A DNA stretch of 56,640 bases, the filler included, from Basidiobolus ranarum (taxonomy: Eukaryota), in the NCBI GenBank assembly GCA_040143965.1. It is 5 parts of 5 records of this genome, joined end to end, with 100 filler letters (N's around TTAATTAATTAA, not from the genome) between each part and the next. Parts side by side here need not be neighbours in the genome. Positions count along the whole stretch, not along the records: positions 45,433 to 56,640 come from JASJQH010000629.1; 4 more parts are not named here. One strand, 5' to 3'. How positions within the stretch are numbered: the first letter of the stretch is position 1; every line of letters starts with the position of its first letter. The position numbers were made by a program, and so were the translations under genes. A model generated the notes under the pieces. That model was given only the letters and a program-made list of their open reading frames with translations. It was not told where the DNA came from and made no database searches. Below are positions 1 through 56,640 of the stretch, piece by piece.

Positions 1-90
1 ATCCACTAGCACCTACAGAACACCAAGCCTAGCTGCCTAGCAAACCTACTCTCTACCATAACATAGCAACCCACTGCTATTCCCAAGACA
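1..90 (+). repeat. 3' end of a dispersed repeat, probably an LTR ('family B'), cut by the contig start
   Basis: 1-89 aligns closely with 43513-43601 (atccactagcacctacagaacaccaagcctagctg...tcaagac). It ends in ...GACA, an LTR-like CA terminus, and lies in CpG-free sequence. Confidence 0.7.
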
Positions 91-2855
91 TATATTAGTT
101 AGATCTGCTCTACTTATATATCCTGCTTAAACAGTTTTAAGATTCTGCACTTAACTGTTTCTTTGGTTCAGTAAAGTTCAAGACTTTTTATCCACTTTTC
201 TCTTGGACACAACACCCCCCAACCCTAACCCTTTCCTTTTATGCTGGGAGGACTGCATCCCCCAGACCCTCTCTTTTAATCCTTACCCTCCCTTACCCTT
301 ACCAGAACATCTATACCCTAAGTTCTCCAAGCCACTACTCACAGATTCTGAAAATACTTCAACATTGTATATAATTGTAAGCTTTCTTCACATTTATTTT
401 ACATTACTTATTTATTTTTATTACATGTTATAGAAAGATTTGTTTGAATTTCATAACTGCTCATGTTCAACTTTTGAGTCATTTATAATACCTTCAAGTG
501 TAGTATATGTGATTCTCAACAAAGTTAATAAATGCCCAACTCAAAAAAGATATGGATGATTGAATTTTGGCACCATTGTTATACCAGGTATCCTAATAAA
601 GTAATGATATCCGATAAATATTGTTTGACCGTTTGTTACTCAATCAGAATCCACAATGGCGATTGTAGGTTCTAATGGCAAGGCCCTCATAACCAGTATC
701 TATAAAAAGCGAATTTTACCGCTGCAATCACTGACTGTCTCATATACATATGTGTTGGTGTAGGCTGGAGCAAAGAGCAATTTCACATTCTATTGCATCA
801 AAAATGTTTTTATGTCCATCATGTATAATGCTTGAAGATATCAGTATTTGTTTCACACTTTAGTAACTGATCGATCATGGAGCAGTTTAACCTCAATGGT
901 TGTCCTCAGCCAATCTAGATTGTAGCGGACGCGGATAAAGTTTGACGTATCCGTACTATGTTGCTTGTATGTTCGTAGTTGTACGGATGATGGCGCTCTA
1001 CTGACTAATTCAGCATCCTCTTTGAAAATTACCCTCTTAGTACCACTGCAGGAGCACGATGGTATTTTATGTGGAAATACTGTGTAATAGTAATAGCACC
1101 CAAGAGGGCAACATCTTTATTGTCAAAACTGAATCCAAACTCAAGAATGGAGGCGCCACTGTGATATAACAGCCATCCAACATACACGTGAGATATAGCC
1201 CCTTCGATTTTACTAGCCAAATTCTCACTTACGCACCCCAGGTGTGCCTCATATACTACCTTATAGCTGTAGAATATCAAACTCTAGCCTGAAATATGAA
1301 AGAGCAACATGTTCATAATTTTCTTCCTAGATAAGAAAGTAAGAGGCTTGGGGATGCAATTGTCCATATCCAAAGAAACTATAAACTTTTGAAATTGAAT
1401 TTTCTTTAGCCTATCACTCTCAGATTTAGTTATGAAGATAAAAGTATTCAATCCTTAAATTAGTCATCTCTTCATTCTTTGACTTCTCAAGACCCCCTGC
1501 TCCTTTCATTAGCTCATCTTCTGCTCAGAATGCTTATGTGGGTGAAAATCTGCTCAGGTTCATTTTCCAAATTGGACTCTCATATATTGGATGAGCAGAC
1601 TAATTTTATTTAGATGCGAGCGCTTATATTACATATACCTTCTATATTCCTTTCGGTTTTGAGGAGAAAGAAGCGCCTATGTAATGATAGAATTACTTTA
1701 CACATTGTTCCTACCAATTTCAAACTGATAGCTACACTGAATTCTCCGGTTACCAGTACCGTAAACATGAATAGTATCAGTATCAAGTGCACTATTCCGG
1801 AGTTGCAATGGATAGAGTAAGGATTGATAATTTACTCATTATCTTATTGAAGTAGCGCCACAGTTATTATTTTAGTTATTATAAAATAGCAATGATTCTG
1901 CTACTTCCTGGTTTCTAAGCTGCTCATGTGCGAATTCGAATTAGTGCAGTACCTCAAGTTTCATCCACTGGTAAATGGAAAGGATTCTCACATAAAACCG
2001 GAGGGACGCATATAAATTAGATTGGTTTATCCACGATGCTTATCATTGGTTTAGTGCTTATGAAACCTGTAATGAGATCCAAGTATTAAGCTTAACTCGT
2101 ATGGAATAATCAATGTGATTTGTACAAGAATTTAATTATTAGTCAACATGATCCCTCTTCTATATATACCAACCTGGGCCACTATTCATCTTCGGTAAGT
2201 ATAATTTCTCCTGCTCAAGACGTCTTTCGCATTTTATATCATCATGCAACTTCTTTTCCAATGAAAAGGAGAGGGGCTTGCGGATCTTACTTAAAAGCCA
2301 CAGAGCACATACGCATTATGTTAGCATTTCTCTTCGGCAAACGAATGAATCCGGAGTTATCATGCCAGATGTTGCGAGTCAATCACTGCTCATCTAGTGT
2401 CTCAAAAATTAGGCACTAATAAATTTCGATTTCTAAGCGTCATCGATTACAACTTAAAAATTTCCTCATTGATTGAGAATTTGACGAAACACTCTAGCCT
2501 TCAGACGCGAAAGAATAATCTGAATACGCGAGATGGTGTCCAGGGATGGCCATTACTATCCCAGTTGTGTTGTCGATGTTTTTCAAAGTTTATTGCATTG
2601 CTATGCAACTAACCTAAAAACAACGCTAGTCACTATATAATACATGAGACGAATTTAGAGGATGGGATATTTATGTTATATTATACAAGAATGAAATTGA
2701 AAATACAAGGCGGGAGATAAAAGACTCTTCGTTGAAAGTTAACCTCTATTAGGACTTTCTATAATCTATGAAGTTGATAACATAAAATTTTGGGCCGCCA
2801 CTACTGCTGCAAAGGCAGTGGGGTTTCGAGAGGGGTTGCGCTGATGTCATATTCA

Positions 2856-3998
2856 TTAATCCTCCTTTTCTTCTGATGCATCAAATGCTTGTTTACACGA
2901 TTCATCTACTCGATAATGCCGCTTTAGCGCATCTGTTCTAGAGAAACCTCGATAGCAAAAGTTACATTTATAGGGCTTGTCGCCAGTGTGAATTCGAATG
3001 TGTCTATGCAAGTCATGACGTCTGGTGAATGTTCGTCTACAAAATTGGCATATATGAACTCTTTTGGTCGGCTTTCGCGAAGAACCCTCTGCAAAAATGG
3101 AGGATATATATAACGGATCCAAATTGGAAGTATCTGCTCGTGTATCAAAATGAACGTTGGTCCCGTATTCAAGATAAGGGTCGAAGCCAGTATGCTGTGA
3201 TGGCGGCAACTTATGTGGAGAATAGCCCACTGTATAAGGATTTCTCAACTCCATATACCCTGTACCTGATATATTTCCCTGCCAGTTTTCCCGAAAATTA
3301 CTTGGCTGTACAAGATGAGTAGAGGGCGGCATTGACATCAGTGTAGGTTGACAAAAGTATGGTGGTGGTGGCGGTGCTCCAATTCTCAGGTTGTTTTTGC
3401 TGTTGGATAGGGCGGGATTCAACGCGAATCCCTCCTCTTCCAGTAAGTGGGGTGTATTGATCATGGTATCCTCAATATTCAAGTGCGGTCTTGCTTGGGA
3501 ATTTAAATGAGTTGGCGTAGCAGCACCTAGAAAGAGAATATCAGACTCTCGATAAGAACTCGAACAATCCGACAAGTTTGTACAGCTATTCGCCCTAGGC
3601 CGTCGAGTAGAGTCAACTAAAAGACTTTCTGATAAGAGATCTGCTGACATATTATGAGGTAAATGGGGCGGCATATGATCTTCCTTTGATAGTGGGTTGT
3701 CTGAATTCAACGTATTCTCGTGGAGATACCTTTCTAACTCTCCTGAACCGTTGTTGGCCGGTACCATGAAGCTGTTGTCAATAAGCTGGTCAGGGAGCGA
3801 GTAGCTTGGGTCTGTGAGTATGTAGGAGGTATTAGCAGAACAAGGCAAGTAAGCATCTTGGCTGTTCTCTGGGATTATAGGTTGAGATTGATTCATTATA
3901 CAAGAAGAATTCCCCGGCTGAGAAGTATTATTAGAGGTAGCATCTTGGTCTATGCCATAAAAATTGAAAGAATGACAAGTAGGCTGCATCGTAAGCAT
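2856..3998 (-). CDS. C2H2 zinc-finger transcription factor (two C-terminal fingers, long low-complexity N-terminus)
   Basis: 380-aa single-exon ORF. CQFCRRTFTRRHDLHRHIRIH, a TGDKPY linker and CNFCYRGFSRTDALKRH form a canonical tandem C2H2 pair. Confidence 0.92.
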   Translation of the reverse strand: MLTMQPTCHSFNFYGIDQDATSNNTSQPGNSSCIMNQSQPIIPENSQDAYLPCSANTSYILTDPSYSLPDQLIDNSFMVPANNGSGELERYLHENTLNSDNPLSKEDHMPPHLPHNMSADLLSESLLVDSTRRPRANSCTNLSDCSSSYRESDILFLGAATPTHLNSQARPHLNIEDTMINTPHLLEEEGFALNPALSNSKNNLRIGAPPPPPYFCQPTLMSMPPSTHLVQPSNFRENWQGNISGTGYMELRNPYTVGYSPHKLPPSQHTGFDPYLEYGTNVHFDTRADTSNLDPLYISSIFAEGSSRKPTKRVHICQFCRRTFTRRHDLHRHIRIHTGDKPYKCNFCYRGFSRTDALKRHYRVDESCKQAFDASEEKED

Positions 3999-6900
3999 GA
4001 GGGATAGTGAAAGATGGGCTGTGAAATCTTCAGCAATAAATGAGACAATGTACGTGTAGCAGAAAAAACTGAAGAGTAGGAGGCAATGAATATTTATAGT
4101 TCTCCATCCATCACTTCACTCGCCAATGGCCAGAAATAACCAAATATTAATGCCTCAAAAATTAGAATAGATCTTTGTCCTAAGCTTACTGAGAAATCAT
4201 TCAGAAATCCAATCACGATTCATGTGGCCATAAAAGGGAAAAGTTAGAGTGTAAATGTCCAAATTTTTATATTCTCCTTTCTAAAAATAATCTGCTTTCA
4301 CAGTATGAAGGATTGACTTCATTTCCGAGATAACGAGATTGTCACACCGCACTATCTACCCAAACAGTATAGGGCAATGGTTACTTCAACCGCATGAAAT
4401 TAAGCACTTTAATGAACGCTTTCAATGCCATTTCTGCATCATGATTTCCGCTGGCTATTTGAAGAATCTTATTCCAAAGAGTTGTGATCCACAGAAAATG
4501 GCATTCATGGCTGTACAAATTCCTCCTGCGATTCCCTTAAAGTATATTACAGATAGACTACTGAAATTGCTTAGAATGTATGTTGATCATAGTCACTGTT
4601 GATCCAAAGATGTCTCAATCCATGTGCCTGATTCCACCGAGGGCAAATCAAATAAGCATCGGGGGGCTAAAAAGTCTTACATGAGCATTGATAAGCGTTT
4701 GATTCATAGTCTTAGTAACTGCATAAACACAAAAACAAACGCGCTTCATGATAGCCACCCACTCAACAGTTCCACTCCGTACCTCAATATCTTCTGGTAC
4801 TCCATGCGGTGAACAGATGAGTGGCTCAACGGTATGATGGAGCAGAAACACCCAGGTACAGGTTGAGAATATGATGCAGCTATCTTTCAGATGTCAGGTA
4901 CACTTGGCAACTTCATATCTTTTATGAACCACCGATTCCTGGTCATTCATTTGTGAAATATAGGCTGTATCCATTCTCGATTTCGCCGCGATAAGCTACA
5001 TTGCCAACGTCTGATCGATAACTCATCGGCTCGCTAGCTTTTCCAGAGAGCGTCAATGATTGTTAACAAGGTCTGAGGAGTGTTTTCAATAAAGCTGTTT
5101 TTAGAAAACCCAACGAAATCCACCTCGTTGCTGACGCCTCTCGAGGATATTTTGACCATTGTCTAAGTGGCGATCATCCCTGAGTGAGATATTTATCAGG
5201 TCAACCATTTCGCCTATTTAGGAAGCATTCTTCTCATTGCATAAACAACGTTGTTGAAGGGGCAGCATATCATATCCCTGGACTGGTCATGTTTGAGTAG
5301 AAGTTGTCCACCTGGTGTTAGTTTGCATCGAGAAGATGTGTATATGGTTCACTACACATTTCCTTGGGACAACTATATCCATGATGACGGACACTAGGCG
5401 AACCGTTTGGCTACCGCTGTACATAGCATGTTGATCCCGAGCTCACAATCTGAATTTAGAAGAAATATTGCATTCGTGAGAAGTGATGAAGCTCAATATT
5501 GCAATACAGATCATACAGGTATGTGATCCATTGGCTATTCGGCTTGCGAATTTGCGTAGCATAGGGGGATTATACCCAAGATAGTGTCACCATCCGAAAG
5601 GGAATATTTAGCAATGTAATTGGCCTCATCCAGCAAACACTGCCTAGCCAGTTGATTCGAAAGGAAATATGCGAGTTCAGAATTAGAATTTATTAACATA
5701 ATAGGCGGTGGAGCTTCCACAATCTCTTGTATGCGTCTGCTGTATAAGGCCATGATATAAATATCCTATACATAACCGCCATTTTTGCTCCCACTTTCGG
5801 GCTCACTCAATCCAACTTGATGTCATCCGGGTGACTAATGACTCTTCGTAGCTACTCTCAGAATCCAGGCATTCTTGGCCAAGTCAGATTACAGCTGACA
5901 CTTGAATGAATGGAGCGTCATTCAGCAACAGTTATGTCATTCACTGAACAACCCGGTTTTAGCAACTGCTCTATTTAGTTTTGTTCAGGTGTTGGGCTAG
6001 ATGGTCACATCGATTGGGCTGCTGTCTGCATGGATTCTATATGCCAGGCCTAATGCAATCCCACATTGCACCTTAAAACGAAGGGTCTCACTAGAAAAGT
6101 ACCAAAGGCACCATCCATTGGAGTCATACATGTGATCGAAACTAAGACAAAATGTGTTGTGTTGCCGCCGAATGCGCCCAATGTGTAAGACATTTGCCTC
6201 ATTATACCAATTCGTGTGTCATACTCTAAAAATCAATGATTGATGGTTTAACTAATTCCTCGATGGTTATAAGGTTTGGTTTAAATATGGCCACTAGGCT
6301 TGACAGACATCAAACAGGTTTGATAGCTATTCCATCCACCAGTTAATTTTGGTTAGGAAATTGGAGTTGGCCTTCAATTAGTGAGGGCTGCCTGATAGCA
6401 AATGATATCGGTAATCTGGCTTGCGCAGAGTTAATACGCCAATATACATATTTGAGCATCGACTGCAGCACAATGATTGCTAAATATTCTGGCCCTGATA
6501 TCTAATGCCAGATTTGCACAGGTCACTACCAAGATCAACCACTCGTGACACCAACCCTCGTATTCAACCCATGACCAATCACTGGGGAATCTATTAATAG
6601 TGGTGAGATTTCGATGTTGGTATGAATCTAAAGATCGACTTGTGACAGTCCTCAAGGTTTGCAACTTTTGGCGCGGGCTTTACTTACTCCAATTTCAAAT
6701 GAGTGAATATGCGCTTGACCATGGTGCCACTAATTGACGCCATTATGCCCCTGTGATGAAATTTTAATGGGCTGTAGCACGAAGAAAGCTCGTAGAATTG
6801 TCAGTTTCCTAATAGATAGTTCCGTATTCGATGACACTGTAATTGTGCCATGCTTAAGCACCATAAGAGTCGGTATCTCAGAGCGCCATAGGCTACTTAT

Positions 6901-8420
6901 TAGGCAACTGGTCCATCTCGATTCTCGGCCATCACCATGAAAGCGCCTGAGTGATACGACATACCACAATTAGAGACGATAAACAAAAAACCCTATTGAC
7001 TCAGTAGCAAAACTCAATCTTACATTCTTTTTACCAGATTCCAACCTGAAGTCAATTTACTAATGTCTTTGTTGCTTACACCGTGAGGCAGCTGGAGTGT
7101 TTAGATGCAGAACAAGGCCTAGGAATATCATACGCTCATCAATCTGGCGGGTGTCGGATGGACCTAATACGATAAACGGTTGCTATTGTATATTCTAGGT
7201 ATATTTATATAAATGTATATATATAGCATACCAACTGTGTACGTCTTAAACTCAACGCCACGGCCTCTATCTCTATTCATATTTACTTGAATTTGACAGA
7301 ATAGTTATCTTATACCGAACTGTCGAAATACTTTGAATGGCCACATGTATGGTGGTACATATATAGAAAGTTAGGCTTGGATTGTCATTGGATACCATCA
7401 GCTGAGGGCGTCAAGATTATGTAATAACACAGGGTGCTCACAGTACCAATGCCTATGGATATTCCACATAAAACAGATGAACTTAGAGCTTCACTAGAGC
7501 TAAATATAATGTTAGGCAAGATGAAAAAATAGCTTTTATCATTCTGGGGGGATAGACTCGATAAACTCCTAAACATAACTACTCACTATCTCCCAGCGGT
7601 ACAAGGATGGCGTAAGGTTAGTTTATTACTCGTAGAGTAGTGAACATGGCTATAAGGATTGGTAGCATTGTTGCATTCATAAAACCACTCAAGTGCTAAG
7701 CTTATTTGTCAAGTAACCTCCTCTCATCCAGGATCAGATCAACTATTCTATGAGGTTTAGAGAGAACCATGCATGATGTCATGCTATATCGTACCCAATA
7801 CCAGTTCCCATCCAATATACCAGTAACTGGGATTGATCACATTGACCGTCCCTGCCTACAACATCATGTTGATTTCTCTATTTGATATGAGCCAGCCTGA
7901 ACTTCAAGGGATCCACGTCCTATGTTGTGTAGTGTTTTGTTGTTCATCCGCGTCAAATAAGAATTCCAATGCTTTATGGATTTTCTTCAAATCAAATTGA
8001 CCGAAGGCGCATTAGAGATGTTGGGAATATTTATGGAATATTTATTAGGTATAGAACTTCAATCTATATGGCTAGGGTTAGGGTTAGGCAACAAATGATT
8101 ATTTTTATGATGGGGAGGTGTTAATTGATTGGAAATAGCGATTGTCGAGTAAGTACGTTGGTGTAACCGGTGTGGTTGTGTATAAAGCAAAAATAAGTGG
8201 AATGTATATTAAATTGAAGGGACAAAAGGTTACTACTCAATGATTCGAATTTGATGAGACGTATGAATGCATCATGTCAAAATTAGTGATCTGAAACTGA
8301 TAAGGTATTAGTTTCAGAGAGCCGAGCCGTGCCGAGCCGATTCTAAGCTGTGCAAGTATAATGGTTCTCATTCAAGTTCGATTGGCTGATAATATTCATA
8401 AATAGCCGTGCTTTTTGGTT

Positions 8421-9482
8421 TCAGGAAGCTTTCATCTTGTTCACTGGCTCACTGGTGAGAAGTGTTTGAAATCGTAAGAAGATTTTATAAAACCATAGTA
8501 TATTCAACAAGTGTAGACACCCTAGAGCTACTCCGAAGATAGTCAACAAATGCAATGGAACGGTTGGAGCTATAGGCACTATATCAACTAATGATGGCGT
8601 TAATGCATGAAACTTGGTAGTAAACGATGATTGGTAAATACCTAGCAAGTAATACAGTGAACTAAACCCATAAATAATACGCACGCAGAAGAAGATTGTT
8701 ACTAAGATCCCACTATTGACCTTGTGTTTCACCTCTCCTACAAAGCCAAGCTTATCCTTCGAAGAAATTCTTATTAGCGACAACTCGAGATAATTTCCAT
8801 AAAAATTCTCACACCATAAACCACTGAGCGTTGAGAAAAGGCGTACTAAGCTCAAACATTAAAAATATGCTACCATAATACATAACAAAGGGTCTCTAAA
8901 ATAGGAACTTTTTCAGTTAATCTTGGTTACATATGTTAGTTGAAAAATCAAGAAGCTGCTTACATAAGAAAACAGTGCAAGTACAAAGCAAGAGCAAGCA
9001 TGAATCAAGAGCCCAAAACCATATTCCTTTATATATTTAGAATAATATATCGTATCCCAAAGAAAGTAGCTATAAATGGGGTTAATCTAGTACTTGATAA
9101 ACTTTGAAAAAGAACTCATGGACAGAACCTACCCACAAGCAATTGCATAAACATCCCCAGCGTGTGAACTGTAGCCATATACTCTATCGTTACGAAGATG
9201 AGGTTCGAATCGAACAGGTAACGCGAGAATAACAATAAGAATACAGTGAAGAAAGGAAACTGCATGGGCATCCCAAGAAATCTGCTCTGCATGGCTTAAA
9301 CTTCGATAGGTTTTACGAAATACTAACGGTGACAATGCGCGAGACAGGCAAAATGTGCCTTGGCATGCAGCCGCTGATAATAACACCACTTTCCAATGAA
9401 AAGCTAATTTCTCAAAGCCAAATTCGCGAAAGATTGTTTGTATAGATTGTTCTAACGTTGGGCCACTTACCGTGGAGCTCAT
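8421..9482 (-). CDS. TLC (TRAM/LAG1/CLN8) domain membrane protein, TMEM56/Tda4-like, ~272 aa
   Basis: Exons 9482-9133, 9069-8964, 8895-8815, 8756-8642 and 8587-8421 join in frame over GT-AG introns. Motifs WDAHAVSFLH, GYFLWD, FELSTPFLN, FFCVRI and LNILWF are typical of TLC proteins. Confidence 0.88.
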
Positions 9483-9871
9483 TAGGTGAAATCAGTGAGC
9501 GGACTCGGACTTAACAAGAAACAAGAGCTACGTGAAAACACTACCGAAGACACCTATATACTACCAATATAACCACCCCTTTGCACGAGCTTTTACTCTT
9601 TAGAAGACAATCAAGAGTGCCACATTGCCAAATCATCTAATCAACCAAATTTTATCCAATCAGATAATCTCTTCATTCGATAGATTTAGATTTATACAGC
9701 AAGATACAATTTCACATGTCAGACTTGATGGGCTTGTTTAAATTCATTAGTTTGGAATACTAAACTGTAGTTTTAAATTAGAAGTTTAATTATGAATCAG
9801 AACACAATTCTTTGAAGTATAAGTGTATAGGAATGTCTGCTACCGTCTCCAGTCATCTACTAGCGATATAA

Positions 9872-10336
9872 CTAATTCCAAGATAAAATGGCAATACCGC
9901 CGGCCATAACTAGTCCTAGAATTGATATGGTATTCAAAGATCCAGCATTGATTAGAGTTGGTCTTGCAAGAGTGGGAGTGGGACCAGTTCTAAGAAACAT
10001 ATACAACAGTTTAATATCATAATATGTTGACATAATTCATACCAATTACCTCACGGCACTTCCTGTGGATCTTGCGCTCATAGACGATCCGGATACGTTT
10101 GTGGCACTAGACATACCGCTAGCAGAGCCATTTGGCGATGAGCCTCCAGTAGCAGTAGGTCTGGAACCAGTTGGGGATGCATTCCTTACACTACTTCCAC
10201 CAGAAGGACTGGCTCCAGAGTCACCAGATGAGTCCCGCCCGCTGGAAGAATCATCGTCCATATCACCACCCATAGATTGCGCATTCACAGCCAAAGCTAG
10301 TAAGAATACAACGAGGAGAAATTTAAATAGATTCAT
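9872..10336 (-). CDS. Small secreted Ser/Gly/Thr-rich protein with a predicted GPI-anchor signal, 134 aa
   Basis: Exon 1 10336-10050 carries a signal peptide (MNLFKFLLVVFLLALAVNA). Intron 10049-9990 is GTAATT..TAG. Exon 2 9989-9872 encodes ...PTLINAGSLNTISILGLVMAGGIAILSWN*, a small-residue omega site plus hydrophobic tail. Confidence 0.8.
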
Positions 10337-11292
10337 GGTGCAGAAATTCAGTGACTTGGCTGGAGATATGCTATTTTAGCTAATTCAGCAACATTGAAGT
10401 TTTCATTTATATATCACCAAAAACTCATCTGGATCCCGGAGACTATCGTAAGTTGGTGTTGTATGTGTATAGTGATCTCCTGCATCATCCCTAAAATTGA
10501 ACTATGAGCCCTTGAAACAAACACCATCAACGATTTCTTGTGAGATACATAGGTGTATTGTTCTGGGTAAAAGAATCCCGAAACCTGTAGTTCACAGCAT
10601 AATGAAGGAGTCGAAGGATCGGCCTTAGGAGCATGCATGCTGAGAATCGATTAAGGGCATCATTAACATGTGAGCATCGATATGTTCCCTGATTGTTGAC
10701 CTTAATGGTTCATTGGGTATCTGGAATAACCGATAATTTGGATAAACTAGCAGGTACGACCAAAATACTCCATTTCGCTGCCAGTTGTTTAAAGGCCAGT
10801 TATACATATGATTCAGTATTTGTGACCCAACGTCATCATCCTCTTTGCACTAAAACCAATTTCTATTCTAGGGACAGACTAATTTGATCCACAAAATGGT
10901 AGCACTCCTAGACGTTATCCCATCCATCATTTAGGATTGATTTGAAAGGGATCTTTAGAGTTAGCTCTCGTTACATGGAATCATGATATGGAGTGATGTG
11001 ATGTAGCCTGCAAAATTGATAGTCAATTATTTGTCAATTTGCTTATAAGCCCCTGGCCCAACAGCACACTCCTACCGAAAATAGATGGTGTATATGTGAC
11101 ATGTGTAGAAATGACCATTGTTCTCTTATAGAGGCTTCAAAGCAGAATGGCGCCCAAGGTGGCACCGGAGTAGAATGAAGCTCAAGACGGATGATGATAG
11201 GCGTATAGAAATGACTTGGTTTGTGTTTGAATCACCTATTTGGAAATAACTGTCAGCTGGAGGGAACTCACCACTAATACAAAAAGTATGGC

Positions 11293-11392
11293 NNNNNNNN
11301 NNNNNNNNNNNNNNNNNNNNNNNNNNNNNNNNNNNNTTAATTAATTAANNNNNNNNNNNNNNNNNNNNNNNNNNNNNNNNNNNNNNNNNNNN
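11293..11392. other. Artificial contig linker
   Basis: 44 N + TTAATTAATTAA (stops in all six frames) + 44 N. Confidence 0.98.
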
Positions 11393-12309
11393 TAAAGCAT
11401 ATTGATGTTGTAGAGTTATGTCTAATCAGTCAAATATGTGCATATGTAGAGACTAAACACAACAAGATTCTTGTATTTTTTGATTCTCATTATGGCTGGA
11501 ATATAAAGCCTAAAATAACTTAATAAAGGCATGCAAATTGATTTGAATTCCTACAGCAGTAAACTCAGTAATTTGCCATTTGAAAATTTTATTTTTGCAA
11601 AAATTGCCAGATATTGAATAATGCATGCCAAATTTGAGGATCAATATTTTAACATGTATGAATACCATCAAGATACCATCAAGAAACCACCATCACACCA
11701 TCAAAATTCCTGGCAGAATGCAAGTCACCAATATTGTGATGGTTCTCTGATGGTTTTGCTCTTTTGGAGGGTGGATCCAATCCAGATCAAATTGATTTTA
11801 TTTTTGTTAGGGGCATATGACACTAGCACAATACTTTACTCAACCAATAATGATTGGAGTGACTCATCCTGGGGTGCCATTGGAAGTGGAGGCATATCAT
11901 CAACTATATGGCATATTCAAGCAAGTTCTAGGAATTCAGAACTTGCTGGTGAAGAAGCAGATATCTCTTTGTCATGTCCCTCCTTCAGCAGTATAAAATA
12001 CCTTCCTTTCCATGCCTTTGGCCTGAGGGGATATTGGCATTGATGCTGGTGCTTGGTCAGTTGCCAATAATTGCTTAGATACTGGTGGTATCTTTTTACA
12101 TTCTTCCAATAACTTGGCATGTTGTAGTTCTGAAATCTGCTACTACATTTGAATTTATGCATATTTTATTATAAAGCTTTCAAATCATTTATGATTGTAA
12201 TTTGGGTGTTTATTAGTGTAGAAGTGGTACAGATCCAAAATAGTCTTAGACTGCATATATGGTACACATCATCAATCAAATGCTCACTCCCTAGTTGGTA
12301 TTCTCAAAA

Positions 12310-12460
12310 TTTACCAACTACAATATTCCAAGATAATCAAGGTGGTGTCAGATTAGCTTGAAATCACATGTTTCATGCTAGAAGCAAACACCTAGATATT
12401 AGACATCATTTTATTAGAGAGACTATTGCACACAAGTTTATTGACTTTATCCTATATTGC
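12310..12460 (+). mobile_element. Ty1/copia RNase H C-terminal remnant
   Basis: Translates PTTIFQDNQGGVRLA*NHMFHARSKHLDIRHHFIRE, matching the copia DNQxA...H-x-R-x-KHIDIRxHFIRE signature, with an internal stop. Confidence 0.9.
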
Positions 12461-12738
12461 ACTAAGATATCACCCATTATTCTCAATTGGAATTTATTTA
12501 GAATATTATTAGCATCTTAGAAGTTCTCAGATATATTGATTTTTCAAGCCTGTGCTAGAAGCCCCAAACTTTGCACACATGTTTCTGGGACATTTCTTAA
12601 CAAAATCTACATGTTGGCTTGTTTACATCTTGACAAAAGTATAAATGTCAACTTTCTACTAAATAAATCAACAAGTGAAAACCACCAATTTCTCTAATTC
12701 TCCAAACCACTTCCAACAGGCTCCCAAATACTTTAATA
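12452..12738 (+). mobile_element. 5'-truncated copia LTR (family A)
   Basis: Aligns with the 3' ~285 bp of the LTRs at 43602-43947 and 43948-44294 (gtgctagaagcc...catcttgacaaaa...ccaacaggctcccaaatactttaa). Confidence 0.9.
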
Positions 12739-13252
12739 TAGGCTATGCCAATTTCAGCACAAATCATATATTTCTTCTAATTTTCTTAAATACTTGCAAT
12801 TCATCCCATATACTCACAACAGGCTCAAGATCTTACAATCGCTGGTTTGGTAGAATAAATCTATCTAAATCAATGTGGGAAATGAAGAAAATACAATAAG
12901 GTTACGTTAGTGCAAAAGTAGTGAGGATTAATGCTAAAAAATTATTGATAGGGTTGGAAATTTGGTCATGATATTTCTTGGTAATGAAATAAAATTGTGG
13001 TATGATATATCAAGTACATCAACATTAAATATTTGGAACATAACCCTAGTACGAAACTATTAGTTAATGAACAATGTTAGCACAGTTGGATATGATTTTT
13101 ATTTGATGGTTACAAACTAAAAATACAAAACTTGTTCTAGTAGAGGTTTAATGACAAGTATGATGAAATTAAGAAAAAAATTGGACTAATAAATAAGGAC
13201 ATCATTGAATATAATGATAAATATGATCGTTCAATATTCTTACACCGATGGT

Positions 13253-15613
13253 CTATTGAGGTGAAAGGTAGCGGTGAAGTGTATTGATGGGAAGGGATGG
13301 TTTGACAGAAATCCCTTTTTTCTTGGGATTTCTGCTAGCGCTGGTTGTACGTGAAAGACCCACTCGTCTCCTAGTCACCGGAGTGGTAGAGCAAAGATAG
13401 GTTGAAATGGATGACTTCTGCGTATCTGAGAAGGTATAAGCAAACATTGTTTGAAAACTGGCATTACTTGGTGACTTACTTGAGATTGTCTGAGCATACA
13501 TTTTCCCATCAAGGGTTTTGGATACTGGCGGAGTTTTGATATTAGGTTTCTGATTGCGTTAAAGTGTTCAATTTTGGAGGCATTCTATTAGTAACTATAC
13601 GACGTTAATGGTTTACCATAGCCTTCTTACCTCGTTTTCAGAAGCTTTGGGCCCATCCTCCAACTGAGCACTGGTTCGCTTGTTCATAGAATTAGAGAAG
13701 TGGACATTCTCTTTGTCGGTTAGAAATGAGTCCTCGATTGTATCGTTCAACACTCTAACAGAAAACGGATTGAATGGAAGATCGGATGTTACGGAAGACT
13801 CTTTCTGTAAGTCTCTATGGGAGGATTTAGTAGGACACGGGGAATTATAATAAGGGTTGCGGTCTTGGGAGGAGACGCCTGAGGATGTAATGCTTGAAGG
13901 AGCAGGCTCTAGAGGTGAGGCAGGACCTCCCTTGGTTAGAAAACTACTAAGAGATGTTTGTGATGAAAGCAATCTAGGAGGACAAGATTTCGTTGATGTG
14001 ATATTTGGCCGAAAATCACCGAAATGATCAGGTGTTCGCGTGGGAGTCAGTGTCGTGGGAGTTTGAAACAACCTTTTAATTCCGTACTCGGGTGTTTCTT
14101 GCCCAGGTGTACTTACGAATTTGAATGAACTATACTTCGGCTAAAAATGACCTTAATATCACACAGGCGTCAGAAGACATGAAGGTGAAGAACGTACCGT
14201 TGTTACAGGTGTTGGAGTTGGTTCAGAATCGGGCAACGGCATGAGAGTGATCGGGTTAATATCGCCAAAAGCAACACCGGTTGCTATCTCGGGCTCTAGG
14301 TGCCTATGTTATTAGCAGAGTTGACATTTAGCACTGATATATAACTTATGCTAGAATGCTACAAAATCCAACTGACTTTCCAAGAAATGGTAACTCAAAT
14401 GTGCCTAACCCCTCATCTAATGGATCAAGGTGAACCAGAGAGCGAGAGGCAGAGTCAAACACAAGTTGGTGTCTGAATGTCAGCTCGGCTCGTTGAAAAT
14501 CCAGTTCGTAATCTGGTGGGATCTTAAAGGAACTGTCAGCTCTCAAAACCTCGATTACCTACAGGTACTGGTTAGTTTTTAACTAGAACAAAGATGGGGA
14601 CAGTAAAATAACCCACTCTTTCTGCCGTTTTGTATTGGTTCAAATATTTCATAGCTTTCTTGAGCCCCATTCCAGGTATTGATTTTAAATAATCACATCC
14701 TGAGAGAATGCACATTTGTCGGAATTGTTCCAGAGACCATCCAGCAAACAATTGGTCTCCAACCTCACCAAGTCGATCTAGCTGAATCTCTACACCGTTT
14801 CCATACTTATCCAACTTAAACAACACCTATTGACTAGACTGCTGAGTTACATACCTCTCAAGAAACGTTATAACTGTGCTTACCCGTTTGCATCCAAACA
14901 CCAATAAGTCTGAGTCTTCGGTTATGACACTCGACACTTTGTTTTGTTTGAAAAGATACGCTAGTTGAGCATCAGCCTCATATGGAGCAACTACATAGTC
15001 GATATTCTCCCTACGCAAAGCCTAGATAATAAATGAGTCACTCCATAGAACTTCCATACCTATAAGGAATATGCCAAAATTACCTCAATAAACTTTTTGG
15101 CCATCTCAGGGGTAATATCCACACACTTTTGAAAGCATTCGCTTGCCTTCGCATGTTGACCGGATTTCATAAACTCTAGGGCTTTCTTCTTGTTTTCTTT
15201 TCTCGCGCTAGATAGTTCAAACGCTGTCAATGATACTTCGATTTGAATGTGTGAAAGGATACGCTCGACATACCTTTCACGGCTTTCCTCAGTTCCTCCC
15301 TTTGAAGGGAGTGGGCCACCATCAAAAACAACAAACGGTTTAACCTTGTAATGTAGCAGCATTCTTACACGGTGCATGCAGTATTCGACATATCTATAGT
15401 AACGTACGTTATAGTTCATGAAGTAGGTAGGATTTTTAAAGATATTTCTCACTTGTCGGTCTGTTGATTCAAGCATAGCTCCTTTGAGCAAGCAAAAGCC
15501 CCTTTGTGTAACCAAACGTACGCATCTATAGCGACCGTTTCCCCTTTGTACGAAGAAATGTGGACTTGACTATGGATGGGCTTCAACAAAGGTAGTAAGC
15601 CTGAAATACCCAT
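13253..15613 (-). CDS. EXO1: Exonuclease 1 (XPG/Rad2 family), ~615 aa, 9 exons
   Basis: Exons 15613-15453, 15393-15274, 15207-15084, 15021-14884, 14826-14617, 14558-14377, 14303-14198, 14140-13631 and 13549-13253 join in frame. Motifs [49 protein letters not shown] and FRHQLVFD. Confidence 0.95.
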
Positions 15614-18324
15614 CTTCGGATTACTAGCGAGCAAAAGCTTGGAAAGATAATATAGAAACTTCGGTAGGTAGCAATACTTTGTTGTTTATGTTCGTATTGT
15701 TTTTATATTTCGGTTCATTGAAGGTAACAATTGTTTTGTTGAATAGTCTGCTATAAAAATGTTTGAACCAATCTCCGATGAAAACATTGAGTAGTCACTT
15801 TTTTGCACGAACAAAGTGTTCTTTTTTTGGATTCCATTATAATGAATGATTTGATATTGAATTCGGAATATAGTGATGATTTTATTAACATAATAAGCAT
15901 AGTTCAGCGATCGAAACCTCTTTTTTTTCAAGTTGACCCAGAGATCACCTGAATATCCTATCCCAATCGGCAAACCCTCGTCTTGATGAACTAAGCATAC
16001 CCTGCTTGACGTCGGAGTAAGCAGCGTTTCATATTCACTTAATGGGGTGATGGCTTCACGCCTGTCTTTGCTGGTGCTTCTCTTTGACTATACCCATACC
16101 CCTGTTGCTAGAGAACATCTCTTCCTATTCACGGAATACAAGCTGGGCAAGGAGAGAATGAGCGATCGTCAGATGGTTCCCTTTGATCTGGCCTAATATG
16201 ATTAGTCACACTTGATGTTTTGCCGTACAGATAGTCGGTTATTTATACCCATACTTGCTTTTCATGGGTTATATATCTTGATTTCCACATCACTCTTTGT
16301 CTCAAAGGATTGCGGAGTAAATCACCACCTATGAAAAAGACCGAATTGTAGATTCAAATTCGCAAATATCCCGAAGGATTAAATCAGCTTATGTGCCAAG
16401 AGCTAGTGGATGATTGACTCGGAAAACACATACATGGGTAGATTAATCCTTGCAATGATTGCTAAATAGAATTTACATACTCCACATATAATTGCGAGAT
16501 GCACGACGATCTAGTGGGCTTTTAAGTTGGGAGGGTTCGTGCTAATCACTCATAGCACTGGGTCAATCGAATTAGCAACAATCTTTCCAGTGATAGTACA
16601 TAAGCCTCCAAAAAAAGAGTGCAATGCGTCAGCAGTAATATCTAAGTTTTATGTATTCAACAGGAGTCGCTATTCTCCACAGATAATCACACTAACGTTG
16701 ATGGCATCAAGAGTATTTGGATGAGAATCACAGTAGGAATTATTAAGATAAAAAGTGCATCCAAGCGAATCTACAGACTGTAGTTTCAGTAACAAAGCAA
16801 TAGCGCATCGTATTGAAGTAATAAACGCCACCAAAATCATTCTCAAGCGCACTTGAATGGAGAAATAGATCAAGGGAAAACCAGCTAGGTACAAACAAAA
16901 GTGAAGGACCAACCGAGCCAATGAGGTGGCCGTCTCATCAAGCAAATACGATCTTAAAATATTGAATATTCTCTTAAGATGGCATGCCAAACGGGATCTT
17001 GTAATCGTTCCGTTGTGTTTACCTCTACTAGCATCCTTGGTGGTATCTATGACAACATTACCCACATGATTGGAACATATGATAGACGGTAATGAACCAA
17101 AAAGAGTTTCTAATAACCGGTCGGTATAATAAAGTATCTTATTCGCTTTCCAATTCTAGTAAACGTTTCCCGAGCCAAACATGTATTTATCTGGCTCCAA
17201 TTTTCCTAGCCATCCTCACCAGATAAGGGGACTGCTGATAAGAGTGTGTTTGAGATATCTATTAATCTAGGTTGGAATTTGGCAGAGAAGTATTAGGCAC
17301 TATCCAGAGCTACGTAACTGTACATATTGGTGAGTATGGGAATAAAGAGATGGTTGATGTTTCATTTCTCCTAATCACTGCCATAACAACAGAACGTGGT
17401 TACCTGAGTATTCAGACTGTGTGGCGTAGATCATTCGTGTTTTCCGTTATTGTAGCTGGAGCAACTCGAGAAATGCAGGAGCTATCCGTATTTAATGCAT
17501 TCTTTAGGCTAAAGAAGCGTTCAGAAACTCCATATATGTTCATGTAAACTTCAATCTTGTGTTTTTATTGGTGGTGCAAATGATGTTGACAAAACGGAGT
17601 TCAAAGTATCAAAGCAGTTTCATTCTAACTTCTCCTTTGTTGTTAACATTCTGACTCAGCTGGGCTGGATATACCACCAATATATCCGCCATTAGGATAT
17701 GATCACAGGCTCGAAACTCGCGCAGTAAATCTTGTATTTGATGAGCTGAGTTCATGCTAGATTACATCAAAATGAGTCCTATGGATTGAGACGTCACATG
17801 TAGACCAATAGTCATCAGAAAGAAGCTAATACCAAGTTCCACGGAGGTGATACAGCTCATATTTACTAATATGACAACTAATAAGATACCATCAACCAAA
17901 TGGATGCCGAATTCAATGGTATATTTCCATTGTTGTGGTAGTAAACTATAGTGATCACGCTTGGTAAAAGGTCATAGGAAAAGGTCATGTGTAATTCCAA
18001 ATTTTGCTCAATATTTCACACTCCCTATGATGAGAGGGGGTTAAATTAATGCATATTGGATTGAGAAGAGTTTTGTGGCTGACTGCGAACACTAGGGATC
18101 AGGAGGTGGCCAGTTCATAGGTTTCGTTTTAGAGATGCAGAGGTGATAGATTTCCTTTTATATAGATCCGATAATTATTTAGTCCCCATTACAACCTTCA
18201 TTTGCCTTTATTTGACTCTTAGCTTTTCTATCACTACCCGTCAGTTACTTGTAAATCGTTAAACCTCGTCTTTTTATACATATAGCTTCTTCTTTTCACC
18301 TTTTACCTTTTCTCGTATACGAGT

Positions 18325-19996
18325 ATGGCCAAAGGAACCGTTATCTATACTACAGTCCCCAATTCCTCAAGCGAGGAAGAGCGAGAGGAATTGCTTGAGA
18401 ATCGCGGTCGTCCAATGCGAAGAAACCCTCTGCTTTACCTGATGCTTGCCGTTGCCTCTAGTATTCTTATAGGTTCCTCCGTATTTCTACACTCACACTT
18501 TAAAGGTAGACTTGAATTACTGTTTCCCGGTTCTAGTGAACTAAGTTACTAAATTCCATTTTCCAGTCAAACCAAAGCGCAACGTTATTATGATGATATC
18601 TGATGGATTTGGCCCGGCTTCTGAGACATACTCGCGCCTTTATTATCAATGGGCTAATAACCTTCCCGTTGGATATCAAACTCCTCTAGATAGTATCCTT
18701 GTTGGTGCATCCAGAACTCGATCAAACTCCAGTATGATCACTGACTCTGCAGCCGGAGCTACTGCTATTTCGTGTGCTTTGAAAACTTTTAATAATGCAG
18801 TTGGTGTTGATGCGTTAGAGGAACCTTGCGGTACACTTCTAGAGGCTGCCAAACAAAATGGAATGCTTACTGGACTAGTTGTCACTAGTCGCATTACTCA
18901 CGCCACACCCGCATCTTTCTCTTCTCACGTTGTTCATCGTAATCTTGAATACCTTATTGCTGAGCATCAAATCGGCAACTATGTATTAGGCCCTAGTGTT
19001 GATTTGATGTTTGGAGGAGGAAGATGCTTTTTCTTACCAAATATCACTGCAGGTAGCTGCAGACCAGATGCTAAGGATTTGGTTAATGAAGCTCAACATC
19101 GTGGTTTCAAATATATCGAATCCAGAAAGCAATTTGACGACCTGAAGGAGAATCCTTCGCTACCTTTAATGGGTCTCTTTGCACTTGATCACATGGCTTA
19201 CGATATTGATCGTGACCCCAAAACTCAACCTTCTCTTAGCGAGATGACTCAAAAGGCACTCAACGTACTAAAGAAAGCAACCGAAAAAAACGAGAAAGGA
19301 TTCTTCATGATGGTTGAAGGTAGTCGTATCGATATGGGTGCTCATAACAACGATCCAATTGGTCATCTTCATGACATTCTCGCATATCAAGACACCATTG
19401 CTACCGTAAAGAAGTTTGTGGATGCAAACCCTGATACCGTGATGATATCTGTCAGTGATCACGAGACTGGAGGGTTTACAGTAGGCCGTCAGGTGACCAC
19501 AACATATCCTGAATATATTTGGTATCCCGAAGTAATCGCCAAATGTAAGAGCTCTACTTCAGCTCTGGGTAAACTCATTGCTGACTACAAAGGAGAGGGT
19601 AAAGAGGAATTTATCATCAACATTCTTAAGGAGAAACTGAGTATTGTTGATCCAACTAAGGAGGATATTGAATACTTAGTAGCAGAGAACAGCCCGTACG
19701 ACTATGCCTATCGTTTATCTAATATGGTCAGTATACGTGCGCAATTGGGATGGACTACTCATGGACATACTGGAGTAGACGTGAATCTATACGCTTATGG
19801 CTCTCACTCTCAGGAGCTCGCGGGTAATCGTGAAAATACGGAGATAGGTGAATTTATTCAGAACTTCTTGAACTTGGACTTGGATTCCATTACTGCGAAC
19901 TTGCAAAAGACACCCCCTCAAATTCGTGCCGACATGCAGATGATGAAGAAGCTCGATGAAAGACCACTGGATATTCATGAAGATTATATCTTGTAG
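18325..19996 (+). CDS. PHO8: Vacuolar-type alkaline phosphatase with an N-terminal transmembrane anchor, ~536 aa
   Basis: Exons 18325-18505 and 18567-19996. Motifs NVIMMISDGFG, TDSAAGAT (catalytic Ser), THATPA, VEGSRIDMGAH, SDHETGG and GHTGVDV. Confidence 0.95.
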
Positions 19997-22654
19997 ATTA
20001 ATTAATATTGAATATTATTATGAATACTTTCATTTGTCATTATTGCATACAAAGCTCCAGTTCAAATCTTTCGCTATACCGAGTTCCTAGACGAACGCCA
20101 GTTTTAGCAATACTGAGTTAGTGTTCCTCTGTGATTGTTCTAGTACTCAGAAAAGATCTTGATTTAATATATGAAGCAAGTAAACTGATATAAAGCCTAT
20201 ACGCAGTTATTTATCATTTGTCTTCAGCGATCCACGCGACTCATTAGGCAAATGCTCAGTATTTCAGTTTGCAGGAAGGGCTGGTGAATGAAGAGAACTA
20301 AACGTCATTGCTACATAATCATACACATGCAATGATGATTTAGCAGCGGAAGGCATCAGTGGTAATTACTAAAAGAGACGCTCTTCCTTGTTTGTTTGTA
20401 GCATATTGGACTAGCAAGATCAACCTGGATTCAAGTAGGGCCCACATGTAAGGATCTCAAGTATCCGAAGTATATCACCAATTGACCTGTGTTCTAGTGT
20501 GCAGGCCTAGGATTGGGTAACTTGCGAAAGATACAACTAATATTACTAAAAGTAGATCATATTCTGTGTCCTAAATGTAATACATTATGATACAGTATAC
20601 GACTGCTTGAAACTTTGCATTTAAATGAACGAGGGGCAATAAGATCCGTCACGAGAACAGAATAGAATAGTTGATCTGCATAAATGAATATCTCTTGCAA
20701 GTTGTTTTTCGTGGTGCAGTACCTTTAATTACCTGCATGTATCCTCATAATTACAGCATGCAAGTATCCTAGGCTTAGTCAAGGTTTGGCATTTTGCCAT
20801 GAAAGATGATTGCGACGATATTCAATTTAGGTGACGATTCTTGAACTCTCTCCCCACATCTGTACTTTTATGGCTGATCTTGTGAATATGTGCACCACAC
20901 GAAAACCCACCACTTGGCCCAGGATTTAAGCATAAGCTGCGTATCCACCGATGCTATTCGATATATCCAACCTTATAGTCATAGCTTGAATACAGTAGGT
21001 GCGTTCTGCATCATAGCTGCCCCTATGTGGGGATTCCAAATTGATGTCCAAGTAGATGATGATTAGCCCCTAACTCATAATACCAAGAAGGATTACTATT
21101 GGTTGTGGACAACACTCTTCCGTCTTTTCCTGGTGCAAATGCATCTCTTTTTATTCTCTACCCCATTAAATTCTGTAAGTCTTGAAAGCTAATGCGTGGA
21201 AATCAATTCGGATTTGCCCACGAAAGCGCTAATTAAAGATTGCATTGCCATACTATAGTGTAGGGGCTGGTATGATGATAATGATACGCCATCTTGATAG
21301 TATCCTCATAGCGATCAGTGGGCTCATCCGCTCTCGATATTTGGTCAAAGTTACCAGTAGCGGTGGAAACTTATCATCTGGTGGAGCATTTGCAATCAAT
21401 TAACAAAGTCAATAAAAATTATGATACAGTCACTGAACAATTGAATCTCTTGCTCTTGACTTAAACATGGATGATGTGCAGTCAATCTTCATCTATGATC
21501 AGATGTAGGTTGCATTCCTAGGTGGAACTTCTTTCCACATCGTGAGAAGTGATAAAGAATCAAATTCACTTTGACGTCACAGCTTCATAGGTGAAAGCAC
21601 ACTCTCCAGTGTGGGTGAGCAGAAACTCGCGTCAATACTATATAGATCCCTGCCTGCTGACTATTCTTTGCTGTGTAGTACTGCGCTTGGAATGTGATGG
21701 ACGGGAATTTTGCTGTCTGCACCTATTCTTCACTAGGGAAAGAAATCTCCAGTGAGGGGATTGGGGGTATTGAAAAGACGCGCCTACGCTTAAGGCCGAT
21801 CTCGAGCTGTATGCAATCCCCACGACGTACTCCATTGTTTACTATTGGAAGTGAAATTATTGAGAAGCACGACCGGAATCATTGTCGACTCTACAGATAC
21901 TCGCTTCGTTTTACTATCATGCCTCGAGAGTTCCTATGGATTGTTCCACTCACCATCTGACTTGCCGAAGCTTACTAGTAATCTCACTCACTAGGAATGA
22001 TTCAATTGCTTATGCTAATATCAACCTGAGATGCACTACAGGCTTGAGTAAAATGCCGTGCACTATTTGATCCCAGCTTCTAATGTGAATATCCGAGAGT
22101 TAGCCGAGTGGAGATCAGCAAAGTCAACATGTGAGATCTCTATCAATCAGGTATAATAGAATTCAGTGATCAAACTGTATATAATCCGCCCGTGTCCCTT
22201 TCTTCTTGACCAAATTCAGTTTTAGTGATTACGTTTTTGAATAGATATCTCCTCTTTTCTTCAACTCAATATACTTCGCCATACACGGAAACAAGCTCAT
22301 TTGACAGTTTCAATTTAGCCACTACCTTTAAACATTCCTGTTTGACGCTCTGGCTGAATATTTATATTGTTAAGCTTATATCATTAGACAATCCCGATTG
22401 GCCTTTATCCGCTATTAGACCACCACAAGTCTCTATCTTTCTCTGATTCTTTGTGTATCTAAAGATGTTTACCACTCAATTCACCTTCAAGACATCCCCA
22501 TATCTTTCCCACTTGACTGGAAGTCACACTTCAATTTCTGACTTTGTTACACAGATGGTAAATCAGATGTGGAGCTGGAGATTAGCTGGCAGTCAAATAT
22601 CTACCCCAAGTCCAGTGTTTCGTAACTTTTGCAAGAATACCATAGCTCGCAGTG

Positions 22655-22754
22655 NNNNNNNNNNNNNNNNNNNNNNNNNNNNNNNNNNNNNNNNNNNNTT
22701 AATTAATTAANNNNNNNNNNNNNNNNNNNNNNNNNNNNNNNNNNNNNNNNNNNN
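22655..22754. other. Artificial contig linker
   Basis: 44 N + TTAATTAATTAA + 44 N. Confidence 0.98.
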
Positions 22755-22755
22755 A

Positions 22756-23070
22756 CTAGGTAGAGCTACTTGGACTTTTCTTCACACAATGGCCGCTTAT
22801 TATCCCGATCAGCCAGATAACGAGCAAAAAGCAAATATGAAGACATTAATCAAAGGTTTTTCAAAGTTTTACCCTTGTGGATATTGTGCTACTCACTTAC
22901 AGGAAGAGCTCAAGAAGAATGAACCTAAGGTGGATAATAGAAGTGCTCTGTCCAAATGGATGTGTGATATTCATAATGAAGTCAATGAACGTTTAGGAAA
23001 GCCCTTGTTTGATTGCAGTAAGACTGACGAACGTTGGCGAGACGGGCCCAAAGACGGCTCTTGTGACTGA
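22756..23070 (+). CDS. ERV1: Erv1/ALR FAD-linked sulfhydryl oxidase, 5'-truncated by the contig edge
   Basis: LGRATWTFLHTMAAYYP...YPCGYCA...WMCDIHNEVNERLGKPLFDC...ERWRDG..GSCD: redox CxxC plus CX16C and an ALR-type C-terminus. Confidence 0.93.
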   Translation, partial: LGRATWTFLHTMAAYYPDQPDNEQKANMKTLIKGFSKFYPCGYCATHLQEELKKNEPKVDNRSALSKWMCDIHNEVNERLGKPLFDCSKTDERWRDGPKDGSCD

Positions 23071-23365
23071 ATATATAATAAACCATTCTTGAAGAATTAG
23101 AGCCTAGACTCTTTAGACAAAAAGTTACAATGTTTAACATATCTAATATACTCGTCAACTAAAAGTATGTGCGAATAAATTCATCCTAAACACAATCACC
23201 ATACGCATAATTGTTTAAAGAGTTTATATTATGTGTGCATCCAAGCAAAATCAAGTTTACATTTATCCAATCCAATTCACATCATTGCCTAATGGGAGCT
23301 GAGTCAAATTTATATTAGTTAATACGTGTTGGTTGACAGCTCTCGGTACTCAGCGTTTATCGGAA

Positions 23366-26095
23366 ATGGCTTCCAAGGTGATAGCAGAAATCCAACGGTC
23401 TTTTAAAACGAACTATTTTTCGACCACGAAAAAAGGTTAGAGCCCACTTTATAGATGCACTATTCATGGAGCATCCTTTCTTTAAACGGAACATCATCTT
23501 CATCGTTGTTAAACACTATATTATTTTGTGTTTCAATGGTTGAACTTCGACGTTATCCACTTGTTGTTGAATTATAATTAAACAAATCAACCTTATTATT
23601 GTATTCTTTAGGTGAAACCTACGAATTGCGCGCTGATCTCAATAGTGAATATAGAGAAGCTAGAAAAGATGCAGTCAAAAGAGTGATTGCCAATATGACA
23701 GTTGGTAAAGACGTCAGTGGTTTATTCCCAGATGTCATCAAAAACATGCAAACCGAGGATATTGAACTCAAGAAGCTAGTTTACTTGTACTTGATGAACT
23801 ATGCCAAAACCCAGCCAGAGCTCGTAATTTTGGCTGTAAACACTTTTGTTAAGGTATCTCATGTTTGTAAAACTTTCCTCCAAGTAACCTGTTCCAATGA
23901 CATGATTCTTATAACTTAACAGGATGCCGAAGATCACAATCCTTTGATTAGATCTCTTGCTATTAGAACAATGGGGTGTGTCCGTGTTGATAAAATTACT
24001 GACTATCTATGTGAACCTCTTAGAAAGTGTCTAAAAGTATGCTATCCGAGAACTCCACACCTTCTCATTGTGCTTGTCTAAACTAAACTCTCTCTACGAC
24101 TAGGATGATAACCCGTACGTTCGTAAAACTGCGGTTATTGCTGTAGCTAAATTGTATGATCTTAACCCAGAGCTCGCAGTAGAGAATGGGTTTGTGTCGA
24201 TGCTACATGATCTGGTTTCCGACTCCAACCCTATGGTAAATCAAGTTTGATGTTACACCTCTGTCTTGTTCTCAGAACTCATAACCATTTATTCTCAAAG
24301 GTCGTTGCCAATTCTTTGACCGCACTTCGAGAGATTAATGAGAACTCTCCTAACAAAGATTTATTCGTTGTTAATACCGAAATTTTGAACAAACTTCTAA
24401 TTGCTTTGAACGAATGCACTGAGTAAGTTTATGGATGTATATTATCCCCTATCGTTCAGTAATATCCCTAATCATTCTTAACAAAAACTAGATGGGGGCA
24501 GATTACCATTATGTCTTGTTTATCTGAACGGAAACCAAAAAGTGCCCAAGAGGCTGAAAACATTTGTGAGCGTGTTCTACCTCGTTTACAACATGCCAAT
24601 GCTAGTGTCGTCTTGGCTGCTGTCAAGGTAATAGTTCATTTCTGATGATGCTCACTGAAGTTCTACAATATGCTGATTTCGGTGATTGTAGGTGTTGTTG
24701 CTACATATGGACCATACTCAAAGTAGAGAATTGCTTCAACTTATTATCAAGAAGTTGGCGCCTCCACTCGGTAATTAGGTGATAAACTTGTTTGCTAGAA
24801 TTTGACGCTAATTTTCTTGAAATATTTAGTCACTCTTTTGTCTTCAGCTCCCGAAGTCCAATATGTTGCTTTACGTAATATCCTCTTAATCTTACAGAAA
24901 AGACCTGAAGTTTTATCGAAAGAAATTCGAGTTTTCTTCTGTAAATACAATGACCCTCCGTACGTCAAGGTGGAGAAACTCAAGCTGATGATTAAATTAG
25001 CTAACGAAACTAACGTCGACCAGCTATTGTCGGAACTTAAAGAGTGAGTTACATTCATAATTTATTTGCTCTTAAGTACTTTGCCCCTTACGAAATGTTC
25101 CTTAGATATGCCAATGAGGTGGACGTTGATTTCGTCAGAAAAGCCATCAGGGCAATCGGATCTTGTGCGGTCAGAATCGAGGTTGCTACTGAGCGATGCA
25201 TTAACGTTTTATTGGATCTCATAAACACTAAAGTCAATTATGTGGGTCAGGAGGCTGTCATTGTTATGAGAGTACGTTGTCAATGTTTATTTCTGCTATA
25301 CGATATAGAAGTTGCATTGAGTTAACACTTGAGCCTATAGGATGTTTTCAGAAAATACCCTCATCAATATGAAGGAGTTATCCCTACTCTTTGCGAAAAC
25401 CTGGAAGCTATCGATGAGCCTGAAGCCAAAGCCTCGCTCATTTGGATTATCGGAGAGTATGCTCACAGAATTACTAATGCTGTAGAGTTGCTTGAGAACT
25501 TCCTAGAACAATTCGATGACGAGAGCAACCAGGTATGTTTAACTTGCTGGATATGTAAACACGATTCTTCCTAAACTGCTTGGATGAACCCAGGTGCAAC
25601 TTCAACTTCTTACCGCAGTCGTCAAACTCTTCCTCAAAAAGCCAACTGAATGCCAAGACCTTGTTCTTAAAACACTTCAAACCACTACACAGACGTGCGA
25701 CAACCCCGACATTAGAGATAGGGCCTATATTTACTGGCGTTTACTTTCTACGGATCCTCAAGCAGCCAATGTAATTATAATCGAGCATCATGTTTAAATT
25801 GAGTATTTTCTAATATTGAAATACAATTCATTAGGCCATCGTGTTATCAGAAAAGCCACCGATTTCTGAAGATTCCCAGGATCTATCTGAAAGCTTGTTG
25901 AATGAACTTATCTTCAATATCTCGACCATTGCTTCAGTTTATCATAAGCCCGCACACGTATTTTTGAGTGATGCCGAGGTTGGGGTGCAGGAGGTTCAAA
26001 GTTTAGGTGATAATGGTGAAAGATTTATGCCAGAGCCCACTGTTCCTGTTGAAACCGTTCCCGAGCCTACCAATGATCTTCTTATTGAGTTTTAA
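23366..26095 (+). CDS. AP-1/AP-2 complex beta subunit (beta-adaptin), ~634 aa, trunk only
   Basis: Twelve exons join in frame: 23366-23435, 23612-23853, 23923-24036, 24104-24235, 24301-24422, 24492-24627, 24692-24770, 24830-25043, 25106-25271, 25341-25532, 25594-25770, 25835-26095. Motifs [40 protein letters not shown] and [16 protein letters not shown]. Confidence 0.95.
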
Positions 26096-27230
26096 GTAAC
26101 CGCAAATCCATTCCATTTCGAACCATTATTTTCCTAGAATTCCACCTCGATTCATTACTAGCTACTTGATCTTTAGATTTAAATATGATAACGTTAGCTA
26201 GTTGATGCGAAGCTTTTCTATAGAGTTAACGAACTTGAAAAGGAAAGAGTTTAGTTACCTACATATTTTTGAGTCAATCTAGAACTAGTCTATAAACAAC
26301 TGTAGGTCAATTTACCCTATAAATTTCATGACTTTCTTGCAAATTGTACAGTGATTTTTCATCTATTTTCACATTCATCGTTGCTGGTTTTCTATACCAC
26401 AACAACGTCTGTGATCGAAACCACTCCTCAGGCCCTGACACAGGCGACCGGGTTTGGAGCAAGGGGAAGGTTAATCTTTATTAATTGGATCAAGGTGATA
26501 CAACACTCTAGTCAGCTAGCTGTATTCCATTCCATACACTCGACTATTTCGATATCGAGACATAAAAGAATCGGTGCGTTGTAATACGTATAGTGAATGT
26601 GTTTGTGAAAGGAGAAACACATCCCCCTAACTGATTACAGTTGAACAGGATGCACAAATATAACTTTGAACTGCGGCGCGAGATAATCACGAAGGAAAAT
26701 GCTTAAATCTCTGGTACCCAGAATTCAAGTGAAATGAGTATTTTCAACGGTCTAGATGGAACTTATACCTGGAATAGAGTGCCAGATAGGAATGTACATC
26801 ACGTATCGTACCATCGTGCATGATATCTGTAGATAGACTGAATATTACATCACGAATTGCAACTACAATACAATGTAGCTATAGTAAAAACGTACTTGGA
26901 TTTTATTTAGTATGCCATCTACACATGCAAAAAGAACTATTGAGTAACAACGATTCGATGCCCGTAATAATACCTGATTGAATGAAATGGATCCATTTTG
27001 ACGAAGCGGATTTACAACGCGAACCCAATTTTGGAAATTTGTCCCACTTTTTCATTTAAGCTTTCAAGGCAAAATCTCCAGAATCGGGATTAAGATGAAT
27101 TTTCGGGTTCGATTCTGGTGAAAATTACTTCTCATCATTAACATTCAAATATTACATACACATATCCTGTAGAGGGAAACGAGAGTAAAGACAACCAAAA
27201 GTCCGAAAAGGAAGAGTGATGAATTAACAT

Positions 27231-29455
27231 ATGGACAAAAATTCACCAAACAAAAATTCAGTTCGAATCTCCAAGTATTCTTTAGATTCTAAAGCTTCCA
27301 TTTATAGACAATATGCCATTCGAGAGAAATTTTCTGTTGGCAACACTATACCAATTCCAACTCTTTCTGACCTACTAGCATTAAAAAAAGAACTTTACTC
27401 TCTTTCAAAAGCAGCCGCTTCCAAAGCTTCTCAATTAGAAATAGACAAACACCTCATCTCCTTTACAGAGACCCAATTTGCTTACAAAACTGCCCCGTCA
27501 ACCCCAAAACCCGTCGGAAAAATAGGAAGCAAAAACCTACCCAACCCAGAGGCTATGAGTAGAAAAGAGAAACCCGAGATCAAAGGTTACATCTCTTTTC
27601 ATTTATCAAAGTAGTTTTAAATACGGGAGTGCACCTGTATCGATTAGTTTTAGTTACCAGATCTAGTTATCATCCATTTATTTAATATATTCACGCGTTC
27701 TATTTCTTTTCTCACGTGTAAAATTTAGTTTCGGTTGAAAAAGTGGAGGGTTTTCGGGAACTTCATACTCCTCAATCAAGATCTCAGAAATCTACTCCTC
27801 CGTTAGTCTCGTATTACTTATTTTGTTTACAACTCGCATTAATTTCTTTATTGCGTTCATAGTATACTCCCCGAACCAAAGCCAAAACGTAGACGAAAAG
27901 CTGGTACCCGTGAAGATTCCGATATTTCTGATAATGACAAAGGTCTGAAATCAAGCCCCTTTCTCTATCGATTTTTGGATATTCACTAACACCCGAGGTA
28001 AATGTAGATAATCCTACCACTACCACATCAACACCACAAAAAACCCGCTCGAATGAACCACCCTCTATCATAGCTAGACCAATACGAAGTACTTCTCCGT
28101 ACGTGCATGCCCCGGAAACCACATCACGTAACTCCACACCGAAACCATCCAAGGTTCACTCTTTTCCGACAATACAAACAAATCTCGCGTTTAGTGATCT
28201 AAAGGTTCTATTTTTCTCTTTAGAAACCTGGAAAGAGCCCCACACATTTTTTAAAGAAGAAAATGAATTCCGATATCCTTGAAGAAGCCAAAAAATCCGC
28301 TAGAGGCTCACACGATAAAGATACTGAAGAGGATTACCCAACTAGTAAAATTACCAATCAAATACCTATTCAAACTTATTGGAATTATATAGAGTCTTTC
28401 TTCCGTCCGATTACTGAGCAGGATATTTCATTCTTAGCTGAAAAGGTAAGTTTTATGGTTTAGCCTCTCTATGATTGGAAATTCAATAGGAGATGTTCTA
28501 ATGGGATGAATATTCTTTTTAGGGGGATGAGAGTGAACCATATATCATTCCTCCACTTGGGAAACATTATCTCGATGTTTGGACGGAAGAGGAGGCAAAG
28601 CTAGTACCACGATTCGATGATATTCATCCAACTTCCATCAAGCTTAATTCTAAAAATATCCCGAAAAATGAAGATGCTTCCGTGGAGAATCTGGAGTGCG
28701 GTCCCTTTACCGAGAGAATCGTTTGCGCGCTTCTTCAAGAGAATTCCATCAATTCTGGAGATTGGATGGAGGACGAAGACTCGGAATCCAATACCGAAGA
28801 TACTCTTCAAAGTGATGCTTTCCCCACGCAGTTAGTGAATATGGAGGAGCGTCTCAAGATGGAGCTTCGATATATTGGCATACTAGGTGATGAGGATGTA
28901 AGAACCAACAGAAGATCCATTTTTGTAACAGCACTGTAACTGATCGAATTTTTATAAATGGCAGATCAACTGGAAGAGCCGAGAAGATGATGAGATTTCC
29001 TCCACCCTGCGAACGATGCAAAAGGAGCTACGCGACCAAAGCAAAACCAATCTCTTCAGAAAGGAAAAACTCTCAGCAATTAGCATTGAAAATCTTGCGT
29101 ATCAAGAATACTTACAGATTCTAGAAGAACTCGACAAACAAGTAGAACAGTCCTACATTAAAAGAGTGGTAATTTCATACGTTTCATCAGATATACAGAA
29201 TCTCCTCATTTTATTGATACTTGTTACGTCATCTAACTTTAGCGAGCTGCTAAATCGAAAAAGAAAAAGCAAGTGCAGCCTAAGGCTTTATCTGAAAATA
29301 CCACCAACATCATGGAGAGGCGACAGCGCTACGTGGAAGGGATTGGCTGCATCTTCCGTGAGAGTCAATATAAAGTTGCGGATCAATCAATCTACGAGGA
29401 AGTTATGCCCTCCACGGCGGAAACCGAACCAAGAACAGAGAATCATGTACCATAG
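27231..29455 (+). CDS. ADA3: Histone acetyltransferase complex subunit Ada3/Ngg1 (multi-exon; N-terminal exon boundaries uncertain)
   Basis: Exons encode QIPIQTYWNYIESFFRPIT, YIIPPLGKHY..W, CGPFTERIVCALLQE, MEERLKMELRYIGIL and EDDEISSTLRTMQKEL, the conserved Ada3 blocks in order. Confidence 0.9.
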
Positions 29456-30048
29456 TTTATATTCTTGCTTAATAAAACAGTGTATTATTTTGTCTCCAAT
29501 TTTGTGCTCCCACCGCCAATAGTCTTTTATTGAGATGTTATGGTATACGCCGTAACTCTCAGACTTCGTCCAGGGACGAAGAGCTACCAGTTGAAGTTTC
29601 AAAAATTGAACACTTCACAGTAAGCTTAACGCGTTGTGTTGATACACGATCCGTAGACGCACCAAAGCGTTCAATATTATTTTATATTATATTGAGCAAT
29701 GATCGGTCTTGATCTGCTAAATAAATGTGATTTTAGATTAAATAATATAATTCGCTTCACTTAATCTTTTGGTGTATACAGTCAGGTATTTGCGTTGAAA
29801 TCAATATCAGTATTGTAAGATATGATAATTTCATGCATGGTATTCTAGAATCCGGAGTTCCCGAGAATCAATAGTATGTAATTTTTTTTCTGGAAATGGG
29901 AAAAAAAAGCCATACTTGGTAAGTAATAGGTTATGGAATGAAAAGCAGTCTTTCCGTTTTACAGACAGAAAGTCCGTGTCCACTTTTACCTTATTGGTTT
30001 GAATAAGCTAAAATAAACTTTTCAAAGTCCACTGAAGTTGAACAAACT

Positions 30049-32036
30049 ATGCCTAGATTGTCTGGAAACATCTATGCCAAAAAAACTGAAGACAGCCCAC
30101 CAACAGCAAGAACAAGGAACACGTCAAAAAGACGAAGAAAAGTGGCTGCTAAAATACCCGATGAGCCAGAAATGCTAGATGCAGAACAACAACTGTCCAA
30201 AAATGACGAGTATGTTAAATTACATAACCGCTCGTTTAAACAATTCAAGAATATAGTTTATAACATATCTTACATTCCCCCAAAATGATTAGTTTTCTGC
30301 TAGTGACGAGTGCCATGGACGTGTTAAAACACCAATTGAACCAAGCAAGGAAAGATATTGATAGATTAGTAGAATTAAAAGAGAAAGCTTTAACTGATCC
30401 GCTTAGTTTTGTGACTCGACTTGGTGAAAAGGTTGTCTAAATTCAGTAGTAACAAGGGCTTTTCATCTGTTTGTAAAATCTCCTTTTATTTACCACTTTC
30501 AAGTAGGACACTGAAAAGCCTCCAAAACTACAAAGAGTTGTTGCCATCCCTACCATTGAGTTAGACAAATATATTTCTCGCGTCAAAAGAGGCACCCAAG
30601 GTAAACCGTAGTGTAACATATGCGTCTTACATCACATTTCTCATGGAGAATGCTTTTAGACATCACACTAAACTTTCCTCCGCTTAAAAGGCCGTCGCTC
30701 TACAAGGTAGTGCCTTTTAAATGTATCTGTATCTTATTTAAATTAACACAACAGTCTTCTAGTCAATTTTATCGAATCCGCCCACGGCCTCAACTTCTAC
30801 ATCAAAAGTTTCGAGTTTTGTATCCTGTGAAACCCGAACTAGCCATAAAGCCAATATCAAACAAGAGGAATCCGACGAATTTATCCCTGAAACCGAGGTG
30901 TTCTTATCCGAGATAGGATCCCCAAAAAGCGACTTCAGTACGAAAAAGGTAAACCAAATGAGATAAACTCTGATGATATATATGTTCTTGTATTAATATG
31001 TTTAGTTTAGAAAGTGAATAATGGTGATAAGCTAACGCAGTCTTGGGATGACGAAGAGCAGGTATACCCGTTCTTCTGTGAAACTTCACTGCTAAGCTTA
31101 AATATTAAACTATTACTCAGAGGCGTTTGATAATACTTTTAAATGAATACCCAGAAGAACTCGTTCAGTCGCAGCGATTTTCCAAAATATCAACGGCTTT
31201 GGGAACAAAGACACCGAAGCAGGTTGCCAGTCGAGTTCAAAAATATTTCGTTCAACTGGCCAAAGCCGGATTGCCTGTTCCGGGCAGAGTCTCAAACACG
31301 GTAGTAGATGTAAGAGTCATTTCACTTCAAGCGATTGAAATTTAAGCATGTAGCTAATAGTGTTAATTATGATAGAAGCAAGCGCCACTATCCAGCGCCA
31401 GAAAGTTCCTAGAGAGAGACCAAACGCCATCACCAAAGAAACAAAAGGTTGCGAGTAATTCTGGATACTTAAGCAGGTATAGGATGTTCTTGAATCTTGC
31501 AAAGTTCGATTTACTGATACGTAATTTGTAGGTGTACTGTCCCCATCTCGCCTGCTACTATATCCGATGATGATGCAGCAGCTCAGGTTCCCTCCACTTG
31601 GACGCCCCCCGCTGCACGCAAGTCGGTAAGTTGACGCTGTTATGTTTGTGATGATTTGTGATCTCAAGCTTACTCCTGTTGTAGACACCTAAGACTTCGC
31701 CAGAAGCTATACCTTCAGCTTACTCCCAACATGGGTATAAGGTGAATTCCAGAGTTGTTAATCCTTATAGCTTAATGATTGAATATTAACCTAATTTTTA
31801 CTTAGTGTGACCGCTGTCTTATCGAGCCTATAATAGGATCAAGGTGGGTTTGTATGAACTGCGATCATCAAGTTGATCTCTGCAACTCTTGTCATTCCTC
31901 TGGGGATTATCAAAATGGTAATAATACATATATACATCTGATCATTATCTTGATTTCTAAACTGACTTTCCTAGATCATGACTCTTCTCATGCTTTTCAA
32001 AAGCTTCTTGTGAGTGAACCTACAGTACTATTGTAA
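30049..32036 (+). CDS. ZZZ3: ZZZ3-like protein (coiled coil + Myb/SANT + ZZ zinc finger), ~12 exons; 3' end approximate
   Basis: Exons encode [105 protein letters not shown] and [31 protein letters not shown]...H. Block order and wording match animal ZZZ3 as I recall it. Confidence 0.85.
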
Positions 32037-33338
32037 CATTGATTTTGCTGGTAATATTATGCAATATAAATGATGTAATATAAAATAACCCCATGTCAGA
32101 GTAGAGCCCATATATTCTATATTCTTTAGAGAAACCTTATGTTAGCAATGTGAGTGCTTGATAGGGTTCAGCTCAGTTCTTTTGGACATTTATTCACATT
32201 GGCCATGATTTTCATATATGTCAACATTTATGCATCTGACCAGTAGAGACTTTTATGCATGCATATTGGCTATACTTTAAGAGAATGATGTACTGGTCCT
32301 TGCTTCTATAATGGACTTGTTCCTGGATCTATGATGGTGCTACTTGGATTAGAGTAGATTTAGTCCGAGAATGCTAGTGTCCAGGTTTTGATAAACTTCA
32401 TCTAAAGGCTGTATATATCACTATCTGGCTCAATAATTGAGTAAGTCTATAGTGCTGTTCCCAATGTAGATCTACTCTATTTTTCAAGTAGGTCAGATAT
32501 AGCTCTGATGGATACATACAGTCCCTCAAGTATTGGCAGCTAATAACCACTCGTGCCCTCTCTTTTATGGTCACTGATTGCTTCACCGCTTTGCAGCAGA
32601 GGAACCTGTATACAGAGTTACTTGCAGATATACAGCAAACACTTTTACTGCGGTAATACCATTTGATGAATAGGTTTACAAGGCTAGAGTGAGTAGATTG
32701 TACTCCTCAGTAACGCAAGCATCTGCTGCTTGTCCCATAGAGTGTGACATCGAGATTTCCCTCCTGGTAAACCGCGATTACATTAACCAGCGTTTCCTGG
32801 ATGGAGTAACAGATAGGTGAATACAGCTCCTCAACATTGGCAATCCACTAGAAATGAATTCCGTGAGAATCGTTGCATCTCGGTGATTTTAGAACTGAGG
32901 CTCTATGACATCTTCAAGTTTATTGGCTGCTACATAATGCCAAGAGTCCAGATAAATACCTCCCTAGAGAGTTACATCTTTCTAGATAGTGATCGCTCAG
33001 GGCCAAGGTCGCATATGTCTACTAGAGAACTGCATTGACAAGGATTTGAGACTAAGATCTCTACCGCAATCGAAATGGTCGTTGCTCCTACATTCAGAAC
33101 TTTAATTTGATATGGAGTTGCCTTATTCGGAATCTCTTATATACAAATTAAACTGAGAGGACGCTGCCAAGAAATGCTAGTGTACAGAGTTTAAAACCTG
33201 TCCAATGCTGTCTCCTCTTATTGGTTTGGAGTGGAGTTTTAAAGTGTACAGCTTGAATGCAATCAGAATGATCTGAGTATTTATTAGTATCTACAAAATA
33301 GCGTCAGTCATTTTCCAGATCAAACAAATATTCTGAAT

Positions 33339-34009
33339 ATGAATTTTCCCTTTCCAGAGGCTGTACCATATAGCTTTCCACTGGCCGACAAACCGTTCGC
33401 GAATGAAGTAGTGTTGAATCCACTACCATACAACTTAGATGCTATAATCATTCGAAGGAAATTGTCTTCTTATGTGAGCCGATACTCAACTTATTCCGAA
33501 GCTCCGGTCAATTGGGGCTATATTTTGGCAGCGGAGCGCAATGACGTTGCCAGGGTCAAATTAGAAACTTACATTGAAGTACGTGAGATAGTACGAAAAA
33601 GTCTCCCATTTGCTAAGTCAAGAAATATAATTGCCAACGACACTAATCCTCAAAACGTGAATATATGGGCTATTGAGGTTGAATCGCCAAACGTGGAATC
33701 TTATGAAGATAAAAAGATTGAAGTGGAGCTGGAAAACACCTCGGAAATAACCAACTGTACTTTGTGTTTGGGTAATGGGTACAAAACTTGCGCATCTTGT
33801 CATGGTGCTGGAAAATTGTTGTGTACCACTTGTAATGGTAATGGCTCTTATCTCTCCTCTGCGAACTGCAACTCCAGCAATAGTACTAACGATAGTAATA
33901 TTGTGACGCGCATCTGCTCCAGCTGCTCTGGGTGCAAACAACTACTCTGCTCCAATTGTAATCATACTGGCCGGAGCAAATGTAAGGACTGTCATGGTAG
34001 TGGGGTACT
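33339..34009 (+). CDS. SSUH2-like protein with DnaJ-type CxxCxGxG repeats, 3'-truncated by the contig end
   Basis: Repeats CTLCLGNG, CASCHGAG, CTTCNGNG, CSSCSG, CSNCNHTG and CKDCHGSG, preceded by LETYIEVR and NIWAIEV. There is no J-domain HPD motif. Confidence 0.7.
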
Positions 34010-34109
34010 NNNNNNNNNNNNNNNNNNNNNNNNNNNNNNNNNNNNNNNNNNNNTTAATTAATTAANNNNNNNNNNNNNNNNNNNNNNNNNNNNNNNNNNN
34101 NNNNNNNNN
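34010..34109. other. Artificial contig linker
   Basis: 44 N + TTAATTAATTAA + 44 N. Confidence 0.98.
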
Positions 34110-34933
34110 TAAGGATGGTTTTTACCACAATGCTGTTACTTTTCCTGTTTCAAGCATTAGATGGATGACAACTAGGCACTCACGCGTTCACATATCTAAG
34201 CGTCACATTGAAACCGAGCCCTGGTTTAGTGATCCGTGACTGTTCATTGTGCCATCTTATTCCCATGTCAGAACAGCATTCGAACAATTGTCACAATAAT
34301 GCCAGCAATCTCTCTCTCATAGTCCTAGATGAAATCATAAGCACACTTTAATCTACGTCAGCATCGACAAGATCACCCGACGCCTATACTTTGTCCCCAA
34401 GTATCCTGATGCTTGACCATCCCCCCCATCGTCCACCCCAGCTTTCATCATCACCTATACGGAGCATTTCCGTTGAATTCCGCAAAGATATTTATCAGTG
34501 GGGTATTGTGCGGATCGTTTAATAAGATCATATCAAATATATCCCGAATTTAAGCTAGGAGCAAATCCAGTGCATTACAAGAAGTTACTAGTGCGATAAG
34601 TGACAGCCAGTAAGGTGACTTGATTTCCCCTTCGCCGCTACCGAAATCACCAATCACAATCCAAGTGGGGGAGTATAAATCAACTATGTTACCAAATCAG
34701 GCTACCTATCACCAAAAGAAAAAAATATTTTATAATCTGAGCCTCATCGTATTAGCAGTTCCTGTTCCTCTATATACGCAGCCATACACACGAGATACGG
34801 TGTCCCAGTCCTTGAAGTACCTCTTTACCGACCAGGGCTTTATGCATTTAACACACGCTTAGAAATACTCAGTATACATATTTTATTCCCTTTATCTTGA
34901 ATTATCTTATTGCAGTTAATATCCTTTTTCAAA

Positions 34934-36391
34934 ATGTCCTTTCACTTGGCACCTAAAATGTTGGTAACTCCTCGAGTTCTCATCACTCCCGTTGCATTAC
35001 GTCACTTTAGAGTTTCTTTTTCTCGCTTCAATAGCCGCCTTCATGCCCCCATTTCGCCATCACGTCCTAAACCTATCAAGAACCATTTTACTGGCAAAGC
35101 GAGCAACTGGACTCAGGCAGTGTTAGAGGCTGAAGCTTTGGTTCAGCACGAATCAGCGGTAAAGATTAATCCCAAGCATCTACTAGGGGAAGATATTGCT
35201 CAGATCACTCCAAATATTAGAAGCTTACTAAACACTAAAGATAGTCAACTTTATAATATCAGCAAGTACTATTTCGAGCAGCCAGGTACGCATGTTCGTC
35301 CTTTGCTAGTACTATTGATGTCACAAGCAACCCGCCTGGGACCATAGAAGACAACACCCAACGCTGATGATACTTATGAGATTATGGACATCAATTTGAG
35401 TTCTAACAGCGAATCCTGGCAAAAAGAAAGAACAGAGAGTTTTTATCGTAGGTCCGTAAGCCCCGAGGGTTGTGTGATCTTGCCTACACAGCGTCGTTTA
35501 TCGGAAATTGCCGAGATGATACATACCGCTTCCTTGGTTCATGATGATGTGGTTGATGATTCTCCAACTCGTCGTGGGGCTGCTTCGACTAACGCTGCTT
35601 TTGGAAATAAACTGGCTGTTCTCGCAGGGGATTTTATTTTGGCTCGTACATCAATAGCCCTTGCTCGCCTTAGAAATCCCGAAGTTACCGAACTCTTGGC
35701 CAAAGTAATGGAGGATCTTGTGGATGGTGAATTTAAACAATTGAAAAATACTAAACAAGGGGACCACGAGAAACCGAACATGTCCACGTTTGAACATTAT
35801 ATGGACAAAACCTACTTAAAAACCGCCAGTTTAATTGCGAATAGTTGTAAAGCTACGGCAATACTTGGTGGAAATACCGCATCTATCGCCGAGCTGGCAT
35901 ATTCATTTGGAAAAGATCTTGGTTTGGCATTCCAGGTAAATATTTGAAATATGTAACTCTGTCACGGACTTATATTGATGTCAATTCTCCACAATAGCTA
36001 GTAGATGATATGTTGGACTATACCACCACTGCTGACGAGTTTGGAAAGCCTGTAGGTGCTGACTTAAAACTAGGCTTGGCTACTGCGCCGGTGCTCTTTG
36101 CATGGGAGGAGTTTCCTGAGCTTGGTCAATTGATTAAACGTAAATTCTCTCAACCAGGGGACATCGAAAAGGTATTGAAACAGATAGTATATATGTGTGA
36201 AGCATGTCTAACATAGAATAATTGACAAGGCATATGAACTGGTGTGGCGTAGTAATGGAATTGAACAAACCCGCAAGTTGGCCGAATCGTACTGCCAGAA
36301 AGCCATCAACGCAATTCAGCAATTACCTCCTTCGCAAGCCCAAGAGGGTCTGATCCAATTGGCTCATAAAGTAGTAACTAGAACTAATTAG
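34934..36391 (+). pseudogene. COQ1: Mitochondrial trans-polyprenyl diphosphate synthase (Coq1) interrupted by an in-frame TAG at 35345-35347; pseudogene status uncertain
   Basis: Exons 34934-35935, 35998-36171 and 36230-36391. Arg-rich presequence, EMIHTASLVHDDVVD..RRG (FARM), YLKTASL, GLAFQLVDDMLD (SARM) and DLKLGLATAPVL. The frame is continuous across the TAG at codon 138. Confidence 0.75.
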
Positions 36392-36954
36392 ATCCATTTG
36401 CATCCACCTATTTTCCTATTATTTCTCCACATTCCCTGTGTATATTTCGAACTCACTCAGCTTTTACTTTGTTATTGAAACTCATTCATTGCATTCTTTA
36501 CCTTGATTGTGAGATCCATCGCGTTCCTTAGGTCGAGTAACTGTACTTTCTGTGTATCGTTGATGCCAATCTTTCATACTTGTTCAGAATAGCAAGGATA
36601 TTCATGTTCTGTGAATTTCAGATTATGTTCAGTTGACTCTGATATTCGCTCACTTCTATGATGACAAGTGAATGCTTCATAATGCTTCTGCTAGCTCCCC
36701 GACCCATCCCTCTATTAATCAGTTGTTCCTAAATAAATGGACCCGACATGGTAGAATTCAATCTCTTTGGTCTTCAAAGGTAATGTGCTGAACTGTGAAG
36801 TTATCCTTAGATTGTGAGAGTCATCTATGGACTTCACAGCTGATTTCCTGTGATGATACACCATTCAATCAAGAGCATACTAGTTCAAAGATATTACATA
36901 TTCAGCTAGAGATCCAGGTTCAGATAAGGATACACGAGTAACAAGGATAACCTA

Positions 36955-37204
36955 GGATTTACTTAGAATATTTTCATCAACTTAGAGGTACTCAGATTTA
37001 TAGATTTTTTAGATTTTTCAAAGGAGCCCCAAACTTTGCACATATGTTCTTGGGACCTTCCTTAACACATTCTACACGTTTGTTTGCTTACATCTTGACA
37101 AAACTATAAATGTCAACTGAATGCTCAATAAATCAATAAGTGAAAACCACCAATTCTTCTGGTTCTTCAAACCACTTCCAACAAACTCCCAAGATACTTC
37201 AACA
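36955..37204 (+). mobile_element. 5'-truncated copia LTR (family A)
   Basis: Aligns with the 3' ~250 bp of 43948-44294 and ends ...gatacttcaaCA. The start is approximate. Confidence 0.85.
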
Positions 37205-38245
37205 GAAACAAGACAGGTAAAGATCTCAATAACCAGCAACACCATTTCAATTTATAGCTAGGAATTTGAAGAAACAAACTTGCTTATTTTACTAGAGTCA
37301 GATGGAGAATAAGTCATAAATAAGAACTACATGTAGATGTATCACCATTATAAAGTCTAATTCTTGACACGATTAGAAACAATCATACTGACCACAGTAC
37401 ATCCTGTCACCACCAGATGGCCATTAGTTAAAATTATTGATGGGCTAAACCTTGAAAATTGTCTGATCAACTATGTAGTCAAGAAAACCAATGTTTTGCT
37501 TTTGCTCAAGTAAGGCAATAACCACCAGATGAAAACACACCAGAGTCAATCAGCATTGGTGGAAGCATGATATTCCTTGTGACCTCCGCCGACACAGTCA
37601 CCTGTCCTAACTGCCATATTGACCAGACAAGATCCTGCTTACATCTCCAGTATACCATGAAGCCATGGAGTGCGATACCTGTTGCTAGTTGTTAACCATG
37701 TGATTGACTAGGTTGTGGAGAAAAACTGGTCTTTCAAACTGGCCGAGTCATATGGCAGTCATATGATTTCTGAAATGTGGGGTTAGTTCACATTTCAACA
37801 ATATATCCCTTTTGTATGGATCGTAAAGCGTACGAATCAGTACCTAGATTCATAACGACCTGATACTTGTGCATTATATTCTCAGAAATACTGATAAATT
37901 AAGTACAGGATGCTGGATCTCAAACCTTGAGCAGAATCTAAAAGGTGAGATGAAAATCATATACTCTCTCTATTGATCTCTGAATATTCAATTTACAAAT
38001 CCTAAGCCCTGTTCTGTCGCAGCTTTCTCAATCTGAAAGTAGCTCTACCTTTAGCTTCAGATCATCATTTATTCCGGCGTTTACTATACACCAATCACTG
38101 TTGGGTTTGGCATGACTACATGTTAGTTGGTGGAATTATGGTGCATCGAGAACATGGTTATAGTTCGATTAACTTCTATCATTCAATAAAATGAATGGCC
38201 TTTATTCAGTGATTGATGAGAGGGGGTTCCCTTCCAAGTAGTAGC

Positions 38246-38909
38246 TTAAATGAAACCAATCTTGTTGGCAACATCCAAAGCATCGACATCAGCAGTAAGA
38301 CGAACATAAGCCTTCTTTTGACCATCAGGGCGAATAAGAGTGTTGATTTTGGCAGCATCTACATCATAAAGACGCTTAACAGCTTCGCGAATTTGACGCT
38401 TGTTAGCACGAACATCACACAAGAAAACAAGGGTGTTGTTATCCTCAATCTTTTTAATGGCGGTTTCGGTGTTCAATGGACTACGAACAACCTCATATTG
38501 ATCCATACGAGGGGCGCTGGGGACTGACTTACGAGGGTAACGAGGAGCGCGAGCTAAACGAAGAGTTTTAGGAAGACGGAAAGTGGTGGAAGTACGCACT
38601 TTGCGGAGAGCATTGCCATGGGTACCCTTTAAGGCAGCCTTCTTGGCAGCGAGAGCCTTGTTCTTCTCAGATGCAACTGTAAATGAAAGTTTAATTAATC
38701 AACTGGTCATCATGGTGTTTGTTATAGCGGAAAAGTAAGGTAGAAGTAAGATGGATGGATAAAGTACTGTAGACGATTGCCGATGTATATAGGTTCGGAA
38801 ATTAACTATATAAAACGACCAGCGTATGAAAGTAACCCGAATTCACATTTGTTGAAGAAAGTCAGTGGGAAGTAGGTAGGTGAAAATTACCTTTGGTTTT
38901 AGGAGCCAT
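38246..38909 (-). CDS. RPL25: 60S ribosomal protein uL23 (L25/L23a), 149 aa
   Basis: Exon 1 38909-38891 (MAPKTK), a 214-nt intron, exon 2 38676-38246. Motifs [36 protein letters not shown] and [12 protein letters not shown]. Confidence 0.97.
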
Positions 38910-40283
38910 TTGTATAGAACTAATCAAGACGTTTACCGGCCGCGAAAAACAGTTGAAAAGAAAGAGACCGTATGCGAACAGGATGATTTTCTTTTGATTT
39001 CTAGGGTACCTGGATTTTTCAGTCAAGCACCCTGAATTCGCAGGCTCAATTGTTGATTCATCTAAAAAAATCCCAACTAAACAGGTAGTTGTTCGGTTCA
39101 TCAATAGCTTTGACCTACATTAAGCTGAATAATAACACATGCCATGCTGGCTAAGGAATCCTCAGAGTGCCAGCGATTGTTTGAATATCCAGTCTATGCC
39201 ACAGGTTTTAAGAGGTTTGTCCACGCAGCATTCTTTGTTGTTGAGAGTATGGATGGTTGCTCTTGCTGCATCTTGGAACATGTTTCTTTGTTACAGCAGG
39301 CCTACTATAATTGCTAAGAAAGTCCATGATTGCTCTGAGATTGTTGTTTGATCGCGTCTTGGGAAGATTGGTGTTGGCATCTCTGCTGTATCATCCATGT
39401 AGTACCATTATCATTGGGTGTCCTCATACATTATGACTTTCATGTGATAGCAGTGAACCACGGCAATTCATATTAGGAAATGGTCACAGAACTAATGGTG
39501 ACAACGATTGAAATAATCCGTGTATTAAGCCCTGGAGAAAGGATGGTGTCCTACCCAATCAGGATTGATCTCCATCAATTACTCCCACATATTTCTAGGG
39601 AACACTCCAAGTACCCTAAAATGCTTGAAATTTCTCACCATTTGTCACGAGAGCTAGTTGCGAATGAGGAAGAGTGTGTGTGACAGGTTGCAACTGCTTC
39701 GTACAACATGTATGCTAGGAACGAACAATACATGGTTAGTTGGATCACTCACCAATGAAGTTGTATCTACTTTATATCCGTAGTAAGCTGCCTCCAAGCT
39801 GCGAGAAGAAGGCAAAGGCGTTAGAGGAAAATGTTAATACATACAGATATACATCACATAGCAACTATGAACAGAACTTCCGATAATACTGTCAAAGCCC
39901 TAATCTGCAATATCTCGCTTCAAACGATAACTTACTTGTAAATAACCTTGAGTAGATGTTACTAACTTCTTTCTAAATGCGGCTCCATCCGCAACTTTCC
40001 GAGAATTGCAAAACTCAACATCGTGGGAAAAGGTGGCAGTTGAAATCAAAAAAAAGGGATGGCAATGACGATGTAGCATTTACACAACAATAGTGACCAT
40101 TAATATACATTGAGGGCCGTCACATGGCTTTCCATTTTGTCCCCTTGAATTCAAGCCAAATCAAACTCTTTCTGTATCAAAGATATATAAATGCCACCTC
40201 ATTCTCACTAGATTCTCATCTATAGGCTTTTTATTCATTGTTCCCTCGATCCTTCGCATAACCCACACATAACAGAACAGACT

Positions 40284-41958
40284 ATGTCTTCTATCTACCG
40301 TACTCTGTTCACATCTGCTAGGAGTAACACAGTTGCAAATCAACTTCGCCTATCTTTTGTCCGCGCCTCTCCACACTATTTGCCAGCCTTGAGTAATGGC
40401 GCTTTGGTAATTATCAGCTCTTTTTAATCGATACCTGCTTTGCTAGACTCTAAATGCTCATAACACCTTCACTTAGCTTACCAGTCAACGCTACTCCTCT
40501 AGCGGATCACAAAAGATCTACGGTTCGGCCCTTGAGGCTACCAAAGACATTCCCAGTGGCTCTAAGCTTCTTGTTGGTGGCTTTGGGCTGTGTGGTATTC
40601 CTGAGAATTTGATTGGCGCCTTACAACATCATTCACACATCAAAGACTTGACAGCCGTATCCAACAATGCAGGAGTCGATGACTTTGGCTTAGGTTTACT
40701 TCTTAAATCTGGACAAATTAAGAGAATGATGTCTTCATACGTTGGTGAGAACGCAGAGTTTGAGCGTCAATATTTAAATGGTGAACTTGAGGTTGAGCTT
40801 ATTCCTCAAGGAACCTTAGCAGAGCGTGTTCGTGCTGGTGGTGCTGGAATTCCTGCATTTTTTACCGCTACTGCTTATGGAACCCAAATACAACATGGTG
40901 GTGTACCAATTAAATATTCTAACGATGGAAAACGTACACCAATCATCTCTTCTCAACCACGCGAATCTCGTGAGTTCAACGGTATTAACTACATTATGGA
41001 GGAGGCTATTACCGGTGATTTCGCCTTGGTCAAGGCTTGGAAAGGAGATGCTTTTGGTAATTTAGTATTCAAGGGGTCTGCTCGTAACTTCAATCCTGCC
41101 ATGGCAAGAGCAGGAAAAATCACTATTGCTGAAGTGGAGGAAATTGTCCCAGTAGGTTCTTTGAAGCCTGATGAGATCCATCTCCCTGGTATTTATGTTC
41201 AGCGCTTAATCAAAGGTGATTCGTATGAGAAACGCATAGAACGTCTTACTTTGAGTCAAGAAGGTGGTGAGCTTTCTAGCCCCAAGAAGGGTGGAGACAG
41301 TCATAAGAAACGTGAGAGAATTGTACGTAGAGCTGCTAAGGAATTCGCAGATGGAATGTATGTAAACTTAGGCATCGGAATGCCTATGCTCGCTTCCAAC
41401 TACGTTGAACCTGGTATGACCGTCCATCTTCAGAGTGAGAATGGTATCCTTGGTCTTGGTCCTTTCCCAAAACCTGGTGAACAAGATCCTGATCTTATCA
41501 ATGCTGGAAAAGAGACCGTCACTCTCATTGAAGGGTCATCACTCTTTGGTAGTGACGACTCATTTGCTATGATCCGTGGTTCTCATGTGGATCTTACTAT
41601 TCTTGGTGCCATGGAAGTTTCCTGCAATGGTGACTTGGCCAACTGGATTATCCCAGGGAAGATGGTAAAGGGCATGGGTGGTGCTATGGACTTGGTTGCT
41701 GCCGATAAAACCAAGGTAGTTGTTACCATGGATCACACCTCTAAGTCTGGAGCTCACAAGATTTTGCCAGAATGTAATCTCCCACTCACCGGAGTTAGCT
41801 GCGTTGATCGTATTATTACCGATTTATGTGTATTTGATATCGACAAGCAGAGAGGACTAATTTTGAAGGAACTTGCTAAGGGAGTTACCGTTGACGAAGT
41901 CAAGGCAAAGACTGGGTGTCCATTTGAAGTAGCTTCTGATTTGAAGGAAACTTATTAA
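40284..41958 (+). CDS. OXCT1: Mitochondrial succinyl-CoA:3-oxoacid CoA-transferase (SCOT), ~534 aa
   Basis: Exon 1 40284-40406 (presequence-like) and exon 2 40477-41958. Motifs [36 protein letters not shown] (catalytic Glu) and GMGGAMDL; fused A+B form. Confidence 0.95.
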
Positions 41959-43269
41959 GATTTGAGGTTGAATGGACATATTCTTCGTCACGAGAGCTCT
42001 ATTCTCACAGGGCTGGCAGGATTCGAAATTTAGAACAACCTCCAACTAGTCGACTTTCTCCAAATAATCTGTCTCACATATCTATCATAACAACTTTTGT
42101 ACACTAAACAAATTCAGCATCATTAAAGTCTCATTACTTCTTTGTAATAACACTAGCTTACAATTGTTGGTTGTACCCTTGTCTTTGCTTCATCAAGGGT
42201 AACTCTGTCTCTTACCGTCTTCTAAGCAGGTTCTTAAGTTTTATACGGTACTGATTAACATTTTAAGTACTCAATACTATATTCATGAATAACAAGCCTA
42301 AGCATTGTTTAGAATAGGGAGCAGAATAGATTTGGTATTTATGAAGAACAAAGTCGCCGGCATTATTTCCAGAATCCACTTTGCGGTATCTAATACTATT
42401 CCACCCCATTTTCTATTTTACGAGTACTTAAGAAATCCACTATCACTCTGGAAATCAATCAAGTTGGGGTGGTGAATAGGGGTAAGATATTCGCAATGAT
42501 GTGTGATTAAACTTTAAAATTTAATACCCATATATATCTTTCAATCAAAGTCTAGTTTCAACTATGATTACCTTGGTGGAATAGCTTTTCTAAATACTTT
42601 AACTAGCGTGTACAATCTTATAGGTGAAATGGGTACATACAAATAATTAATACTTAATGTGATTTATAATAGTTTCTGATGAATTCATATTTGCATTAGG
42701 AATGATGTAAAATCAATACAAACCTGTATTCATAGGATGTTGGAGAATTCAAAGATTAGATAAGTTGGAGAATCTTTTATTTCTGAAAAATCTTGTGAGC
42801 TATCTCAAGTAGTTAATATATAGTTAGCTTGTGAGATGACCAGAAAACAAATAGTGAAAGTGTATGAATATACATATATATTTATACATGTTGAAGGATT
42901 TTGACATAATGGGGATAGACTTTATATATTAGAGGAAACTTATGATAGTATCTTGGCTGCTTTATTCTTAAGAGAATACAGTGACCTATTGTTGTGCACC
43001 AACATACAGAGTTGCTTAGCTTGTGCTATCCCTATTCAATTTCTATAAGTATTTGTTTAGTCAATCATGATCTTATAACAAGTCACCTAACCTCATCCAG
43101 TGGCTACATCATGTGACTTATCACATGACTAACTATGCATTTTCTCATCCCTTCTATCAGATCATAAGATCCATCATATGAATATTATTCAATCAGTAAT
43201 AATCACTGAGTCATCTGCCCAGACACAAGTTAATATATGTCATAAGAATCATAAGCAATGCTCTTTCAC

Positions 43270-43601
43270 TGTCAAGACTTCAGCTGATGCATGATTTACT
43301 TATCTATCTATCAAATCATATTTCCTTTTATCATAATTAGTGATCTATCATCTTGACACTGACCAATTCACATTGCTATCAGAAAGTATAAATAAAGCTA
43401 ACTGAACCTTTTGGTTTATTGTATGTCCTAACAAATACTAGTTCATCATTATCTGCCTTGTGCATCTCAAGCATTATCACACTCTCATTCTAGTTTTCTA
43501 TCTAAGCTTGGTATCCACTAGCACCTACAGAACACCAAGCCTAGCTGTCTAGCAAACCTACTCTCCACTATTAAATAGCAAATCACTGCTATTCTCAAGA
43601 C
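43270..43601 (+). repeat. Probable LTR of family B (5' boundary uncertain)
   Basis: Its last 89 bp match window positions 1-89. A candidate TGTC start at 43270 (alternative 43238) is complementary to the GACA end seen at 87-90, and there is an internal TATAAATAAA. Confidence 0.5.
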
Positions 43602-43947
43602 TGTTAAGATTAGCATTGTCTAAAAATCTTTATAGTCTTATATTGCTTAGCATTTAGTTATCTTATATTACACTAAGATATTGTCATTATTTTCAATTAG
43701 AATTTACTTGGAGTATTTTTACCAAATTAGAAGTTTTAGCTATATGAATTTTTTCAAGCTTGTGCTAGAAGCCACAAGCTTTGCACACATGTTCCTGGGA
43801 CATTCCTTAGCACATCATACATGTTAATTTGTTTATGTCTTGACAAAAGTATAAATATCTACTATCTACTCAATAAATCAATCAGTGACAACCACCAATC
43901 TCTCTAATTTTTCAAACCATTTCCAACAGGCTCCCAAATACTTTAAT
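43602..43947 (+). mobile_element. Copia LTR family A, full-length copy (346 bp)
   Basis: TGTTAAGATTAGC...CAAATACTTTAAT; colinear with the adjacent copy at 43948-44294. Confidence 0.9.
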
Positions 43948-45332
43948 TGCTGAAATTAGCATTGCCTAAACACCTATATAATCATATATAGCTTAGTACT
44001 TAGTTATCTTATAACTCACAAAGATATTATCCATTATTCTGAATTGGAATTTACTTGGAATTATTTCACACACTTAGAAGTTCTCAGATATATAGTTTTT
44101 CAAACTTGTGCTAGAAGCCCGAAATGTTCCACACAATTTCCTGAGACCTTCCTTAACACATTCTACTTATTAGTTTGCTTACATCTTGACAAAACTATAA
44201 ATGTCAACTGAATACTCAATAAATCAAATAGTGAAAACCACCAATTTCTCTAACTATCCACACCACTTCCAACAGCCTCCCAAATACTTAAACAGGTTAT
44301 GAGCCCAAAGCTTGCACTCTCTGTAATATCTTCTTCTCAAATATATGGAACTTTTCCCTCTACTGAAAAATTGGATGGAACCAATTATCACATTTGGAAA
44401 CTTAAAATGAAAATACTGCTGCAAGAGAAAGGACTTTGGGACACTGTTTTAGGAGATGAAAACAATGCAAAACTATCTGAAACCAAAGTTTTATTCCTGG
44501 TTAAAAAAGAACAAAGTGCCTATAACACAATTTGTCTTAATGTTAAAGACAAATTGCTAATTCAATGTTCCAGAGCTAAAACTGCCAAGAAAGTATGGAA
44601 AGCCTTGGAAAGCACCTACCAAACAAGTTCTGCTGCCAAAAAGATGTTTCTAAGAAGATAATTCTTTAGCTTAAAGGTGAAGCCAGGAGAAGACATTAAA
44701 TCACTGATTTATAGAGCACTATTTTAGTGGATGAAATGGAATACATAGGAGCACCTACTACTGCTCAGGATATCATAGTCACAGTCCTGGGTAGCCTGCC
44801 ACACAAGTTTCAGAGCTTAGTAATGGCTCCAAAATCAAGAACTGAAAATTTGAACTAAAATTATGCATTTGGCAGACTTCTGGATGAAGATTTACTCAAA
44901 TCAGGATCCAACCAAAAGAATGAAGAAAATGCTTTAATAGGCTATGGGAAGCCTTCCTATAAAGGTCAAATGCACTTTAAGAGAAAAAGTAACATATTCT
45001 GTGATTACTCTGAAAGAACTGGCCATTTAAGCAAAGATTGCTTTAAAAGAAATGGTAAATAACAAAAACATACTGAATCTGGAAGTTTGGTTACAACAGG
45101 AGATCACTTGTTCATATCTGCACTATCCATGACTGCCAACAAGGATTCTCAGACATGGTATATTGAATCTGAAGCTTCCCAACATTTCACAAATGAAAAA
45201 CATTGGTTTGTGGATTATGATGAAATCCCAATTAGAAAGGTTTTCATGGCAGATGACTGCACATTGGATGCTTTTGGAATAGGAACATTTCAAGTCAATT
45301 TATCTGGAGCTTCAGAACAGAAAGTATATACT
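43948..45332 (+). mobile_element. Degenerate Ty1/copia retrotransposon: 5' LTR (43948-44294), PBS, gag and protease; cut by the contig end
   Basis: The LTR runs TG...CA. Gag reads EKLDGTNYHIWKLKMKILLQEKGLWD...AKKVWKALESTY. The zinc knuckle (CDYSERTGHLSKDC) and protease motif (WYIESEASQH, from WxxDSGAS.H) are decayed, with stops and frameshifts. Confidence 0.93.
44295..44306 (+). promoter_or_regulatory. Primer-binding site GGTTATGAGCCC (initiator-Met tRNA anticodon-arm type)
   Basis: Directly follows the LTR-terminal CA; same motif class as the Ty5 and Drosophila copia PBS. Confidence 0.85.
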
Positions 45333-45432
45333 NNNNNNNNNNNNNNNNNNNNNNNNNNNNNNNNNNNNNNNNNNNNTTAATTAATTAANNNNNNNNNNNN
45401 NNNNNNNNNNNNNNNNNNNNNNNNNNNNNNNN
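45333..45432. other. Artificial contig linker
   Basis: 44 N + TTAATTAATTAA + 44 N. Confidence 0.98.
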
Positions 45433-46499
45433 ATCCGATTGAGAATAATTGATAATATCTTAGTGAATTATAAGATAACTAAGTACTAAGCTATATATGA
45501 CTATATAGGTGTTTAGGCAATGCTAATTTCAACAATTTAATGTCTTCTCAAGGCTTCATGTTTAAGTTAAGAATTATCTTCTTAGAAGCATCTTGTTGGC
45601 AGCAAAACATGTTTGGTAGGTGTCTTTCAAAACTTCCCACACCTTCTTGGCAGTTTAACTCTTGAGCATTGAATTAGCAATTGGTTATTACTATTATGGC
45701 AAATTGTGTTGAAGGCACTCAGTTCTTATTCAAAATATTATTTAGAACTCAAATTAGATCTTAATTTGAAACTTAATTCTAAATCTTCTCTTAAGTCGCA
45801 TTTAAAACTTTTCCAAATTATCTTTGCAACATTGTTTGTACTGTTATCATTGTTAAATTACTTAGGAGCCTGTTGGAAATGGTTTGGTGAATTAGAGAAA
45901 TTGGTCATTTCACTTATTGATTTATTGAGTAGAAAGTTGACATTTATAGTTTTGTCTTGAAGTGTACAAGCTGACATGTAAATTGTGTTTAGGAAGGTCC
46001 TAGGAACATGTGTGCAGAGTTTGGGACTTCTAGCACAAGTTTGAAAAATCTATATATCTGAGAACTTCTAAGTTGGTAAAAATATTCCAAGTAAATCTGA
46101 CTGAGAATAATGGATAATATCTTAGTGAAATATCAGATAGCTAAGTACTAAGCTATATATGACTATATAGGTGTTTAGGCAATGCTAGTTTCAACACACT
46201 TCTACAATTGTATCCCAAAGTCCTTTTTCTTATAATTTCAACATTGCCAAGATGTAAACAAGCTAATATGTAGAATGTGTTAAGGAAGGTCCCAGAAATA
46301 TATGTGCAACATTTGGGGCTTTTAGCACAAGCTTCAAAAATCCATATATCTGAGAACATTGAAGTTGGTAAAAATATTTGAAGAAAATTTCAATTGAGAA
46401 TAATGGGCAATTTCTTAGTTCAATATAAGATGACTGAGCACTAAGCAATATATGACTATATAGCTGGGAAGGCAATACTAATATCAACACTCTCCTTCA
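45433..46499 (-). mobile_element. Nest of copia family A fragments: LTR 5' end (45534-45433), gag pieces (45730-45535 and ~46232-46197), full LTR (46196-45851), truncated 3' LTR (46489-~46246) with polypurine tract
   Basis: Reverse complements match 43948-44294 and gag 44420-44700. The LTR starts read TGTTGAAAT, TGTTGAAAC and TGTTGATAT. GAAGGAGAG immediately precedes the TG at 46489. Confidence 0.9.
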
Positions 46500-47238
46500 A
46501 CTAAATAGTCATATAAACTAATCCACAGATTTATCATATTTCTTTTTTATTACCTACCACTGACGCAATTATAGTTTATTTTCATTTTCAAGTTCAAATT
46601 GGTCCACCTATAGATATCAGAACTCTCATTAAATATCATATAAGTTCGGTGCATGTTCAGATATTCAGAATCGTTCAGCAATTAGGTAGGACAATATTTC
46701 GAAGTCCAAACATTTCTAGTGCGACCTCAGCTGATGAAAATCATTTCTGTATAAGCAGTAGTGTTGTTCTGTATCAACATGTGTGAGCAAATTATCGGAC
46801 CTGCAGACGTTGCATGATATTCAGTGTATATTATCGAGTTTATATAAAGAAAGCATTATAGTGCCAATCGTGTATTATCGGATTTACTTGCGTATGCCTC
46901 AACACTTTCTAATTGGATGACGAGGCAAGTGACACATCTTGCTCTATCCAGCTCGAGGCCATCAATTTAACAAAATAGGTCACGCGACCTACTAATGTGG
47001 ATTTATCATGGTAAACTGGGAAACCAAAATTGGGAAATCAACAACTAGCACATCCCGAATAAACATCCCGACAAATGGATCGCCTCTCTGTATACCAATT
47101 CAATATTACATCGATCGCAAACAAATGGTATGTTTGTTGCCACACTTTCAATAGACTCCAGATTTTTGGCCAATATATAAGAATGTGTCTGGCTGAGGTG
47201 AAGCCCTATTATTTCGTAAACTGTGAATTGTATTTTAT

Positions 47239-48976
47239 ATGGACGAAACTGAAAGAGACACCGAGCATTCGCCTTTGATAAGGCAGAATGTACAACTAAA
47301 GGAAACGCGTATACCATATATATGGCTTTATTTGTATCATATCTTTAAGTATGTTATGAAATTTGCTGCCTTTATGTTAAGCCATTGTATACTCATCCTT
47401 ATCTTTACGTCACAGTACTTGGAGCGATCGGTTTTATGAATTCGCTACCTTTGTGTTTATCATGGATGTATTTAAGAATACTCTACTTCCTTCTTCTCTG
47501 TATGGATTTGTTTTCACTGCTTCAGGAATCCTTTTAAGCAATGCGGTTGGAAAGTGGATAGATTGCACTCCAAGACTTCGAGGTATTACTACCTAACCCA
47601 CACATTACACTTCGTTTTTGTTTTACTCATCAGTCGCTTTCTTATAGCTATCCGAGTATTTGTTCCTATCAAAAGACTAAGTATTGCCTTGATTTCACTT
47701 GGGTACTTCCTACTCTTTACCTTTTATGATTATGAGGTTATCCCTGAGGAAAGTAAACCTGTGTGTTATACTATCTTTGGCGCAATGATATTGCTTGGCG
47801 GTACCTTAAAGCTCGCGAGCGTTGGAGCTAGCATAGTGGTGGAGAAAGATTGGCTTGTAATTATCGCACAATCAGATTCTGAAATACTGACTCGTGAGTT
47901 GCTTTTTATAAACAAATCCTGGTAAATACTGGCTCATAGTACGTTAACTTAGGTGTCAACTCCGTTATGCGTCGGATTGAACTCGTTTGCAAGATGGTTA
48001 CTCCATTGGCATTTGGTTTCCTCGTCACCGCTCAGTCCACCATGTTTTGTGTGATCTTTATGGGCTTCTGGTCTATTTTTTCGATGGTGTGTGAGTTGTA
48101 TCTAATTCAGCAAGTCTATGACAGTATTCCATGTTTGTCGGAGGCAAAGCAGCCTATACTAGCGCCATATCTTGGTGTGGCTAATAATGAAGACAGAGGT
48201 GGTCATGGTGTGGAGCAAGGCGAGGGTTCCATTAATCGTGATAAGCACAGCGACGATTCTTGGCTCATACGTTTATACAATGATTGGCTGGTGTACTATA
48301 GACATCCGGTCTTTGCTGGTAAGTATTTCAAAAGAACCAAACTGTGAGACTATTAACTAATATGACTTTAGTATCACTTTCGTATGCAATGGTGTACATG
48401 TCAGTTCTAAGTATTGCTGGCACCATGGTTTCGTGGCTCAAATGGAGAGGCTACTCCGATTATTTGATTGGGATTATGCGCAGCGTCATGGCCTTGCTGG
48501 CTATTCTTGGGACGTTCCTGATGCCTCTTATGTCTCGCTTCCTGGGATTGATGAAAACCGCGCAGATCTCAGTAAGCCTGGAATGGGTGGCCTTGATTCC
48601 TGTCATAGCATCATTCTTCATGTATCAAAGTTGGTTTACTACGGTGTTACTGATCGGTGGTATCTCGCTGTCAAGAACATGTGTGTGGATTTTTGATCTC
48701 AGCCAAATGCAAATTCTACAGGAACAAATCACCAACTCTCAAACTGGGTTGATACATGGATGGCACTTTACCATGTGCAATCTGTTCGACCTTGGCCAGT
48801 TTGTGCTAACCATTATATGGAGTGACCCTCGTATATTTAAGATCCCCGCCATGATCTCATTCTGTATGGTTTTCCTGGCCGCCTGTACATTCAGTAGGTA
48901 AGCACGTAAGAAACATGCCTATTTGCCTGACCAAAACTAACATTGTTCTTCTAGATTCTATTACAGACCTTCCTAA
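47239..48976 (+). CDS. Ferroportin-family (SLC40/FPN1/IREG) metal exporter, ~478 aa
   Basis: Exons 47239-47348, 47416-47582, 47648-47893, 47953-48318, 48372-48897 and 48955-48976 join in frame. Motifs TWSDRFYEFA, LLPSSLYG, VGKWID, IVVEKDWLV, NSVMRRIELVCK and SRTCVWIFDLSQMQILQE. Confidence 0.9.
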
Positions 48977-50744
48977 GTCCATCCTCCATCCCTCCCCCAT
49001 TAATACCCTTAAAGCGGCTTGTTCTCCTCATTCTTCCGTTGCCTCATATATATATAGAATAAATCTCTTGCACCAAATACCATTTGATATACCCAAAGCG
49101 ATACGTATATGTACGAGTGTGGTTGATTAATTTCCATATCTTACTACCCACCAATCTTTCTTAGCGACGTGATGGGCCACGATCAGGTAGATGGTTCATG
49201 GTTCTCCCTAATTCTGACTTTGAAGATCTCTTATGGACATTCGTCAGAGTGATCCAAGAGTATTTCCGAATAAGCCTTGGTTAGAAATCAATCAGCCACA
49301 ATTAGAAATCCAGCAAAGCAGTGTTCACCAATTAGTGGCTGAACCTTGTTCCATCCAATAACCTTGAGAGTGTCCAAATTAAACAAACGATAGATCGATT
49401 GATTGAAAGACAGATTAATCGATGCACTCAAATCCAAAAGTTACCACGGTATGATGGCCATCACTCACACACATCACACACATCACTCATATCAACAACT
49501 GTAACCCAACAATCTGGCAACCTCGTATTGGTTACTAAAAAGAATATATCAACATCAACACTGCCACCCTTAACTGAACTGATGCAGCGCTTCCTATCTG
49601 CAGTAATCAACTTCCAACGATTATCTCACACAACGGAAGCATGGGATGCGAGACAGTTTCACGTAGAGATGAAAGATCCAAGCATACTTGTTATCACTTG
49701 ATATATCACATCTATTACATATTACTCAAAGAATCCATTCTAAAAGTAGCGAATGGCCATATCGTATTGGATCTAAATAGAGTGTCACATATATAGCTTT
49801 GGCTCTCAAGGGCAATGGATGGACAACGGGTAACGGAAAGTCCTTGACAACAGTCTTTCTAGGCTCCTTCTCGTCCACACCAGAATACTACACATTATGA
49901 CGATCAAAGCCACAAAACTATGAAGAGAAGCTTGCATGAAACAAACCACACAGTGATCTGCAGCTTTTGCCTCATCTTACCGTTATCCCTTGTTTGAATC
50001 AACTAGACATCATCATTCGTATAAGTTACATATGTATAAATTACTATTGCGTGGATATATGCGATAATTAAAAGGTTTAGAGGGAATTTTAAAATCATTC
50101 CTCATATCAGCTGCATACGTTCCGCCGACTGGAGATATACCGGAATGCATGGCTTTACAGTCAGGGGAGTGATAACGGTTTCTTAAATCACTTTCATTGT
50201 TATTGATCCTAAGTAGGATCGAATCCATCATTAGCATATATTCGAACATTCCTTATGCGTGAAGAGATAAAGTAAATAGTTATTTGTTTCGTTAAACGAG
50301 TTCGCTTTGTGACTCGATGTTTTCTGTTCATGTACGATTGGTGCACATGTGACGATACTCCGGAGAACCCAACATATTAGCAGTCACGCTTATAAGAATA
50401 GTCAATTAGCTTGTTTCTGTACAAACAAAATTTCCTTGTGTTGCTTTGCTCTACTGTGCATTTCTTTGGAAACTTTCTCTTTTCATCATTCCCATTCTAT
50501 CCTAGTGCCTTAAGTACTGCTTCAACAAATTCACTTTAAGTACTCACTCAAGGTTTACTAACCCCAACCACCTTGTAGTGTAATCGATCCGTTTTTCTTT
50601 AAAAATTTAATAGTTCCTACCAACAATATCTTATTTTTCTTCCTAGTCCTCAATTAATAGAAAACCCTTTACTAATAATCCAGTACTTTCAAACCACCGC
50701 CACCGCTTCTTTAGTTTTTGAGATACTAGCGTACCAGGGAAATA

Positions 50745-53700
50745 ATGAACTCTTATTATCAAACCCATAACGAAAGACTCGGCCAACCTAAAGCTCACAA
50801 TAACTCAAGAGAAGATAGTCGCTATGAAAGCGATTCCTACTATCCCAACTCGAATCACTCAGCTTCAACTCTAGCTAATTCACAGTCAAGAAATTTTAAC
50901 TACCAAAAAGTAAGTTGCGTTGATGCATTCACAATCGAAATATTTTTCTTAGCTACTCTACTATTGAAACCAAATTAATCCTTCATTCTGAATTTCTAAA
51001 AGGAGGACAGCCATCGACGTCTGGCATCTAGGGCGTATGGCTTAGAATTAAACGTAGATAATCTTGATGAAAATAGTTACCTACCATTTGATAAAATTAA
51101 TGAAGAGAGGTATAATTCTCACTCTCAGTTCAGGGGCTCTTCCCATTATTCCAATGGACCGAATCCAAATTTCATCCCAACTGGATTAAATCCTCCTATG
51201 AATTTGAATACTCGTCGTAATAGTCTCCCCTTTGGAAATAGCAGAAATCATGATCATTATCGACTTGCACGCTTGGAAACACATCTCCATTTACCGGGAC
51301 TTGGTGATTTGCATTCACCTGAGTTGGCTCAACCAATACTTCCCAATTTCTTGTTGAGTGGAGAATATGATTCACCAGACTTGGAACATTCGATATACGG
51401 AAATATCAATGGGAATACACCTGGCAGACAACCATGGACAGAAGCCTCCTCTTCACATTATCCTTCAGGACAGCTTCATTTTCCCAGTAATCACCAGGAA
51501 AATGCTAGACTTGGTATGAGAGCTCCCATAGAACAACTTGATTCTTATGCACCCTTCAAGTCTAATGGATACACCTCCAACAAGATGATGAATGGAAGCT
51601 ATACAATGGGAGAAAATATACGCGCACCACAAGAGAAAAATGGAACTATGGAATTGAAATATCAAGGTAAATTCAATTTTTTGAAAAAGTGCATGTACTC
51701 AGAATATCTAACATATCAATTTTAGCAAATCAAATTCTCTCTATGCTGCATTCCAAGACACCTTCACAAGATATGTGTCAAGAGCAGACATCATTTCACA
51801 CAGGTAAATTTTATGATAACGTTTTATGTGTTTGTTCTTCGTAGCCAGTGCCGAAAATCTAACACTCTTGCATTTTGTGTGTATAGCCGGTAGTTCATTT
51901 AGACAATTCGGATATGGTATTGACGAATCTCTGAATTCCATGATATTACATCACACATATTAACTCTTTACTTTGGAATAGATCAAAGCCGAAAGTTTTT
52001 ATATGATAGATACTGCTCAGAAGAGGTCCTAACCGAGGGATTGCAATTGGGAACTATCCTAAAAGGCACATTGAGAATAAATAAGCGAAATCGCTCCGAT
52101 GCCTACGTAACCACCGAGGAACTGGATCAAGATGTGTATATCTGTGGAAGCCGATTGCGAAATCGTGGTTTAGAAGGTGATACAGTAGCCATTACTCTCC
52201 TTGATCAACAAAAGGTACTTGAAATTCGTCAACAACGAAACCGAGATGCAGAGAAACGCGGTAGAAAAATCAAATGTACCGAGAAGGAAGAGAATGACGC
52301 AGAGCCCAAATATTATGGACAGGTGGTCTCTATTCTACAGCGTGGTGGAGGCAACGTTTACTCAGGAGCCTTAATGTTGAATCGACCAAATTCGAAATGC
52401 AACGAATCAGAAGACCAACAAACTAACAAAGTGAGAGAGAATGATTCTAAAGCATTCCATAAGAAACCGCGTATTGTATGGTTCAAGCCATCTGACAAGA
52501 GATTACCTTTGATGGTGCTGCCAATTGACGAGGCACCTCATAATTTCATGGAAAAGCATTTAGAGTATGCGAATCAAATCTTTCTGGTATCCATCAAACG
52601 TTGGCCACCCACCACTCTACACCCATTCGCTACCCTAGTTGGGGAACTGGGTCAAGTGGGAAATATTGAAGCTGAAACTGCTGCTATACTAGCTGACTGC
52701 GATATTGCCAGTGAAAACTTTGACGAAGGTGTCCAAGGATGTCTTCCATCGATGCCTTGGTCAATACCTGACAGTGAATATCAATCGAGAAAAGATTTAC
52801 GTGAAGATCGTCTTTTCACTATCGATCCATCAACAGCCAAAGATTTAGATGACGCAGTCTCCTGCAAGCGTTTGGATGATGGAAATTACCTTATTGGAGC
52901 GCATATTGCTGATGTCTCCTACTTTGTGCGTCCAGGCACTCCCTTAGACCGAGAAGCTCGGAAAAGAGCAACCTCGGTGTACTTGATCCAAAAGGTCATA
53001 CCCATGCTGCCACCAGTACTATGTGAAGAGCTCTGCAGTTTGAATCCGGGGGTGGACAGACTAGCATTCTCTGTAATGTGGAAGATGACACCTGATGCCA
53101 GAATCATCGACATGTGGTGTGGAAGAACTGTTATCAAATCGTGTGGAAAGCTTTCATATGAAGCAGCCCAAAATGTAATTGATGGTAACCATTTAGATAT
53201 GGGCGTCAAGATTTACGATCAATCTCGCGAGGAAGTAGAGGAAGATATTCGCACATTCCATAAACTCTCACTTGCTCTACGAAAGATGCGCTTCGATAAT
53301 GGTGCATTATCCATCGACTCCATTCGACTAGCATTTCAATTGGATCAATCCTCCACTCCAACATCATGCTCTGTATATAAAACTCAAGACAGTAACCATC
53401 TAATCGAAGAATTCATGTTATTAGCAAACATCACAGTCGCGCAATTGATTTCATCTGCTTACCCAGAACAAGCATTACTTCGCCGCCACGCTTCTCCAAT
53501 TGAAAGAAGGATGAATGACTTTGTTAAATCAGCAAGAAATCTTGGTTACGAGATTGATCCTGAAAACTCTGGAACCTTACAACGTTCACTGGCTGGAATA
53601 GACTCCCAAGAAGCTCAACAAATACTTAAAATTCTATGCATTAAACCTATGCAACGAGCCAAGTATATTTGCACTGGTACTATGGATGAGAGTAATTTTA

Positions 53701-54663
53701 AGCATTTCGCGCTAAATATCCCCTTCTATACGCACTTTACCTCGCCAATTCGCCGTTATGCCGATATTATAGTTCACAGAACTTTGCAGCAAGCTTTGAT
53801 AGGTAGTCCTCGCTTTTTCTTGAGCAAGGATGAAGTGCAGAAGGCTGCAGCTCAGTGCAACGTCAAGAAAGATAATGCTAAGGCTGCTCAAGAGATGAGC
53901 TCACAGTTGTACCTCTCATACTACTTGAACTCACTGATTGAAAAGCATGGAGAAATAGAATGTGATGCCGTGGTAATAGACGTTCATGATAGTTCATTTG
54001 ATGTATTAGTTCCTAGTTACGGATTAGAGAAACGTATCCACCTCGAGAAGCTTCCTCTTCGAAATGCCATATTCAAATCGGAAGATTTCAAGGAGCTTAG
54101 CTTATTTTGGAATACGAGTAAAGATATGGGCCAAGAAGAAAGCAAAGTGGGAGAAGATACGGAAGAAGACCTTACCGAAGAGTATGAAGAGCTTTTGACC
54201 GATGATTCCGATGAACTTGACTTGGAAAGTTTAACGTTGAAACGGGAAGAAAATATTATTGAAAAGCTATACCCAGATACACCAAGATCATTTTCCAATG
54301 GTAATAATGTTTATAACTATTCATTTGTTTTTCAACCAACTAATAATTCGTTCAACATAAGATTCGGTCAGTGAAATAAGCAATTCGCCTGCATCGTCAG
54401 AATCAAGCAAGATTCGATTCACGAGCAGTGATAGTGTTAGTAGCTACTCTAGTTCGCCCAAGAGTGTGGCCCTCGATGACCTGGATATTTGTGGAAATAG
54501 CTTAGGTTTACTTGATCATGTTGTGTCAAAGCATGAAGAAATATGTCAAGAAAGTTGTGTTCAAAACCTTCGAATCTTCGATCACCTTAGAGTATGCATC
54601 ACTGTTGATATCCAAAGATCCCCAGCGTTAATTGGGGTAATTGCCAAAAATCCATTTCAGTAA
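50745..54663 (+). CDS. DIS3L2: Dis3L2/Ssd1-family RNB 3'-5' exoribonuclease, ~1185 aa, catalytic motif intact
   Basis: Exons 50745-50909, 51003-51666, 51726-51803, 51887-51916 (probable micro-exon), 51982-54300 and 54362-54663. Motifs GTLRINKRNRSDAYV, RNRGLEGD, WFKPSDKRLP, FTIDPSTAKDLDDA and YTHFTSPIRRYAD; no PIN domain. Confidence 0.9.
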
Positions 54664-55146
54664 GCGATTAAGCAATATTTATCGATAAATGAGTCTCATC
54701 TCTTTGCGCGGCATATATTATATTGTATACCATTGTAGAGTATAGTAACTTTTTTTGGATATCTTTTACAAACATTTCTCATTTTCTCCTTTACTTTCTT
54801 TTACGTCCTGATAGAAGTGCACCCACAATATTCCAATAAATAAACTTTTTAACTTATGATATTCTTTACTTGACATCGAAGCATTAGTGGAAGAGTGGCA
54901 AGTAGAGTTGAGAAATCCACTAAAGATGCACTCTTTTGGATCATGAATTCTACTCCTTCTATCCCTAACCCTAATCTACTATTTGTTTAACTTGGAGGGT
55001 AATTTAAGATTAACTTAAACATCAAAACACAAAACCAATCACTAACCGAAATGAGGCATTTAGAAGCCTATTTCATTCACGTATTTTAGTTAGGTTCTAT
55101 AATTAGCTTTGTACACAACAAATACGATACAAATATCATTTCTGGT

Positions 55147-56478
55147 ATGAGTTTTACCTCCAGGTCAGCTTCACCGTCACCTCTCCATGTAGAGGATGCC
55201 AACTCTTTAGGTTAGTTATTCTCATATGAAAAGAAATAGAGGACTTTTAAACAGCGGGTAGTTAACTTTCTTTTCCACCCTTTCGTTGGTTCAAGCAACT
55301 TCAAGGACAAGTTACGAAAGTAAAAGTGAAAGACAACACAGAGAGATATGTGAAAAATTATCTTCATTGTTGAATAAATTTCAGTCCTCCAGAATCGGGT
55401 AAATATACTTCTTTTTATTTGAAATATTTCCTTTCTTTTCTCTTCTCTTTTCACTTGATCCTCTCTCTTTTACCTTCCATTTTTCTTCCTTATTCTGGTA
55501 ACTTGGAAAGTAACTTTTATGTGGATTTTATTAGACTTTATGAGGAGATACAAGCCAATTTGGAGAAGGAATTACGTCAGGTTTTCGAGGGTACGTGGAG
55601 AAGGGAATGTTTTTGTAGTTTGGTCACTAAATGGCATGAAATATTTCTTAGGGGGTTTCGAGGAATATACGGAACAAATAGAAGAGCTTAATATTTTATG
55701 TGAAGAAAAACTAGTGGCAGCTTCACTTCACCGAGATCATCATATATCACAACTTGAAAAGGAATATGAAGCGGAATTAGAACGAGCGCAAATTGAATAC
55801 GTTGTAAGAGAAAAAGATTAGAGTTACCATAGAAAATTCCATATCTAAAGTATAATCTAGAAAGAAAAAGAATCTTTAAAAGAACGTATGATCGTACAAA
55901 TTGAGGAGAAGAAGAAGAAATTACGGGAAGATAAAGATCTTCTGGAAATCACTAATGGTCGTTCTTTTTACTTGCTCATATATTTTCTTTATCTCCCCCC
56001 CCCCTCCACATTTCACTAATGATTTCTCTAATTTAGATATCGCCATCGAATCGTCCGCCCGTGTTCATAACACAAGAAAACATCGTAAGAAAGATGCAAA
56101 TCACCACGATGGACGCCCTAGCAGTAAGAGACGACATATGACTGATATCCTTTCATTTCTTTTGTTTCCTCCGTTCCCATTATTGGCATCGTTGCATTGT
56201 ACTCCCAATCATATGTCTCTAATCCTTAACCTGAATCACCTGATGTGATGATTTTGCAGCTAAAAGACCAAGACATCTCCCAAGATATAGCGTTGATCCA
56301 GAAGGTAAGGACTAGTAGGAAATAACTTACTCTACCGACAGAACACAAACCAGCTATCATAATGCAGGGACATGGACAACAGCTTAGCGAGTGTAGTGAT
56401 GAAGAGACCAATACAAGCACTTCAAATCATCATTGTAATGGATCATCTCATAAGAAATCCACCAAGCACCGGCGATAA
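55147..56478 (+). CDS. SDS3: Sds3/BRMS1-family Sin3-HDAC subunit, ~251 aa, 8 exons
   Basis: Exons 55147-55210, 55296-55398, 55535-55590, 55652-55803, 55861-55957, 56037-56144, 56240-56304 and 56368-56478 join in frame. Coiled coil EKEYEAELERAQIEYVKEKESLKERMIVQIEEKKKKLRED and C-terminal LKDQDISQDI block. Confidence 0.82.
56145..56239 (+). other. U12-type (minor spliceosome) AT-AC intron, 95 nt
   Basis: 5' site ATATCCTTT, branch site TCCTTAAC at 56223-56230 and 3' site CAC at 56237-56239. Removal restores the reading frame. Confidence 0.9.
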
Positions 56479-56520
56479 CTAGGTCTCCATTCTCGATCCT
56501 TTGATAAGGTTTTGAATTAA

Positions 56521-56548
56521 ATTGAATTGAATTGAATTGAATTGAATT
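56521..56548 (+). repeat. (ATTGA)n microsatellite, ~5.5 units
   Basis: attgaattgaattgaattgaattgaatt, just 3' of the SDS3-like stop codon. Confidence 0.9.
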
Positions 56549-56640
56549 CACACTCTATTCTACTTGAATCAATTGTGTGAATTTACGTATTCTATATATA
56601 CACAAATATTTATACTACATCTGGCTCGATCAGCCACTCA

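Follow-up and report, generated by a model that had tools for sequence, protein, structure and literature searches.

The closest described counterparts of the intron reported here lie in the same genus. In the portion of Larue & Roy (2023, PMC10639083) available to us, Basidiobolus meristosporus is credited with 249 minor introns (0.554%), the highest density known in fungi, and no convincing minor introns are recognized in the Ascomycota or Basidiomycota of the Dikarya. The same portion counts 205 minor introns in Rhizophagus irregularis, some of them at positions common to animals and plants; for Rhizophagus it reports no cell-cycle-linked minor splicing and favours neutral persistence. Olthof et al. 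(2024, PMC11347168), again in the available part of the text, count 237 minor introns in B. meristosporus and find genes for U11, U12 and U6atac among both mucoromycotes and zoopagomycotes; for U4atac, a putative and divergent candidate emerges in B. meristosporus at a lowered threshold only. As far as their available parts go, these two surveys uphold what the first-pass annotation of the present locus had stated, namely that minor introns are absent from Dikarya and kept in some early-diverging fungi.

The gene family concerned has also been met in work on human minor introns. In the accessible excerpts of two sources, human SUDS3 "minor intron 7" serves as a U12 reporter (PMC8280824; RBM41 preprint), and BRMS1L is counted among human minor-intron genes (PMC3728624), with Younis et al. 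arguing for minor-intron retention as a mode of regulation in human cells (PMC3728624). Conservation of intron position across the SDS3/BRMS1 family is not described in the literature searched, where these genes figure as reporters or list entries only; the per-intron supplementary lists, which lie outside that search, may well contain it.

Here we describe an intron in an SDS3-like gene of Basidiobolus ranarum (GenBank assembly GCA_040143965.1). The window, by which we mean the whole stretch of DNA analysed, is 56,640 nucleotides long, filler included, and the segment of interest spans positions 56145 to 56239 on the plus strand. We consider it very probable, as the best explanation of the evidence assembled below, that this segment is a U12-dependent AT-AC intron. 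As to the window at large, an Rfam scan of it gave no matches, and it contains four pairs of 44-N runs (11293-11392, 22655-22754, 34010-34109 and 45333-45432), the regular spacing of which, about 11.35 kb, suggests masking rather than assembly gaps.

The SDS3-like gene and its deposited models

The gene runs from 55147 to 56478 on the plus strand and is modelled as eight exons, all on that strand, which together give 756 nt without an internal stop and a protein of 251 amino acids. Two public proteins serve for comparison: K7432_009799 (P0001; 221 aa), deposited for B. ranarum, and its B. meristosporus orthologue K493DRAFT_314767 (P0002; 246 aa). Exon 1 (55147..55210) opens with the ATG at 55147 and the peptide MSFTSRS..., and ends in phase 1; it was placed by tblastn of orthologue residues 1-12, which fall on 55147-55182, and by the collinearity of the model. 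Exon 2 (55296..55398) follows from its GT-AG borders and its open frame within the eight-exon model, and exon 3 (55535..55590), which encodes LYEEIQANLEKELRQVFE-, from tblastn of orthologue residues 47-77 and from the model. The coiled-coil part of the Sds3 domain is carried by exon 4 (55652..55803), which is 100% identical to the deposited B. ranarum protein and covers Pfam Sds3 profile positions 39-86; exon 5 (55861..55957; KEKESLKERMIVQIEEKKKKLREDKD...) covers profile positions 88-123 at 25.2 bits and was also located by tblastn. Exon 6 (56037..56144) holds the basic patch ...SSKRRHMT and the first base, G, of a split codon. Exon 7 (56240..56304) begins with the CT that completes this codon as Ala and continues into DVMILQLKDQDISQDIALIQK, the conserved C-terminal block identified through the homologue alignment and block profile described below. 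Exon 8 (56368..56478), placed by tblastn and the model, ends in ...KKSTKHRR and a TAA stop. The AT-AC intron is thus the sixth of seven in the intron table, and the other six are GT-AG introns of 57-136 nt.

Several features of the surroundings may be recorded in passing. Just upstream, at 51924-54374 (+), lies an uninterrupted open reading frame of 816 amino acids for a DIS3L2-type exoribonuclease, with an RNB domain (1.9e-107), a Dis3 CSD2 domain and a DIS3L2 C-terminal domain. A run of ten C's occupies 55995-56004, inside intron 5 of the SDS3-like gene, and an (AATTG)5 microsatellite lies at 56520-56544, about 40 nt past its stop codon.

Membership of the gene in the SDS3/BRMS1 family, as proposed from the first reading of the locus, is solid. 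The deposited B. ranarum protein carries a precomputed PF08598 assignment, and the orthologue matches the Pfam Sds3 profile with 70.9 bits (cutoff 25.4) over residues 42-216, a stretch that includes the junction; taken as separate exon pieces, the matches sit at or below the same cutoff, with 25.2 bits (exon 5) and 12.7 bits. An alignment of 30 homologues (A1), used as a profile against the PDB, retrieved characterized members of the family: Schizosaccharomyces pombe Sds3 (8i03_G, 5.8e-21), Saccharomyces cerevisiae SDS3 (8ga8_H, 1.6e-18) and the crystal structure of the SDS3 coiled coil (4zqa_A, 7.8e-12). By homology, the product is presumed to be a subunit of a Sin3/Rpd3-type deacetylase complex.

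What follows the basic patch is of particular weight for the intron. In the consensus of the 30-homologue alignment the patch is succeeded by KRKxxxGPxLxxxLKDxEIxxDL, with one invariant Asp (D), and the Basidiobolus peptide fits this consensus without a gap. The C-terminal block proper, L-K-D/E-x-E/D-I-x-x-D-L, which probably corresponds to the Sin3-binding region of mammalian SDS3, is contiguous and in the same register in 28 of the 30 aligned homologues. A HMMER scan yielded 177 homologues, and among the best 150 of these many align unbroken over query positions ~45 to 187. A profile of the block alone scores above 5 bits in 116 of the same best 150, and models that appear to read through the intron match in their pre-junction part only.

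The deposited models already hold the junction. By tblastn, residues 128-163 of the deposited B. ranarum protein fall on 56036-56143 and residues 165 onward on 56242 onward, leaving Ala164 for the split codon; therefore, the deposited coding sequence already joins 56144 to 56240. The orthologue reads SKRRHMTADVMILQLKEQDISQDVALIQK across the junction, identical to B. ranarum, and the peptide SKRRHMTADVMILQLK is the same in both species. The 251-aa model and the orthologue run in parallel from Met1 through the C-terminal KHRR and share 157 identities, and it is the 56144/56240 junction only that gives an open 251-aa frame collinear with the orthologue from end to end. The two public models may not be independent at this point, since the AT-AC junction of K7432_009799 could have been taken over from that of B. 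meristosporus.

At its other end, the public B. ranarum model departs from ours. K7432_009799 begins at an ATG near 55519 and treats intron 3 (55591-55651) as coding sequence in a different frame (MWILLDFMRRYK...). The model from the ATG at 55147 has three extra exons and an N-terminus, MSFTSRS, that parallels the MSYTSRS of B. meristosporus. Because this model matches the N-terminus of the orthologue and is collinear with it over the full length, K7432_009799, right at the AT-AC junction, is probably wrong at its N-terminus.

Intron anatomy and the competing splice sites

Across the boundary the sequence reads ...AGA CGA CAT ATG ACT G|ATATCCTTTCATTTC...AATCCTTAACCTGAATCAC|CT GAT GTG ATG ATT TTG CAG CTA AAA GAC..., with the G at 56144 immediately preceding the donor and the intron starting at 56145. 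The intron (56145..56239, 95 nt, phase 1) opens with the 5′ splice site ATATCCTTT at 56145..56153, the putative pairing site of U11 and U6atac; toward its 3′ end, the branch-point sequence TCCTTAAC at 56223..56230, the putative pairing site of U12, is followed by CTGAATC and the terminal AC at 56238..56239, with the exonic CT resuming at 56240. Donor and branch were both recovered by motif search as well as by reading. The last base of the branch motif lies 9 nt before that of the intron, so that the branch A, at 56228 or 56229, is 10-11 nt away from the 3′ junction. The U12 branch-point consensus is expected roughly 10-20 nt from the 3′ end of an intron. Assignment to the U12 AT-AC class follows from the joint presence of the 5′ end /ATATCCTT, the branch consensus near the 3′ end, the terminal AC and an open, conserved frame once the exons are joined.

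Terminal dinucleotides of this kind do not by themselves name the spliceosome. AT-AC introns of the U2 type are known, the accessible part of PMC8280824 giving 85 major AT-AC or related ones for human, and the segment might accordingly possess AT-AC ends and be removed by the major (U2-type) machinery. We judge this very improbable: the donor, combined with a branch sequence 10-11 nt from the 3′ end, matches the U12 consensus exactly, the genus is published as rich in minor introns (PMC10639083, available portion), and donor positions +1 to +8, visible as D-I-L in homologous proteins (see below), appear conserved across phyla, a hallmark of U11/U6atac recognition.

Excision joins RRHMT-A-DVMILQLKDQDISQDIALIQK in frame, the codon being split after its first base and G plus CT yielding Ala. 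When the segment is retained, the frame (open reading frame 55892..56248) proceeds as RRHMTDILSF... to an in-frame TGA at 56246..56248. The sole AG within 56145-56259 is at 56258-56259, as part of the CAG at 56257-56259, and there is none inside the intron. This CAG needs a phase-0 donor because only phase 0 preserves the conserved frame downstream; the strong GT donors of exon 6, GTAAGA at 56085 and at 56124, are both in phase 1, and the single phase-0 GT of that exon, GTTCAT at 56063, is weak. On all these points, the first-pass annotation, which had called a perfect U12 donor, a branch site 9 nt from the end, an AC acceptor, a stop at 56246-56248 in the unspliced frame and nearby GT donors unfit for the CAG, agrees with the sequence, and its prediction that splicing restores the conserved C-terminal block is borne out by the homologue alignment and the block profile.

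The U12-like motifs might still be coincidental. Splicing would then use GT-AG sites, for example A|GTAAGA at 56124 with the CAG at 56257-56259 as acceptor, or the segment would stay in the transcript, so that the C-terminus would be different or truncated. The materials for such an event are at hand, in that the GTAAGA donors at 56085 and 56124 face a good, pyrimidine-rich CAG acceptor. Joining a phase-1 donor, such as that at 56124, to the CAG ending at 56259, however, shifts the frame, loses the conserved block and, on reading further, meets an early stop in exon 8, and the only donor in the required phase is the weak GTTCAT. The peptide joined at the AT-AC boundaries is present in the orthologue as well as in the deposited protein of B. 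ranarum, and the block that this join restores is the one found contiguous and in register throughout nearly the whole alignment.

How readily the motifs could arise by chance was gauged over the whole window. Neither element is enriched singly: ATATCCTT was found 4 times (3.5 expected) and TCCTTAAC also 4 times (2.1 expected). The ordered combination, defined as ATATCCTT followed at a distance of 20-500 nt by TCCTTAAC and, 5-14 nt further on, by AC or AG, has a single occurrence in the window when both strands are searched. Of 1500 simulated windows (first-order Markov), 30 contained it, or ~2%, a figure that does not require the right gene, strand or frame. This frequency leaves some room for coincidence; the main weight of the case lies in location, since the combination falls in a multi-exon gene, on its coding strand, and at the sole place where removal restores a conserved protein. 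Weighing both sides, we hold a coincidental origin of the motifs to be highly implausible and retain the U12-dependent AT-AC intron as the preferred reading.

One other U12-like pair in the window was considered and set aside. It consists of ATATCCTC at 19668 on the minus strand and TCCTTAAG 36 nt downstream (19632-19668), with no AC or AG within ~19 nt, and is most likely due to chance.

A probable donor footprint in homologous proteins

D-I-L is the expected trace in homologue models, because a phase-1 G|ATATCCTT that is translated instead of spliced must read D-I-L. Among the best 150 of the 177 homologues, seven (P0033, P0034, P0063, P0064, P0092, P0102 and P0104) carry [S/T/N]-D-I-L-[F/Y] from the split codon on, in place of the G-P-x-L of their relatives, and their sequence then diverges, degenerates or ends. 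Two further candidates, P0061 (DILY) and P0062 (HILY), were rejected as read-through, the letters in question belonging to the conserved block itself.

One of the seven, P0033, is the BRMS1-like model of the coral Porites lobata, and animal BRMS1-like proteins repeat the pattern. Among 120 such proteins listed, 100 have a Gly before the P-Y-I-V-Y-M-L block by a strict pattern and three more before a variant block. Ten show [S/T]-D-I-L instead (P0033, P0151, P0162, P0163, P0173, P0206, P0238, P0241, P0251 and P0254), their source species being Porites lobata, P. evermanni, Desmophyllum pertusum, Oculina patagonica, Capitella teleta, Lampetra planeri, Epinephelus coioides, Caranx melampygus, Oncorhynchus mykiss and Neosynchiropus ocellatus. 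The remainder of the 120 listed comprise five teleost proteins (P0203, P0224, P0234, P0237 and P0248) with other aberrant sequence and an R before the block, and two without the region. With P0033 present in both sets, the distinct D-I-L models number 16; beyond the ten from animals they are P0034, P0063, P0064, P0092, P0102 and P0104, five of which are fungus-like. All 16, public or predicted, appear to be mis-modelled at an AT-AC intron, so as to be truncated or to carry inserted junk.

Alignment and tail composition are in keeping with a shared donor. In a MAFFT alignment of 31 proteins, the Ala of Basidiobolus, the Gly of spliced relatives and the Asp of read-through models share one column. 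The tails that follow D-I-L-(F/Y/S/L) in the read-through models are mutually unrelated, as is expected when the donor alone is constrained. Together, these observations point to a probable AT-AC donor, alike in codon and phase, in the BRMS1-like genes of cnidarians, an annelid, a lamprey and teleosts, and also in five fungus-like homologues, the letters ATATCCTT in those genomes being deduced from the protein D-I-L rather than read as DNA. The first-pass annotation had placed minor introns near this motif in animal SUDS3/BRMS1-family genes, and it was right to do so, given the published U12-type intron 7 of SUDS3, the listing of BRMS1L as a minor-intron gene and the D-I-L footprint at the same column and phase. 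Its warning that annotators would mis-model the gene fits many homologues elsewhere; it does not fit the AT-AC junction of B. ranarum, which the deposited model has.

In the ESM Atlas, P0064 leads to generic Sds3-like clusters only, and the nearest cluster of the relative P0012 is mostly Mucoromycota (0.96), a match that serves as a lead only to the taxon of the read-through proteins. A metagenome scan with the 30-homologue alignment returned five loci: L001 encodes P0008 uninterrupted; in the scanned stretches of L002-L005 there is no U12-like donor, and one weak branch-like match, in L003; and in L002 a single open reading frame reads through the block region.

Because animal BRMS1-like proteins and homologues that are probably from early-diverging fungi show the same donor footprint at the same codon and phase, the intron is probably ancient, and it was probably inherited from the opisthokont ancestor. 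The protein-level evidence is also compatible with another history, in which the intron is a genuine U12-type intron that fungi and animals acquired separately, at a favoured "proto-splice" position. The accessible portion of PMC10639083 documents minor-intron gain in Physarum and reconstructs a low ancestral density of minor introns in Zoopagomycota, either of which would suit such a history. The same portion describes gain of minor introns as extremely rare, and parallel gain would have to produce the same column, the same phase and the same presumptive AT-AC subtype in Basidiobolus, in five representatives that are probably fungal, and in the BRMS1-like genes of cnidarians, an annelid, a lamprey and teleosts. 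We therefore regard parallel gain as unlikely and favour common inheritance.

Proposed mechanism and comparison with known minor introns

A conventional minor-spliceosome pathway would account for the features of the B. ranarum intron. U11 would pair with the 5′ site ATATCCTTT and U12 with TCCTTAAC, leaving the branch A bulged 10-11 nt from the 3′ end. U6atac would then take over from U11 within the U4atac/U6atac.U5 tri-snRNP, which would catalyse excision at G|AT...AC|CT. The Ala codon would form from G and CT, joining the basic patch ...KRRHMT to DVMILQLKDQDISQDIALIQK, and the product of splicing would be the full SDS3-like protein. Were the intron to be retained, the reading frame would end 3 codons beyond the 3′ junction, and the resulting protein would be without the conserved block.

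A more far-reaching proposal may be added, which we offer as a long shot. The intron would be more than 1 billion years old, older than the fungus–animal split and perhaps than the duplication behind SDS3 and BRMS1, and would have been kept at the codon before the block exon; its slow removal would gate the supply of assembly-competent SDS3 and couple Sin3-HDAC dosage to the minor spliceosome in fungi and animals alike.

Apart from that proposal, the AT-AC intron is an ordinary case of a known kind, in a genus where minor introns are already known to abound. It enlarges the set of described fungal minor introns by one well-documented case and leaves knowledge of the minor spliceosome itself unchanged. 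Its wider interest is that a family of chromatin regulators has apparently preserved an AT-AC intron at a single codon in lineages that range from early-diverging fungi to vertebrates, and that the D-I-L footprint provides a cheap, protein-level flag for mis-modelled phase-1 AT-AC introns.

Among known systems, the minor introns of B. meristosporus stand nearest, sharing genus and intron class with the intron described here, and the orthologue K493DRAFT_314767 has the identical junction peptide; B. ranarum itself does not figure in the available parts of the two surveys. Those of Rhizophagus irregularis, in the accessible part of their description, likewise belong to an early-diverging fungus and show the classic U12 consensus and the phase order 1>2>0, with no SDS3 intron named among them there; Rhizophagus, however, belongs to a different phylum than Basidiobolus. 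Human SUDS3 intron 7, as presented in the available text, is a published U12-type intron in the same gene family, a likeness of family and intron type. The AT-AC intron that we place at the Gly codon before PYIVYML in animal BRMS1/BRMS1L shares with the Basidiobolus intron the PF08598 family, the alignment column, phase 1 and the putative donor G|ATATCCTT, which on the animal side is deduced from proteins; it differs in that the split codon is Gly in the animal genes and Ala in Basidiobolus, and in that the animal proteins have an extra C-terminal domain.
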